From a virus: a stretch of 64,000 nucleotides of DNA. The stretch covers positions 64,001-128,000 of IMG/VR virus record IMGVR_UViG_3300033512_000218, one strand, 5' to 3'. Under the pieces are notes generated by a model. That model did no database searches and was not told where the DNA came from. It saw only the letters and a program-made list of their open reading frames with translations. Position 1 is the stretch's first letter; the number at the start of each line of letters is the position of its first letter. Position numbers and translations under genes: made by a program. This document shows, one piece after another, positions 1-64,000 of the stretch.

Positions 1-184
1 CTTTAGTCATTATTTTTTTATCCACAATTAAATTACTGTTAATAATTTCTTTTAACGACATAATATATCCATCTATATCAAATTCTTTTTTTAATAAATT
101 TTCTATTCTTACTTTATTTTTACCATCTATATTATCCATATTTAAATGATTATTTTCATTTAATATACTAACATTATTTTTCAT
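1..184 (-). CDS. hypothetical late protein, truncated at window edge
   Basis: ATG at 184, open to the edge (MKNNVSILNENNH...); GTATTTATAT motif at 211-220. Confidence 0.65.
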   Translation of the reverse strand, partial: MKNNVSILNENNHLNMDNIDGKNKVRIENLLKKEFDIDGYIMSLKEIINSNLIVDKKIMTK

Positions 185-226
185 ATATATTTTGTTTGAT
201 TATTATTTTTATATAAATACTTAAAA

Positions 227-2617
227 TTAATAAATAAATTCATCACTAATTGTAAGTGGTAAATTAGAATATACATAAGTTGTACAATCATTTCTTAATG
301 TTCTATTTCTTCCTACTGCTTGTATTAAATCTGATTCAATTAAACTTAATTGTAATTCTCTTAATTCATCGTGTTCAAAAGCATTAAACTTAAATTTCAT
401 TCCTTTCCATTCAATTAATCTATAACTAATATTTGAATTAATATCTACATTTGATAAATCTATTCCTAAAGCATTTGCATATAAAGAATATACATAATTA
501 GGTTTATGATTCGTACCTATTACTGTAATATCTTTTCCGTTTAATTCATCATAACCTAAACAATTTCCTAAATGAATATCATTTACTGAAGTATCAAAAT
601 CTTTTTTATTATCTTTAAAAGTAATAACAGGATTGTTATTTATTTGTGATTTAATTTCAGTAATATATTTATAATTATTTAATCCATATCTGGAACAAGA
701 ATTTTGTGTATATTGGATTATATTGCCTACTGTTTCAACATTATTTAAATCATATACATATACATCATCTTTAAATAAATATTTGTATAATGGAATTAAA
801 GCAGTTGAACTTAGTATGATTGTTTTTCTTCCTTCTTTAATTTTAAAGTTATCTAAATTTAATGTTATATAATGAATTATATTTTTATCAGTTGAATCAA
901 TATAATAAGAATGAGAATGTATTAATTTAAGTAAATCTCCAATATGTTCATTTTTAACTTCATCTAAAAAGTTACTATATTGTTTAGTAAACATAGGATT
1001 TACTTTAATTGGTTTATTATATTTTACTCGTTGTTCTGTTGTATATTCCCATAGTAAAGAATTTAATCTTTTTTGTTCTATTGCATTAAAATCTTTTAAC
1101 CATCTAATATCAAATGAATTTATTTCAAATATATAAGAAATAGGGTCTTCATCAAATATTACTGTATTAAACATATGATTTGTATGAATAGCTTTTTGAT
1201 GAGTAGTAAACATTGATAAATGAGTAAATAATTTTAATCTTCCATTTGAATCCAAATATTCTTTAGCTTTCATTCGTTCATTCATATCTAATTTATCATT
1301 ACTTAATATACGGGTTAGATATAGAATAGCTTCTTGATATAAGTGTTTATTATATAACTCTTTTATATCAATATTATATTTATTATTTTCAAATGTAGGT
1401 AATTTAAGTGTTTTATCTTTTAATTTATTAGGATTTTTTACTGTACATCTATCAAAAACTTCATCTTTCAATTTATGTGTTGGAAATGAATATAAAAAGT
1501 TTCCTTTTAAATCTATTTCACATTCAGTTTTACCAAGTCCTGTTGGACTTGTTATTATATGAATACCTGGTTTACCTTTTTTAATAACTTGATTTAATGT
1601 TTCTTTTAGTTTAATTTCTGCTGTTTCTAAACTCATTTTTATTGGTTTTTCAGTTAATATATCTACTCTTCCCTTTTTCCAATTGGAATCAATGTTTAAT
1701 AAATCATTATATTTCCAATCTTCTTTATATGGACTAAAATATTTTAATTGTATTGGATTATATTTATACTTTTTAATAATATTGAATAAAGCGAAATTAT
1801 TCAGTGTATAATTAGTTTTACCTATACTATTATAATACAACATAGTATCTCTAATTAATTTATTTCCTCCTTTTATATAACTTGTATTTGTTATTAATCC
1901 TATTAAAATATCTTGACTTTTTAAATCTCCTTTTAAAAATTCATCTAATACTTGAATTTTTGAACTTGATTCAGTGAAATTATAATTTTGGATTAGTTTT
2001 GTTTTATTATTTAATGTATGTTTATTATTATTGTTATAAAAATTTAACATGTAATTTTCATTAATATTATTGAAATTAGATGTTAAATATCGGAATGTAT
2101 TTTTTTTCTTACTTCCTATTCTACATAAATTACTTGTATATGTTAAATATTCTAAATCTGTTAAATTTTCATTAATATATAAACAATCATTATATAATTT
2201 ATCAATATTATTAATTGGTACAATTGAAGATGCATTGAATAATAATGATATGTTTTTATATATAAAATTACGATGTTTAATATTATTAATTGATTTATCC
2301 AATACAAATATAATACTAAATGTTTTATCACTACTTAATATTAAATTAGGGGATAAATTATTATGTTTTAATATATTTAAAACATTTTCGGCGGAATAAT
2401 CCGAAATAAATTCAAATGATAGTAATTGTTGAGATAACCACTTTGTGGTTAATGTAATATTGCTTTTAAAAATTGAAGTTGAAATAATATTTCTATTATC
2501 TATTAAATGATGTTTTAATTCTTGAATATTATTTAAAACAGATACTTCAGTTGGAAGTTTTTTTAATATCTTCTTGGATAGTTGTTTATTATTTAAATAT
2601 GTGGTAAATTGTATCAT
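227..2617 (-). CDS. SF2-like helicase / origin-binding or primase-helicase-type protein
   Basis: 796 aa; Walker A SPTGLGKT, Walker B IFDEDP, motif VI LIQAVGRNR. Confidence 0.65.
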   Translation of the reverse strand: MIQFTTYLNNKQLSKKILKKLPTEVSVLNNIQELKHHLIDNRNIISTSIFKSNITLTTKWLSQQLLSFEFISDYSAENVLNILKHNNLSPNLILSSDKTFSIIFVLDKSINNIKHRNFIYKNISLLFNASSIVPINNIDKLYNDCLYINENLTDLEYLTYTSNLCRIGSKKKNTFRYLTSNFNNINENYMLNFYNNNNKHTLNNKTKLIQNYNFTESSSKIQVLDEFLKGDLKSQDILIGLITNTSYIKGGNKLIRDTMLYYNSIGKTNYTLNNFALFNIIKKYKYNPIQLKYFSPYKEDWKYNDLLNIDSNWKKGRVDILTEKPIKMSLETAEIKLKETLNQVIKKGKPGIHIITSPTGLGKTECEIDLKGNFLYSFPTHKLKDEVFDRCTVKNPNKLKDKTLKLPTFENNKYNIDIKELYNKHLYQEAILYLTRILSNDKLDMNERMKAKEYLDSNGRLKLFTHLSMFTTHQKAIHTNHMFNTVIFDEDPISYIFEINSFDIRWLKDFNAIEQKRLNSLLWEYTTEQRVKYNKPIKVNPMFTKQYSNFLDEVKNEHIGDLLKLIHSHSYYIDSTDKNIIHYITLNLDNFKIKEGRKTIILSSTALIPLYKYLFKDDVYVYDLNNVETVGNIIQYTQNSCSRYGLNNYKYITEIKSQINNNPVITFKDNKKDFDTSVNDIHLGNCLGYDELNGKDITVIGTNHKPNYVYSLYANALGIDLSNVDINSNISYRLIEWKGMKFKFNAFEHDELRELQLSLIESDLIQAVGRNRTLRNDCTTYVYSNLPLTISDEFIY

Positions 2618-3117
2618 TTTTTGCTTTCGATTTAAATTATTTTAATAAAATAGATTGATGAGTTCTATTTTATATATATACTATAAAATATTTTTTAAAA
2701 ATTAAAATATTTAAATTAAACGGAAATAAATTAATTAAGCAAAAAATGAAAAAGACATTAATTTATATTCAAGACATCACTCTTTTATCCATTTAATTTA
2801 AATATTAGAACTGTTAAAATTTACTTTATATAATAAATTAAAAAAAATAAAAATAATTGAATGTATTATCATTTTTATTTTATATAAATACAATAAAATA
2901 TTTTTATAAAAAGTATATCAATTATTTTTTTACTTTAGTAAAAAAATTTTTGCGTAGCAAAAAGAAATATTAGTAAAATTGAACGTATTGTAATACATTG
3001 AATATCAATTTATAATATAAGAAAAATAAAAAAATAGTGTAAAAAAGTTTAATATACAATATATAGTATTTAATACTTTTAAAATTTTTTGCTTTGCAAA
3101 AAATCAATTGTATTAAT
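2618..3117. other. long non-coding AT-rich region with nested inverted repeats (candidate origin or structured leader)
   Basis: No ORF; stems 2706-2724/2788-2806 and 2655-2667/2806-2817; TTTTTGC-N3-GCAAAAA palindromes at 2947-2963 and 3085-3103. Confidence 0.35.
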
Positions 3118-3174
3118 TTTAACATTTATTAACTATTAAATATTTTGATTTTAAATTAATTATATTTATATTTG
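3118..3174 (+). promoter_or_regulatory. box+promoter module copy 1 (TTTAACATTTATTAAC, -33 TTTG, -7 TAnnTTTG)
   Basis: Exact 16-bp box; TATATTTG at 3167-3174; upstream of ATG 3200. Confidence 0.8.
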
Positions 3175-3199
3175 TAAAATATAATTTAAAACTCAAAAA

Positions 3200-4318
3200 A
3201 TGAATAAACTTAAAGAATTAATAAAATCAGAAGAAAATGAAAAATATCATTTATCTTTAAATTATATTGATTATATAAATAATTTCAATTTAGATGGCGG
3301 ACAAATATCTTCTGAATTATATAATAATTTATTATCAAAAGTAAAAAATATTGAGACATCATTTGATGTTTATAAATATTATCAAAATCAAAATTTATTT
3401 GATTTTTCCGAAAAATATGGAACATTATTAACAGGTATATTTAAAAGTGATAAATTAAATCCAAGAATTAATGTTGATAATGTATTACAACAAATATTAA
3501 TTAATAGTGATTCCACTACAATTAAAAAATACTATAAATATTATAATAAATTAGGTAAAGTTGAAAAACAAATTATTGATGATTTTAAAGAACATGAAAT
3601 TCTTAAAAAAGAAATAACCGAATTTAAACAAAAGTTTAAATTAATGAAAAATAATATAGTCTCAAATCCTACTAAATCAGATATAAAAAATAAACAACAT
3701 GAATATATCAAAGGTAAAATTGATACAAAATTAAAAAATATAATAGAAAAAATAGCAGAAGAATACAGAAAAAGTATTGAATTAAATTATGCTAAATATT
3801 ATATTCAAATAATTGAAAACTACAACGATTCACAAAAAACAGAACCAAATCCATATATTTTATATATGAAAAATCCAGATTATAGAGAAAATATTTTAAA
3901 GTTTTTAGATGAAAAACAAGATAATACTAATAAATTAAAATATGTTTATAACGGAACAAAAACATACGAATTAAAAAGTAATTATAAAGAAATAATAAAA
4001 CAAGAATCTAAAAAACAATCTGATAATATTATATCTGATTATATAAATAAAATGTTTTATAAATTAGGTGGATTATTAATTGATATAAATAAAGAAGTAA
4101 AAAATATTGTTAAATCAGGAAATGAAAGTGAAGGAACAATAATATTCCAATTTACTGATAATAGTCAATTTACTATAAAAAACAGTATAGTTAAATCATA
4201 TTCAAAATTAAGTACTCCTTTTTATCGCTATCCTTTAACATTTCATAATATAATTAATAGCAAAGGCGAATATATAAAAAATCCAAGTGAATTAACATTA
4301 AAAAAATATTTTAACTAA
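3200..4318 (+). CDS. hypothetical phage protein
   Basis: 372-aa ORF behind promoter module. Confidence 0.8.
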   Translation: MNKLKELIKSEENEKYHLSLNYIDYINNFNLDGGQISSELYNNLLSKVKNIETSFDVYKYYQNQNLFDFSEKYGTLLTGIFKSDKLNPRINVDNVLQQILINSDSTTIKKYYKYYNKLGKVEKQIIDDFKEHEILKKEITEFKQKFKLMKNNIVSNPTKSDIKNKQHEYIKGKIDTKLKNIIEKIAEEYRKSIELNYAKYYIQIIENYNDSQKTEPNPYILYMKNPDYRENILKFLDEKQDNTNKLKYVYNGTKTYELKSNYKEIIKQESKKQSDNIISDYINKMFYKLGGLLIDINKEVKNIVKSGNESEGTIIFQFTDNSQFTIKNSIVKSYSKLSTPFYRYPLTFHNIINSKGEYIKNPSELTLKKYFN

Positions 4319-4319
4319 T

Positions 4320-4475
4320 ATGCTAATAAAAAAAGAAAAATTAAAATCAGGAAGATATATGATAGGTATTCATTTTGAAAATGATGACCATTATGTTGAT
4401 TATGTTTTTTGTGATGAATCTGAAATAGAAATATATACTCAATGGGCTTTGGATAGAATAAAAGAATTAAATTAA
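4320..4475 (+). CDS. small hypothetical protein
   Basis: 51-aa ORF 1 bp after the previous stop. Confidence 0.55.
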   Translation: MLIKKEKLKSGRYMIGIHFENDDHYVDYVFCDESEIEIYTQWALDRIKELN

Positions 4476-4507
4476 ATTGTATTTATATAAAAAATAAACT
4501 AAAAATT

Positions 4508-4960
4508 ATGAATGAGAAAATTATAAACATGATAACCGAAGAAATAGAAGAACAATTATTATTAAAATCGTTTGTTCCAAAAAATTTCTTTTTTAAATTA
4601 TCAAAACGTGAAACAGGTCTTTCATCAATTGGAGCAAGTCCAAGAAGTATAAACGTACAATTTAAATATAATAATAAAAAAATTGATATTGGTGAAATAT
4701 ATCGACCAAGAATATGTATGAAATTTGAGTAGGAAGATTTTTTTGTTTTTATGTTTTACATGAGAACATCAAGAAATATAATATTGAATAAAAAAATACC
4801 AACTAATAAACAAGACCCACAATATGATAAATCATTTTTCGAAGAATTAAAAAACGAGTTTATTAAATCAATCATGAATATAATGTCATATACTGATGGT
4901 AACGGAATAGAATTAAAAAATAAAATATTAACTTCTATAAAATATGAATTAGAAAAATAA
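4508..4960 (+). pseudogene. late hypothetical protein split by in-frame TAG
   Basis: ORFs 4508-4732 and 4751-4960 share a frame and are separated only by TAG 4730-4732; late motif at 4479. Confidence 0.6.
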
Positions 4961-4993
4961 AATAAGACCTACTTAATTAAAGTAGGTCTTATT
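4961..4993. terminator. bidirectional intrinsic terminator (ACCTAC/GTAGGT family)
   Basis: 13-bp perfect stem between convergent genes. Confidence 0.75.
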
Positions 4994-4998
4994 ATTTA

Positions 4999-5802
4999 TT
5001 AAAATTCAAATAAATCTAATGTTTTATTATTTAATTCGGGTATTTCTTTTAATAATACATCATAAATATCATGAATATTTAAATATGGTATAGAAACAAA
5101 TTCTCTTATATTTAACCAATTATAATTATTAAAAACATCAATTATTTTATTTTTTAATTGAATATTTGTTGTGTTAATTTTTATAACGTGATATGATTTT
5201 ATATTTTCTGTATCCTTTATAATTCTTCCAATCATTTCACCTAATCTTTTAACTTTAAAATCGTATTGTTTTAAATTATTATATGCTTCCTGTCTAATAT
5301 CAATAAAATCTATTTTATTATAATGTATTTTATTTGTGTATATATTATAGATATTAAAACAAGGTTTTATTAATCTATCTGAATATAATATATTATCTAA
5401 TTTAATACTTAATAGAACTTTATTTTTATTATAATACGAAATAGGTAATATAAATGCAATATATTTTGATAAATTAGACGATTTAATTAAAAATTGAGTT
5501 AATAAATGTCTATTTCATCCAAAAGGTGGATTACCAATAATTAAACATCTATCATTATATTCTAAATCTAACTTTAAAAAATCTTGTTTAATTATTCTAT
5601 TTTATTCTGGTTCAATATCATAAGCTAATATTTTATATTTACTTGAATATTTATCAAACAGATAATTACTAAAACTACCATTACCAGCAGAAGGTTCGAT
5701 AATAGTATTAATATTATCTCTACCGATAAAATCCAAAGTTTGTTCAACCAATTTAATAGCTAAATCAACTGGAGTATAATATTTATCTAAATATAATTTC
5801 AT
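4999..5802 (-). pseudogene. N6-adenine DNA methyltransferase, disrupted
   Basis: YYTP, IEPSAGNGSF, DIEP, then frameshift at ~5600, GNPPFG followed by TGA 5515-5517, then in frame to 4999. Confidence 0.8.
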
Positions 5803-5947
5803 TATTTTTAAAAATTAAAAAGATTATTATCTATAACTATATTTGTATTAATATTAGGTTTTTTCATTGTTTATTTTAGTTTTAAACGATTTTTATTTTA
5901 ATGTAGTATATTTGTTTAGGAAATAAAAATAATTGAAATAAACGTAT

Positions 5948-6553
5948 TTATTTTGATATTTTTTGATTTTTAACATCATAATCTACCTTAGCATTTCCAA
6001 AAACTATTGCGTTTTCACTAATAGTAGCATCACCATATATTTTTGCTTGTTGAAATATTTGGGCATTACGAAATATATATGCTTTCCCAAAAATTTGTAC
6101 ATCATCATAAACTTGTGCGTTACCAAAAACCTTAGCATTTTTATAAACTTTAACATTATCAAATACTCTTGCATTATCATATACCTGAGCATTATCAAAT
6201 ACTTTCGCTTTTCCATAAACTTTAGCGTTATCAAATACTTTTGCATTATCAGATATTATAGCTTCATGATAAACTTGGGCATCATCATAAACTTTAGCAT
6301 TTCCATATACTTTAGCATTATTATCAATCCAACAATCATCTTCGTGTGATAAATTATTTTCAGATTGAACATATCCTCCTAAATCTCCCTCTTTTATATT
6401 TGAAAATGATTTTAATGCTTTTATACGATATAATGTATTTCCATCAATATTAATTGTTTCATTGGTTAATTCATATTTTCTATCATTATCTTCATTGATA
6501 GTATTTTCGGAAATAATTTTTTTAATTAATTTGTCTAAATCTTTTATGTTCAT
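5948..6553 (-). CDS. hexapeptide-repeat (left-handed beta-helix) protein with N-terminal leader
   Basis: LYRIKALK..GDLGGYVQSENNLSH..CWI then about 20 AKVYGN-type repeats; late motif 6568-6577. Confidence 0.85.
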   Translation of the reverse strand: MNIKDLDKLIKKIISENTINEDNDRKYELTNETINIDGNTLYRIKALKSFSNIKEGDLGGYVQSENNLSHEDDCWIDNNAKVYGNAKVYDDAQVYHEAIISDNAKVFDNAKVYGKAKVFDNAQVYDNARVFDNVKVYKNAKVFGNAQVYDDVQIFGKAYIFRNAQIFQQAKIYGDATISENAIVFGNAKVDYDVKNQKISK

Positions 6554-6595
6554 AGTATTTTATTTTAATATAAATACTATTTAAACTTTTATAAT

Positions 6596-6628
6596 AAAAA
6601 AACATCCAACGTATATGATTGGATGTTT
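6596..6628 (-). terminator. intrinsic terminator
   Basis: AAACATCCAA/TTGGATGTTT stem with U-tract on the minus strand. Confidence 0.65.
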
Positions 6629-6662
6629 AAAGAAATATATATTGAGTTTATAAATATTCTCT

Positions 6663-7061
6663 TTACTCAAAATATAAATTATATTGTTTTTTAATATTTT
6701 TTAATAAATCCAATATATCTTTTTTATAATATTTTAAAAACTCCATAAATGTTTCAATATATGATTCATCATACTCATTGGATATTAAAAAACATTCATT
6801 TCTTAATTTATTAAATTTATCTTTTTTTAATAATTTATAGAATATTTTAAATATCCATTCTTCATTATCAGTAATCCATTGTTTATTTGAATTATTGGGA
6901 GAATATAATAAATACAGTGAATAAAATTCTTTACCTTCAATATCTAAATTAGATAAATCATCTTGTTTAAATCTATCTCTATCAACTAAAGCACAAAAAG
7001 AGAAATTAGGAATATCATTATCAAATTCTATGTTTAAATGATTTAAAATGTTTGTTTTCAT
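6663..7061 (-). CDS. hypothetical protein
   Basis: 132-aa ORF in minus-strand cluster. Confidence 0.7.
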   Translation of the reverse strand: MKTNILNHLNIEFDNDIPNFSFCALVDRDRFKQDDLSNLDIEGKEFYSLYLLYSPNNSNKQWITDNEEWIFKIFYKLLKKDKFNKLRNECFLISNEYDESYIETFMEFLKYYKKDILDLLKNIKKQYNLYFE

Positions 7062-7104
7062 TATATATTATTTTTTATTGTTTTTATAAATTAAGTAATT
7101 TTTT

Positions 7105-7314
7105 TTATTTTTTATTGAAAAAACTTAATAAAAAATCTACAACTTCTGATTTTTCTGTATTATTGGTTGAATCATCATTATTATTATTAATTTCTATTTT
7201 ATTAAATATAATTTTGTCCCTTATAATTTCTTTTGCTTTTAGTTCATTTTCTGCAATTATATCAGTTTTTAGTTTTTTACCGAAAATCTCAAAATAAATA
7301 GTATAATTTTTCAT
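7105..7314 (-). CDS. hypothetical protein
   Basis: Likely start MKNYTIYFEIFGKK at 7314. Confidence 0.6.
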   Translation of the reverse strand: MKNYTIYFEIFGKKLKTDIIAENELKAKEIIRDKIIFNKIEINNNNDDSTNNTEKSEVVDFLLSFFNKK

Positions 7315-7331
7315 AATTATAATTTTAAATA

Positions 7332-7982
7332 TTAATACCCATAATAAATTAAAATATTTCTTTTCCAATCAAATGATTTATAAATACGAACAAGTTCAAA
7401 AATATTATATTCATATTTCCAACTATCAGTTATTTGATTTTGATTATCATCCAAATTAATAGGAGATAAACAAGTCCATTCTATTCTCATTGAACGAATG
7501 TGTTCAAATATTTTAAATAAAGCTGTTTGTTCTTCTTCAGTTATTAATGAAAAATCAAATGTATGTTTTCCATATTCTGTTTTAATTGAATTTAAAAATA
7601 ATGATGGTTCAGTTTTATCAAAAATAGTATCTTTCGTACCAAAGAAAGGAGTTACCATATCATTATAATATTTTTTAATTCGTTCTTTATATGTATCAAT
7701 TATATATAATAAAAAATACTTATTAACTATAAATAATTCATTATCACCATTATAATAATTGTGTATCTCTTTTTGTTTAAAAAAAGGTTTGGATGAATTT
7801 TTAGGAGGATTGAAATTAGCATATTTTCCAAATCCATATAAAATAGTACATAAATCATAAACTCCTATATAATCATCATCTATATTTTTATTATAATATT
7901 CATATAGTTGAGTACGATTTAATGATTTTATTTTATTATATTCTTTTTTAGGTATTAAACCTATATAATTTCTATATCCCAT
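7332..7982 (-). CDS. hypothetical phage protein
   Basis: 216 aa, MGYRNY...YYGY. Confidence 0.8.
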   Translation of the reverse strand: MGYRNYIGLIPKKEYNKIKSLNRTQLYEYYNKNIDDDYIGVYDLCTILYGFGKYANFNPPKNSSKPFFKQKEIHNYYNGDNELFIVNKYFLLYIIDTYKERIKKYYNDMVTPFFGTKDTIFDKTEPSLFLNSIKTEYGKHTFDFSLITEEEQTALFKIFEHIRSMRIEWTCLSPINLDDNQNQITDSWKYEYNIFELVRIYKSFDWKRNILIYYGY

Positions 7983-8044
7983 AATAAGTCTTTTTTATAT
8001 TAAATTAAATAAAAATTATTTAATTTAATAGAAAACAAAATATT

Positions 8045-8266
8045 ATGAATAATAATTATAAGTGTCCTACATGCAATCATATATTAAATGAAAAGGAATG
8101 TCATGATTTAATGGATAAAGATACAGTTGAAAGAATATTAGATTTTAAATTTGAACAAATGTGTAATTTATATGGGGATTGTAGTTATGTTTCAGTTGAA
8201 GTGGAAGATATTGAAATAAAATGTCCTAATTGTCATGAATATAATATTTTTGAATATATAAACTAA
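8045..8266 (+). CDS. zinc-ribbon protein
   Basis: CPTC and CPNC pairs. Confidence 0.65.
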   Translation: MNNNYKCPTCNHILNEKECHDLMDKDTVERILDFKFEQMCNLYGDCSYVSVEVEDIEIKCPNCHEYNIFEYIN

Positions 8267-8267
8267 T

Positions 8268-9041
8268 ATGATAATAGATTTAAGATTTGGTGATACAATA
8301 GAACAAATGAAATTAATACCTAATAAAAGTATTGATTTTATTTGTTGTGATTTACCGTATGGTACAACTAAAAATCATTGGGATATTGTTATTCCATTTG
8401 ATAAATTATGGGAACAATATGAACGAATTATTAAAAATAATGGTGCTATTGCTTTATTTGGTCAAGGATTGTTTTTTATAGATTTAATAAACTCAAATAG
8501 AAAATTATTCAGATATGATTTAGTTTGGGATAAACAATTAACAAGTGGATTTTTAAATGCAAATCGTATGCCATTAAGAGTACATGAAAATATTGCTATT
8601 TTTTATAAGCAACCACCTATATATAATTCACAATATACAGAAGGTAAGCCACTACATTCAAAAGGAAAATCATATCTAAATAAAGAACATAAAAATGAAA
8701 ATTATGGTAAATTTAAAATGATTGAAGATATTAATGTTGGTAATACACAAAAACATTCTAAAAGTATTATATCTTTTCAAAAACCACATCCAAGTAAATC
8801 CTTACATCCCACACAAAAACCAGTTGAATTGATTGGATGGTTAATAATGTCATATTCAAATGAAAATGATACTGTATTGGATAATACATTTGGAAGTTGT
8901 ACAACAGGAATTGCATGTATAAATACAAATAGAAATTTTATTGGAATAGAAAATAATATTCATTATTTTAATATTTCATTAAAAAGAATAAATGAAAAAC
9001 AAAAAGAAAAAGAATTTATATTATTAAATTCAATGATTTAA
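8268..9041 (+). CDS. DNA methyltransferase, N4/N6 (beta-class) family
   Basis: DLPYG, HPTQKP, VLDNTFGSCTTG, FIGIE. Confidence 0.9.
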   Translation: MIIDLRFGDTIEQMKLIPNKSIDFICCDLPYGTTKNHWDIVIPFDKLWEQYERIIKNNGAIALFGQGLFFIDLINSNRKLFRYDLVWDKQLTSGFLNANRMPLRVHENIAIFYKQPPIYNSQYTEGKPLHSKGKSYLNKEHKNENYGKFKMIEDINVGNTQKHSKSIISFQKPHPSKSLHPTQKPVELIGWLIMSYSNENDTVLDNTFGSCTTGIACINTNRNFIGIENNIHYFNISLKRINEKQKEKEFILLNSMI

Positions 9042-9093
9042 CATTTATTAACACAATAATATTTGTATTTTAAAAATAAATGTTTTATCTTTG
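9037..9093 (+). promoter_or_regulatory. box+promoter module copy 2
   Basis: Box at 9037, TTTG 9062, TATCTTTG 9086-9093. Confidence 0.85.
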
Positions 9094-9119
9094 TTGTATA
9101 ATTTAAAAACTTAAACAAA

Positions 9120-9296
9120 ATGAAAAAACTTACAATTTGGTTAATGAAATACAACCTAAAAAAGGCAATTAAACAACAAGAATTACATGATAATTCTATT
9201 ATAAAATCAGCATACAATAATCTTATTAAAAACTATAGAGACACAATAATGTATATGGAAGCAGAAATAAAATCTAAAAATACACAAAAACAATAA
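9120..9296 (+). CDS. small hypothetical protein
   Basis: 58-aa ORF directly behind promoter. Confidence 0.6.
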   Translation: MKKLTIWLMKYNLKKAIKQQELHDNSIIKSAYNNLIKNYRDTIMYMEAEIKSKNTQKQ

Positions 9297-9300
9297 AACA

Positions 9301-9660
9301 ATGAAAAATAGAGATAAATTTAAAAAAGTTATAGAAAAATATTGTAAGGATTTTAATTTGAACAATAAAGAAAATCAAATTAAAAATATACATATATTAT
9401 ACGGAGGATGTAGAGTATCAATTAATGAATTTATTATTGATTTTGATATTATACGATTTTTAGTTGATAAAAATATTAGTTTTCAATATTATTATAAATG
9501 GATTGATTTTGAAAAATTTTTAAAAAAAACAAATACAAATATAAGTATTTATTTATTCATGTATTTAGCGGATATGTACAAAAACTGTACAAATGAAAAA
9601 AGACTTATATCTTTTATAAAACAATACAAACGATATAGAAATAAAAAAAATAAACATTAA
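9301..9660 (+). CDS. hypothetical protein
   Basis: 119-aa ORF. Confidence 0.7.
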   Translation: MKNRDKFKKVIEKYCKDFNLNNKENQIKNIHILYGGCRVSINEFIIDFDIIRFLVDKNISFQYYYKWIDFEKFLKKTNTNISIYLFMYLADMYKNCTNEKRLISFIKQYKRYRNKKNKH

Positions 9661-9676
9661 GAATAATAGAAAAATA

Positions 9677-9733
9677 TTTAACATTTATTAACACAAATTA
9701 ATTTGTATTTATGAAATAAATGTTTTATCTTTG
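9677..9733 (+). promoter_or_regulatory. box+promoter module copy 3 (upstream of cassette array)
   Basis: Box 9677, TTTG 9702, TATCTTTG 9726-9733. Confidence 0.85.
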
Positions 9734-9871
9734 TGATATTATTAACAATTAAAAAAATAAACAAAATAGAAAATCCACAAATTATTGAATCAAATGGTAA
9801 ATTTAATACAATTAAAAAACTTCATAAATTTGAAACATAAAATTTAATTAACAGATAAAACTTAATAAAAG

Positions 9872-10162
9872 ATGAAAACTTTGAGTACAAAAGAAACTGC
9901 CCAATTGGGTATAGGTGGTGTTATGCACCGTGAATTTCAAGAAAAGTTATTTAATGATATAAAAGCTATGCAATACAGAATACAAGGGCTTGCTGCTTAT
10001 GTACAGAATGACTTTGAAAGAATGTTGGAAGATGGTACAACAACAAAAGAAACTATTAATACTGAAATTACAGAAATGGATGAACAGTATAATAAGTTTA
10101 TTAACGACCTTAATATATTGAGAAAGCAAACCCGTGATTTAATGACTTTTCATGTTGCATAA
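9872..10162 (+). CDS. cassette 1 coiled-coil protein; N-terminus encoded across an attC-like site
   Basis: 96 aa; GTTATGC at 9920 lies inside the ORF; the stop codon lies inside GCATAAC. Confidence 0.7.
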   Translation: MKTLSTKETAQLGIGGVMHREFQEKLFNDIKAMQYRIQGLAAYVQNDFERMLEDGTTTKETINTEITEMDEQYNKFINDLNILRKQTRDLMTFHVA

Positions 10163-10298
10163 CGAAAAACGGTATGTGCCGTGATGTTTTTCGTATCTAA
10201 ACGGCTCAAAAGTATCAATAACCACAAATGTAAATAAGTAAGTAGACTGTATCAAAATAGCACTAAAAACAGCATGGACACTATACCGTATGTTATGC
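10157..10298. repeat. attC-like recombination site
   Basis: GCATAAC...GTTATGC ends; arms 10169-10191 and 10265-10289 pair with two single-base bulges. Confidence 0.7.
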
Positions 10299-10335
10299 GT
10301 ATTAATCATATTATCAATAATTTAATTTTATAAAA

Positions 10336-10833
10336 ATGGAAAATATCACAAATTTTGAAACATTAAACAGTTTTTTAGAAAAATTAGAAACTGAAAAAGA
10401 GGAATTAAATAGAAAAATAGAAATTTTGGAAGAAGAAAAAGATCATCAAAAATGGCAATGGATGAAACACATTGCAGTGCCAAAAGATGATTTTCTTAAA
10501 CAATTGCCTTGTCCACGAATAGAAATGAAAATATTTGGTGATAGATATGAATGTGGATGGATTACAGGAATTGTTTTTCCTGATTATGCAGACGAGGAAA
10601 AAAACAGATTTATTCCTTTTTCAATGACTACTACAAGTGGAAAAGATTTAATCGAAAATAAAAATCCGCGTTTGCCCTGGCGTGATGAGTTTCATATTTA
10701 TTCTTATTCACGAATATTTAATTTACGAATGTTTTTAACACGAGAAAATGATAATTTAATTACAGAATTATTTGTAAAACCTGAATTTATAAATCCTTTA
10801 TCAGATTTTGAAAGTAAAAATGTTATCGTTTAA
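10336..10833 (+). CDS. cassette 2 hypothetical protein
   Basis: 165 aa, fills the cassette; stop 6 bp before TACGCATAAC. Confidence 0.75.
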   Translation: MENITNFETLNSFLEKLETEKEELNRKIEILEEEKDHQKWQWMKHIAVPKDDFLKQLPCPRIEMKIFGDRYECGWITGIVFPDYADEEKNRFIPFSMTTTSGKDLIENKNPRLPWRDEFHIYSYSRIFNLRMFLTRENDNLITELFVKPEFINPLSDFESKNVIV

Positions 10834-10972
10834 ATTTATTACGCATAACTATTATATATAAACACACATTTAATTTATTGATTATGAATACAAAAGGTAA
10901 ATCAACTCTTGAAATTTTTGAAAATAATTTAAGAGTTAAAAAAATTATAATAAAACTAAAAAATACATAAAT

Positions 10973-12265
10973 ATGAATAACGAAATAAAAGAATTTATAG
11001 TAAAAATGAACTCAAGTAATTCAAATAATGAAAAACTTAGCATTTTAACATCCTATGAAAATAATACATTAATAAAAGATATATTATTCTATACATACAA
11101 TCCATTTATTAATTATCATCTAACAAGTGAAAATTTAATAAAGAATAATAATATTGTGGTTAATACCGATTTAGATTTATTTTCTATATTAAATATTCTA
11201 TCCAAACGACAAAAAACAGGACATGATGCAATTGGTATTGTAAATGGACTTATTAAAAATAATATTGATTATAAAGATATTATTTATAAAATAATTGATA
11301 AAAATTTAGAAATAAGAATAGATATAAAAACAATCAATAAAGTATTTTCTAATCTAATCCCAACGTATGATGTTGCATTAGCAAATAAATTGGATGATAA
11401 GTTAAAAAATAGTATTAATTGGAAAACCGAACATTGGTTAGCAAGTAGAAAATTAGATGGTATTAGATGTGAAATGATAGTAGATGAAAATTATAATGTT
11501 ACTTCATTTAGTAGAGAAGGAAAAGAAATAGAAACATTAACCACATTAAAAAAATATATTTACGATATTTGTATTTCAAATAAAATCAGTAATGTTGTAT
11601 TTGATGGAGAAATATGTATTATAAATGAAAAAGGAGAAGATGATTTTCAAGGTATTATGAAACAAATAAGAAAAAAGAATCATGATATTATAAATGCAAA
11701 ATATTATATATTCGATTTTCTTAATAAAATAGATTTTGAAAATCAAACAAGTAAAGAAACATTTAGTGAACGTTTATTAAAATTAAATAATCTTAATTAT
11801 AATAATGATAAAATAATTGTACTACCTCAATATGATTTTGATATGTATATTGATTATGAAAAATGGAATAAATTAGTAAGTGATAATAATTGGGAAGGAT
11901 TTATGCTTCGTAAAAATACAATATACAAAGGTAAACGAAGTAATGATATTCTTAAAGTTAAAATTTTTTTTGATAATGAATATATTGTTAAAAAAATAGA
12001 AACAGGTAATTTTAGAGTAATAAATAAAGAAACTAAATTAGAAGAAGTTATTGAAACTCTAACAAATGTTATTATAGAACATAAAGGATATGAAGTATCT
12101 GTTGGTAGTGGATTTTCATTGGAACAACGTAAATTATACTATAATAATCCTACTTTACTATTAAATAAAAATATTACTGTTTCATACTTTGAAGAAACAT
12201 TAGACCAAAATAATAAAATATCATTGAGATTTCCAACTTTCAAAGGTATTAGAGAATTAATTTAA
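10973..12265 (+). CDS. ATP-dependent DNA ligase
   Basis: KLDGIR, FDGE, WEGFMLR, KRSNDILKVK, VGSGF, SLRFPTF. Confidence 0.95.
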   Translation: MNNEIKEFIVKMNSSNSNNEKLSILTSYENNTLIKDILFYTYNPFINYHLTSENLIKNNNIVVNTDLDLFSILNILSKRQKTGHDAIGIVNGLIKNNIDYKDIIYKIIDKNLEIRIDIKTINKVFSNLIPTYDVALANKLDDKLKNSINWKTEHWLASRKLDGIRCEMIVDENYNVTSFSREGKEIETLTTLKKYIYDICISNKISNVVFDGEICIINEKGEDDFQGIMKQIRKKNHDIINAKYYIFDFLNKIDFENQTSKETFSERLLKLNNLNYNNDKIIVLPQYDFDMYIDYEKWNKLVSDNNWEGFMLRKNTIYKGKRSNDILKVKIFFDNEYIVKKIETGNFRVINKETKLEEVIETLTNVIIEHKGYEVSVGSGFSLEQRKLYYNNPTLLLNKNITVSYFEETLDQNNKISLRFPTFKGIRELI

Positions 12266-12320
12266 AAATTACTTTATTTAAAATAAAATATTAGTTATGA
12301 TAAATTTAAATATGTAAAAA

Positions 12321-12902
12321 ATGGAAATTTGGACAAAAAAATATAGACCTAAAACAATAAACGATATAATATTAGAAGATAATATTTTATATAAATTAAA
12401 ACAATTTATGGAAAAAACAAATGATTTACCTAATTTATTATTATACGGTGAATCTGGTATTGGTAAAACATTAATTGCAGATATAATAACAACACAATTG
12501 TCTTCTTATTATACAGTTTTAAAATTAAATCATTCCTTTGATATAAACCATACATTTAAAGTTATTAATTTTGACTCTCATTATTATGGTAAACCAAAAA
12601 TATTATTTATTGACGAGTTTAACAAAGCATTAAATAATCAATATTATGATGAAAAAACATTAATATATACTTGTAATCACTTGGATGATTTAGGTGTACA
12701 AAATGTAAGATTTAATGATGATTGGATATTGGAAATAAAAAATCCTAACAAATTAAAAATTAAAACATTGATATGTAAAATTCTTGATTGTGAAAAAATA
12801 ATTTATAATGAATCGGATATAGATATTATTATTAATAAATTTTATCCATCAATTAGTGATATAATAAATAACACACAATTATATTATAATAATTTAAAAT
12901 AA
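12321..12902 (+). CDS. clamp-loader (RFC/gp44-like) AAA+ subunit, shortened
   Basis: WTKKYRPKT, LLLYGESGIGKT, LFIDE; only 193 aa. Confidence 0.75.
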   Translation: MEIWTKKYRPKTINDIILEDNILYKLKQFMEKTNDLPNLLLYGESGIGKTLIADIITTQLSSYYTVLKLNHSFDINHTFKVINFDSHYYGKPKILFIDEFNKALNNQYYDEKTLIYTCNHLDDLGVQNVRFNDDWILEIKNPNKLKIKTLICKILDCEKIIYNESDIDIIINKFYPSISDIINNTQLYYNNLK

Positions 12903-12908
12903 AAACAA

Positions 12909-13261
12909 ATGGAAAATTTAGTAGACTGGAAATTTAATCATATAAAAAAATAGAGGATTGTGATATTACTTTAGAATATGAAGAAGATAAAGACGACTAT
13001 AAACTAAGCCAACGTAGAATATATGTCTGTAAAATTAAAAAATATCTACTTCAATATGGAACAGCAATAAAAGATGGATTTATTTTTGAAAACAATATGA
13101 ATAATAAAAAATTATACATTTCATTAATATACGATTATGAAAAAGTAAATGAAAAATATAAAATATCTTGTTTCATAAAAAGAAATAATTCAAGTGATGA
13201 TATATATTCATTATTAGAGATGGAAGAAATATACAATCATTTAATTCAAATTAAAATATAA
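12909..13261 (+). pseudogene. frameshifted paralog of the 13284 gene
   Basis: Shift in A-run at ~12950; KIKKYLLQYG..LYISL..KRNN..EEIY matches the neighbour. Confidence 0.65.
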
Positions 13262-13283
13262 ATAAATTTAAAATAATAATTAT

Positions 13284-13856
13284 ATGGAAAATATAGTAGG
13301 ATACACTGTTTATTATTTGAAAAAAATAAACGAAACAAATAATATAGAAATAGCATATCAAATAATACCAATAACTTTTAAAGATTCTTTTGAGGAATTT
13401 ATTAAAAATAATAATATTAGTATGCCAACGGAAGATGAATTTAATGATTGGTATATAAATCAAAAAAAGTATTATGTTATAAATAAAATCAAATATTGGT
13501 TACAACAATACGGTAATAGAACCAATGAATCGTTTGTGTTTGATGGCAAAATGAATGATAAAAGATTATATATTTCATTAGAATATAATTATGATGATGA
13601 AGGAGATGAACATGATACGAATTGTATATTAAAAAGAAATAATAAACTAAATGCTGAATATATGGATGATTATACATTAATTGAATTAGAGGAAATATAT
13701 ACTTTTTTAACACAATTAAATATAAAAAATAAATCAAAAAAATATTCAAAAAAATATTCAAAAAAAGATTTGAAACAAGCATATGAAATTGGTTATATAT
13801 CATCACAAACAAATGATTTAACATTCAAAGAATGGTATTTAGAATATAATAAATAA
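13284..13856 (+). CDS. hypothetical protein
   Basis: 190-aa ORF. Confidence 0.75.
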   Translation: MENIVGYTVYYLKKINETNNIEIAYQIIPITFKDSFEEFIKNNNISMPTEDEFNDWYINQKKYYVINKIKYWLQQYGNRTNESFVFDGKMNDKRLYISLEYNYDDEGDEHDTNCILKRNNKLNAEYMDDYTLIELEEIYTFLTQLNIKNKSKKYSKKYSKKDLKQAYEIGYISSQTNDLTFKEWYLEYNK

Positions 13857-13872
13857 TTTAAAAATAAAAAAC

Positions 13873-14091
13873 ATGAATTGGAAATTAAACACAGAATATG
13901 AAAATCCATTATGGAGAAATTATATGGATAATGTAAATGATAATAGATGGTTAAAAAAAGTTGATTTGAAATTACCTTTTATTGTTGAAAGTTTTGCTAC
14001 TTATGATGAAGATGAGTTTTTAGAAAAATTAAAAACAGATGAAGAATTTAACAAGATTTGGGGAACTCCATTTAAATCTGATAATGATTGA
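13873..14091 (+). CDS. hypothetical protein
   Basis: 72-aa ORF. Confidence 0.65.
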   Translation: MNWKLNTEYENPLWRNYMDNVNDNRWLKKVDLKLPFIVESFATYDEDEFLEKLKTDEEFNKIWGTPFKSDND

Positions 14092-14109
14092 TTAATTTAA
14101 TCAAAAATA

Positions 14110-14166
14110 TTTAACATTTATTAACATAAATTAATTTTGATTTAGTTAATAAATGTTTTATCTTTG
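14110..14166 (+). promoter_or_regulatory. box+promoter module copy 4 (second inverted box in spacer)
   Basis: Box 14110; GTTAATAAATGTT at 14145; TATCTTTG 14159-14166. Confidence 0.85.
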
Positions 14167-14190
14167 TAGCATAATTTAAAATTAAATAAA

Positions 14191-14736
14191 ATGAGTGTAG
14201 AATATATAGACAGAGAAAGTCTTTTTGATATTGAAAATTATAAAGTGATTTTTGAAAAGGAAAAACACTACCACAAAATAGTTAAAATAAATGATATTAT
14301 AAGATGGGAAGAACATCCCGGAAAAACAGAATTTATAAAAGAAAAAGGATTAAATCATTGTGTAAACCAAATGATACTACTTGGACTTAATAAAAATTCA
14401 GAAGAATGGAGAGCATTATATCGGAATTTAGGTTATTCATTATCTGGTTATTGGGAAGTTTTTTATTGGGAATGGAATAATCCTATAGCAGAAGAGTATA
14501 ATTATAATGAAAACAGTATTATAAAAAAAGTAGGATACATAAATAATAATATTTATAATTCATCAGTTGTTTATGAAGTTTATGAAGAAAAGGAAACCGC
14601 TAAATTTTATTTTGGTGCTACAAAAGTAAATGAAACAACTGATTATGCTTGTTTTGTTGTTTATGATAGAAAAATATTTAGAGATAAAGAATTTTTATCA
14701 TACGAACAAGCAAAACAATATTATGACTCTATTTAA
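14191..14736 (+). CDS. hypothetical protein
   Basis: 181-aa ORF between two promoter modules. Confidence 0.75.
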   Translation: MSVEYIDRESLFDIENYKVIFEKEKHYHKIVKINDIIRWEEHPGKTEFIKEKGLNHCVNQMILLGLNKNSEEWRALYRNLGYSLSGYWEVFYWEWNNPIAEEYNYNENSIIKKVGYINNNIYNSSVVYEVYEEKETAKFYFGATKVNETTDYACFVVYDRKIFRDKEFLSYEQAKQYYDSI

Positions 14737-14787
14737 CATTTATTAAGATAATATATTTGTATTTTATTAAAAAATATATTATCTTTG
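14732..14787 (+). promoter_or_regulatory. box+promoter module copy 5
   Basis: TTTAACATTTATTAAG; TATCTTTG 14780-14787. Confidence 0.8.
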
Positions 14788-14818
14788 TAATATTATTAAC
14801 AATCAAAAATAAACCATT

Positions 14819-15343
14819 ATGCTTTTATTAATTTTAACCCTTTTATTTAATTATAATATACAAAGTAATAATACAATAAGTAATAAATTTTATATAAAGA
14901 TTGATAGCATTATTATAAATGTCAAAATAAATAAAACAATTGATGTTTTAAAACATTATGAAAAATACGAATCTACTCCTTATTATTCAAATAATTATTG
15001 GTATATTGGATATGGACACATGATATTAAAAGGCGAACATTTTACAACATTAACAGAAAAACAAGCTGATTCATTATTTAAAGTAGATTTTGAAAAACAT
15101 AAAAAACAAATAACTAAGTATCTAAACAAAGATACAAAAATAGAATATGTTTATTTATGTACTATGTTAGCATTTAATATTGGAGTTTATAAAGTTAAAA
15201 ATTATGATATTGTTAAGTATATAAATGAAAATAAAGATGTTGAAATAATAAAAGATAAATATATCCAATATTGTATAAATGAAGGTAATCTTCACAAAGG
15301 ACTATTAGAACGAAGAAAACAAGAATTAAATATTTGGCTATAA
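14819..15343 (+). CDS. GH24 phage lysozyme with N-terminal hydrophobic signal
   Basis: LKHYE..PY..YIGYGH, LAFNIG, GLLERRKQE. Confidence 0.85.
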   Translation: MLLLILTLLFNYNIQSNNTISNKFYIKIDSIIINVKINKTIDVLKHYEKYESTPYYSNNYWYIGYGHMILKGEHFTTLTEKQADSLFKVDFEKHKKQITKYLNKDTKIEYVYLCTMLAFNIGVYKVKNYDIVKYINENKDVEIIKDKYIQYCINEGNLHKGLLERRKQELNIWL

Positions 15344-15443
15344 TTTAGAAAATATATCTAAATAAATATTCAATATAATTATACTCTATCTTTTGCATAA
15401 TAATAAAAAAATTATTTAATTTAAAATATAAATCAAATTAAAC

Positions 15444-15644
15444 ATGAAAACAAACTATTTTTTTATTCAATATATTCAAACAAATGAATATGATGACTTT
15501 AAAAGTCATCAATTAAGAGATATTAAAACAACAATATTAGGTATTAGTGAAGATATAAGTCCATTAAATTATATAATATATCTTGAAAAAGAATTAAAAT
15601 CATATTATAAATACATATCCATTATTAATATAAATAAATTATAA
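15444..15644 (+). CDS. hypothetical protein
   Basis: 66-aa ORF. Confidence 0.55.
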   Translation: MKTNYFFIQYIQTNEYDDFKSHQLRDIKTTILGISEDISPLNYIIYLEKELKSYYKYISIININKL

Positions 15645-15648
15645 TAAA

Positions 15649-17033
15649 ATGAAAATACAAGAACCAAAAAATAAAAACTATTGCTTTACTGTTGTTACAG
15701 TAGGTAAAGATATTCCGTTAGAATGAAGAGATAGAATTGTCCACAAAAACGTTTTTGGTAATTTAGTTATAACTGAAAAAGATAAATATCCTGAAGGAAC
15801 ATTAATGTTATATATTCCAGTAGAAACACAATTATCAGAAGATTATTGTAAATATAATAATTTATATGATAAAAAAGAATATAATATTGATACAAATATA
15901 AAAGGATATATATCATATAATAAAAGAAGAATTAAAGCATTACCTTTAGGAGGATATGAAAGTAATGGATTAATAATGCCAATTGAATCTATCACAAATA
16001 TATTTACTGATTCAGGAAAACTTCCGACAAATTGGAAAAACGAAGGAACTGAATTTGATGAATTAAATGGAGTTGAATTATGTAGAAAATATATTCCTAA
16101 TCAAACTAAAAAACAACATACGACAGATAAAAAAAATACTAAAAAAAGAAAACAAATATTGAAATCAAAATTGTTTGTCAACCAATTTTGATTTCATATT
16201 GATACATCACATTTAGGAAGAAATACTCAAAAATTAAATCCAACTGATTTAATTCAAATTTCAGATAAATGGCATGGAACTTCAGGTATTTCAAATAAAT
16301 GTTTAGTTAAAAGAAATTTAACTTTTATAGAACGTATTCTTATTAAATTAGGATTAAAAATTCAAACTGAACATTATGATAATGTAGGTATATATGCTTC
16401 AAGAAAAGTTATTAAAAATAGCAAATTTACAACTGAAAATGATTATTATAATAATGATATTGATTGGAGAGAAGTAGTACATAAGAATTTATTACCTCTT
16501 ATTTCAAATGGAATGTCTGCTTATTATGAAATTGTTGGATTTTTACCTAATGGAGCACAAATTCAAAAATCATATGATTATGGATATGTGCCTCCTACTG
16601 ATAAAAATTGGATTGAAGGTACACATTACGGAGTTCATATATATCGTTTAACTTATACAAATACAGAAGGTATTGTATATGAATTTTCTGCAAAACAAGT
16701 TCAAGATTATTGTAAAACACATGGATTAAAATCAGTAGTTGAATTATACTATGGATATGCAAATCAATTATTTGATGTTGTAGATGAAAAAGGAGAAAAA
16801 TTATCAGAAACTAATGTAGATGAATGGAAAACTCAATTTATTGAATTTTTAAAGAAAAAATATTGGTATAAACAATGTAAATATTGTAAAAATAAAGTAC
16901 CTAATGAGTAATAGTATTAAGAATTGAAGATAGTGGTTTAACTGTATTTAAACATAAAAACTTTGATTTCTTAAAATATGAAACAAAACAACTTGATACC
17001 GAAACATTAAATATTGAAGATGAAGAAATATAG
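15649..17033 (+). pseudogene. RNA ligase (DRB0094/Rnl2-like with N-terminal OB fold), disrupted
   Basis: SNGLIMP, motif I KWHGTS, YYEIVG, E(G)IVLR, KHKNFDF; TGA at 15724 and 16189, frameshift at ~16908. Confidence 0.85.
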
Positions 17034-17562
17034 TATTATTTATGCTGACCCCCCTTGGAGGTATAAAGACCAAAAGAATAACGACCCAAATATGGGTGGA
17101 ATAACATATCCTACAATGGATTTAGAGGAAATAAAATCATTACCTATTAATGATATATCTGATAAAGATTGTGCGTTATTTCTTTGGGCTACAATGCCAT
17201 TATTACCCGAAGCATTAGAAGTTATCAAATCATGGGGATTTAAATATACAACTTGTGCTTTTACTTGGGTAAAACAAAATCCAAAAGGAGAAGGTATTTA
17301 TTCTGGTTTAGGACATTGGACAAATGGTAATGCTGAATTATGTTTATTTGCTAAAAAAGGAACACCTAAAAGAAATGAAAAAAATGTTAAACAAATAGTG
17401 TTATCACCACGTTCAAGACATTCTGAAAAACCAAATGAAGTTAGAAATAGAATAGTACGTTTAATAGGTGATTTACCTCGTATTGAATTATTTGCAAGAC
17501 AAAAAATAGAAGGATGGGATATTTGGGGGAATGAATTAACAAATGATATAGAAATAAATTAA
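17020..17562 (+). CDS. MT-A70-family adenine methyltransferase
   Basis: IIYADPPW, LFLWAT, WGFKY, HSEKP, RIELFAR, WGNE. Confidence 0.92.
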   Translation: MKKYSIIYADPPWRYKDQKNNDPNMGGITYPTMDLEEIKSLPINDISDKDCALFLWATMPLLPEALEVIKSWGFKYTTCAFTWVKQNPKGEGIYSGLGHWTNGNAELCLFAKKGTPKRNEKNVKQIVLSPRSRHSEKPNEVRNRIVRLIGDLPRIELFARQKIEGWDIWGNELTNDIEIN

Positions 17563-17573
17563 AATTAAATAAA

Positions 17574-17984
17574 ATGGAAAATTTAAAATATTTATTATTG
17601 CAAGAAGATGATATAATATTAAAACCATCGGAGTTAAAATCAATAATTAAAGACTGTTTAATGGAAGGATTTAATTTGTCAAATTGTGGAGAAAATGGTG
17701 AATGTTCAAGTGGTAGAAACTAATATCAAATTTATAATGAATGGTATAATGAAATGTTTGAACCAAATAGAATTAAATTAAATACTATTATAAATAATAA
17801 AATTAGAGAAATAAATGATTTTCATAAATATAAAATCAAAATACAAATTCCAAATGACTTGGAATTAATTAATCTCAATTTAGGGAATTGTAACATATTT
17901 GAATTTGAGAATGATTTATATTATTTTATTGAATCATTGGATTATAATACAGTAACAGAATATTTAAACAAAATAACAAATTAA
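17574..17984 (+). pseudogene. hypothetical protein with in-frame TAA
   Basis: ATG 17574 in frame with the 17754 ORF; single TAA at 17721. Confidence 0.6.
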
Positions 17985-17995
17985 AATTAATAAAA

Positions 17996-18466
17996 ATGAA
18001 AACAATTAAATTAAAAATCCACAGTTCATTCGATTTAATCACCAATTCAAGTACAGTTATTTTTACTTATAGTGATGGTTCATTAACCGCAGTTGAAGAA
18101 TTGGTAAATGAAATGTTAAAAGTATTTAATTCAGATAAAACATTCAATGATATTTTTTATGCTGATGTATTTTTAGAAGACGACTATAATTATTATGAAT
18201 GGATGGATGAAGAAGAATTAGAACAATATGGTTTACCAACAGAAAATACATTGGATTATATAAACGATATTAGACTTAAAGTATTAAAAAAAGAAATTGA
18301 ACAACCTGAATGGATGAAAATATCTGAAAAAAGAGAAAATTATAGTGGATATCCATTGGATACTGTATTAGAATTATTACCTAAAGATGAAAAATATATT
18401 GATTTATCAAATAAATTATTAAATTATCTTTATTCAACTTCACATGAAGCCACCAGAGATGGATAA
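17996..18466 (+). CDS. conserved phage protein (DLITNSST motif)
   Basis: 156 aa. Confidence 0.75.
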   Translation: MKTIKLKIHSSFDLITNSSTVIFTYSDGSLTAVEELVNEMLKVFNSDKTFNDIFYADVFLEDDYNYYEWMDEEELEQYGLPTENTLDYINDIRLKVLKKEIEQPEWMKISEKRENYSGYPLDTVLELLPKDEKYIDLSNKLLNYLYSTSHEATRDG

Positions 18467-18501
18467 TATAAATTATTAATTATTTTAATAAATAAAAAAT
18501 C

Positions 18502-19224
18502 ATGACTATTAGTTTAAAAAATATATTTTTGGTTATGTTATTTAGTATCATTATAATTGGAGTTGCAATTATAACACAAAATAATATTAAAAATAATGAA
18601 GAAAATTCATCTCCTGAAAGTAATCCTATATTTATTATAAATCCTTCAACAGGAAATGGAGATAATGAAGTTATACAAAATATTGATTTATCAAATGAAG
18701 AACATGTAAATGCGGTATTAAATGATAAAAACTTTGAATATGAGTATATAAATAATGAATTATTAAATACTGTATATGGTATTACACCAAACCCACAAGG
18801 ATTTGATATTAAAAATGAAGAAGGAATTAATAAACTTTATTTTCGTTCATTACCACTTATAGTAAAGAAGAATGAACCTATTGTATGGAACAATGCATTA
18901 AATAGAGTAGTAAAATGTTCCTATTTTAAAAAAGATTATCCTAATGAAGTAGTATTTAATATTGACCCATTTGAAGAATTTGTTGCTGGAGTATGGCAAT
19001 CTGTACTCAATACAAATTTAACTGAAAATGATATTGTTTGTATTATACTTATTAAATGGGTTATATTAACAAAAAGTCAATGTACTAAATACACATACTA
19101 TACTGAAAATACTATTGCTGTTTATTCTATTCCTATTTATAAGAAAGAATTAAAACAGGTAATAAATGATAAATATGTCAATAATTTATTAAATCAAAAA
19201 TTAAAATATAATAATTTAAATTAG
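18502..19224 (+). CDS. membrane-anchored hypothetical protein
   Basis: N-terminal TM helix, 240 aa. Confidence 0.75.
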   Translation: MTISLKNIFLVMLFSIIIIGVAIITQNNIKNNEENSSPESNPIFIINPSTGNGDNEVIQNIDLSNEEHVNAVLNDKNFEYEYINNELLNTVYGITPNPQGFDIKNEEGINKLYFRSLPLIVKKNEPIVWNNALNRVVKCSYFKKDYPNEVVFNIDPFEEFVAGVWQSVLNTNLTENDIVCIILIKWVILTKSQCTKYTYYTENTIAVYSIPIYKKELKQVINDKYVNNLLNQKLKYNNLN

Positions 19225-19226
19225 TT

Positions 19227-19829
19227 ATGGAAGGAAGTGCAACATTAAAATTTGGAAAACCAGCAATTTTTATTTTATTAATTGTTTTAGTTGTTTTTTT
19301 TATAATTAAATTTAGTACTACAACAGTAATACAAACAACAAAGGAAATAGATATTACAAGCAATTGGACAATACCATCAACTTGGGTAGGTGTTAATAGT
19401 ACTACAGATTTTCTTTTATATAGAGGAGTACCACAAGGTCATTATAATTATTATCAAGCATTAGAAGGAACTGCAATGCCATTAAATCCAACATATGGGC
19501 ATACAAATCCAACTCTTCATAGAGATGGAAATACAAATAGTAAGTTTACAAGTTGGACAATAAATCTTATGGTAGCATATCATTTTGCAACTAATTTTGA
19601 TGGTGTTGAACCTACAAATGGATTTATATTAGTTACTACATATAGTAATTTAATAAAACAAAAAGCAAAAGTATATTCAACAGAAACATCTACATTTGAA
19701 GGAGATATTTATGGAGAAAATGAATATTTAGTTACAGATATAATTGATGGTTGTATAGTTATTCCTGTATCACATATAAGTAAAATTGATGTTAAATTAA
19801 TCAAAAATATATTACTTAATTTAAAATGA
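19227..19829 (+). CDS. membrane-anchored ADP-ribosyltransferase toxin-like protein (R-S-E class)
   Basis: TM helix, then LYRG, FTSWT, VAYHFA, ENEYLV. Confidence 0.7.
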   Translation: MEGSATLKFGKPAIFILLIVLVVFFIIKFSTTTVIQTTKEIDITSNWTIPSTWVGVNSTTDFLLYRGVPQGHYNYYQALEGTAMPLNPTYGHTNPTLHRDGNTNSKFTSWTINLMVAYHFATNFDGVEPTNGFILVTTYSNLIKQKAKVYSTETSTFEGDIYGENEYLVTDIIDGCIVIPVSHISKIDVKLIKNILLNLK

Positions 19830-20044
19830 AAAAAATAACATTATTTGATTATAATCGTATATATAGAAATGTACGTAAAATATTTATTAGTGAATTAAAC
19901 GAAAATGATATTATTCATATTGATAATTATATATATAATAAAGATTGTATTTATATATTATTAGTTAATGATAATATTAAAGAAATATCAATATCAAATA
20001 ATGTTGTTTTTAATAAGTTAAATAATAATACATATGATAATTAA
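19826..20044 (+). CDS. hypothetical protein
   Basis: 72 aa, overlaps previous stop. Confidence 0.6.
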   Translation: MKKITLFDYNRIYRNVRKIFISELNENDIIHIDNYIYNKDCIYILLVNDNIKEISISNNVVFNKLNNNTYDN

Positions 20045-20366
20045 TACATTAGAACAATTAAATGTAACTAATCAAGGAGTATTTTCAGATTTTAGATTTT
20101 CTTTTTATGCTATATATGAAAGTGATACCCAAATTATTTTGTTACAAGTTTTACGAAATAATGATGGAACATATCAATGGTTTGCAATAGGAAAACCAAT
20201 AGTATTTAAAGAACAATTTAAGTATATTAAACATGCATTAGAATATATGTTAAAAGATGAAAATACTATATATTGTGTATTAGTTGATAATAGTTCTTAT
20301 GCAACTCTTATAGAATTGTTAAACTTTGTTAGTAATATACCTTATTTAAAAGGAATTAAATTATGA
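20034..20366 (+). CDS. hypothetical protein
   Basis: 110 aa. Confidence 0.7.
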   Translation: MIINTLEQLNVTNQGVFSDFRFSFYAIYESDTQIILLQVLRNNDGTYQWFAIGKPIVFKEQFKYIKHALEYMLKDENTIYCVLVDNSSYATLIELLNFVSNIPYLKGIKL

Positions 20367-20689
20367 AATACGCAAAATTATTATTAAATGAATTAAATTG
20401 GGGAAATAATACCATAACTAATAATGACATATTATATTTAAAAGATAATAGTTCATTATATGGAAGTAATAATGTATATATTGATTATGAATTTGTTTAA
20501 CAAAATCCATTGATATTTAAAATAGGAACATTATTCAACATAGGTGATAAAATAAAATATAAAAATCAAGTTACTTCAATTTATCTTACAATTGAATCAA
20601 TTGATTATACTTCTAAGAAATATATGTTATCTAATTGGCAATCCGTTGAATTTGATGATATGAATGATTTTGAATTAATTTTAAATTAA
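20363..20689 (+). pseudogene. hypothetical protein with in-frame TAA
   Basis: 108 codons with a single TAA at 20498. Confidence 0.6.
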
Positions 20690-20692
20690 AAA

Positions 20693-20764
20693 TGCCCATG
20701 TGATGTAATGGTAGCACGAATGATTGTGGTTCATTTAGTCCGAGTTCGAATCTCGTCATGGGTA
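20693..20764 (+). tRNA. tRNA-His(GTG)
   Basis: Acceptor GCCCATG/CATGGGT, D loop TAATGGTA, anticodon stem AATGA/TCATT with loop TTGTGGT, T loop TTCGAAT; followed by CAA rather than CCA. Confidence 0.9.
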
Positions 20765-20769
20765 CAAAA

Positions 20770-20946
20770 ATGATACAATTAGAAATTTCATTTAAATTGG
20801 TATATAAGGAAAACATATGTTCCTTTTGCAAAAAACATGATATTGATATTGAGTGTCATAAAAAAATAAATAATCATTTAATAAAATATAATTTCAATGG
20901 ACAAATAGATGATATTGACAAGTTATATAAATTTTTCAACACATAA
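20770..20946 (+). CDS. small hypothetical protein
   Basis: ATG just after the tRNA. Confidence 0.5.
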   Translation: MIQLEISFKLVYKENICSFCKKHDIDIECHKKINNHLIKYNFNGQIDDIDKLYKFFNT

Positions 20947-20954
20947 TATAAAAT

Positions 20955-21437
20955 ATGGCAAAAAAAACAACTGAAGTAAAGGAAAAACATTTTACATTAT
21001 TTGAACATATTAGTAATTTAACTCAACAAAAAGTAAGTTGGGATAAATATAAACCAGAAGATATAGCTGATTTTAATCCGTTTATGATTAATCTTATGCT
21101 TAGTCATAATATTGAATTAATTGAATTAGTTAATATGTTTCAACAATATACTGTAGGAGTATTGGATAAACGTGAAGTTTATAAACTATATCTTGGACTA
21201 CTTCCTAAAAAGAAAATATTTATAAAATATATTAAAGGTGATGAAACAGAAGAAAATAAATACTATAAGGAAGCAAGTCAATACATTAAACACTATTTTA
21301 AAAATGAAATTAGTACTGATGAAGCATTTGAATATATTCAATTTATTTCAAGTGATGATATGACAAATATATTAAATAGTTTGGGAGTAGAAGATAAGGA
21401 AATAAAAAAAATAATTAAACATATATATGAACAATAA
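20955..21437 (+). CDS. clamp-loader subunit, T4 gp62-like
   Basis: FNPFMINLMLS, YKLYLGLLPKKKIFIKYIK. Confidence 0.65.
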   Translation: MAKKTTEVKEKHFTLFEHISNLTQQKVSWDKYKPEDIADFNPFMINLMLSHNIELIELVNMFQQYTVGVLDKREVYKLYLGLLPKKKIFIKYIKGDETEENKYYKEASQYIKHYFKNEISTDEAFEYIQFISSDDMTNILNSLGVEDKEIKKIIKHIYEQ

Positions 21438-21849
21438 TAACTATAAATCAGTTGAACCAAGACAAAATAATTTATTTTCAGTTGAATTTCCTGATGAATT
21501 TAATGGTCTTAATTTCAGTGTTTCAAAAATAAATAAACCTAAACTTATAAATAATAAATGGCAGGATATAGAAATTGAGTTTATGGATTTTATTGACCCA
21601 ATTGTTTCATATGAATTATATAAAATTGCTGAATATTCATTAAATAATGTGATGTTTGATTTTAAAATCAATACATTTAATTCATCGATGGAATTAGTGG
21701 AACAATGGAATATTTATATTGATAAAATAATATTTATAGATTTTGGAAAAATATGGGACTATACCAACTGTTTAATTAATGCTGAAATACAACGTCCCCG
21801 ATTATGTATATCTCCATCAAATTGTGTATTGAATAAAATATTATACTAA
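21427..21849 (+). CDS. tail-tube (gp19)-like protein
   Basis: EPRQNNLFSVEF, KPKL..WQDIEIEFMDFIDP, VEQWNI. Confidence 0.6.
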   Translation: MNNNNYKSVEPRQNNLFSVEFPDEFNGLNFSVSKINKPKLINNKWQDIEIEFMDFIDPIVSYELYKIAEYSLNNVMFDFKINTFNSSMELVEQWNIYIDKIIFIDFGKIWDYTNCLINAEIQRPRLCISPSNCVLNKILY

Positions 21850-21990
21850 TTAATATATACCAGCAAAGTAGGTTTTTATTTTTGAGTGTACAATCAAAAT
21901 AATTAATTCATATGATGAAACACTGTTCAAAATATATTTTTTAGTCTATATTTTATTTTTAATATATTTGTATTTATATTAAAAATATAT

Positions 21991-22923
21991 ATGAATATTA
22001 ACGAAATATCAACTGTAGAACGAAGTTTAGGACAAATAGATGCAGAAGTTTCTACCTTTCATAGTACATTAAAAAATTATACTGATAAATTCCAATCATT
22101 AACTGATACAAGTCAAATGACTGTATTAAATAATTTAATGGATAAAGTTACAAGAGATAATTTTGACCCAGAATTAAGAGTTGATTTTTATCCATATTCA
22201 ACACCATTTCCAAAGGGTGTAGGAACAGAGGATACAGGAGCAAGAGCATTACAATTAAAGGGTAAACCTGCATATAATAAATGGATGCAAATTATTAAAC
22301 CTATTGCAACAATCGATGGATGGACAATTGTAGATGATTTAGGAGCAGAGGAAAGTGTAGATGATACTAAAAAGCAAAATATAGTTGATAAAGAAACAGA
22401 AATATCAGAGGCAATATTAAATAATATATTAAATTCAACATATCTAAAAAAACAATATTTAAAAGAAATATCAAATTTATCAGGTAATTATGTTGTACAA
22501 AAAAATAATATAACAAATAAAAATACAATCATTGAAAACTTAAATGAAATTTTAAAAAATAAACAAATATTAGAAATGATATATACAACACAAATAACAC
22601 AAAATACTGATTTTGAAGGATTATATGAATTAATACGTGATAAATATAAAATTAAAATAAACTTTAGTGATGTTGATTTAGAAAAAGATTATAAAATATT
22701 ACGTATAAAAAAAGAAGGAATTAATCAATTTGAACGTATGTTTGGAACATTACCTAATCCAAATAAACATAAAATATATTTAATAATACGTTTTAATGAA
22801 AATAATAATGAAGCATCTTTATTTGTTATAAATGAAGATAAAAAAATTGTTAATAATACAAGTATTATTAAATTCTATAAAAGAGGTAAATATAAATGGA
22901 TGGAAGAAAATAATAATGTATAA
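21991..22923 (+). CDS. late hypothetical (possible internal head) protein
   Basis: 310 aa; late motif 21970; several I/L-x-E sites. Confidence 0.7.
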   Translation: MNINEISTVERSLGQIDAEVSTFHSTLKNYTDKFQSLTDTSQMTVLNNLMDKVTRDNFDPELRVDFYPYSTPFPKGVGTEDTGARALQLKGKPAYNKWMQIIKPIATIDGWTIVDDLGAEESVDDTKKQNIVDKETEISEAILNNILNSTYLKKQYLKEISNLSGNYVVQKNNITNKNTIIENLNEILKNKQILEMIYTTQITQNTDFEGLYELIRDKYKIKINFSDVDLEKDYKILRIKKEGINQFERMFGTLPNPNKHKIYLIIRFNENNNEASLFVINEDKKIVNNTSIIKFYKRGKYKWMEENNNV

Positions 22924-22932
22924 ATTATATTT

Positions 22933-22959
22933 AAAACCTACAATTATTTGTGGGTTTTT
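22933..22959 (+). terminator. intrinsic terminator (ACCTAC family)
   Basis: AAAACCTACAA/TTGTGGGTTTT stem. Confidence 0.7.
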
Positions 22960-22961
22960 AT

Positions 22962-23018
22962 TTTAACATTTATTAACAATATTGTATTTGTATTTTGAAA
23001 ATAAATAGTTTATCTTTG
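22962..23018 (+). promoter_or_regulatory. box+promoter module copy 6
   Basis: Box 22962; TATCTTTG 23011-23018. Confidence 0.85.
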
Positions 23019-23043
23019 TAATACAATTTAAAAATTAAATAAA

Positions 23044-23805
23044 ATGATTATACCTTATAAATATTATTATTACGGTTCTTCTGATTCAATTGATAAAGTT
23101 TTAATTGAATTACCTTCAAATGTATTTCCTAATACACAAGAGCAACGGAAATTATTTTTAAAACAATTGGAATTAAAATATAATTTAAATTGGAATACTA
23201 ATATTATTATTATAAACAATGGTTATATATCCGATACGATTTATCCTAAAAGTTGGATTGATTCATTAAATAATGCGTTTTATACAACTTATAATAATCA
23301 TAAACAAATATATGAATTACCAATAAAAGGATTAGTTAAAAGAAATAAACTGTTGGCTATTTATAAAACAGTTAGAACAGTTTTATGTTTATTAAGTAGA
23401 ACTAATTATAGAAATATTATTAAACCTATATTAAATGGTTGTCATGATTTTAATTTAAAATTAAATGCTTTAAATAAAATTAGGTTTAATAATATTATAA
23501 GTTTTAATCAAAAGAATACTTCTGATATTGATATTTGGAAAATTATATCTTTTTATTTAGGTCAAAATATATCATTAATTCAAGATAACATAGAAATATA
23601 TTCAAAGCAAGATTTAATAATACATCATCCTAAACTATATAATTTTATTTATAGAAAAAATATAAATAATACAGATATTGATTATTTAAATGATTATTTA
23701 AAACAATATATATCTATAATTAATAATTATGGTACATATATAAGCAAAAATAATTATTTATATTGCCATGATGAAATAATAGATATGAAAAAAGAAATAT
23801 ACTAA
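23044..23805 (+). CDS. putative nucleotidyltransferase-like protein
   Basis: N-terminal YGSSDSID resembles a degenerate GS..DxD motif. Confidence 0.45.
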   Translation: MIIPYKYYYYGSSDSIDKVLIELPSNVFPNTQEQRKLFLKQLELKYNLNWNTNIIIINNGYISDTIYPKSWIDSLNNAFYTTYNNHKQIYELPIKGLVKRNKLLAIYKTVRTVLCLLSRTNYRNIIKPILNGCHDFNLKLNALNKIRFNNIISFNQKNTSDIDIWKIISFYLGQNISLIQDNIEIYSKQDLIIHHPKLYNFIYRKNINNTDIDYLNDYLKQYISIINNYGTYISKNNYLYCHDEIIDMKKEIY

Positions 23806-23809
23806 TAAT

Positions 23810-24604
23810 ATGAACATACATTTTACCGATAAACAGTTATTCGATAACCTAATAAATGCTACATTATACAAAATAAAAATAGGTTCATACATGTATGGAA
23901 CAAACAATGATAAATCTGATACTGATTATCTTTATATATATGCTACTTCAGAGAATGAATTATTAAGTCCTATTCAAACTCAACAACAACTTCAATATAA
24001 GGATAATAATATTGATTATAATTTCACTTCAATTCATAATTTTATTAAAAATTGTATTAGTGGAGACAGTACCATAAATTTTGAATGTATCCAATCAGAT
24101 GAATTTAATAATACTTCCTTAGAATGGATTAATAAATATAAAGATACATTTAAAACATATACTATTATAAGAAGTTATTTAGGTTTTGCTCGCAGAGATA
24201 TTAAACACTATTTTAAATATAATGATACATATAATAAAGAAAAAAGATTAAAACATATTATTAGAGGATACATTTATACGTATAATTTAATTAATCACAC
24301 ATTTAATTTTAAACAATGCAATAAAGAATTAATTAATACAATTAAATATATTGATGTGTCAAATAATAAACAACTAAAACATTATGAAAGTTTAATATCG
24401 AACCTTAGAGAAGAATTAACCGAAAAATTTAATAATCATACTTTAAATTTATCACAAAAAATAGATGTTGAACAAGGAATTAAATTAACAAATGATTTAA
24501 TAACTTTTTGTAATTCAACTTATTATAAGGATAAACAATTATATTTAACAAATTTTGATTTAACTATGTTTATAAATAGTTTTGAAAATTGGGTTGAATA
24601 TTAA
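23810..24604 (+). CDS. DNA-pol-beta-superfamily nucleotidyltransferase (RlaP/nrdC.11-like)
   Basis: IGSYMYGTNNDKSDTDY, SYLGFA, LKHIIR. Confidence 0.85.
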   Translation: MNIHFTDKQLFDNLINATLYKIKIGSYMYGTNNDKSDTDYLYIYATSENELLSPIQTQQQLQYKDNNIDYNFTSIHNFIKNCISGDSTINFECIQSDEFNNTSLEWINKYKDTFKTYTIIRSYLGFARRDIKHYFKYNDTYNKEKRLKHIIRGYIYTYNLINHTFNFKQCNKELINTIKYIDVSNNKQLKHYESLISNLREELTEKFNNHTLNLSQKIDVEQGIKLTNDLITFCNSTYYKDKQLYLTNFDLTMFINSFENWVEY

Positions 24605-24688
24605 ACCCATAAACTATATAATTGTTCAATATTGGTGCTAATGGTTATATAATAAAAAATAAATTTTAAGTATTTATATATAAAAAAT

Positions 24689-25054
24689 ATGAATCTACAA
24701 AAATTTATAACCGATACCATTCATAAATATTTGAATGAACAACAAAACATTAAAGGTGATGAAATTATTGCATATCATGGAACAAGATATAAATTTGATA
24801 ATTTTAAAACGTCACATCCAAAAGGTGCAGTAGGTAATGAAAAAGGTGTTTATTTTACACGTGATTTGAGTACAGCAAAAGAATATGCAGAGGATGTTGA
24901 TGGAGCTTTAGATGATAAATCAATAGTTATTAAAGTGAAATTAACTATTAACTCTGATACAGATGGTAAAATAATTAATCATTCGTATAGAGGAGAAGAG
25001 ATTATAATGTTTAATTTGAATAATATAAAAATATTGGATAATAATATTTTATAA
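24689..25054 (+). CDS. ADP-ribosyltransferase-fold protein (H-Y-E type) with N-terminal leader
   Basis: AYHGT..FDNF, GVYFT..AKEYA, EEIIMF; late motif 24670. Confidence 0.7.
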   Translation: MNLQKFITDTIHKYLNEQQNIKGDEIIAYHGTRYKFDNFKTSHPKGAVGNEKGVYFTRDLSTAKEYAEDVDGALDDKSIVIKVKLTINSDTDGKIINHSYRGEEIIMFNLNNIKILDNNIL

Positions 25055-25108
25055 AATATATAATGGTAATATTTGTTATTTTCCCAAGATTCAATTTAAA
25101 ACTTTAAA

Positions 25109-25165
25109 TTTAACATTTATTAACATGAATTAATTTGTATTTTTACTTTATTTATATTATCTTTG
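25109..25165 (+). promoter_or_regulatory. box+promoter module copy 7
   Basis: Box 25109; TATCTTTG 25158-25165. Confidence 0.85.
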
Positions 25166-25190
25166 TTGTATAAATTTAAAAACTAATAAG

Positions 25191-25616
25191 ATGAAAACTA
25201 AAATCCAAATAATTAGTGTTAAACAAGTTGAAGGGGTTATACATCCATCAGATTACCATAATTATGCTACAAAAACAGCAAGAACTGCAACACATTATGA
25301 ACCGATTGCATTATTTATTGATGCAATTGATTTGGAAACAAATAACATGATTAAATTTTATTCTCCGACTGTTCTTTTATCAGTTACAACAGGATGGTTA
25401 TTTTTTAAAGATATTCCGTTAAATGATTGGTTTGAATTAATTGAAACAAATATAATAAGTGCAAAAGGATTGAATGTGTTTGATGGAGGGGATACACCTA
25501 ATGTAGCAATTAAACAAAAATCTGAAATTGTACCCAAAATAAAAGTAGGAGATAATATTAATATATCATATTCAATTTCAAAAACAAATAAAATAAATAG
25601 AGTTAAAATATTATAA
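25191..25616 (+). CDS. hypothetical protein
   Basis: 141 aa. Confidence 0.75.
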   Translation: MKTKIQIISVKQVEGVIHPSDYHNYATKTARTATHYEPIALFIDAIDLETNNMIKFYSPTVLLSVTTGWLFFKDIPLNDWFELIETNIISAKGLNVFDGGDTPNVAIKQKSEIVPKIKVGDNINISYSISKTNKINRVKIL

Positions 25617-25736
25617 ACAATAATAACGGTAATTCAATGGAGATAATATCATACTTAGCCGTATAAAGATAAAGAAGAGTTGATAAACTTTCTGAATTAT
25701 TATTGTTTTATATTAATAATCAATTAAAATTAAATT

Positions 25737-25970
25737 ATGTTACCAAACAAAGAAAAGTTAAATAGTAAAATAGAGGAACTTTCGAATTATTATAATGTAT
25801 ATAATCCATCTCTAATGGATTTAATTAATGATTATAATAAATGGTATGCAGAACAACTATTAAATCATACAGTGGAAATGGTAAAGGTTAAAATGGTTAA
25901 ACATGCATATATCGGAGTATTAACTGAAGTAGATAAAGAAAGTATTTTAAACATATTAAATGAAATATAA
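25737..25970 (+). CDS. hypothetical protein
   Basis: 77 aa. Confidence 0.65.
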   Translation: MLPNKEKLNSKIEELSNYYNVYNPSLMDLINDYNKWYAEQLLNHTVEMVKVKMVKHAYIGVLTEVDKESILNILNEI

Positions 25971-26308
25971 TGAAAAAATTAACAAAAAAAGAAAATACTG
26001 AGTTTTATAAACAAATTTGTAACATTTTATTAAATGATTATAAATGTAAATTAGTTCACGATAATGAAACATATACTCAATTTATTTTAAATTTAAATAA
26101 CAAAATAGATTGCAATATAAGTATTCATAAAATAAATACTTATCTATTTTCTATATTTACAAATTTTACTGATGATAATTTTGAAACTATTTTGGGGGAT
26201 AATATCCCTAAAACAGGCAAGTGGAATTTATTTTCTTCTGATTTAGAAAATATAAAAAATGAATTAAAAGAGTTATTAAATTTTTATTTAAAATTAACGA
26301 ATGAATAA
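25970..26308 (+). CDS. hypothetical protein
   Basis: 112 aa, TAATG overlap. Confidence 0.7.
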   Translation: MKKLTKKENTEFYKQICNILLNDYKCKLVHDNETYTQFILNLNNKIDCNISIHKINTYLFSIFTNFTDDNFETILGDNIPKTGKWNLFSSDLENIKNELKELLNFYLKLTNE

Positions 26309-26759
26309 ATATAAATTTTTCTGGGAGGGTCCATTTAGTAATTGGTTTTTAAGTGGATTTATAGTTGATGATATTGCATATAATTGTGGAGAACAATATA
26401 TGATGTATCAAAAGGCAGTATTATTTAATGATACTGAAATAGCTGATAAAATATTAAATGAAACAGAACCTAAAAAACAAAAACAATTAGGTAGAAAAGT
26501 AAGAAATTTCAATGTAAACGTTTGGGACTCTGTTAGATATGATATAGTTAAAAAAGGATTGTATCATAAATTTACTCAAAGTGTTTTTTTAAAAAGTGAA
26601 TTATTAAAATATAAAGAGTATCGGTTTGTTGAAGCATCTCCTTATGATACTATTTGGGGTATTGGTTTCATTGAAAAAGATGCAATGAGTAATATTTCGA
26701 AATGGGGTAAAAATTTATTAGGAAAAATACTAACAGAATTATCATACGAAATAATTTAA
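26301..26759 (+). CDS. NADAR (YbiA-like) family protein
   Basis: FSNW, EQYMMYQKAVLFND, KQLGRKV, KFTQ, VEASPYDTIWGIG, GKNLLG. Confidence 0.92.
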   Translation: MNKYKFFWEGPFSNWFLSGFIVDDIAYNCGEQYMMYQKAVLFNDTEIADKILNETEPKKQKQLGRKVRNFNVNVWDSVRYDIVKKGLYHKFTQSVFLKSELLKYKEYRFVEASPYDTIWGIGFIEKDAMSNISKWGKNLLGKILTELSYEII

Positions 26760-26761
26760 TT

Positions 26762-26962
26762 ATGTGGACAAATATAAATGCATTGCACGGTAATTCTTTA
26801 AAATATATAACGTTAAGATTAAATAATAAAAGATGTATTTTTCATAAATGGAGTAAATATACTATTTTTTCCTTAAGAGATACATATCCTTATGATTTAG
26901 GTGACAAAAAGATAAAATCGTGTCTAAAATGTGGACTTATAAAAGAATATATATGGATTTAG
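26762..26962 (+). CDS. small Cys/His protein
   Basis: CIFHKW...CLKCG. Confidence 0.6.
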   Translation: MWTNINALHGNSLKYITLRLNNKRCIFHKWSKYTIFSLRDTYPYDLGDKKIKSCLKCGLIKEYIWI

Positions 26963-28737
26963 ATTTTAGTAAATGTTAAAGTTGAATTTATATCCTCATT
27001 TTGATAAACTAAATAATCTTTTTCATTTAACCAATGTTTAGGTGTTGATGTTGTATTCATTTTGATTGTTTTACCTTCTTCTTTAACAATATGACACCAA
27101 CACCAATCGTGTGTTTTAATGTTATCTATTTTTGAGGTATATAATGGACATTTATTTTTCCAAATCATAATATATCCTGTACCTGTATAACTTATATTAA
27201 TAATATCATCGTATTTTTTTGATATTTTATGTTTAAGTGATTGTTCTTTTTTTATTCTTTCATGTTGTTTTCTATTTAAATATACAGAACTAACAGCAAT
27301 AACATTATTTTCTTTTTTTATTATTTCGTTATATAATTTTTGAAATGATTTATTGTAAGAAGTTAAATCGTCTTCCCTAAAGTGTATTATATTTCCATTT
27401 GCTTTGTTTAATATAGTGTTATACGAATCAGTTAATAATTCACTTACTTTATTTTTTTGTTCTATTTGATTTTTATATTTTATGGGTTTTTGTCCTTGTA
27501 TTATTTCTATATTATTAAAACTATCATAATATTTTTCATTTACTATTATTCCATTTTCACTATTATCAATAATAATAAGTTCTGGTTTATTATTTAGTAT
27601 AATAATATCTTCTATTAAAGAATTCATCCATATATCAAAAAAATTATTTATTCTACCACTATAAACAAGTCCAATAGTCATTAACTCCTCATTATTGATT
27701 TGTTTCGTTTGATTTAAAGGGGTATTTATGGTTTGTGTTATTGTAGTATTAAATATTTCATAACTTGTTGTAGGCTTTAAATAAAGCTGTGATTTTACAT
27801 TTTTACCACATGAATAATCTTCAATTATTTCTGAACACCATCCAAAGTCAATAATATATAGTTTATCATTTTTAATTGTAAAATTTTCTAATTTAAAATC
27901 AGTATAATAACATTTGTTTTGATTTAATATTTTTAATATATCTAATAATTGAATATATAATTCATTTGTTAATTGTTCTTTTTTTACTGTTTCACCACAA
28001 TAACTCATAATAATTGTATTTCCATCTTGTTTAATAAAACGAGGACTTATATTGTAAGATTCTAATTTTTTAAGCCAATATATTTCTCGTTTAATTAGTT
28101 CATTAGTATATGTTTTATAATTAACAGTTTTATATACCTTATCATTTATTATTTTTATTTTGGAAGTATTTCCTTTGTGTGTATATTCAATTTCACTTTC
28201 ATTATTAACAATATTCTTTTTGATTGGTTTATTATTTAAATTCCAATATAAAATAACATTATCAGAATATTTACATTTTGTAAATTGAGGATTATCTATA
28301 TTTTTATATTTATTTGCATAATACAATGGTATAACAAGTATAATATGATTTGATATTCTACTTAATTCTTTAATTATATTTTCAGGAGATATATTTTTTA
28401 TGTGTTGATATGTTTGTACTGATACCAATGCTTCATATTGTTTATTTTTTATTGGATAAGGTAATACTTTTAAATCATGTCTAATTTTAGGAATATAATT
28501 TAAACGTTTATCTTTATTAATAGTATAATACATACTATAACTATCTTCATATATATTAGTTGTGGAACCTATTTCTATTATATTTGATGTCCCTATGTTT
28601 TTAATTATATTAATTATATTTTCATAATATTCCCACTCAATATTTATTATCGTTGTATATTTATTATTTTTATTTTCTGGAAAATAACTATAAAATTTTT
28701 CTTTTGTTAATAATTTTGATATATTTAATGTATTCAT
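26959..28737 (-). CDS. fusion: methyltransferase-like + protein-kinase-like + GT-A glycosyltransferase
   Basis: IIEIGS; YTDFKLENF..IIDFGW; LIIIDNS, FREDD, GTGYIMI, HDWCWC; late motif 28749-28758. Confidence 0.7.
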   Translation of the reverse strand: MNTLNISKLLTKEKFYSYFPENKNNKYTTIINIEWEYYENIINIIKNIGTSNIIEIGSTTNIYEDSYSMYYTINKDKRLNYIPKIRHDLKVLPYPIKNKQYEALVSVQTYQHIKNISPENIIKELSRISNHIILVIPLYYANKYKNIDNPQFTKCKYSDNVILYWNLNNKPIKKNIVNNESEIEYTHKGNTSKIKIINDKVYKTVNYKTYTNELIKREIYWLKKLESYNISPRFIKQDGNTIIMSYCGETVKKEQLTNELYIQLLDILKILNQNKCYYTDFKLENFTIKNDKLYIIDFGWCSEIIEDYSCGKNVKSQLYLKPTTSYEIFNTTITQTINTPLNQTKQINNEELMTIGLVYSGRINNFFDIWMNSLIEDIIILNNKPELIIIDNSENGIIVNEKYYDSFNNIEIIQGQKPIKYKNQIEQKNKVSELLTDSYNTILNKANGNIIHFREDDLTSYNKSFQKLYNEIIKKENNVIAVSSVYLNRKQHERIKKEQSLKHKISKKYDDIINISYTGTGYIMIWKNKCPLYTSKIDNIKTHDWCWCHIVKEEGKTIKMNTTSTPKHWLNEKDYLVYQNEDINSTLTFTKI

Positions 28738-28760
28738 ACTAATTTTTAAAATAAATACAT

Positions 28761-28817
28761 TTTAACATTTATTAACACTAATTAATTTGTATTTTTACTT
28801 TATTTATATTATCTTTG
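28761..28817 (+). promoter_or_regulatory. box+promoter module copy 8, back-to-back with late motif
   Basis: Box 28761; TATCTTTG 28810-28817; minus-strand GTATTTATTT begins at 28758. Confidence 0.85.
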
Positions 28818-28844
28818 TGGTATAACAATTAAAAATAAAATACA

Positions 28845-29204
28845 ATGACAAGATATAATTTATTTAATGAAATAAATAAACTGTGTGAATTAACTCAAAC
28901 AGGAGAACATCAGTATAATAAAATGGTACATACAGGATTATTAGAGTTTTGTGATTATAATACAGGACTGTTGGATATATGTATGTATTATTTATATCAG
29001 GATAATAATCACATTGTTCGTATTTGGTTTGGTACAATTGATGATGGTGATTTTGGTAGTTGGACAATATGTGATTCAAAAGAAGAAGCATTGGAATTAT
29101 TAAATAAAGTAGTTGATAAATTTAAAGATATAACTGTATTACCTACAATAAATCAATTAAATAAGGAATTTGAAAAATTAAAAATATATTTTTGCTATGA
29201 ATAA
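28845..29204 (+). CDS. hypothetical protein
   Basis: 119 aa. Confidence 0.7.
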   Translation: MTRYNLFNEINKLCELTQTGEHQYNKMVHTGLLEFCDYNTGLLDICMYYLYQDNNHIVRIWFGTIDDGDFGSWTICDSKEEALELLNKVVDKFKDITVLPTINQLNKEFEKLKIYFCYE

Positions 29205-29655
29205 AGTTATATTTTTAGATATTGATGGCGTATTAAATTTAATATCACAAGGACACGATAAATTTGGAAGTATATTTCATTCTAATTTTACTGATAATTT
29301 AAAATATATAATTGATAAGACCAATGCTAAAATAGTCATCAGTTCAAGTTGGAGATTAAGTGGATTAAATTGGATTAAAGATTTATGGTTATATAGAAAT
29401 TTACCAGGTGAAATTATTGATAGAACAAAATCAATATATCCAAGTACTAAACGTGGTTATGAAATACAAGATTGGTTAGATAATAATAAATATATAAATT
29501 ATTGTATTATAGATGATGATACAGATATGTTAGAACATCAATTTAATAATTTTGTTCAAACATCAAATAATTATAATCATACTGATAATATTGAAGGATA
29601 TGGCTTAACAAAACAATGTTCTGATAAAGTGATTAAAATATTAAATAGAATTTAA
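29197..29655 (+). CDS. HAD-domain protein (HAD_SAK_2-like)
   Basis: IFLDIDGVLN, IVISSSWR, RGYEI..WL, IIDDD. Confidence 0.88.
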   Translation: MNKVIFLDIDGVLNLISQGHDKFGSIFHSNFTDNLKYIIDKTNAKIVISSSWRLSGLNWIKDLWLYRNLPGEIIDRTKSIYPSTKRGYEIQDWLDNNKYINYCIIDDDTDMLEHQFNNFVQTSNNYNHTDNIEGYGLTKQCSDKVIKILNRI

Positions 29656-29676
29656 AATAACAAATACAAATAAAAA

Positions 29677-29949
29677 ATGGAAAACAATTGGAAAGAAAAA
29701 ATATAAGAACTATTAGATAAACATATAGGAGAACACGGAGTTCCTTATTCGACTTATCCTAAATTATACAATGCATTTGAAGAATTTGGTAATTTAGTAT
29801 TCGAATCAACAAAACAAGAATGTTCAGATAAAGTCGAATTAATTGATAATGGATATTCTGATGAGTTACCTAATGGAAATATGCATTATTTTGAAAAAAT
29901 ATGTGTCGATACATTTTCAATTTTAAATATTAATAAACCAAATTTATGA
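29677..29949 (+). pseudogene. hypothetical protein with in-frame TAA
   Basis: WKEKI*ELLDK; TAA 29704; otherwise open for 90 codons, stop overlaps next ATG. Confidence 0.6.
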
Positions 29950-30467
29950 GTGAAACAGTAACATATAAAGGAAAATTGCAAGAGGTAGTTTTAATTAATG
30001 ATAATTTAGAAGAAACTTGCAAAGATATATTATTGAAAAATAATATTGAAATACATAATGATTTTTCATATCAGGAACAATTATCTGATAATTTTTATAA
30101 AGAATATGTATCGACAAATAATAAACTTTATAGAGTATTATATAAAGAAAATTTTGAGTTCGATAATATATTTAATGCTGAATTAAATTTAGATGGAACC
30201 ATAAGTTTTTTAGTTAAATATTATGATGGAGGATGTAGTTTTAATGAGGCAATAGAAAAAGCAATGGATAATATTCCAAATGAAATCAATGTTAAATGGT
30301 ATAATACAGAAAAAAATGAATTTCCTGAAATTAACAAACGTATAATAACATCGGAACATGAAATAGGATATTTTAATGCAAATTATAAATTTATGAATGA
30401 AATAACCAAAGAAAGTTCTATTGATGAAATTATTTGGACTTATTTACCTGTTTATAATAATAACTAA
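29946..30467 (+). CDS. hypothetical protein
   Basis: 173 aa. Confidence 0.75.
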   Translation: MSETVTYKGKLQEVVLINDNLEETCKDILLKNNIEIHNDFSYQEQLSDNFYKEYVSTNNKLYRVLYKENFEFDNIFNAELNLDGTISFLVKYYDGGCSFNEAIEKAMDNIPNEINVKWYNTEKNEFPEINKRIITSEHEIGYFNANYKFMNEITKESSIDEIIWTYLPVYNNN

Positions 30468-30482
30468 AAAGAAAAAAATAAT

Positions 30483-30908
30483 ATGATAACACATTTAATT
30501 AGCACGACAGAGTTTATAAACTTTATACATCAAAATTATAATCAATTAGGAATTGAATTTCCATTTGATATTATAGTTAATTATGTAAACTTTATATCTC
30601 AAAAACCAACATTAAGTATGTTTGTACCTTGTGATGAAAATGGGAATGTATTAGACGAACCAGAAATATACGATACTTGGATAATGTATTCTATAAGTAA
30701 CCTTGATACTAAATTTGAAACTAATACTCAATGTGAACAATATAAGGAAGCCAAATCCAATATATTATTTAAAGACAAAATGTGGGATATAAAATCATTA
30801 AAAGAAAAAATAGAATATTATGATACAATTGAAAATTTTGCAATTAAAGAACATTTTTTTAATAAATTAGTATTGACAAAAACATCATTAAAACAAATAG
30901 GATTATAA
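30483..30908 (+). CDS. hypothetical phage protein
   Basis: 141 aa, MFVPCDENGNVL. Confidence 0.75.
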   Translation: MITHLISTTEFINFIHQNYNQLGIEFPFDIIVNYVNFISQKPTLSMFVPCDENGNVLDEPEIYDTWIMYSISNLDTKFETNTQCEQYKEAKSNILFKDKMWDIKSLKEKIEYYDTIENFAIKEHFFNKLVLTKTSLKQIGL

Positions 30909-30926
30909 TTTAAAAAACAAACAATT

Positions 30927-31236
30927 ATGATAACAAAAAAAATTCGAAATTGGGTATGGATTAGCATTAACATTAGATATATATGAAATAACAAGTGATG
31001 GTGATAATATTGATTATAAAACAATATATACCAAAACACACTCCGATGGATGGACAATTACAGGAATAGTTCAGGAGGATTATTATCAATAGGTAAATTA
31101 TTTTGAAGCGGTTCATCCTATTTATGGAAAAGTATAGGGAGATTTTGAAGATGAAGTTTATGCTGACACTGAAGAAGGATATAATCATTTTTATGAAAAT
31201 CATACTCCAGAAGGATGGGATTATGGTGATATATAA
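30927..31236 (+). pseudogene. phage protein with frameshift and two TAG
   Basis: Shift in A-run ~30940; EDYYQ*VN and GKV*GDFE (TAG 31090, 31135). Confidence 0.65.
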
Positions 31237-31275
31237 AAGAAATAAATTAATTTTAATAATATAAAACAATTAAAT

Positions 31276-31509
31276 ATGAAAACTGAAGAGAAAATTCAAA
31301 AAAATAAACAATTAAAAAAATTAAAATTGAAAAAATTAAAATTGAAAAAAGAAGATTTAATAGATTCAATTGCGGATTGTAGATATAAAGGATGGATGAG
31401 TGATGAATGTATGCATATAAATGAATTAGATATTGTCTTGGATAAAATAGCAAAACTAACCAATAAACCAAAAATTAAACCACGTATTCCTATATATACA
31501 AAAGTATAA
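31276..31509 (+). CDS. basic hypothetical protein
   Basis: 77 aa. Confidence 0.6.
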   Translation: MKTEEKIQKNKQLKKLKLKKLKLKKEDLIDSIADCRYKGWMSDECMHINELDIVLDKIAKLTNKPKIKPRIPIYTKV

Positions 31510-31528
31510 TGATAATAAACAATTAAAT

Positions 31529-31762
31529 ATGAAATGGATTAATATAAAAGATGAATTACCTAAAGATAATACTAATTGTATTATTTGGTACGATGAAAAA
31601 GAAGGAAATGATATTTTCGGTTACTTTATAAGGGTTATATTCTACAAGAATTATAATGGTAAAAATAATAGATTTATTTTGTCTGAAAATGCAGATGAAT
31701 ATCACACAGATTATACAGACAGTGTTACACATTGGATGATTCCAACAAATCCGAATGTATAA
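31529..31762 (+). CDS. DUF551-like protein
   Basis: MKWINIKDELP...VTHWM. Confidence 0.75.
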   Translation: MKWINIKDELPKDNTNCIIWYDEKEGNDIFGYFIRVIFYKNYNGKNNRFILSENADEYHTDYTDSVTHWMIPTNPNV

Positions 31763-31773
31763 ATATTAAAATT

Positions 31774-31800
31774 AAGAGTTCCAATTAGGAACTCTTTTGT
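31774..31800 (+). terminator. intrinsic terminator
   Basis: AAGAGTTCC/GGAACTCTT plus T-run. Confidence 0.75.
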
Positions 31801-31851
31801 TTTATAAACATTTTAATAAATGTATTTATTTAAAAGTACATAATATTAATA

Positions 31852-34800
31852 ATGAAATTAAATATACAAATAAAAACAAAAGAAGAGATAATAAAATCTA
31901 TTTACGAATATACCAATTTTGATTTTATTAATAACAATCTTTTTATAAATATTAAAGATTTATATAATAATATTAAATATGGAGATTTTGATACAAATAT
32001 TGAATTTATAAATAATTTAGTAGGTTCGTATAATGGATTAAAATTGTTTGTATACACTATTTCTACAAGTAGAACAGAGATTGAATTAAAATTACCTTCT
32101 ATAAATTTTCGTTCAGTATCATATAATACTATATTATTACAATATAATACATTATTTTCAAGTTATCCTTTATCATATTTAAAAACAGATGATAATAAAT
32201 TAAAATATGTATATATTCAATTTAAAAATTTAGAAAAATATCAAATTTTAAATTGGTATAAAACTCCTGATAATAGTGTTATTTTAAAATTAAGAGAGGA
32301 ATTAAGTGATAATATAAAAGAAAATGATGAAGTTATTGTATATGAAAAATTATACAGTGATACAATATATCCAGTTAAACTCATTCCATTAAATAATGAA
32401 TTAACGATAAATTGTTTAAATAAACCTAATTTTGATATAGATGTAAATGAAAAGACTGTTCAAAGTGAGTATAAAAATTATGATGATATTATAAATAATA
32501 ATGATATACTAAAAACAGATTTTTTCAATGAATCTTTAAAAGGAATACAATTAAATATAGATTTTACTGATTTTAGTAATTTTGTATTTTTTAGTTCCAT
32601 ATTAGAACGTTTAAATAATTTTAAATATAAATTACAATTAATAGAAAATTATCAATATAAAATTAGTTTATTACCTATTACAAGCCCGGATATATTAAAA
32701 TATACAAATATAATAGAAGGAATAAAACAATCATTTGATATATACGAACATTTTTTATATTATGAAAATAATGGAATATATACATATCCAAAAGATGGAA
32801 ATAATAATGTTTTACCATTATCAGATTTAGATGTTATTGCTTGGTTTACAGAACGTAATGAACAAGCTAAATATTATGATAAAATAAATTATAATTTACT
32901 AATAAAACTAATTCCTAATTATATTTATACTGATGTATACAATGTTCAATATTTGAAATTTATAAATTTAACAGCACAACATTTTGATATATTATGGTTA
33001 TATATAAATCACTTAGAGGATATTAAAATTACTGATAGTGATATTAATAAAGGATTAAGTAAAGATTTAATTTATTATGTTTTAGGTGATATGAGTTGGA
33101 AACCTATAAGTAATTTTGAAAATACAAATTTAGAAGATTATTTATATAAAGAAGAACACAATGATCCAAATCAAGTTTATGCTTCTACAGAAACTGTATC
33201 AAAAAAACAAATAGATTTGGAAGTATGGAAGAGATTGATGGATAATGTTATTTATCTATATAAAACAAAAGGAACAAAAGAAAGTATACGTTCACTATTA
33301 AATATTTATGGAATACCAAGTACTTCATTGTTAATTCAAGAATATGGAGGAAAACATCCTTACTATACAAATAACTATTTTGATTATGATAAATTTACAG
33401 CTTGTTTAGATAAATCAACTGAACCAACTGCTACAATAATAATTGAGGATATTGATACATTTAGAGGATTTGAAATTAGATTTAAAATAAGTAATTCAGA
33501 TGATAATATAATTTTAAATGATACATTAAACGACATCATAATATCAACTCGTTATTCCGATAAAAGTTTATTATTAACAATAGGAACAATTGTACATGAA
33601 ATAAATAATACAGATATATATAATAATGAATGGTGGACTGTTTGTATAGGTTATAATAGTGTATTATCAAATAATACACAAGGAATACATTCATTTAATT
33701 ATATAGAAAAAATTGTATATTCTTTAGCATTAGTTAATAATAAATATGGAAAACCATATAATCGTCATTCTAAAACATTAATTTTTACAGGGCAAAATTC
33801 AATAATAGATATATTAAATAGTTCTTTTACGTTTGAAATAGGAAGTGATTTTACTGGATATTTACAAGAGATAAGATTTTGGAATTATTTTGTTGGGTAT
33901 GATAATGTAATATATCATAATTTAGCACCTACAACAATTAGCACATGTGATTTTAATAATTTATATGATAATTTAATAGTTAGAGTTCCTCTTGGAACTG
34001 ATTTAAATACATACAATCATTCAATTATAACAACATTGGATAATCAAAATTTAACTCGTGATAATACATATACTATTACTTTTGATAATTTTAGTGATAA
34101 TAATAATTATTTACAATATGTTGAAAAGTATTATCATATAGTGCCTAATATAAGTAATAATCATGTTATGAATCGAAAAATATATTTTGATAATAATGAT
34201 GATTTTTCTTGTATGTATATAAATAAACAAGATAATGGTATATTTTCTGGGTCGTTTAATAATTCATATAATAATTCATTTTTAATAGATTATGAATTGG
34301 ATAATACGGATATAAATAATATAACTGAATTACAAACTGATTATTCAAATAGAATACAATATAAAACATCCCAAAATAATAAACTTGGAATTTATTTTTC
34401 ACCTATAAATGAAGTAAATGAAGATATTTATGATTTTTTTGGAAATAATAATATAGATGAATATTTAGGTAATTATATAGATGAGTATAGTGATAATTAT
34501 AAATATATTGATAAATTAGTAACTTTTTATGAACAGCAATATAGTAAGAAATATGAAATATGGAAATATTTCAAAATGATAAAACAATATAATAAAAGTA
34601 TTTTTTATCATTTAAAACAACTTATACCATTAAGAAGTACTGATATATTAGGAGTTACCATAGAAAATAGTTTAATTCATAGAAATAAAATAACATATTT
34701 GAATAGTAAACCAACACTAAAAAATAATTATTATTATTTTAATTTAGAGAATATAATATCAAATAATATTATTATGGATTATACACTATATAACATACAA

Positions 34801-35037
34801 TTATATGTTTCTTTAGTTTATCCAAATGATTATCAATATTATAAATTAAATAATACAATTGTATATAGACCAAGAAATTATAATTATACACAAAATATAA
34901 TGCCTGTAATTTATAATACAATATTTAGTATTGTAGATATAAATAATTACAATACAATAAATATAACAAGAAGAGGTAATAGATTAGTAGAAATAACAAT
35001 GATAATTCCTACAAATGAAAATACAAATATTAGATAA
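31852..35037 (+). CDS. baseplate wedge-like structural protein
   Basis: 1061 aa; YLYKTKGTKESIRSLLNIYGIP, LamG-like GYLQEIRFW; late motif 31822. Confidence 0.7.
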   Translation: MKLNIQIKTKEEIIKSIYEYTNFDFINNNLFINIKDLYNNIKYGDFDTNIEFINNLVGSYNGLKLFVYTISTSRTEIELKLPSINFRSVSYNTILLQYNTLFSSYPLSYLKTDDNKLKYVYIQFKNLEKYQILNWYKTPDNSVILKLREELSDNIKENDEVIVYEKLYSDTIYPVKLIPLNNELTINCLNKPNFDIDVNEKTVQSEYKNYDDIINNNDILKTDFFNESLKGIQLNIDFTDFSNFVFFSSILERLNNFKYKLQLIENYQYKISLLPITSPDILKYTNIIEGIKQSFDIYEHFLYYENNGIYTYPKDGNNNVLPLSDLDVIAWFTERNEQAKYYDKINYNLLIKLIPNYIYTDVYNVQYLKFINLTAQHFDILWLYINHLEDIKITDSDINKGLSKDLIYYVLGDMSWKPISNFENTNLEDYLYKEEHNDPNQVYASTETVSKKQIDLEVWKRLMDNVIYLYKTKGTKESIRSLLNIYGIPSTSLLIQEYGGKHPYYTNNYFDYDKFTACLDKSTEPTATIIIEDIDTFRGFEIRFKISNSDDNIILNDTLNDIIISTRYSDKSLLLTIGTIVHEINNTDIYNNEWWTVCIGYNSVLSNNTQGIHSFNYIEKIVYSLALVNNKYGKPYNRHSKTLIFTGQNSIIDILNSSFTFEIGSDFTGYLQEIRFWNYFVGYDNVIYHNLAPTTISTCDFNNLYDNLIVRVPLGTDLNTYNHSIITTLDNQNLTRDNTYTITFDNFSDNNNYLQYVEKYYHIVPNISNNHVMNRKIYFDNNDDFSCMYINKQDNGIFSGSFNNSYNNSFLIDYELDNTDINNITELQTDYSNRIQYKTSQNNKLGIYFSPINEVNEDIYDFFGNNNIDEYLGNYIDEYSDNYKYIDKLVTFYEQQYSKKYEIWKYFKMIKQYNKSIFYHLKQLIPLRSTDILGVTIENSLIHRNKITYLNSKPTLKNNYYYFNLENIISNNIIMDYTLYNIQLYVSLVYPNDYQYYKLNNTIVYRPRNYNYTQNIMPVIYNTIFSIVDINNYNTINITRRGNRLVEITMIIPTNENTNIR

Positions 35038-35060
35038 AAATAATAATAAATAAAAAAAAT

Positions 35061-35672
35061 ATGGCATATTTAAACAATGAAATAATAGAAATAGAAGCTA
35101 TTTTAACTCAAAAAGGAAGAGAATTATTGGCAAAAAACAACGGTAAATTTAATATTACAAAATTTGCATTAGCTGATGATGGAATAGATTATAATTTATG
35201 GAATCCAGATACAACAGATGATTTAAAAGGATTTTTAATAGAAAATAGTCCTGTATTAGAACCAAATTCAAATGAAAATAATGTAATGAGAAATAAACTT
35301 ATAACATTGCCAATTGGTACTACAAGAATACCTATTTTATCAGTAGGACAAACATCATTAACATTAAATGCAGGACAACGTTATATAATAACTCCTACAG
35401 TTGTAAATTATAGTAATGCAAATGAAACATACGGATATACTGCAACAATAATAGATTCAAGTATAGCTGAATTAAAACCATACGTATCAGGACAAACTAC
35501 AACATATTATAGTACATCAAATGTTTCTGGTGAAAGTGTAACAGTAACAGGACAACAATTTGAACTCGTTGGTAGAAGTTTAACGGATGCAGGTACAACA
35601 AGTATTCTAATTCAAGGAAATGAAACAGGTGGACAAATAGAAATAGTATTAACAGTAAATAAAAACATATAA
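35061..35672 (+). CDS. baseplate/tail structural protein
   Basis: AILTQKGRELLA..ITKFALADDGIDY. Confidence 0.7.
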   Translation: MAYLNNEIIEIEAILTQKGRELLAKNNGKFNITKFALADDGIDYNLWNPDTTDDLKGFLIENSPVLEPNSNENNVMRNKLITLPIGTTRIPILSVGQTSLTLNAGQRYIITPTVVNYSNANETYGYTATIIDSSIAELKPYVSGQTTTYYSTSNVSGESVTVTGQQFELVGRSLTDAGTTSILIQGNETGGQIEIVLTVNKNI

Positions 35673-35674
35673 TT

Positions 35675-36706
35675 ATGGCAGTAACAAGCAATTTATATAC
35701 ATCATTTAATTTTACAAATGATGAAGATGCAATATTTAATAGTAAAGAAAGTGTTTCTATTGCAACCTGGTCAAATAACGAAACAGAATTAACTAACTTT
35801 TATTATTATTCAACAAAAACAAATAGAGATTATTTTGTAAATGTTTATAATACCGACCCATTAACAGATGATGAGGCAGAAATACAATTTAGTGTATCAT
35901 TTGGAAATTATTATGGTTGTGCAACTCCTCTTATAGATGCTTCATTTGATGACGATATGACTCCTTCAAAAGCTATTTATCATAATATAAAAAACACAAT
36001 AGACCAAAATGAAAATGATAAAATTATTTTTGATAGTACTGAATATGATAGAATATATGCATTGAGTGTTCGAAAAGAACGATTACATGATAGAGTAAAA
36101 TCAGGTTCTGTTTTTTTACATTTAAACGATTATGGTACTGATTTATATATGATTGACGATATTAGTATTGTTAATAGAAAAACAACAATATACAATATAA
36201 TTAGAGCAAATTCTGATGGAACTGAACATGCAACTCCAACTGTTATCGGTAAAATGTATATTGACAAAGGACTAATTATACTTAATGCTGATACAATTGA
36301 AACATTATTTGGAAGTTCTATATTTAGTAATTGTGGATTAAATGTAAATTGTAGTGGTTTTACATGTGATGGAGATAGTGATGGTTATGCAGATGTAAAT
36401 CCTAATACATTATTTATTGATATGATGCAAAGTTTTATTATGATTAGTGAACAATATACTTCAAGTATTATATATTTTATAAGAGTAAATCATACTAACT
36501 TTAATCACTCAAATAACCCAACATTTGTTCAAAATGAACAAGGAGATTTATTATATACTGAAATGGTGGATAATCCATTTACATATATTACAACAATAGG
36601 TTTATATAACGAAGGTAATGAATTATTGGCTGTTGCAAGAGTTAGCCAACCTATTCTTAAAACATACGAAAGAGAAGCACTTATAAGAGTTAAATTAACA
36701 TTTTAA
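35675..36706 (+). CDS. baseplate/tail structural protein
   Basis: C-terminal YITTIGLYNEGNELLAVARVSQPI. Confidence 0.7.
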   Translation: MAVTSNLYTSFNFTNDEDAIFNSKESVSIATWSNNETELTNFYYYSTKTNRDYFVNVYNTDPLTDDEAEIQFSVSFGNYYGCATPLIDASFDDDMTPSKAIYHNIKNTIDQNENDKIIFDSTEYDRIYALSVRKERLHDRVKSGSVFLHLNDYGTDLYMIDDISIVNRKTTIYNIIRANSDGTEHATPTVIGKMYIDKGLIILNADTIETLFGSSIFSNCGLNVNCSGFTCDGDSDGYADVNPNTLFIDMMQSFIMISEQYTSSIIYFIRVNHTNFNHSNNPTFVQNEQGDLLYTEMVDNPFTYITTIGLYNEGNELLAVARVSQPILKTYEREALIRVKLTF

Positions 36707-36710
36707 TACA

Positions 36711-38228
36711 ATGGTATTTAAAAATATAAATAACGAACATATTAATATATATGAGTTTGAAGTAAATAAACAATATAATTTAATTGATTTGGATATGAAT
36801 TTATGTGAATATACTAATTCATATCCAAAATCTAATTCTCATAATCAAAAATATACAAATTATCACTGGTTATATAGTAATTTTTATAAAAATTATAATA
36901 CAAATAAAATTAATAAGTTAGAATATATTAGTAAATACCAAAAAAGAAACATAGATTTATATGCTTACTTTATTAAAATTAATAATGATTATTTTATTAA
37001 TAAAATAAAAGAACACTCTGTTACATTAACAATATTAAATAATATATTATTAACTGATGACGGTTATGGTAATATTGTTAATAAGAATATATTTAATTCT
37101 ATTAATTTTGATGATTTTGAAGTATTCCTTCAAGAATTACGTAAATATACAAAAGTACATTATAATTTTTCAGATTTAAAAAAATTTATATCTAATCGTA
37201 CAAACGGTATAGAAAAAACAATTGTATATGATTTAGGAATTAAAATAGAAGAAAATTATATTACTGATGTAAGTGGTTTTAATAATAATTCAATATTCAA
37301 TAATATAACAATTAATACTGATAATTATAAAACTCTTTTATCTCTTTATGAGAATAATATAATCACATTAAATGATAATAATATACTAAAAGATACATTT
37401 AAAAGTGATTTTACTATTATTCTTAATTTTAAAGAAATAAATAATACCAATGGAACAATATCTCTATTTAAACGTTACAATGGAAATAATAAATTTTTTG
37501 AACTTTTATTTTTATCAGATTTAAGTACTATTAGATTATTATATCAAAATAATGAAACAATAAATTATATCGATTTATCTATATCATATAATAATACAAC
37601 AAATTCTACAATTGTTATAGAACGCAAAAATGATACATTTTATTTACATTATTTATCATTAGCACAAAGTTTATCAAACTCAATGGTATTAAACATAGGA
37701 GATAATATGTTTTATAATGATATGATTGTTGAATTATCAACCCCATCAAATGGAACTGATTATTTTGATTGTATAATAGATGAAATATTATTGTTATCAA
37801 CTACAATAGATTTAACATATTATAGAAAAGTTAAATATATTTGGGAATGGTTAGATGATTATTATTATGGAAATGTATTTTATGAAAATGGAATTATAAG
37901 TATAACAAAATCAGATACAGCTTATAATATAATTTCTAATACAAATAATAATCTGATTTTTAAAAATACAAAAGTTATATCGGAAAATGAATATATTTGT
38001 AAAATAGATACAAATGATTATAATTATACATTAAATAAATCAGCTTTACAAAAAAATAGTCAATACTTTTATCAAGTAAATAAAGCAAATTATACTATTC
38101 CTAATTACATAACTTCAATTGGACTATATGATAATGAAGATAATTTAATATTAGTTGGTAAAATTAATAATCCTATTGAACGTATTCAAAATATTCCAAT
38201 GAATTTTATTGTTAAATACGATATATAA
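36711..38228 (+). CDS. baseplate/tail structural protein with LamG-like insert
   Basis: LTDDGYGNI, GNVFYENG, YITSIGLYDNEDNLILVGKINNPI (paralogous to the C-terminus of 35675). Confidence 0.7.
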   Translation: MVFKNINNEHINIYEFEVNKQYNLIDLDMNLCEYTNSYPKSNSHNQKYTNYHWLYSNFYKNYNTNKINKLEYISKYQKRNIDLYAYFIKINNDYFINKIKEHSVTLTILNNILLTDDGYGNIVNKNIFNSINFDDFEVFLQELRKYTKVHYNFSDLKKFISNRTNGIEKTIVYDLGIKIEENYITDVSGFNNNSIFNNITINTDNYKTLLSLYENNIITLNDNNILKDTFKSDFTIILNFKEINNTNGTISLFKRYNGNNKFFELLFLSDLSTIRLLYQNNETINYIDLSISYNNTTNSTIVIERKNDTFYLHYLSLAQSLSNSMVLNIGDNMFYNDMIVELSTPSNGTDYFDCIIDEILLLSTTIDLTYYRKVKYIWEWLDDYYYGNVFYENGIISITKSDTAYNIISNTNNNLIFKNTKVISENEYICKIDTNDYNYTLNKSALQKNSQYFYQVNKANYTIPNYITSIGLYDNEDNLILVGKINNPIERIQNIPMNFIVKYDI

Positions 38229-38230
38229 AT

Positions 38231-38261
38231 AAAAACCTACTTAATTTAAAGTAGGTTTTTT
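38231..38261. terminator. bidirectional terminator (ACCTAC family)
   Basis: AAAAACCTACTT/AAGTAGGTTTTT. Confidence 0.75.
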
Positions 38262-38369
38262 AAACTATATAATAGCATAAAATATTATTATAACTATCAT
38301 GATAATAACGAAGTATTTAAACCAGTTTTTCATATTTTTTTTAATTGTTAATAAATATTAAAATTTATA

Positions 38370-38732
38370 TTATAAATACAGTTTTTCTTTTATACTTTTT
38401 AAGTACTTTTTTGCATTTTTATAATTTAATTTATCGTCACGCATACTTGATTCAATAATATTTTTTTTGATGTCAATATCAACTTTATATGTATTAAATC
38501 CAGCATTTCCTGGAATAGTAATACTTGCATAAGTATTATCATATTTAAATATACAGTTTGATTCACTATATTTAAAATTTATAATACCATTATCAATTAA
38601 TATTGCTATAATAGGATATAACAATTTTAATTTTTCTAATAAATATACCTCATGCTCTGTTAAATCACTTTCTTTTTTTTGATTGTAGAAATCAAAAATA
38701 ACACTTTCATTTAGTTTTAATAATCGTCCCAT
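38370..38732 (-). CDS. hypothetical protein
   Basis: 120 aa behind promoter module. Confidence 0.7.
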   Translation of the reverse strand: MGRLLKLNESVIFDFYNQKKESDLTEHEVYLLEKLKLLYPIIAILIDNGIINFKYSESNCIFKYDNTYASITIPGNAGFNTYKVDIDIKKNIIESSMRDDKLNYKNAKKYLKSIKEKLYL

Positions 38733-38759
38733 TATTTTAAGTTTTAAATATTTATATCA

Positions 38760-38816
38760 CAAAGATAAAACATTTATTAACAAAATACAAATAAAATATT
38801 GTTAATAAATGTTAAA
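38760..38816 (-). promoter_or_regulatory. box+promoter module copy 9 (second inverted box in spacer)
   Basis: GTTAATAAATGTTAAA 38801-38816; CAAAGATA 38760-38767. Confidence 0.85.
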
Positions 38817-38817
38817 T

Positions 38818-39213
38818 TTAGTTTATTGGTTCTGGTATTATAAAGTTAGGAGCATATTTTTTAACTTCATATACATAACACTCCACATTTTTATCATTTT
38901 TAGTTGCACACAAATTAAAATTATTATAATTTTTAACTATTCCATCTTTAGCATAAGATAAAAACTTTAAAACTTTTTTAAATTGGTATTTGGTCATTTC
39001 AAAGTTTTCTGATTGTACAATCGAAGTTAATGTTTCAGCACAATCTAATCCAACAAACATAATTTCTTTTTTTTCATTTTGAATAGTTGCAATGTTTGTT
39101 ATTGGTTTATTGCAATTTGAACAACACATACAATCTTCATTATGAGTTACTGATAGTAATATATATTTTTCATTTATAGGCAAATTTCGTTGAATTATTT
39201 TTTTTGTTTTCAT
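38818..39213 (-). CDS. zinc-finger hypothetical protein
   Basis: CSNCNKPI...VGLDCA. Confidence 0.7.
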   Translation of the reverse strand: MKTKKIIQRNLPINEKYILLSVTHNEDCMCCSNCNKPITNIATIQNEKKEIMFVGLDCAETLTSIVQSENFEMTKYQFKKVLKFLSYAKDGIVKNYNNFNLCATKNDKNVECYVYEVKKYAPNFIIPEPIN

Positions 39214-39214
39214 T

Positions 39215-39418
39215 TTATTTGTTATTTAATTTTTTTTCTTTTATTATATTGAATATTTGAGACCAAATAATTGAAATTTTATTATTTAATTCCTTTTCTT
39301 CTTTACACATTGGTTCAGATATATCAATATCTGAATATAATTTTTTCTTTAAAGCTATGAGATTTTCAACTTCTATTGATAATTTTTGTTTTATATTTTC
39401 TAATTCTTGATTATTCAT
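39215..39418 (-). CDS. hypothetical protein
   Basis: 67 aa. Confidence 0.6.
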   Translation of the reverse strand: MNNQELENIKQKLSIEVENLIALKKKLYSDIDISEPMCKEEKELNNKISIIWSQIFNIIKEKKLNNK

Positions 39419-39443
39419 ATTTTAACTACTAATAATTATAGTA

Positions 39444-39500
39444 CAAAGATAAACTAAATATTTTCAAAATCAAAATTAATTTGTGTTAATAAATGTTAAA
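39444..39500 (-). promoter_or_regulatory. box+promoter module copy 10, back-to-back with late motif 39503
   Basis: Box 39485-39500; CAAAGATA 39444. Confidence 0.85.
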
Positions 39501-39640
39501 ATGTATTTATATTAAAAAACAATGGATTATATTAAAATATTCTGTAATATAAAATAAATTAAAAACAAATAAAAATAATTAAAAAAAATTTAATAATTTT
39601 AATACTTCAACTTTTTCATATTAGTATTTATATAAAAAGA

Positions 39641-40240
39641 ATGAAATCAAGGGAAGTTAAAAAAATTTTAAATATTACACAACAAACATTACACAATTAT
39701 ATTATTGAAGGTAAAATTAAATATATTAAAATTAATAAATATCATTACAATTATAATGATTAAGATGTTTATAAACTAATTGGTATTAAAAAAGAAAAAA
39801 AGAATAAATTAAATGTATCTTATTCCAGAATTAGTAATAAAAGAAATGATGATTTAAAAGAACAATCTCAAAGAATATATAATTATTGTATATCAAAAGG
39901 AATTAATTTAAATTATCAATTCGAAGATATTAAAAGTGGAATGAATTTTGATAGACAAGATTTTAATAAACTAATCGAACTTATTATTAAAGGTGAAATT
40001 GAATTACTTATCATTGAAAATAAAGATAGATTAGTTAGATTTGGATTTGAACTATTAGAAAATATTTTTAAATATTTCGGTACTAAAATAATTGTTATTA
40101 ATGATTCATTATCAAATAAAACATATGAACAAGAATTAACTGATGATTTAATATATATCATACATTATTTTAGTATGAAATCTTATTCAAATAGAAGAAA
40201 ATTAAATAAAATTAAAAAAGATTTACAAGAAACAAATTGA
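39641..40240 (+). pseudogene. tnpA: IS607 serine recombinase TnpA with in-frame TAA
   Basis: MerR-like HTH, YSRIS, EDIKSG, KDRLVRFGFE, ELTDDL; TAA at 39761. Confidence 0.85.
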
Positions 40241-41826
40241 TTACGATTAAATTAAATATTATTTCTAATTCAAATCCCGATTATATAATTGAAAAACAAA
40301 AGAATTACTCTTTTGCTTTTAGAAAATTATATAAACATTTTATTTTGGACGATAAAATGTTTAATAAATTATTAATGGAAAAATATAATTTATCTGTTTA
40401 TGAATTTAATTGTTTAATAATTGATGTTCAAACTAAAATTAATCAAGTTAAAACTCAAAAGGATAAATTAGAATCAAAAATAATCTCAATAGAAAAAGAT
40501 ATAAAATTATTACAAGATAATATAAAATCTATTAAAAATACAAGAAAAATATTTAAATTAAATAAAAAGTTAAGTTATTTTAACAAATTATTATCCAAAG
40601 ATATTGTATTTGGAAATAAAACTATATTACAACAAATAAGTTATTTATCAAATAATAAATTATCGAATAACAATGATATATTAAAACATAAAGAAACATA
40701 TAAAAATAATAGATTATTATCTATTAATTATATTGGAAGTAAAGATGATAAAAATAGTAATAGATATTTTAATTTTGATTTTGATAATAATTTAATTATT
40801 TATAAACAAACCAATAAAATAAAAATAGAGTTAAAATATAAAGTATCAAATAATTACAAAAAATATTTAAATAGATTACAAGAAATAAAAGACAATAAAA
40901 TATTACCAATATCAGTTCGATTAACAAATAAATTTATATATTTAACAATAGATAATCAAAAATTAAATGGTTATGATTTTAAACAATTAGAATATAATAA
41001 AAAAGTAAAAGGAATAAAAGATAAACAAATAAGAAAAGATATACTTATTAGTTTTTATAATGAACAAAGAGAAAGAATGTTACAAAATAAATTACCTAAT
41101 CGATACATATCAATTGATTTAAATCCAAATTATATAGGATGTTGTATATTAGATAAAATATATGAAGATAATTTTAAAATAATTGATAAATTTTGTTTTG
41201 ATTTAAGTAAATTAAATATAAAATCTAATAAGAATAGTGATGATAAATTATCAAAATATTTAAACAATAAGAGAAAATATGAGATAAGCATAATTTATAA
41301 AATATTATTTAATAAAGCAAAACATTATAAAGTATCCCATTTTGTAATAGAAGAATTAAATTTCAAACAACAAAATATAAATGATAAATCAAAAGAAGTT
41401 AATAGATTAACCAAAAACGTTTGGAACAGAACTTATCAATATAATTTAATAAATAAATATTGTTTAGAAAGAGGGATTGAATTAATAGAAGTTAATCCAG
41501 TTTATTCAAGTTTTATAGGAAATATTTTATATAATTATTTTGACCCTGTTAATTCTTCAATAGAAATATGTCGAAGAGGAATAATTAAATATATAAAAAA
41601 CAGTAAATTTTACCCAGTATTAACGAGTACAATAATTGACACTATGATAAATAGATTTAAATCTATTGGAGATGTTCAATTTATTAAAGATTGTGAAAGT
41701 TGGATAGAATTATATAAAAATACAAAATCTCTAAATTTTATATATCGAGTACAATTAGATGATGTGAATCATCAATTGTTCAGCTTAAACAATACAAAAA
41801 GTAAAGTAAATTATATTACTTTTTAA
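40237..41826 (+). CDS. tnpB: TnpB-family RNA-guided nuclease, long variant without zinc finger
   Basis: RuvC I ISIDLNP, RuvC II VIEELNF, VNPVYSSFIG, RuvC III DPVNSS; 529 aa, TTG start overlapping tnpA stop. Confidence 0.8.
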   Translation: MITIKLNIISNSNPDYIIEKQKNYSFAFRKLYKHFILDDKMFNKLLMEKYNLSVYEFNCLIIDVQTKINQVKTQKDKLESKIISIEKDIKLLQDNIKSIKNTRKIFKLNKKLSYFNKLLSKDIVFGNKTILQQISYLSNNKLSNNNDILKHKETYKNNRLLSINYIGSKDDKNSNRYFNFDFDNNLIIYKQTNKIKIELKYKVSNNYKKYLNRLQEIKDNKILPISVRLTNKFIYLTIDNQKLNGYDFKQLEYNKKVKGIKDKQIRKDILISFYNEQRERMLQNKLPNRYISIDLNPNYIGCCILDKIYEDNFKIIDKFCFDLSKLNIKSNKNSDDKLSKYLNNKRKYEISIIYKILFNKAKHYKVSHFVIEELNFKQQNINDKSKEVNRLTKNVWNRTYQYNLINKYCLERGIELIEVNPVYSSFIGNILYNYFDPVNSSIEICRRGIIKYIKNSKFYPVLTSTIIDTMINRFKSIGDVQFIKDCESWIELYKNTKSLNFIYRVQLDDVNHQLFSLNNTKSKVNYITF

Positions 41827-41844
41827 CCATTTTGTATTGTTTAA

Positions 41845-42162
41845 GTATATAATTATGATATACGAGATTTAAGACGAAGTTTATATGATAACGATATGAT
41901 AAATATAAATAATACAAATCAATTTTTTATACCTAAACAAATAACACAAGAGATATTTAATAATGATAATAGTATTCTATTATTTAAAAATAAAATTGAT
42001 GTATTATTAAAAAATCAAATTATTAATTTATATGATATTAGTTATAATGAAGTCAGTTTTAAATTGGAATATATAGTTAAAAGTAAAATTGAATGTATTG
42101 ATATTTTATATAGTTGGATAAATATAGAACAAATACCTAAACATATAATAAAAACGATATGA
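41845..42162 (+). pseudogene. 3' part of the late gene interrupted by IS607 (5' part 39522-39543)
   Basis: Frame open from 41845 upstream of ATG 41896. Confidence 0.5.
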
Positions 42163-42899
42163 ACTTAAAACAAATAATTAGTGAAATAATTAGTATAGAA
42201 CTAATTAAAAATAAATTTAAAACAGTAAATAAAAATAATATATTACAATTTATAATGTATATTATTAAGGAGTATAAATTAAAAAATATTAAATACAATT
42301 ATGTATTTATGCCAGTAGAAAGTCCATATCTACCGTATAGAACAGTTAAAAAAACTATTGATATTAATGATTATTATATTTCAACAAAAGCAACATTTAA
42401 AAGTATTTTACATACTCAAGAAGATTATGATAATGTTTTTAGAATATGGGATAAAATAAAAGAAAAAGGAGAATATAAGCAAAGTCCATTATCAAAAAGT
42501 GAATATATTATAACAAAAAATAATGATATATATCGTTTATCAGACCATTGGGGTAATGTTGCATCATGTATTTGGGATTTAGATATGAATATATATACAG
42601 AACATGGAAAATATGATATAGGAGTATGCAATATAAAAGATTTTAAACTTCATGATAATGATGATGTTATTGATTATAATACATATATGGATTTTGCACC
42701 CTCTAAATTTAATCTTCCTAATAAAAAATACATAAAATCATATACAAATTATATAAAGGATGTTGATTTTATAAAAAATATAATGACACAATTAAAAACA
42801 ACTGAATCATCATATAAAGAATTTAATGGGATATTTGGACTTAAACGTTGGAATGAAATATATACTGAACTTAAAGAACAATTAAAAAAACATGGATAA
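42159..42899 (+). CDS. late hypothetical protein with N-terminal leader
   Basis: MNLKQIISEI; YRLSDHWGNVASCIW. Confidence 0.75.
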   Translation: MNLKQIISEIISIELIKNKFKTVNKNNILQFIMYIIKEYKLKNIKYNYVFMPVESPYLPYRTVKKTIDINDYYISTKATFKSILHTQEDYDNVFRIWDKIKEKGEYKQSPLSKSEYIITKNNDIYRLSDHWGNVASCIWDLDMNIYTEHGKYDIGVCNIKDFKLHDNDDVIDYNTYMDFAPSKFNLPNKKYIKSYTNYIKDVDFIKNIMTQLKTTESSYKEFNGIFGLKRWNEIYTELKEQLKKHG

Positions 42900-43407
42900 A
42901 CATAAATTAGCAAAAATAATATTAAGTGAATATAAAAAGATATTGAAGAAATATAATATACCTTTTAACAATACAATAGAAAAAATAAATGTTAGCGAAA
43001 AAATAAATTTTCAATCGGTTATAGATTTTGTATTTAAAAAAGAGTTTTATTATTCAAACGATTTTCAAATTATAACAAATGATTTAATACAATTAAAAAA
43101 TAAATATATGAAACAAAATACAGATACAATAATACGTACAGTTGAATTTTCTAATACAGGAGTTCCAATGAAAGAAAATATAATATACGAAGGATTTTTC
43201 ACTAATTTTTTTAAAAATATATTCAAATCAATAGAAAAAGATTCAATTAAAAAAGTAAAAACAGAACACCCTGAATATTTTGATAATGTTGAAAAAAACA
43301 AAGCTAAAATAAAAAAGGATATGGAAATAGAAAAAGAAAAAATGATTAAAAAATATGGAATAACACCTGAACAATATGAAAAGAGTATTTTAAAATTTTC
43401 AAAATAA
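42892..43407 (+). CDS. late hypothetical protein
   Basis: 171 aa, precedes tape measure. Confidence 0.7.
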   Translation: MDKHKLAKIILSEYKKILKKYNIPFNNTIEKINVSEKINFQSVIDFVFKKEFYYSNDFQIITNDLIQLKNKYMKQNTDTIIRTVEFSNTGVPMKENIIYEGFFTNFFKNIFKSIEKDSIKKVKTEHPEYFDNVEKNKAKIKKDMEIEKEKMIKKYGITPEQYEKSILKFSK

Positions 43408-43413
43408 AATATT

Positions 43414-45990
43414 ATGGAATTTGATGATAAATTTGATGCAGATGCCTTACGAGATTATACATTAGAATTAAATGATTTAATTAAAAATGTTTCTTCACTA
43501 CATAAACAATCTTATGGAGATATTATAGATTTAGCTTCAAAATTAACAAAGGAAGCGGCTGTTAAATATGATGTTGATAAAAAGGATTCTAAATTAAGTA
43601 TGGATGTTTCTAAAATTGTGGTTGAACAATTGAAAAACTTACAAGATGGAAATAAATTAGAATTACAGAAATTTAATTTACAAAAAGTTATGAAAAAATT
43701 AAATTATGAAAGTTTATCATTTGAAGAAAAAGCCAATGCTAAAATTTATCTATTACAAATGAGTGGTCTTAAAAAAATGATAGATGAAAAACTAAAAATT
43801 AATGAGAATGGAGAATCATATATTGATATATTAAAAGAACAAAATGATATACTTGATAAACAAAAAGAACAACTATTAGGAATAGGACATAACGTTGATA
43901 CTTTCTTCAAAACAATGAAAGTAATGGCTCAAAATCCTAAAATAGCAGGAGGAGTATTATTAGCCGCATTAGTAGGTAAAAGTAAAGAATTATTTGAAAC
44001 AATATCAGAAACAAGAACTCAATTAGGATTAAGTGGTAAAGATAGTTTAATAATGGCTAAAAATATTACATCAGCTTCAATGCAAGGAATGTTTTTAGGT
44101 ATTGGTATGAAAGAATCATCAGAAGCCGCAAGTGCTATTTACAAAGAATTTAAATCAATTAATAATGTAAATAAAGATGCAATATTACAAGTAGCAAAAT
44201 TAAATAAATATTACGGTGTATCAGCTGAAGAAGGAGCAAAACTATATAAAGTATTTTCAGAAATGCAACCTTTAACAGGTCGTTCTGCAAAAGATAGTTT
44301 TAAGTTTTATAAAAATATAGCTGAAACAAATGGATTAAGTGTAGGTAATATGATGTCCGAAGTTGCTCAAAACACCGAATACTTTGCAAAATATAGTAAA
44401 AACGGTGGTGATAATATAGCTAAAACAGTTGCAGTTGCAAATAAATTAGGTTTAAGTTTAGCAAATGTGGAATCAATTGCAACTAATTTATTAAATGTTG
44501 ATAGTAGTATAGAAGCAGAAATGAGTGCAAGTGTATTAACAGGTAAACAACTTAATTTTAATAAAGCAAGAGAATTAGCTTTAGCTGGTAAACATGACGA
44601 AATGATGAAAGAAATATTAAAAAATCAATTTAATATTTCTGAGTGGAATAGTTGGGATGTTATACAACGACAAAAAGTAGCTGAATCTTTAGGTTTAAGT
44701 GTTGAACAAATGCAAAACATGATTTCCCAACAAGATAATATTAACAAACTTACAGATAAATATGGAAGTAAATTAGGAAATACAATGATTTGGGCTAATG
44801 CTTTTGGTAAGAAAATGTGGGAAAATAAAGAAACTATTTTTGCAAGTATGAATTTCTTAGCAAGTATGAAAACTGTTATGCCTGGATTAATAGGAGGAAT
44901 TGGAAAATTAGTTACAGGAGCAGGTCAATGGATTATGTCATTAGTAAAAGGAATTGGAATACAAAAAGCTGTTGATGGAGCTTCAAATGTAAAATCAGGT
45001 GGTGGATTATTAAAAAATGTTAAAAAAGGTGGTGGAGGCGGAATTTTTAAAAAAGCAACAGAAGTTCAAAAAATGTCCCCACCAACAAATAATTTAAAAG
45101 GAACAATGCAAGGTAATCCCATTGTAAATTGGATTAATAGTTGGAAAACAATGGATGTTAAAGCTCTATTAAAATTTTCTTTGGCAGTAGGAATATTACT
45201 TGTATCTATACCTCTTTTAGCATTAGCATTAAAACAATTTTCAGATGTTCCATTTGATGCTGTATTAAAAGGAATGGGTAGTATGTTAGTTATGGCTGGT
45301 ATAATGAAAATAATAGGTAATATGAATAAAGATGTTTTAAAAGGAGCATTAGCATTAGGAATTATGAGTTTAGCTTTAATTCCTTTAGGATTTGCTTTAA
45401 AACAATTTACAGATATAGAATGGAAAACATTAGGTATTGCAGGAGTTGCTCTATTAGGATTAACTGGTGCTTTATTTGGATTAGGTGCATTAATTAGTGG
45501 TCCAGGAGCAATTATATTTGGTGCAGGTGTTCTTGGTTTTATAGCAATGGGAATTGCATTAACATCATTAGGAATAGGATTACAAATGGTAACAAGTCCA
45601 CTATCACAATTTGTTCCAATGATTACTCAATTAGCTACAATAAGCGGAAGTTTAGTTCAAATAGGATTTGGATTTAGTGCTATGTCAATTGGACTTATTG
45701 CTTTTACTGCATCATTATTAGGGTTAGCTCCGTTATTGCCTGTATTGGCAAGTGTGGTAGGTTTAACTCAAAAATTAACTCCTATTCAAACATCTGAAAG
45801 TAGCAAACAAGGTTCAACTGATTTAGGTGAAAGTAAAAGTAGTAAAGAAGAAAAAATAGATTCATTATTAAATAGTATAAATCAATTAGTATCCGAATTA
45901 TCAAAAGAAAAAGCTATAATTATTAATGATAGAGAAGTTGGTAGATATTTAGGTTTGAAAATGGATAGAATGAAAGTAAATGGAATATAA
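43414..45990 (+). CDS. tail tape-measure protein
   Basis: 858 aa, helical and A/G-rich; SSIEAEMSASVLTGKQLNFNKARELAL; hydrophobic C-terminal repeats. Confidence 0.85.
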   Translation: MEFDDKFDADALRDYTLELNDLIKNVSSLHKQSYGDIIDLASKLTKEAAVKYDVDKKDSKLSMDVSKIVVEQLKNLQDGNKLELQKFNLQKVMKKLNYESLSFEEKANAKIYLLQMSGLKKMIDEKLKINENGESYIDILKEQNDILDKQKEQLLGIGHNVDTFFKTMKVMAQNPKIAGGVLLAALVGKSKELFETISETRTQLGLSGKDSLIMAKNITSASMQGMFLGIGMKESSEAASAIYKEFKSINNVNKDAILQVAKLNKYYGVSAEEGAKLYKVFSEMQPLTGRSAKDSFKFYKNIAETNGLSVGNMMSEVAQNTEYFAKYSKNGGDNIAKTVAVANKLGLSLANVESIATNLLNVDSSIEAEMSASVLTGKQLNFNKARELALAGKHDEMMKEILKNQFNISEWNSWDVIQRQKVAESLGLSVEQMQNMISQQDNINKLTDKYGSKLGNTMIWANAFGKKMWENKETIFASMNFLASMKTVMPGLIGGIGKLVTGAGQWIMSLVKGIGIQKAVDGASNVKSGGGLLKNVKKGGGGGIFKKATEVQKMSPPTNNLKGTMQGNPIVNWINSWKTMDVKALLKFSLAVGILLVSIPLLALALKQFSDVPFDAVLKGMGSMLVMAGIMKIIGNMNKDVLKGALALGIMSLALIPLGFALKQFTDIEWKTLGIAGVALLGLTGALFGLGALISGPGAIIFGAGVLGFIAMGIALTSLGIGLQMVTSPLSQFVPMITQLATISGSLVQIGFGFSAMSIGLIAFTASLLGLAPLLPVLASVVGLTQKLTPIQTSESSKQGSTDLGESKSSKEEKIDSLLNSINQLVSELSKEKAIIINDREVGRYLGLKMDRMKVNGI

Positions 45991-45994
45991 AAAT

Positions 45995-46020
45995 AAAACC
46001 TACAATTAATTGTAGGTTTT
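45995..46020. terminator. bidirectional terminator (ACCTAC family)
   Basis: Perfect palindrome AAAACCTACAATTAATTGTAGGTTTT. Confidence 0.75.
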
Positions 46021-46024
46021 TAAA

Positions 46025-46420
46025 TTATAAATGATTATTTAATGTAGGTTTAGTTTTTGAAGTTTTACTAAAATAATATTCTAAATGTTTATAAATCATA
46101 TGTTGAGGGATATAATTTAAATTATATCTATTAAAAATTATTTCTTTAACTTGTTTAATAGAATTTAAATCAATTGTATTTTCACAATCTAATCTTTCAG
46201 ATGTGATATAATTTTCGTCCTCTAATATGGATGCTTTTTCACAACATAAATCAACTGTTTCTGATATTATTTTTGATAATAATAATGTACTATCATTGAA
46301 CCAATCTTCCACTATTTTGTATGATGCATATTCCTCCATAGCATTAATTAAAGATTCAAATTGTCCTCTTTCATTAAATGAATATGGTAATGCTCTTAAT
46401 ATTTTTTCTGCTTTGTTCAT
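46025..46420 (-). CDS. hypothetical protein
   Basis: 131 aa. Confidence 0.7.
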   Translation of the reverse strand: MNKAEKILRALPYSFNERGQFESLINAMEEYASYKIVEDWFNDSTLLLSKIISETVDLCCEKASILEDENYITSERLDCENTIDLNSIKQVKEIIFNRYNLNYIPQHMIYKHLEYYFSKTSKTKPTLNNHL

Positions 46421-46430
46421 GTTTTAAATA

Positions 46431-46841
46431 TTATTGATAATAAATATATGATATTATTTTAGGTGTTATTTTTAAATTATAATTATTATATAAATATATT
46501 TGTAATTCTTCAACTTCATTATTTAATAATTTAGTATTTATATCTTGAATTTTATTTGTTGTATAAATAACCCTACCAAAATATAATTCATTTAAATTTT
46601 CAGGGAAAACTGATGTTCGACTTAATATTTTATAATCAGTTGAAAATACATTATCATCCAAATAATTACTAAGTATAATATCAGTATTTTTAATTTTGAT
46701 AGTTCGTTCTGTTACTTGTTTTGTTCCTATTATTTCATGATAATCGTTTCTTATAGGAATATTTAACAGATTTAACCCAACATCAACAAAATCCAATAAA
46801 TCTATAACACATGATATTTTATTATAAACTGTTGTACTCAT
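46431..46841 (-). CDS. hypothetical protein
   Basis: 136 aa. Confidence 0.7.
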   Translation of the reverse strand: MSTTVYNKISCVIDLLDFVDVGLNLLNIPIRNDYHEIIGTKQVTERTIKIKNTDIILSNYLDDNVFSTDYKILSRTSVFPENLNELYFGRVIYTTNKIQDINTKLLNNEVEELQIYLYNNYNLKITPKIISYIYYQ

Positions 46842-46853
46842 TATTTTATGTTT

Positions 46854-47486
46854 TTATTTTTTAATAAATTTAGTTTTATATAAATTATTTATATTTAAAA
46901 TATAAACTCCTTCATTTAAAAATTCAACATTTATTAAATTTTCATTTGTTGAAATAATAATATTTCCGTATAAATCATAAATATCAATTGAATTTATATT
47001 ATCATACTCAATATGTATAATATCAGTTGTAGGATTAGGAAATATATAAATATTATCATTGATATTATTTAAACTTAATAAATTTGATACTGATAAATCA
47101 TATACAATATAATTATTATTAGGATTATTATCAAATATATAATCATTATTAACAGTTAATACTAAATAATTATACGTTAAATCAGTATTAATATATTCAG
47201 TAACACCACGTTCAACAAATGATTTACATACAATTTCTGTTATCGTATCTGTATAAATTAAATTAGTTAATACTGTAGTGTCATTTGTTAGATAATAATT
47301 TACTAAAGTGAAATTAAATAATAATGAATCATCCACTTCTGGTTGGTGATTATAATTTCCTAACATAACAAAGGTTTTATAGTTATTTTCAAACTGGTTA
47401 TACTTTTGAAAATAAAAATCTACTTGAGATTTACAAATCGAAAAGGTGAATAATATCACAATAACTAAAATACTAATTTTTTTCAT
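46854..47486 (-). CDS. secreted protein with T9SS type A C-terminal sorting domain
   Basis: Signal peptide MKKISILVIVILFTFSICKS-Q; IFPNPTTD..IYDLYG..LNEGVYILNI..KFIKK. Confidence 0.85.
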   Translation of the reverse strand: MKKISILVIVILFTFSICKSQVDFYFQKYNQFENNYKTFVMLGNYNHQPEVDDSLLFNFTLVNYYLTNDTTVLTNLIYTDTITEIVCKSFVERGVTEYINTDLTYNYLVLTVNNDYIFDNNPNNNYIVYDLSVSNLLSLNNINDNIYIFPNPTTDIIHIEYDNINSIDIYDLYGNIIISTNENLINVEFLNEGVYILNINNLYKTKFIKK

Positions 47487-47524
47487 TTTTTTATTTTTAT
47501 GGGTTTATAACTTTTAAATAAATA

Positions 47525-47911
47525 CTATAATTCAATGAAGTAATTTTTATTATACTCATCCAATAAATTATTTAATAACTCATAAGATGTTTTATTTATT
47601 TTTATTTCATGATATGTATAATCGTATAAGTATATAACAAAATCATTTTGTATTATTTCATTTATATTTATAGATGAATAATAATCAAATGAATCACAAT
47701 CAACAGAACCATATCCAACAGATACTATTTGATATTTATTATTTATTATATCTATAATATAAACATATTCATCATCGAAATTATATAAAACTATCCCTTT
47801 TGCGTCATAATAGCACGCTTTATCATTAATATGATAATTATCACTATTTTTTTCTAAAAATATTTCAATACTTTCAAAGTATAAATCTTCCTTTATTTTA
47901 TTTTCTTTCAT
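47525..47911 (-). CDS. hypothetical protein
   Basis: 128 aa. Confidence 0.7.
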   Translation of the reverse strand: MKENKIKEDLYFESIEIFLEKNSDNYHINDKACYYDAKGIVLYNFDDEYVYIIDIINNKYQIVSVGYGSVDCDSFDYYSSININEIIQNDFVIYLYDYTYHEIKINKTSYELLNNLLDEYNKNYFIEL

Positions 47912-47923
47912 TTTATAAGATTA

Positions 47924-48295
47924 TTAGAATGCAAAACAATTAAAATTTTTGTATAAAAAGGAATTTACACCTTTTTTATTTTTACTATAACAACCATTAT
48001 TTCTATTATATAAGTGAGTAAAACTCAAATTAAAATCAATAGTATTGTCTATTTCAAACCAAGCCCAAACATTTTTCTTATATTCAAAACCAAATACATG
48101 GTTTGCAAAAGTATATGAATAAGTTTTAGGAGTGTATGTTGTTTTTGTCATGATATCAATACCAAATCTTTTAAAGGTATCATCTGCTTCAACTGTAATA
48201 TAATCAACCTTACACGCAACATTATTACTAAATTCATACGGTATATTTTTATCTTTTAAATAACCTATCAATTTTTTCGCTTCAATTTTATTCAT
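47924..48295 (-). CDS. hypothetical protein
   Basis: 123 aa behind promoter module. Confidence 0.7.
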   Translation of the reverse strand: MNKIEAKKLIGYLKDKNIPYEFSNNVACKVDYITVEADDTFKRFGIDIMTKTTYTPKTYSYTFANHVFGFEYKKNVWAWFEIDNTIDFNLSFTHLYNRNNGCYSKNKKGVNSFLYKNFNCFAF

Positions 48296-48319
48296 TGTTT
48301 TATTTTTTAAATTATATCA

Positions 48320-48376
48320 CAAAGATAATATAAATAAAGACAAAATACAAATTAATTCATGTTAATAAATGTTAAA
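48320..48376 (-). promoter_or_regulatory. box+promoter module copy 11
   Basis: Box 48361-48376; CAAAGATA 48320. Confidence 0.85.
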
Positions 48377-48423
48377 AATAAATCAATTTTTAAATGTACT
48401 TATTTATACATAATAGTCATACA

Positions 48424-48864
48424 CTATAAAATACAATTTTCACTCTCACTTTCCAATGAGAAAATTTCATGTTCTACAATATACCACTGTACGATATTAT
48501 TGAAATCTTTAGCTAAAAAATTCGTAAACCATTCATTTAATTTAATTTGTTTTAAAAAATTCACAAAACGTATTGGTAAAAAATCATAGGTTATTCTATC
48601 TTCAATAGTTATATCGTCTTTTGATTTATTTGAAAAATAAACATTCCCATCATAGGTGAAATACATATACTTGAATTTATCTTTTATATAAATTATATTT
48701 CTAAACCAATTCCACTTCGCAAATTTTAAAAAATATTCTATATCATAATCATAATAATCATCTTTATAATATCTATGTACTACTTTTATTTTATTTTATG
48801 TAATTTCCAATATTTGACATTCCATTGAAAATATTTTTACATAATGTCCAACTTGTATTTTCAT
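48424..48864 (-). pseudogene. hypothetical protein with in-frame TAA
   Basis: ATG 48864, LEIT*NKIK (TAA 48796-48798), in frame with the 48666 ORF. Confidence 0.6.
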
Positions 48865-48869
48865 GACAT

Positions 48870-49070
48870 TTAATTTGAAAATATGTTTAATAATCCTATT
48901 ATTGTTATTATTGTGGTTATAAATGGACATATATAAAAAGAAAAAAATGTATGATGTTCTAAATTAGATGCATATATACCTATTATAGTTAATCCAACTA
49001 ATGATAATACACTAATTATTATTTTTTCACTTTTCCTACTAATTTTTGTAAATAAAATTCCTGTTTTCAT
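48870..49070 (-). CDS. small two-TM membrane protein
   Basis: Two hydrophobic helices. Confidence 0.6.
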   Translation of the reverse strand: MKTGILFTKISRKSEKIIISVLSLVGLTIIGIYASNLEHHTFFSFYICPFITTIITIIGLLNIFSN

Positions 49071-49180
49071 AAATAAATGTTTTATAATAATGATTATAGA
49101 TAATTCATAATCATTTGTTGATTAATTGAGTTGTATTTATAAAGCAAATACTATTAGTTTTAATAGCATGGAATAATAAA

Positions 49181-49576
49181 TTAAAAACGATTATCAAAAT
49201 ATTCTTCCATTTCCTTATATTTTTTATATCTTATTAATTTATCAATTTTAAATATATTACTTAAAAACACCCTTCTTATTTTGTAAATTGGAAATATCAA
49301 TGATGTTTTAATTTTATATAATAATTGTTCTTGTTTATTTGCTAATATAAAACATTCTTTTGGAAAACATGGTTTATTATACCAATATTTTTGCATACCA
49401 TTTATAATAGTTATTCCTTCTAAAGAACTATATTTTGGAATATAATAATTTTCACTTGTTAATATTAGTTCTTCAATACATTTATATAAATGTCCTATTT
49501 TAATTTTTTCAGCTTTGAAACTGTTATTATAAATTTCGTGTGTATTATTTATACACTTAACTATTTTGTTTTTCAT
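49181..49576 (-). CDS. hypothetical protein
   Basis: 131 aa. Confidence 0.7.
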   Translation of the reverse strand: MKNKIVKCINNTHEIYNNSFKAEKIKIGHLYKCIEELILTSENYYIPKYSSLEGITIINGMQKYWYNKPCFPKECFILANKQEQLLYKIKTSLIFPIYKIRRVFLSNIFKIDKLIRYKKYKEMEEYFDNRF

Positions 49577-50031
49577 ATATTACTATTTATTTTGAATTTT
49601 ATTTCTATTATCTCTCCAATATCCCAATTTTCATCATATAAGAAAAATTCAGTTTCTATATAGAATGGAACAGTATGAAATGAGTGTATTTTTGTTAATT
49701 GAATATCTATCTTATCGGAATCGATTTTATATTTATTTGAAATATATTTTAATAAAAAATCTTCAAAATCATATAAATCAGTTGAAAAATCTTCATATTC
49801 TTCAATTTCTTTTTTAGTAAATAAATTTAATATTTTATCATTATATTCACTATATTCGGACAAATATAGTTTAAAAAAACATGAAGATGTTTCAATATTA
49901 AAATCATCATCATCAGTATTCCATGTATGTGGATAATCTTTTATAAATAATCCTTCTTTAAAATTTATTTCATTTTTTATTTCTTTAATATTTTTTAAAG
50001 TTTCTTCAATGATAAAAATTTTCTTTTTCAT
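49573..50031 (-). CDS. hypothetical acidic protein
   Basis: 152 aa. Confidence 0.7.
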   Translation of the reverse strand: MKKKIFIIEETLKNIKEIKNEINFKEGLFIKDYPHTWNTDDDDFNIETSSCFFKLYLSEYSEYNDKILNLFTKKEIEEYEDFSTDLYDFEDFLLKYISNKYKIDSDKIDIQLTKIHSFHTVPFYIETEFFLYDENWDIGEIIEIKFKINSNI

Positions 50032-50052
50032 ATTTTTTAATTTGTTATATCA

Positions 50053-50109
50053 CAAAGATAATATAAATAAAGTAAAAATACAAATAAAATAATGTTAATA
50101 AATGTTAAA
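50053..50109 (-). promoter_or_regulatory. box+promoter module copy 12, back-to-back with late motif 50112
   Basis: Box 50094-50109; CAAAGATA 50053. Confidence 0.85.
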
Positions 50110-50138
50110 TAGTATTTATATAAAACAAAAATAAGTAA

Positions 50139-50612
50139 ATGGCATTATATGGTAAAATACGAGATATACGATTATTTCAAGGAATCAATAAAGAATTATT
50201 AAATAATATTATTGATACAAAAGTAGATGTATTTAGATTGGATGTTACTAAAACAAACGATAATATATACGGAGAAAGTGATAAAAAAATTTATTTATCT
50301 CCTATACGTATAAATTGCTTAATATCATCAGATGAACAAAGTAGTAATTATGATGAATTAGGATATGATAGTAAACAAACAGTAAAATTTTCATTTTTAA
50401 GAGATGAATTAGTTGAAAAAAATACATATATAGATGTAGGTGATATTATTCATTGGAATAATAATTTCTGGGAACTTGACCATAGAATAGAAAATCAAAC
50501 ATTTATGAAACGAAACCCAAATACAAATAAAGATATTAGTCAATTATACGGTTGGAATATTAGTGTAATATTTACTGGACACATGACTCAAAGAAATAAA
50601 TTAAATATTTAA
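50139..50612 (+). CDS. neck/head-closure protein (gp14-like)
   Basis: DNIYGES..Y..P, VGDIIHWNNNFWE; late motif 50112. Confidence 0.65.
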   Translation: MALYGKIRDIRLFQGINKELLNNIIDTKVDVFRLDVTKTNDNIYGESDKKIYLSPIRINCLISSDEQSSNYDELGYDSKQTVKFSFLRDELVEKNTYIDVGDIIHWNNNFWELDHRIENQTFMKRNPNTNKDISQLYGWNISVIFTGHMTQRNKLNI

Positions 50613-50614
50613 TT

Positions 50615-52222
50615 ATGCAAAAAACAAAAGAAGAATTACTTTTATTAAATATTAATAGAATATACGAAAATACAACTAATGATATAACAGGTGAAATATT
50701 ACAACAACATCTGGAAGATATTATTGATTCAATGGCTATTACAGGATTACCATCATCCCTTACAAATAATTTAGGAGAATGGGATGCTGATACTAATACT
50801 CCAACAATTGTAAGCTCAATTGGTAGTAACGGAGATTTTTATATTGTATCAGTTGAAGGTAATACTTTGATAAATGATATAGATGATTGGAATGTAGATG
50901 ACTATATATGGTATGATGGTAGTACAGAAACTTGGCAAAAAATATCAAATAGTTCAGGATTATCAATTCCAGGAGGAATAACAGGTACTGTACAATTTAA
51001 TAATTATGGAGAATTTTCTGGAGATGATAATTTCTTTTGGAATAATACAACTAAAAAACTTGGATTAGGATTATATCCATCAGAGTCTATATACCCTACA
51101 CCAAGAGAAAGACTACATTTATTAAGTGGTAAAATTAGAATAGAAGATTTAAAAAGTAAAACTTTATTAGGTACTGATGTATATGGTAATATAATTGAAA
51201 GTACATATAATCCTACATTAATAACTTCTATTACACATTCACAATTATTAACATTAAAAACAAATAATCTATTAACAAAAGGACAAAAATACGTTATAAC
51301 TGATTTTAAAACTAAATATAATCAAGTTGTAACAAATACTATAAAAGAAGCATCTTCATTTGAAACAATAGTTTTAACTGCTACAAGTATAAATACATTT
51401 GATATAGTTGTACAAAGTGTTGAATATCCAAACGATATTATTAAATACGATATTACAAATATATTATGTGAAGATGGAATCACAAATAGAAAAGGCAAAA
51501 TAACTTATAGAAAGGATACAGAAAATAATTTAGAAGTAGATGGATATGATTTTTTACAAATTTATCATGCTCGTTGGGAAACTTCTACTGGAAGTGGATT
51601 ATTTACAGTTTTATTTGATAATGGAGAAGCAATGCAAGAGTTTTTAACTTTTGGTTCAGGTTGTTATGATATTTCTATTGGTAAACATACTAATTACAAT
51701 AATATTGTATTTGGAAATATTAATCATTCAATAACTATAGGAACTGATAACTATTCAATGACTTTTGGAAGTGTTAATTATTCAATGATTTTTGGAAATA
51801 CAAATTATTCAATGACTTTTGGAAGTGCAAATAATTCTATAACATTCAGAGATAAAAACAATTCTATAAGTGTAGGAAATGCAAATTATTCACTAACTTT
51901 TGGTGATGCTAATTATTCCATAACTTTTGGAAGTGTTAATTATTCAATGACTTTTGGTGATGGTAATGACTCACTTAATTTCAATGATAATAATCATTCG
52001 ATTAATTTTAAAAATTTAAATAGTTCAATAACTTTTGGAGATAGTAATTTAAAAATAGAAATTGGAAATAGTAATAATTTTTCAACTTTGACATTAGGAG
52101 TAAATTCAATTGCGTTATTACAAAATTCATTATATGAAAAAACATTATATACAGATAATACAGATTTTGTAATTAGGTATATTGATAATTCAGATATAAA
52201 CTTTATAGATGCTACAACTTAA
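50615..52222 (+). CDS. tail fibre protein with C-terminal 10-aa repeats
   Basis: GEWDADTNTP, VQFNNYGEF, GQKYVITDF, (NYSMTFGSxN)n. Confidence 0.7.
   Translation: MQKTKEELLLLNINRIYENTTNDITGEILQQHLEDIIDSMAITGLPSSLTNNLGEWDADTNTPTIVSSIGSNGDFYIVSVEGNTLINDIDDWNVDDYIWYDGSTETWQKISNSSGLSIPGGITGTVQFNNYGEFSGDDNFFWNNTTKKLGLGLYPSESIYPTPRERLHLLSGKIRIEDLKSKTLLGTDVYGNIIESTYNPTLITSITHSQLLTLKTNNLLTKGQKYVITDFKTKYNQVVTNTIKEASSFETIVLTATSINTFDIVVQSVEYPNDIIKYDITNILCEDGITNRKGKITYRKDTENNLEVDGYDFLQIYHARWETSTGSGLFTVLFDNGEAMQEFLTFGSGCYDISIGKHTNYNNIVFGNINHSITIGTDNYSMTFGSVNYSMIFGNTNYSMTFGSANNSITFRDKNNSISVGNANYSLTFGDANYSITFGSVNYSMTFGDGNDSLNFNDNNHSINFKNLNSSITFGDSNLKIEIGNSNNFSTLTLGVNSIALLQNSLYEKTLYTDNTDFVIRYIDNSDINFIDATT
51710..52045 (+). 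repeat. imperfect 30-nt coding tandem repeats
   Basis: About 11 units like AATTATTCAATGACTTTTGGAAGTGTT. Confidence 0.75.
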
Positions 52223-52234
52223 AAAATATTTTAA

Positions 52235-53626
52235 ATGAATAAAAAACTACAATCAATACCATATCCAGAATATACAACTATTAATAGAGATTTATTAACA
52301 AATGTAATAAATGGATATAAAATAAAAAATACAACTACTTCTACGTATCAAATGTGGACAGGTAGTTCTTGGATTAACATTCTAATCGACCAATCTTTAA
52401 CTAATGGTAAAACTTGGGTAGGTGATAGTAGTAATCTACCAAGTGAAAAAGATTATTATCAAATTCAATATTTCGATGCTACTGTTGGAACAGGTGGAGA
52501 TTATCCGATTTTAGGTGATTTAATTACAGGTATAACAGCAGGTAAACGTAAATTCAAAGCTATAGGAAATATAGCAAGTACAGGAGGAAGTGATATTACT
52601 CTAACAACTGGACAAAGTATATTTATTGATTTAAGTATTTATACTTTAGATATGGGTAGTTTTAATTTTGATGTTCAACAAGGAGCTTCGTTAGAAGTAA
52701 CTGGTAATTATAATAATGCTTCTCCTTATGTTAATAGAGGGAAGATTGCATTTGCTTATAATAGTTCAAAAGGATTGTTTGGAAGTACGGGAGGAAATGA
52801 CAATGTAAAAGTCGATAATATTATCATAGATAATAATTCAACAGCAAATAGTTGTTATATATCCCAAAAAGGGTATTTTTCAAATATTGTAATTGAACTA
52901 CCTAATTATACTAATGGAGCTTTTTATATGTTTAAAGGAAAAGTAAGAGATGCCGAAATAATCGGGGGTGGTTCTAATTGTTCGATGATTTTTTACGATA
53001 ACTCCACCATATCCAATTTTGAAAAAAATACAATTGAAAATATAAAATTTTCAGGAATATTTGCGACAAATAGCATATTAGTATATATTTATGCAATGTC
53101 AAATGTCATATATGTATCGAATAGTTACGCCCAATTTATTGGTACTTCTATTGATGGATTAATAGATTCTACATCAAAAGTAACTATTAGAGGCTTATTT
53201 TCATTTATTTCAGATTCTACAATTGGAAATATCAGTATGAACGGTGCGGATTATGGAAAAATAAATGATTGTATTATAAATAATACAACTATAGTTCCCG
53301 AAAGTGGTAGCACTGCATATAAATTAGCACTTACGGGTTGTCGTTTTCCTTTATTAACCACAATAACAAATCCTGCAAAATTTTATAATTGTATTTTTGA
53401 AAAGGCAATAAGTTGTACAGGTAATTTATTTGTTTTTGAAAATTGTATTTTTTTAAATTCTTTAATTATTAATGGAGATAATGGAAAATTAACTGGAAAT
53501 AAAGTAACAGGTACAACAACCATATCAGCAGGTTCAGAAAATAATATCATAACAGGAAATCATTTTGACGGTGGATTTACTGATAGTTCAGGATTAACAA
53601 ACAATGAAATAAATAATAACATATAA
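52235..53626 (+). CDS. tail fibre/spike with right-handed beta-helix
   Basis: ATVGTGGDY then G/N/I-rich repeats (FYNCIF, ITGNHF). Confidence 0.65.
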   Translation: MNKKLQSIPYPEYTTINRDLLTNVINGYKIKNTTTSTYQMWTGSSWINILIDQSLTNGKTWVGDSSNLPSEKDYYQIQYFDATVGTGGDYPILGDLITGITAGKRKFKAIGNIASTGGSDITLTTGQSIFIDLSIYTLDMGSFNFDVQQGASLEVTGNYNNASPYVNRGKIAFAYNSSKGLFGSTGGNDNVKVDNIIIDNNSTANSCYISQKGYFSNIVIELPNYTNGAFYMFKGKVRDAEIIGGGSNCSMIFYDNSTISNFEKNTIENIKFSGIFATNSILVYIYAMSNVIYVSNSYAQFIGTSIDGLIDSTSKVTIRGLFSFISDSTIGNISMNGADYGKINDCIINNTTIVPESGSTAYKLALTGCRFPLLTTITNPAKFYNCIFEKAISCTGNLFVFENCIFLNSLIINGDNGKLTGNKVTGTTTISAGSENNIITGNHFDGGFTDSSGLTNNEINNNI

Positions 53627-53640
53627 AAAAATAAAAAATT

Positions 53641-54216
53641 ATGCAATTAAATAATAAACAAACAGGTGAAATAATTAAAATTTCTAAAATTAAAGACAGT
53701 GCAACTTATTACAAAGTTTATGAAAATAAACATTGTCTTGATAATGATTTATATGCAATTGATAAAAGTACCGATAAACGTGATACAAGTTATATTCCAA
53801 GTATTCCAATGTGTGAAGATAATTTAAATCTATATACATCATTATTAAAAGTATTAGAAGTAGAAACAGAGTTTGAATTATCAGAAGATAATCAAAACTG
53901 GTTAGTTGAAGATAAAAATAAAACAATTTTTGTATTGAATGATTTCCTTACTACAAAAATGCTTACTGATATTGATTTTAAAGGAGTTATAGATAGAATA
54001 ATTGATAAAAATAATGACCCATTATTATCGAAAATTATTTTTAAAGGATTAAATACAACAATAGTATATGTTAATAGTGTTGAGGAAGAAGACTTACCAA
54101 TAGTATATCCATATATAATTAGTGGTGATTTAATAATAGAAGATAAAATAATAAATATGGAATTATCATCAAATGATTCTATCATAAGTGAAAACTTAAA
54201 ATTAGAAATAAAATAA
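53641..54216 (+). CDS. tail-fibre-associated hypothetical protein
   Basis: 191 aa in fibre operon. Confidence 0.6.
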   Translation: MQLNNKQTGEIIKISKIKDSATYYKVYENKHCLDNDLYAIDKSTDKRDTSYIPSIPMCEDNLNLYTSLLKVLEVETEFELSEDNQNWLVEDKNKTIFVLNDFLTTKMLTDIDFKGVIDRIIDKNNDPLLSKIIFKGLNTTIVYVNSVEEEDLPIVYPYIISGDLIIEDKIINMELSSNDSIISENLKLEIK

Positions 54217-54217
54217 T

Positions 54218-54916
54218 ATGGGACTAAATACAACTAATAATAGCAATCAACAAACAATTGGATTATATACTTACCAAAGTAGTACCGTTGGAGATGCTGT
54301 AAATGATACAAGATTTTATACTAATACTGGAATTATTTATTTTGAAAAATGTACAGTATTAAATGCTACAAAAGGAGCAGGAACTTGGGTTCAAACTATA
54401 TCGCTGGATTCAACTAATATTAATATTGCTGGAACAGTAAATAATATTAAATGTTATGAAGCAATAATTAATCAAACATTAAGTAATGAAGTTAATTCGG
54501 GTAGTTTGACAATAAGTAAAAACTACTTAATTAAAACAAATACAACTGGAGATTTTACAAATACAGGAGCTTTAGATAATAATCCAGGAACTCAATTTAT
54601 TGCAACTGGAATAACACCTACATCATGGGGAGATGGAGTTTTAGTGGATACACCTGAACCTACTGCTATTATTTGGAATAATAGTTTAGGAGAAAATTTA
54701 ACTTATACATTTGATAGTAGTACCCAATATTCAATTATCGGGAGTATAAATTTGTTTTTAAATGCTAAAACTTTTATTTTAGCTAATTCACCTTCTTATG
54801 ATATTAATGTTATAAATGCTGGAGAGGTAAATAATAATATATTATATATACAAAATCCAAACGAATCAAGTTTAGCAACAAGTCCTTTATATCTTTCAAT
54901 TAAAATAAAACCTTAA
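54218..54916 (+). CDS. tail-fibre-associated structural protein
   Basis: T/G/N-rich; GDFTNTGA..PGTQFIATG. Confidence 0.6.
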   Translation: MGLNTTNNSNQQTIGLYTYQSSTVGDAVNDTRFYTNTGIIYFEKCTVLNATKGAGTWVQTISLDSTNINIAGTVNNIKCYEAIINQTLSNEVNSGSLTISKNYLIKTNTTGDFTNTGALDNNPGTQFIATGITPTSWGDGVLVDTPEPTAIIWNNSLGENLTYTFDSSTQYSIIGSINLFLNAKTFILANSPSYDINVINAGEVNNNILYIQNPNESSLATSPLYLSIKIKP

Positions 54917-54930
54917 AATAAATAAAAAAT

Positions 54931-55374
54931 ATGATTATGAAATTTTATTCGATTTTAGAAATTATATCTGCTATAATACTACTTATTATATTATTTCCAA
55001 TAGGAGTAATATATTCATTATTAATTCAACCTTTTATTCATTTTAAAAAATATAATGTATTTAAATACTTATACAATTTCATTTATCAAATTATATATGT
55101 AATATTTGATACTTTTCATCAAGTAGCAATTTATATAGATATAATTGGAAATATTGTAATTGGTGATTTAATGGAAATTTGTGTATTAAAAGATAAAAAT
55201 ATAATTGATACATGGTTTGGAAAGAAAGAACATACAATATCTCAATCTTTAGGTGAATTAGAAATAAATGGAAAATTAAATAAATTCGGAATATTTATAA
55301 CTAAATTGGCATCCAAAGTATTTGAAGATAACCATTGTATAAATGCATATAATCATTATATAAATAAAAAATAA
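54931..55374 (+). CDS. conserved phage membrane protein
   Basis: N-terminal TM; FGK.EHTISQSLG..NHC. Confidence 0.65.
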   Translation: MIMKFYSILEIISAIILLIILFPIGVIYSLLIQPFIHFKKYNVFKYLYNFIYQIIYVIFDTFHQVAIYIDIIGNIVIGDLMEICVLKDKNIIDTWFGKKEHTISQSLGELEINGKLNKFGIFITKLASKVFEDNHCINAYNHYINKK

Positions 55375-55375
55375 T

Positions 55376-55930
55376 ATGAACTCATTATTAGATAAGGCAG
55401 TTGAAATAGCGACATTTATCCATAGAAATCAAAAAAGAAGAAGTGGAGAACAATATATAATTCATCCTATTACAGTAATGAATTTAGTTAAAAAATTAGG
55501 AGGGAATGAGGTCCAACAAATAATAGCTATTTTACATGATACATTAGAAGATGTTGAAAAAAATAATAGTGGAGTAACATATCAAAAATTAAAACATATA
55601 TTAAATAGAACATTTGGGAATACTATAACAAAAGCAATAGAAAAATTAAATCTTGAAACATCAACAAATAAACAAAAATATTCAATTGAAGATATTAAAA
55701 AAATAGCACAAAGAAATAATTATGATTATACTGATGAACAGTTTATAATAAAAGTAACAAAATATATAAATTCAATTTATTCTATAATAAATGATAAATT
55801 ATTAAGTAAAATTAAAATAGCTGATATAATAAGTAATTTAATTGACAATCCTACTAAACAACAAAAACAAAAATACTGTACTTCATTACAAGTTTTAGGT
55901 AAAAATAGTATAAGTGATAAATATTGTTAA
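55376..55930 (+). CDS. HD-domain (p)ppGpp hydrolase-like protein (SpoT/Mesh1-type)
   Basis: HRNQKRRSGEQYIIHP, AILHDTLED, KIADIISN. Confidence 0.8.
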   Translation: MNSLLDKAVEIATFIHRNQKRRSGEQYIIHPITVMNLVKKLGGNEVQQIIAILHDTLEDVEKNNSGVTYQKLKHILNRTFGNTITKAIEKLNLETSTNKQKYSIEDIKKIAQRNNYDYTDEQFIIKVTKYINSIYSIINDKLLSKIKIADIISNLIDNPTKQQKQKYCTSLQVLGKNSISDKYC

Positions 55931-55933
55931 AAT

Positions 55934-55967
55934 AAAAAAGCTATAAATTTTCATTATAGCTTTTTTT
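55934..55967. terminator. bidirectional terminator
   Basis: AAAAAAGCTATAA/TTATAGCTTTTTT. Confidence 0.7.
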
Positions 55968-56146
55968 ATGTTTTCTTTTTTTGTTTAACAAGTAATCCTT
56001 TTGTTTATTCTTATGACTACCTGTTTTAAATCGCCCTAATTCTTTAAGTCCGTTATGAAAGCCATTTAATTCAGCTTTTATTTGGTCTTCCTTTGTTATT
56101 TTATTTTTAGGTTTCATTAGTTTTTTAATTGTTAATAATTATAGTA

Positions 56147-56203
56147 CAAATATAAACTATTTTTTAAATAAATACAAGTACTATTATGTTAATAAATGTT
56201 AAA
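56147..56203 (-). promoter_or_regulatory. box+promoter module copy 13, back-to-back with late motif 56206
   Basis: Box 56188-56203; CAAATATA 56147; drives a short basic ORF starting at 56117. Confidence 0.8.
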
Positions 56204-56237
56204 TAGTATTTATATAAAATAATATAAAAATTAAAAT

Positions 56238-57478
56238 ATGCCTTCAAGAAGTAAAAAACAATATAGATTTATGCAAACTGTTAAAGCATATAAATCAGGT
56301 AAAACAAAAGATGTATCAAAAGAAATAAAAAAAGCATCGGATAGTATGTCGACAAAACAAATCGATGATTATTTAAAAAGTGATTATTCTAAATTAGAAG
56401 AGAATATTATAAATGAATTCCAAGAAGATTTAGGTAAAAGATGTATAGTATTATCAGGACTTCCAGCATCTGGTAAATCCACATTTATAAAAACGGAAAT
56501 AAATAAATATATTCAAGGATTTTCAAATTATAAAGTATCAAATAGTGATGCACAAGTAAAAGCATTACAATATACAACAGCAAGAAATCATTTTGATAAT
56601 CTTATTAAACAAACAAATAAAACCAATGATATTAATAAAGTAATATTTAATTTTAAATCTAAATCTATTTATAAAAATAATAGAGGAAATATGATTGAAC
56701 ATCCTATTACAGTTGAATGGTGGGAAGAAAATAAAGATAAAGGATTAGATATATTTTGGAAAACATTTTATAAACATTATTATGCTACTTATTTTGATAT
56801 TAGAGATTTAGCAAAAGAAATAGATAAACAATTATTTAATACTAAAATAGTAAAAGCAGGAGATATATTAGTTATTGATACAGTTGGTGCAAAACCAGAT
56901 GCTTTAATGCCACGTTTAGAAAAATTAAAAAATAATAATTATACAAATATAATTATTTATTTAGAAATATCACCGAACTTTGTATAGTACGAGATAAATA
57001 TAGAGAAGAAACTGAAGGAAGAGGAGTAGGAGAAAATGTAATTTTCGATTATGCCTCAAAATTAGAAAGTGCTATTGAGTTTTATAAAAAAGATGGAATA
57101 AGTGAAACTGGAATAATTGATAGATTAATACATTTTAAATGGGTTCCTTCAGGAGATAGTCCTGTAAAAGGAACATACGTATTAGTTAAAGATTATAGAT
57201 TTAGTATTATAAAAAAGAAGAAAAAAATAAAAGAAGATTTAATTCCTGGAGGAAAAGGAGATAAAACAGATATTAATAAATTAGATAGAAAACAATTATT
57301 GATTGGTATAAAAGTTGAAATGGAACATACTGATGATATTAAGAAAGCAGTAGAAATAGCGAAAGACCATTTAACCGAAGTTCCAAATTATTATACTATT
57401 TTAATTAATTCAGGATTAGTAGATGAAAAGGAAGCAATAAATTTATATAATAAATATTATAAAAATGTTAGAGTATAA
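56238..57478 (+). pseudogene. DUF3008-like + P-loop kinase + DUF5661-like fusion, frameshifted
   Basis: MPSRSKKQYRFM; SGLPASGKST; shift at ~56975; IPGGKGD..GIKVEMEHT..EIAKDHL..YYT. Confidence 0.7.
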
Positions 57479-58325
57479 ACTAAATTACAAGATTGTATTT
57501 ATATCATTTGTAATGATGTTAATAGTATTAACAGTAATGTTTATATTATGTAAATTAACCAATATAATGATACCGTATATTCATATAAATAAATATGTTA
57601 TATATTTTATTGTATTCATATTATTGATAGGATTACATTTTTACTTTGTTAATCTACTAATAAAACATTTTAAAATAATACATCAAAATGAAATAAATAA
57701 AAGTTTACTACATAATATAAAAACAGTAACTCATGATTTTAAATCTCCAATAAAAACATTAAATGGATTAGTATATTTATTAGATAATAAAATAAAAAAT
57801 GTATCGGATATAAAAATAAATGAATATACATTAAAAATAAATGAAGTGTTACAATATATGAATGATATATTAGAAACAAATAAACAATTATATTTAAATC
57901 ATACAAGAAAACAAACAACCCAAATAAGTATAAAAATATTATTGGAAAATATAATTGATATAATTAGTTTTGATATGAAAAATGTAAATATTATCATAAA
58001 AGATGATATAACAATTAATACAAATACTTATTTACTATCAAGAATTATTCAAAATATATTGGTCAATATTGTACAACATAATAAACAACTTAATACAATT
58101 ATAATAAATACATATAATAAAGAAAATACAGGTTATATTAATTTTGAATATAAATCATTATCAAATATAAAAGATTTAAAGTATAAATATGATAAAAATA
58201 AAAATGGATTAGGATTACGTATAATAAAAGAACTATTAAATCATATAAACGGTAAATTAGTATTTAAACAAATAAATGATGTGTTTAATTTAACAGTTAG
58301 TTTTGAGAACAATTTAAATTTATAA
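57465..58325 (+). CDS. membrane sensor histidine-kinase-like protein, degenerate ATPase domain
   Basis: Two TM helices; H box THDFKSPI; N box IIQNILVN; G2 NGLGL; no DxGxG. Confidence 0.75.
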   Translation: MLEYKLNYKIVFISFVMMLIVLTVMFILCKLTNIMIPYIHINKYVIYFIVFILLIGLHFYFVNLLIKHFKIIHQNEINKSLLHNIKTVTHDFKSPIKTLNGLVYLLDNKIKNVSDIKINEYTLKINEVLQYMNDILETNKQLYLNHTRKQTTQISIKILLENIIDIISFDMKNVNIIIKDDITINTNTYLLSRIIQNILVNIVQHNKQLNTIIINTYNKENTGYINFEYKSLSNIKDLKYKYDKNKNGLGLRIIKELLNHINGKLVFKQINDVFNLTVSFENNLNL

Positions 58326-58337
58326 AAAATATTTATA

Positions 58338-58347
58338 GTATTTATAT
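58338..58347 (+). promoter_or_regulatory. late-gene motif GTATTTATAT (representative copy)
   Basis: Also at 211, 4479, 6568, 21970, 24670, 28749, 31822, 39503, 39624, 47516, 50112 and 56206, each about 8-35 nt upstream of a co-oriented ATG. Confidence 0.7.
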
Positions 58348-58379
58348 AAAAAATATAAACAATAAAAAATAAAATAACT

Positions 58380-60752
58380 ATGATAACAGAAATGCTAAGT
58401 GCAGGTGTATATCAACCAGAACAAGATTTATCATACTTGCCACGAATTTCGGAACAAGATGGAGCTGTTGTAATTGGACCTACTGAATGGGGTGAAGCAT
58501 ATATACCAACAAATATCAAAAGTATAACTGAATTTAATACAAAATTTGGTTATAGTAATACTAAAACTTATGTACCTCAAACAGTATATAATTATATGAA
58601 ATATGGTAATATAATGACCATTGTTAGAACAATGAGTGAAACAGGATATAAACATGATGAAGCAACATGTTTATCATTTACAACTCAAGACGGAGAACAA
58701 AGTATTATAGCAACTTTACATCATGCTCAAGGTTCAACAAAAACATTAGGAGATATTGCTAAAATTACATTAACTATTACTCCTGATTTATATTCAACTC
58801 ATGTATATACTGCAACAGTAACAGTTACAGATGATATTACTACATTAACTGAATCTTATGAATTTTCATTAGTAAGTACTGATTCAAACTATATTTCAAA
58901 AGTATTTAGTACAAGTTCAGAAACAACAAAATTAGTATACTTATATAATATTTATAATGAAAAAATAAGTGAATTAATTGATTATGTTACTACAGAAGGA
59001 TACACTTATACATTGGATATATTTTCATTTGATTTGAATTTTACAAATAGACCATATGAAAATGCTTCCACTCCTTGGATTATATCACAATACACAAATA
59101 ATTTAAAAGAGTACGAACAATTATTTAAAGTAAAAACATTTTCACAAGGAAATAATGTAAATAAAAAAGTAAAAATATCAATTGAAAATGTTAAATATTC
59201 TACTGAAGTACCAAATAGTGATTATGGAACATTTAATTTATTAGTACGTGATTTTAATGATACAGATACTCGACCTATTATATTAGAAAAATATAATGCT
59301 TTAACTTTAAATCCCAACGATGCTAATTATATATCAAGAGTAATAGGAGATGAATATAGAACTATTGTAAGCAATAAAGTAAAAGTAAATGGTAATTATA
59401 AAAATACAAGTGATTATATATACATTGAAGTAAATGAAACTATTGAAACAGGTTCAATGCCTAAACATCTTGTACCATTTGGATTTGAACGTATTTCTGT
59501 TCCATATATTGATAGTACAATTAATAAATCATTTCCAATAACAACATTTATATTAGAACAAGATAATGCTGGATTATATGATAGTAGAATATATCATGGA
59601 TTAGATTTTAATTCTACTGATAATGTTGCACAATTAATGCAAATAGCAACTTCTAATGGAACTAATACATTAAATAATATTAATACTACATTTAATTTAG
59701 GTGATTGTACAATCCATATAAATGCTCCAGAAGACGAAGGAGATAGTGTTGCAGAAAGTGATTTATTAAGTGCAAGAAAATTTTCTATTCCTTTACAAGG
59801 TGGGTTTGATGGTGAAGATACTGCTTTATATAAAGCCGTTGGTTCTGATATTACAAGTTCTAATTTATATGGATATGATTTTAGTACCGCTATTTCAAAC
59901 GGAACTGAAATGTATAAAAAAGCATTTATAATTTTATCAAATAAAAATTCATACGATTTTAATCTAATATTAACTCCTGGAACAATATATCGTTTACATA
60001 CTCCAGTTATAACAAGTGGTATTAATTTGTGTGAAGGTAGAGGAGATGTATTATATGTATTTGATATTGGTACATTGGATGATAGTGTATCAACTGCTGT
60101 AAATACAACTGATTCTTTAGATACAAATTATGGAGCAACTTATTTTCCATGGGGTAAAATTTTAGATACTGATATAAATCGTTTTACTTGGGTTCCTACA
60201 TCTGTATTTGTACCACAAGCTATAGCATTTAATGATAAAATAGGATATGAATGGAATGCACCAGCAGGATTAAATAGAGCTATTTTAGATAATGTACTTG
60301 ATGTTAGAATTCCACTTGACGAAACTGATACTGACGATTTATATGTAGCAAGAGTTAATCCAATTGCATCATTTAAAGAAGGTATTACAGTATGGGGACA
60401 AAAAACATTACAACAAAAAGCAAGTGCATTGGATAGAATAAATGTTAGACGCCTATTAATAAGATTGAAAAAATATACAAATTCACAAGTTAAATATTCT
60501 GTATTTGAACAAAATACAAGTATTACAAGAAATGGTATTATAAATATTCTAAGTCCTTACTTGGATAGAATTCAACAAAAAGGCGGATTATATGGATATA
60601 AAATTGTTATTAATGAACAAACAAATACAAATGAAGTTATTGATAGAAATCAATTAAAAGGTATAATTGCAATTAAACCTACAAAAACTGCTGAATTTAT
60701 TGAACTTACATGGAGTATTGTTGGAACTGATTTCGATTTTAATAACATTTAA
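58380..60752 (+). CDS. tail sheath protein
   Basis: SAGVY, IGPTEWGEA, LQGGFDG, YFPW, WNAPAGLNR, VNPI, WGQKTL, RINVRRLL. Confidence 0.95.
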   Translation: MITEMLSAGVYQPEQDLSYLPRISEQDGAVVIGPTEWGEAYIPTNIKSITEFNTKFGYSNTKTYVPQTVYNYMKYGNIMTIVRTMSETGYKHDEATCLSFTTQDGEQSIIATLHHAQGSTKTLGDIAKITLTITPDLYSTHVYTATVTVTDDITTLTESYEFSLVSTDSNYISKVFSTSSETTKLVYLYNIYNEKISELIDYVTTEGYTYTLDIFSFDLNFTNRPYENASTPWIISQYTNNLKEYEQLFKVKTFSQGNNVNKKVKISIENVKYSTEVPNSDYGTFNLLVRDFNDTDTRPIILEKYNALTLNPNDANYISRVIGDEYRTIVSNKVKVNGNYKNTSDYIYIEVNETIETGSMPKHLVPFGFERISVPYIDSTINKSFPITTFILEQDNAGLYDSRIYHGLDFNSTDNVAQLMQIATSNGTNTLNNINTTFNLGDCTIHINAPEDEGDSVAESDLLSARKFSIPLQGGFDGEDTALYKAVGSDITSSNLYGYDFSTAISNGTEMYKKAFIILSNKNSYDFNLILTPGTIYRLHTPVITSGINLCEGRGDVLYVFDIGTLDDSVSTAVNTTDSLDTNYGATYFPWGKILDTDINRFTWVPTSVFVPQAIAFNDKIGYEWNAPAGLNRAILDNVLDVRIPLDETDTDDLYVARVNPIASFKEGITVWGQKTLQQKASALDRINVRRLLIRLKKYTNSQVKYSVFEQNTSITRNGIINILSPYLDRIQQKGGLYGYKIVINEQTNTNEVIDRNQLKGIIAIKPTKTAEFIELTWSIVGTDFDFNNI

Positions 60753-60761
60753 TAATAAAAT

Positions 60762-60790
60762 AAAAAAGAGATTATAAAATCTCTTTTTTT
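60762..60790 (+). terminator. intrinsic terminator
   Basis: AAAAAAGAGATT/AATCTCTTTTTT. Confidence 0.7.
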
Positions 60791-60809
60791 ATATAAAAAT
60801 AATTAAAAC

Positions 60810-61166
60810 ATGACAAAATCAAATTTAAATTCATTAATACATAAAATATTAAATGAAGAACAAAAAAAGATACACAATACTTTTAAATTAACTCTTAATT
60901 TAAATCGTTCTTGGCTACATATAACATTTTTAAAAAAAGAATATATAAATGAAAATTTATATAATGTTACTGTTGAAATAGCCAATGGAAAAGATATTAT
61001 GATTGAAGAAGGACAGTTGGTATATAATAAATTTAAATGGACTATTATATTTAAGAATATAGTATCAATTAAATCAATGTTCGATGAAAAAATTAAAAAA
61101 ATAAGAAAAATAGATTTTGATACAGCAAATAGTAAAGAAATAAATTATTTAATAATACGAGATTAA
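60810..61166 (+). CDS. late hypothetical protein with leader
   Basis: MTKSNLNSLIHKILNEE. Confidence 0.7.
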   Translation: MTKSNLNSLIHKILNEEQKKIHNTFKLTLNLNRSWLHITFLKKEYINENLYNVTVEIANGKDIMIEEGQLVYNKFKWTIIFKNIVSIKSMFDEKIKKIRKIDFDTANSKEINYLIIRD

Positions 61167-61714
61167 TGATGAAAACACATATTTTAGAAAATATAATTAT
61201 TAAAATTATAAAAAGAGTATTAACAGAAAACACAGAATTAAATACTAAATATGTATTTAATAATAAAGATAAGTTTGCAGAAATATTATTAAAAATTCCT
61301 GGAGTTAGAGATTTTTATGCAGTTGAATTTAAGGATGGTAAAATAACAGATAATATTTTTATTCAATATTGGAATGCTAATGAAAAACAAAGAATGTATA
61401 AACCAATTAATAAAAATGATATAAATCCTTCCCATTATAAAAAAATTATAAAACTTGCACAAGAAGAATATGATTCATATAATTATGAATACGAAAATAT
61501 AACAAATTATAAAGAAATAAATGATTTAACTGATATTAAACTTAATGATTATATACTGTTTGAAAAAAATGATAGTAACATGAAAAATGTGGGTAAAATA
61601 ATAAGTATTAAAGGCAAAAATATTATTATTCAAACTGAATACATGGGACAACAAATGATGAAAATTAAATATAACTTAGACAATATAAATATTTTAAAAA
61701 TTAAACGAAAATAA
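61166..61714 (+). CDS. late hypothetical protein with leader
   Basis: ILENIIIKIIKRVLTEN. Confidence 0.7.
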   Translation: MMKTHILENIIIKIIKRVLTENTELNTKYVFNNKDKFAEILLKIPGVRDFYAVEFKDGKITDNIFIQYWNANEKQRMYKPINKNDINPSHYKKIIKLAQEEYDSYNYEYENITNYKEINDLTDIKLNDYILFEKNDSNMKNVGKIISIKGKNIIIQTEYMGQQMMKIKYNLDNINILKIKRK

Positions 61715-61735
61715 GTACAGTAATGTACTTATTTT
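61708..61735. terminator. bidirectional terminator
   Basis: AAAATAAGTACA/TGTACTTATTTT between convergent genes. Confidence 0.7.
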
Positions 61736-61738
61736 TTA

Positions 61739-62092
61739 TTAATATCTCTTTATTTGAGACGTATTGTAACTTGTTAAAATATTTAAAATATTGAGTTTAT
61801 TTTTATCATTTTTAATTGAATATAATAATTCATATAAGTAAAAATAGTTATATTCACTATATTTAATAATATTCAATTCATATTTGGTTAAAATATCCTT
61901 TATTTTATTAGCAAACATACTATCCACATAATCCAATATTTTTTTAAATATATTATTATTTTTAATATCGTTTCTATGATGTTCAAATGAATACCATTTC
62001 CAATCATTTAATTGTTCAATATCATTTAATTCTGTAGGTAATAATTCCTTTAATTTATTTAAACTTTCTTCTGTTTTTGCGTATATTTTCAT
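61739..62092 (-). CDS. hypothetical protein
   Basis: 117 aa. Confidence 0.7.
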   Translation of the reverse strand: MKIYAKTEESLNKLKELLPTELNDIEQLNDWKWYSFEHHRNDIKNNNIFKKILDYVDSMFANKIKDILTKYELNIIKYSEYNYFYLYELLYSIKNDKNKLNILNILTSYNTSQIKRY

Positions 62093-62799
62093 ACTTTATT
62101 ATTTATTATTAAATTATATAACGTTTCATTATCATAAAAATATGGTATATGATTACCTTGTATTGTTCCTGGAATAGGAATTAAATTATCTCCTCTTTTA
62201 TCAACTCCATATATTTTGGACATGTCATTATAAAGAGTTTTCTTATATTTTAAATCTAATTTATCATTATCAATTAATACATGAAATCCATTATTTGTTA
62301 TTAATATATTAATACACTCATGATTAACTATTTTATACACTTGTTTCATTGTATCAACTAAATTAACTTTATCAAAATCATAATCGAAATATTTCATTCT
62401 ACTTATTGATTTATGAATTTCATTTAAAACTTCAGAATGTGGATTATATCCATTATAAGGTTTAGTTATTAATTCAACAAATAATTTTAAACTGTTTTTT
62501 GTTGCTTTTTCTAAATCTCTTGGATTTGGAGTTATATATAATACCAATGATTCATTAGGAATATCATTGTCTCCATCTTTATACGAACCAATTTCACATT
62601 CAATTTGTTTTATTTTATTAAATAAAAATTGTTTGTTTGAAGTGAATCTTTTTAGTTGTATTTTATCTTTACTTAATATAGCACTATATTTATTTCTTGC
62701 TAATAATGATACATAATATTGTTCATTATCAGTTAAATCAGGCAACCAATCTATAAATTGTTTTAGAATGGTTTCATTTTGGATTATTTTATAATTCAT
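62089..62799 (-). CDS. conserved phage protein with AEP-like motifs
   Basis: FDYDFD, TNNGFH, IPIPGTIQG. Confidence 0.5.
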   Translation of the reverse strand: MNYKIIQNETILKQFIDWLPDLTDNEQYYVSLLARNKYSAILSKDKIQLKRFTSNKQFLFNKIKQIECEIGSYKDGDNDIPNESLVLYITPNPRDLEKATKNSLKLFVELITKPYNGYNPHSEVLNEIHKSISRMKYFDYDFDKVNLVDTMKQVYKIVNHECINILITNNGFHVLIDNDKLDLKYKKTLYNDMSKIYGVDKRGDNLIPIPGTIQGNHIPYFYDNETLYNLIINNKV

Positions 62800-62807
62800 A
62801 ATTCTGT

Positions 62808-63023
62808 TTATTTTCTGTTATATCCTTTTTTATTTCCAAATGAAATAAAAATCCCAATTATTATTAAAATTACTATTCCTAATACTAATCCACCCCATAA
62901 TGGAGATGTTACCCACCACCAAGACCAGTTAATTACACCAACTAATTTTAAAACAATAAAGGCAATAGTAAGTAATCCTATAAATCCTATTCCTGTATTT
63001 GTACTTGTATTTTGTTTTTCCAT
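62808..63023 (-). CDS. small phage membrane protein
   Basis: GLLTIAFIVLKLVGVINWSWWWVTSPLW. Confidence 0.8.
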   Translation of the reverse strand: MEKQNTSTNTGIGFIGLLTIAFIVLKLVGVINWSWWWVTSPLWGGLVLGIVILIIIGIFISFGNKKGYNRK

Positions 63024-63049
63024 TTTAATTTTTTTGTTTATTTTATAAA

Positions 63050-63283
63050 TTAAATAATAAATTCCGTATTATTTGTTTGATGTTGTTTTAGTTCTGCTAT
63101 AATGTCCAAAATATCAATTTTATCAATACAATGAATACTTTCCTGACTATTCATTATCATTAAATTTTGAAGTAGTTTTATTTGTTCTTGATAAAATAAT
63201 TGTTGGATTAAATTATATAATTCCTTTTTATTTTTGGTATTTTGTATTATATCATTCAACATAACACCAACCTTCTTCATCAA
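63050..63283 (-). CDS. hypothetical protein (start uncertain)
   Basis: 77-aa ORF. Confidence 0.4.
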   Translation of the reverse strand: MMKKVGVMLNDIIQNTKNKKELYNLIQQLFYQEQIKLLQNLMIMNSQESIHCIDKIDILDIIAELKQHQTNNTEFII

Positions 63284-63445
63284 CAGTTATTTTACATTTG
63301 CAATTTATACCTCGAACTCCCCATCTAATTTAATTTTATGTGATTTATTACCGTTATGAAAAATTATTTCTACATAATATGCATATCATAATCCATCATA
63401 TTCGTTTGGTATAATCATTGGATGTTTTTCTATACTTTTTGCCAT
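63252..63445 (-). pseudogene. small phage protein with TGA and frameshift
   Basis: EYDGL*YAYYVE (TGA 63386-63388), shift at ~63320 before GVRGINCKC. Confidence 0.55.
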
Positions 63446-63632
63446 AATTTAATTAATTTTATATTTATAAACATATTTGATTAAATAGAGATTTAGTCAA
63501 TATTTCAATTTCCATATTTAATTAGTGTTTGCTTTATTATCAATACAGTTAATATCGTAATCCTCGTGTGGTCCTATTAAAATTAGATACACAAGTAAAT
63601 CTATATAACCATTACCATTTTGGTTATTATCA

Positions 63633-64000
63633 TTATTTTTTTTCATTTACTAAAATTTTTATATATGTGTTATAATCAATTTTTTCTTTATAATAACGTA
63701 TATCATTTTTTTGAGTTAATGAATTAGATTTAATTCTGCTATATAGAATATCAAGTATTCTACATTTTTCTTTTATATCAACAGTATAATCTTTATAATG
63801 ATATGTTTTCCACATATCTTTATTAAATTCAGCTACAATATTAAATCCTCGTTTTATTGCTTCTTGTTTTAATAAATCAAAACGATTATGCAAATATAAA
63901 CCTTTATTCATAAAAAAAGTAACATGTCCTTTTCCTAAAGTAAATTGTTTAGGGATTTCAGGGATACCTGTTTTACTATTTAATGATACATTATAAGAAC
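63633..64000 (-). CDS. denV: pyrimidine-dimer DNA glycosylase (T4 endonuclease V), 5' truncated by window
   Basis: Upstream of the listed ORF the frame reads IPKQFTLGKGHVTFFMNKGLYL..RGF. Confidence 0.85.
   Translation of the reverse strand, partial: SYNVSLNSKTGIPEIPKQFTLGKGHVTFFMNKGLYLHNRFDLLKQEAIKRGFNIVAEFNKDMWKTYHYKDYTVDIKEKCRILDILYSRIKSNSLTQKNDIRYYKEKIDYNTYIKILVNEKK

Follow-up and report, generated by a model that had tools for sequence, protein, structure and literature searches.

Integrons are the textbook gene-capture system of bacteria, and both their Xer-like origin and their reach beyond IntI-bearing bacteria are open questions. In the variable regions of T4-type phages, small accessory genes are bordered by stem-loops together with promoter-like sequences, and these promoter-early stem-loop (PeSL) regulatory cassettes have been proposed as vehicles of modular shuffling. 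PeSLs are not known to possess AAC/GTT cores, cassette ends that are specifically complementary to each other, a terminal site or a recombinase of their own. Sites resembling integron attC are not new to flavobacterial phages. In the accessible part of their article, Qi et al. (2023, PMC9892861) describe integrase-less attC clusters in virulent phages, including the Polaribacter phage P12002L, whose cluster carries methyltransferases and one of whose sites is recombined by IntI1 in an assay; a text search of the article finds no mention of Xer, and that part reports neither a phage-encoded recombinase nor a terminal site. Our literature search, which covered some but not all journals, found no description of a dedicated Xer-like recombinase, a terminal site, a mirrored topology or the polymorphism of Freya phages that is presented below.

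How does the phage locus studied here compare with these systems? The window is a stretch of 64,000 nucleotides (bases 64001-128000) from a 139.6-kb genome record with a GC content of 22% and an estimated completeness of ~60%, about 40% of the genome being missing; all positions are those of the window. A DNA methylase gene (8268-9041) and a DNA ligase gene (10973-12265), the latter accompanied by a clamp loader downstream, enclose two small genes, ORF1 (9872-10162) and ORF2 (10336-10833). We consider it probable that the region at ~9827-10970 is an array of two cassettes and belongs to an integron-like platform with which Bacteroidota phages capture genes. The anatomy of the platform, the structural conservation of its sites, their confinement to arrays, the linkage to a recombinase gene and the polymorphism of cassettes at the core in cultured relatives are all demonstrated. 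The array of the window is small and partly decayed, and its anatomy is integron-like in most respects. Judged by sequence, the platform appears not to be a classical integron, given a recombinase that is Xer-like, lacks the IntI insertion and scores below curated cut-offs.

A preliminary description of the window had placed the array at 9894-10870. The array itself stands, and its extent is revised to about 9827-10970, as the unit begins not at 9894 but at ~9827, with a half site that has no left arm. The block is richer in GC than its surroundings, as had been suspected by eye (0.29-0.34 versus 0.13-0.25), and in this respect it resembles other carriers (0.30-0.33) and not its own genome (0.22). 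The promoter-like phage module upstream of the array (9677-9740, + strand), also pointed out previously, is one of 6 copies in the window, compared with 0.04 expected. Modules of the same type also precede the long array and follow two array ends in a region upstream of the window.

The complete attC-like hairpin site spans 142 nt on the + strand (10157-10298) and is defined by its fold and by a covariance-model match. It consists of an AAC core, a 5-nt spacer, a ~23-nt arm, a ~70-nt loop, an arm with two bulges, a 2-nt spacer and a GTT core. The site starts with GCATAAC (10157-10163) and ends with GTTATGC (10292-10298), exactly as first read. The two unpaired bases that had been assigned to one arm are single bulges and both lie in the 3' arm; the arms further contain one G.T pair and one A.G mismatch. 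The fold has a predicted energy of -35.9 kcal/mol as RNA (z -2.6) and -19.7 kcal/mol as single-stranded DNA (z -4.4), and the - strand reaches -15.2 kcal/mol as single-stranded DNA. The covariance model described below matches 10155-10300 with 52.7 bits (E 3e-7). Rfam, which holds no attC model, and ARAGORN return a tRNA-His as the sole match in the window, and the site thus belongs to no known RNA family. The 7-mer that forms the site ends occurs 10 times in the 139.6 kb, with 4 of the 10 occurrences inside a 930-bp stretch of this block.

Cassette 1 is preceded by the half recombination site, which comprises a loop, a right arm and a GTT core (9827-9926, + strand) and overlaps the first 18 annotated codons of ORF1. 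The covariance-model match of the half site is weak (9844-9928, E 0.13), and metagenome contigs have a full left arm ahead of 9827. A half site at the left end is not what a clean site-specific event would produce. ORF1, on the + strand, encodes 96 amino acids as called, or 79 amino acids if translation starts at the ATG in the GTT core at 9923. Its product represents a conserved family with 29 homologues of 43-96% identity and matches no Pfam or PHROG family. The 5' flank of cassette 1 (9920-9934, + strand) is complementary to the 3' flank (10149-10163, + strand) over 15 nt at 87%, and the 3' flank ends in an AAC core that contains the ORF1 stop codon.

Cassette 2 follows the same plan. Its 5' flank (10292-10305, + strand) is complementary over 14 nt, at 93%, to its 3' flank (10836-10849, + strand), which ends in the last AAC core of the array. 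The self-complementary cassette ends, initially put at 8 and 10 bp for the two cassettes, are therefore real and longer. A mini-ORF of 12 codons (10295-10333, + strand) begins with the ATG of the GTT core and terminates 2 nt short of ORF2, and analogous mini-ORFs lie behind the same core in two other contigs (L084 and L125). ORF2, also on the + strand, encodes 165 amino acids and has only two homologues, both 54% identical; the sole homologue with context is located in an ordinary gene row without cores. Searches for a family or a fold, the protein atlas included, give no lead for ORF2. Among viral contigs, a search with ORF2 finds no match and one with the ORF1 alignment finds one locus, and among isolated phages neither blastn of the block nor tblastn of ORF1 yields a match.

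The genome contains two further arrays, a long array and a solo cassette, in a region ~8-13 kb upstream of the window. Flank complementarity extends over 14-16 nt in the five cassettes of the long array with genes D to H and over 15 nt (93%) in the solo cassette, and the relation observed for cassette 1 recurs around homologues of ORF1 and around unrelated genes on other contigs. In the long array, the 9-nt stretches that lie beyond the two cores of one site do not complement each other. Hence, the flanks of each cassette pair with each other and not with those of the neighboring site, which is an integron hallmark. An exact 14-mer scan of viral contigs produced 113 matches that are mostly chance, with a matching AAC core downstream in only 7. 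The complementary extension varies from gene to gene while the pairing stays. The core stretch that is read as 'VMHR' in ORF1 homologues sits upstream of the start codon in contigs L046, L084 and L125 and is read in another frame in contig L096, indicating that the constraint acts on DNA and not on protein. On the same grounds, the idea that the common 'VMHR' start and 'GA-stop' end reflect constraint on the protein was discarded. An inversion (shufflon) reading was likewise rejected, as inverted cassette 1 stops after 17 codons and all units share one orientation.

The six upstream sites (five in the long array and one before the solo cassette) have a common layout of AAC, 4-5 nt, an 18-20-nt arm, a loop, an arm, 2 nt and GTT. 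A structure alignment of 12 sites, comprising these six, the site of the window and five from other contigs, was evaluated using RNAalifold. Compensatory changes are present in 13 of the 15 arm pairs. In total, 88% of the aligned cells are paired, compared with 64% in shuffles, and 56 cells are altered on both sides, compared with 19; none of the 500 shuffles reached the observed pairing and covariation values. In a control in which the partner arm was slid, pairing falls to 35-46%. The AAC/GTT core pairs at the hairpin base hold in all 12 sites. Three of the four core positions are invariant, and one site that has G for A in AAC still forms a G.T pair. The spacers measure 4-5 nt and 2 nt, and the loops range from ~14 to ~77 nt across the aligned sites. 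Extrahelical bases are not conserved in position: there are two in the site of the window, one in another site and none in the rest. At one position of the arms, 9 of 11 sites have a G.T pair, and a G.T pair is conserved among the sites without bulges.

The alignment was converted into a covariance model, which finds 10 matches in the 139.6 kb, all on the + strand and all inside the three arrays. Seven of them lie in the long array, and the 10 matches include two sites outside the training set as well as the half site of cassette 1. The preliminary description had recommended such a scan of the phage and had considered its own reading untenable if no similar bulged hairpins occurred elsewhere; similar hairpins do occur elsewhere, and in this genome they are restricted to arrays. 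For each of the seven sites of this genome, single-stranded DNA folds more stably on the coding (+) strand than on the - strand. At bacterial loci such as L198, sites are located on the strand opposite that of the genes. The strand bias and the G.T bias are consistent with folding of the coding strand and equally with RNA structure.

What lies at the end of the arrays? All three arrays of the genome terminate in AAC followed by the same AT-rich sequence, which does not form a hairpin and is also conserved in three other contigs (L135, L150 and G001). In the window, this attI-like terminal site (10850-10883, + strand) extends from the last AAC to the start codon of a recombinase gene. Both here and after the long array, it is followed by an ATG and a short open frame. 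The frame in the window is an N-terminal remnant of 28 codons from an Xer-like tyrosine recombinase (10884-10970, + strand), recognized by DNA identity: its first ~60 nt are identical to the start of the L135 recombinase, which is truncated to 234 amino acids ahead of the catalytic tyrosine. The G001 copy is internally deleted and has seven model matches within 3.5 kb just upstream. In L150, the same terminal site opens an intact recombinase of 268 amino acids that is homologous to the stub of the window, and the gene is preceded by four sites and a Dam cassette with complementary flanks. The earlier statement that the window contains no integrase holds for an intact gene and overlooks the 28-codon stub. 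No tyrosine recombinase domain (PF00589) is found in the 139.6 kb; a resolvase-domain ORF (39815-40201) is unrelated to the arrays and to the stub. Two near-complete records of related phages have the sites and no recombinase. The recombinase copies beside the arrays of this phage have decayed to stubs, which suggests that the array is either a relic or reliant on a recombinase acting in trans, encoded in the missing 40% of the genome or provided by the host or by a co-infecting phage.

Intact relatives of the recombinase belong to a very large family. They consist of 265-269 amino acids with a SAM-like N-terminal domain and a catalytic domain, and they are of a simple Xer/IntI-like type, with no arm-binding domain. 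Their best matches are XerA-type models and structures. Intact phage-type relatives score 183 bits on the archaeal XerA model (cut-off 220) and 125-146 bits on the XerC and XerD models (cut-off ~330), and a bacterial relative stays below the cut-offs as well, with 215 bits on XerA and 169-176 bits on XerC/D. The integron-integrase models TIGR02249 and NF011946 give 136-143 bits for intact relatives, below the curated cut-off of 265, in two stretches that are split where the IntI insertion would sit. A bacterial relative of 298 amino acids also aligns without an IntI-type insertion. This insertion is essential for integron function (Smyshlyaev et al., PMC8138268), and the phage recombinase, which lacks it, thus does not have the defining feature of integron integrases. 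The relatives in genomes fall almost entirely within Bacteroidota, with 80 loci there, which supports the assignment of a Bacteroidota host. The nearest relatives in isolated phages are the 'integrases' of the Polaribacter phages Freya, Danklef and Leef and of the Cellulophaga phage Ingeline.

The cultured Freya phages provide a view of the platform in closely related genomes. In Freya_8, small co-directional genes lie upstream of an intact recombinase gene, and the last of them has complementary GTT...AAC ends. The Freya isolates share 99.5-100% identity on the right side of the terminal AAC and differ in their cassettes on the left side. Freya_6 equals Freya_5 plus 459 bp placed exactly after the AAC, and this insert closes with a unit whose ends are complementary over 17 nt. 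The distance between the terminal AAC and a block with 100% conservation across all Freya isolates ranges from 0 to ~4.9 kb, depending on the isolate. The hairpin model has no matches at the Freya, Ingeline and Danklef loci, although cores and flank complementarity are present there, and Freya-type arrays often have no hairpin. Bartlau et al. (PMC8776804) take the Freya recombinase as a sign of temperate life, in a text that mentions neither cassettes nor hairpins. The use of Freya-type recombinases as lysogeny markers may need revision.

Cassette 1 shows signs of mobility. Only 9827-10164 of this genome matches the contigs L002 and L003, at 98% identity, and the match begins directly after the left hairpin arm of these contigs and runs up to the AAC core. 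In contigs of three other studies, similarity to the window breaks off at 9827, 9923, 10163/10164, 10201 and 10297. These breakpoints are arm and core boundaries, and different sequence follows each of them. Homologues of ORF1 adjoin different neighbors. The preliminary description would have abandoned the cassette reading if homologues of both genes were always syntenic without GTT/YAAC boundaries; ORF1 homologues instead vary in context and break at the cores. Assembled contigs (at most 0.25 of the words) contain no joints in this phage, a result that is uninformative on excision. A single import from a donor lineage of 32% GC was also considered, and this idea was modified once the two further arrays of the genome had been seen.

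The platform shares several features with classical integrons. Tandem cassettes appear to be promoterless, and the sites fold into imperfect hairpins that have AAC/GTT cores at their base, contain an unpaired spacer and vary in the loop (75-146 nt). The first bases of a cassette pair with the AAC side of its own end and not with the adjacent site. Furthermore, a non-hairpin site lies beside the recombinase gene, new cassettes appear there according to the Freya comparison, and one strand folds better than the other. However, the phage recombinase of 265-269 amino acids differs from IntI in lacking the insertion and in falling below the TIGR02249 and NF011946 cut-offs. Its gene is located downstream of the array and is co-directional with it, whereas the integron integrase gene is divergent. 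Cassettes enter at the promoter-distal end, with the promoter-like module at the far end, and the coding strand is the better-folding strand here. The cassette-end complementarity covers 14-19 nt in contrast to 7 nt in integrons, extrahelical bases are not conserved and the host is a phage. Thus, the likeness to integrons that was first claimed for the window holds for the cores, the bulged hairpin, the own-end complementarity and the array with a terminal site, but not for an IntI-type recombinase. The window fits the definition of a CALIN (at least two sites and no intact integrase nearby) by one full and one half site, the terminal core and the recombinase stub.

Two other systems invite comparison. 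The phage platform resembles the archaeal XerA system and the XerCD system, which acts on the attachment hairpin of the CTX phage as folded single-stranded DNA, in using a simple two-domain tyrosine recombinase and a hairpin substrate with a short central core, but it differs from Xer systems in having no dif-like site, no role in chromosome dimers, an array of many cassettes and scores below the Xer cut-offs. P12002L, as presented in the accessible part of PMC9892861, is likewise a marine flavobacterial phage with sites between DNA methyltransferase genes and no intact integrase nearby. In contrast to the sites studied here, those of P12002L were detected by attC models, and the bottom strand was favored in the assay. 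Our covariance model matches the methyltransferase region of P12002L on the gene strand, although weakly (E 0.002, 0.01 and 0.07). The sites of P12002L and those described here likely constitute one family.

In anatomical terms, a cassette is a gene that starts with a GTT core and finishes with an AAC core. The complementary 14-19 nt inside both cores would extend the hairpin stem once the cassette is circularized. Successive cassettes are separated by AAC, a 4-5-nt spacer, two arms around a variable loop, a 2-nt spacer and GTT, and the array ends in AAC, the conserved non-hairpin site and the start codon of the small Xer-like tyrosine recombinase. We propose a mechanism in which the recombinase may recognize the folded site on single-stranded DNA, with the coding strand as the better-folding one here, and strand exchange would take place at the AAC/GTT core; its activity and the exact cleavage position are predicted in the same manner. 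New cassettes would be inserted at the terminal site beside the recombinase's own gene, and the array would be transcribed from the phage promoter at its far end.

The main remaining rival is an RNA-structure reading, to which we assign a low probability. In this reading, the hairpins are RNA-level or regulatory elements, such as terminators, RNase III stems or stabilizer stems, homologous recombination through them shuffles genes, as proposed for the promoter-stem-loop cassettes of T4-type phages, and the recombinase is a coincidental lysogeny gene. The mismatches are indeed mostly G.T on the transcribed strand, which is the better-folding one in all seven sites, and the sites lie between small co-directional genes behind a repeated promoter-like module. 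Moreover, the loops show partial sequence conservation, a gene or a coupled mini-ORF starts at the ATG of the GTT core, and the assessment of the Freya recombinase as a temperate sign by Bartlau et al. (PMC8776804) agrees with a lysogeny gene. However, RNA-level elements leave unexplained why the two ends of one cassette are complementary with compensatory changes, why the terminal site is fused to the recombinase start in at least five lineages and why the 459-bp insertion of Freya_6 is located exactly at the terminal AAC. The recombinase also has no arm-binding domain, which is unusual for lysogeny integrases (PMC8138268).

Inverted repeats of 14-19 nt that flank genes and a strand-biased folding like that of single-strand transposons could also point to miniature transposable elements with terminal inverted repeats, or to IS200/IS605- or REP-type single-strand transposons, moved by a transposase. 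This is very improbable. The inverted repeats differ from cassette to cassette except for the cores and thus offer no common transposase-binding end, the Y1 HUH transposase domain (PF01797) of IS200/IS605 or REP/RAYT elements is not found in the genome and target-site duplications are not seen. The units occur solely in tandem, in arrays that terminate at a single conserved site next to a gene for a tyrosine recombinase. We give next to no credence to a functionless chance cluster, in which a short palindromic word and AT-rich inverted repeats coincide in a foreign GC-richer insert. AT-rich DNA does yield many weak inverted repeats (95 pairs in 1.4 kb), and the 7-mer test over all words and windows is not overwhelming alone. 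Chance is nonetheless contradicted by the covariation, by the slid and shuffled controls, by the specificity of the model and by conservation across many independent contigs and cultured phages.

The integron-like platform is thus the preferred reading, and through it a phage lineage carries the full logic of gene capture, with sites that fold, ends specific to each cassette, a terminal site for insertion and a recombinase linked to the array, in a mirrored topology and with a recombinase that has no IntI insertion. The payload of the long array consists of four DNA methyltransferases (MT-A70, N4/N6, MT-A70 and C5). Together with the Dam, GmrSD-like and Acb1-like genes that relatives carry, they point to a rapid exchange of counter-defence genes among phages. 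A wider claim, which we hold with doubt and confidence in equal parts, is that Bacteroidota and their phages share a distinct family of integron-like platforms with a small Xer-like recombinase that lacks the IntI insertion. In the phage version, cassettes would be sense to the folding strand and would enter promoter-distally beside the recombinase start, and the platform would be active today in virulent or weakly temperate marine flavobacterial phages, shuffling anti-restriction methyltransferases and accessory genes across host genera. Cultures exist of Freya isolates whose sole difference is this locus, and the mechanism is therefore open to direct testing. A 180-nt piece of a Freya cassette recurs in the Cellulophaga phage phi13:2 at 92% identity.

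Among cultured Polaribacter phages, the near-identical isolates Freya_8, Freya_6, Freya_1 and Freya_5 (L137, L139, L140 and L232, respectively) differ in small-gene content by 0 to ~4.9 kb, and they do so solely at the AAC junction that immediately precedes the recombinase. Phage Danklef carries a 43-aa stub of this recombinase. In related contigs, the stretches that precede intact recombinases (L150 1058-3271 and L148 4928-5866) encode, among others, GmrSD-like, Acb1/2H-phosphoesterase-like (faint), Dam and zeta-toxin-like domains, and this domain repertoire points to a putative defence or counter-defence payload in these contigs.

The recombination sites fall into a short and a long class, which are found side by side within the same arrays. 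Short-class sites (L150 3517-3570 and 3817-3870; contig L002 5195-5250) consist of covarying arms of 10-12 nt that enclose an identical 11-nt loop. Long-class loops contain a conserved ~20-nt motif that is common to unrelated phages, as observed in the loop columns of alignment A2, the basis of the hairpin covariance model. The motif is located at ~10225-10250 in the window and recurs in sites 3, 4, 6 and 7 of L133, an upstream region of the same genome, and in contigs L046, L084 and L096. Such loop conservation suggests that the long-class loops may have a second role, such as protein binding or promoter function. In the window, the translated loop and right arm of a site (9872-9926) constitute the first 18 annotated codons of ORF1, the cassette 1 gene, and in some database entries the ORF1 frame runs on further through the left arm. 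The real ORF1 start may be the ATG within the core at 9923.

Several hairpin-model matches are each present in phage records G004 (the record of L096; 58.8 kb, completeness rating 100%) and G005 (the record of contig L125; rating 92%), with those in L096 on both strands; no tyrosine recombinase domain was found in either record. Chromosomal homologues of the recombinase occur in Bacteroidota, including Tamlana and Seonamhaeicola (L198 5908-10523; L191), and are followed downstream by a co-directional row of five or six genes. The intergenic spacers of these gene rows (110-150 nt) match the hairpin model in antisense orientation relative to the genes, and therefore bacteria may harbor a near-classical version of the platform in which the bottom strand folds.

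A promoter-like module of ~60 nt is repeated in the window at 4234, 9037, 9677, 14110 and 14732 on the plus strand and at 39477 on the minus strand, and in L133 further copies come after both the long array and the solo cassette. The copy at 39477 lies near, and on the opposite strand to, a 158-aa ORF that encodes a serine recombinase (Resolvase) domain (39815-40201, plus strand; 53.6 bits); this ORF adjoins no array. A tRNA-His gene (20694-20765, plus strand) is the sole Rfam or ARAGORN match in the window.
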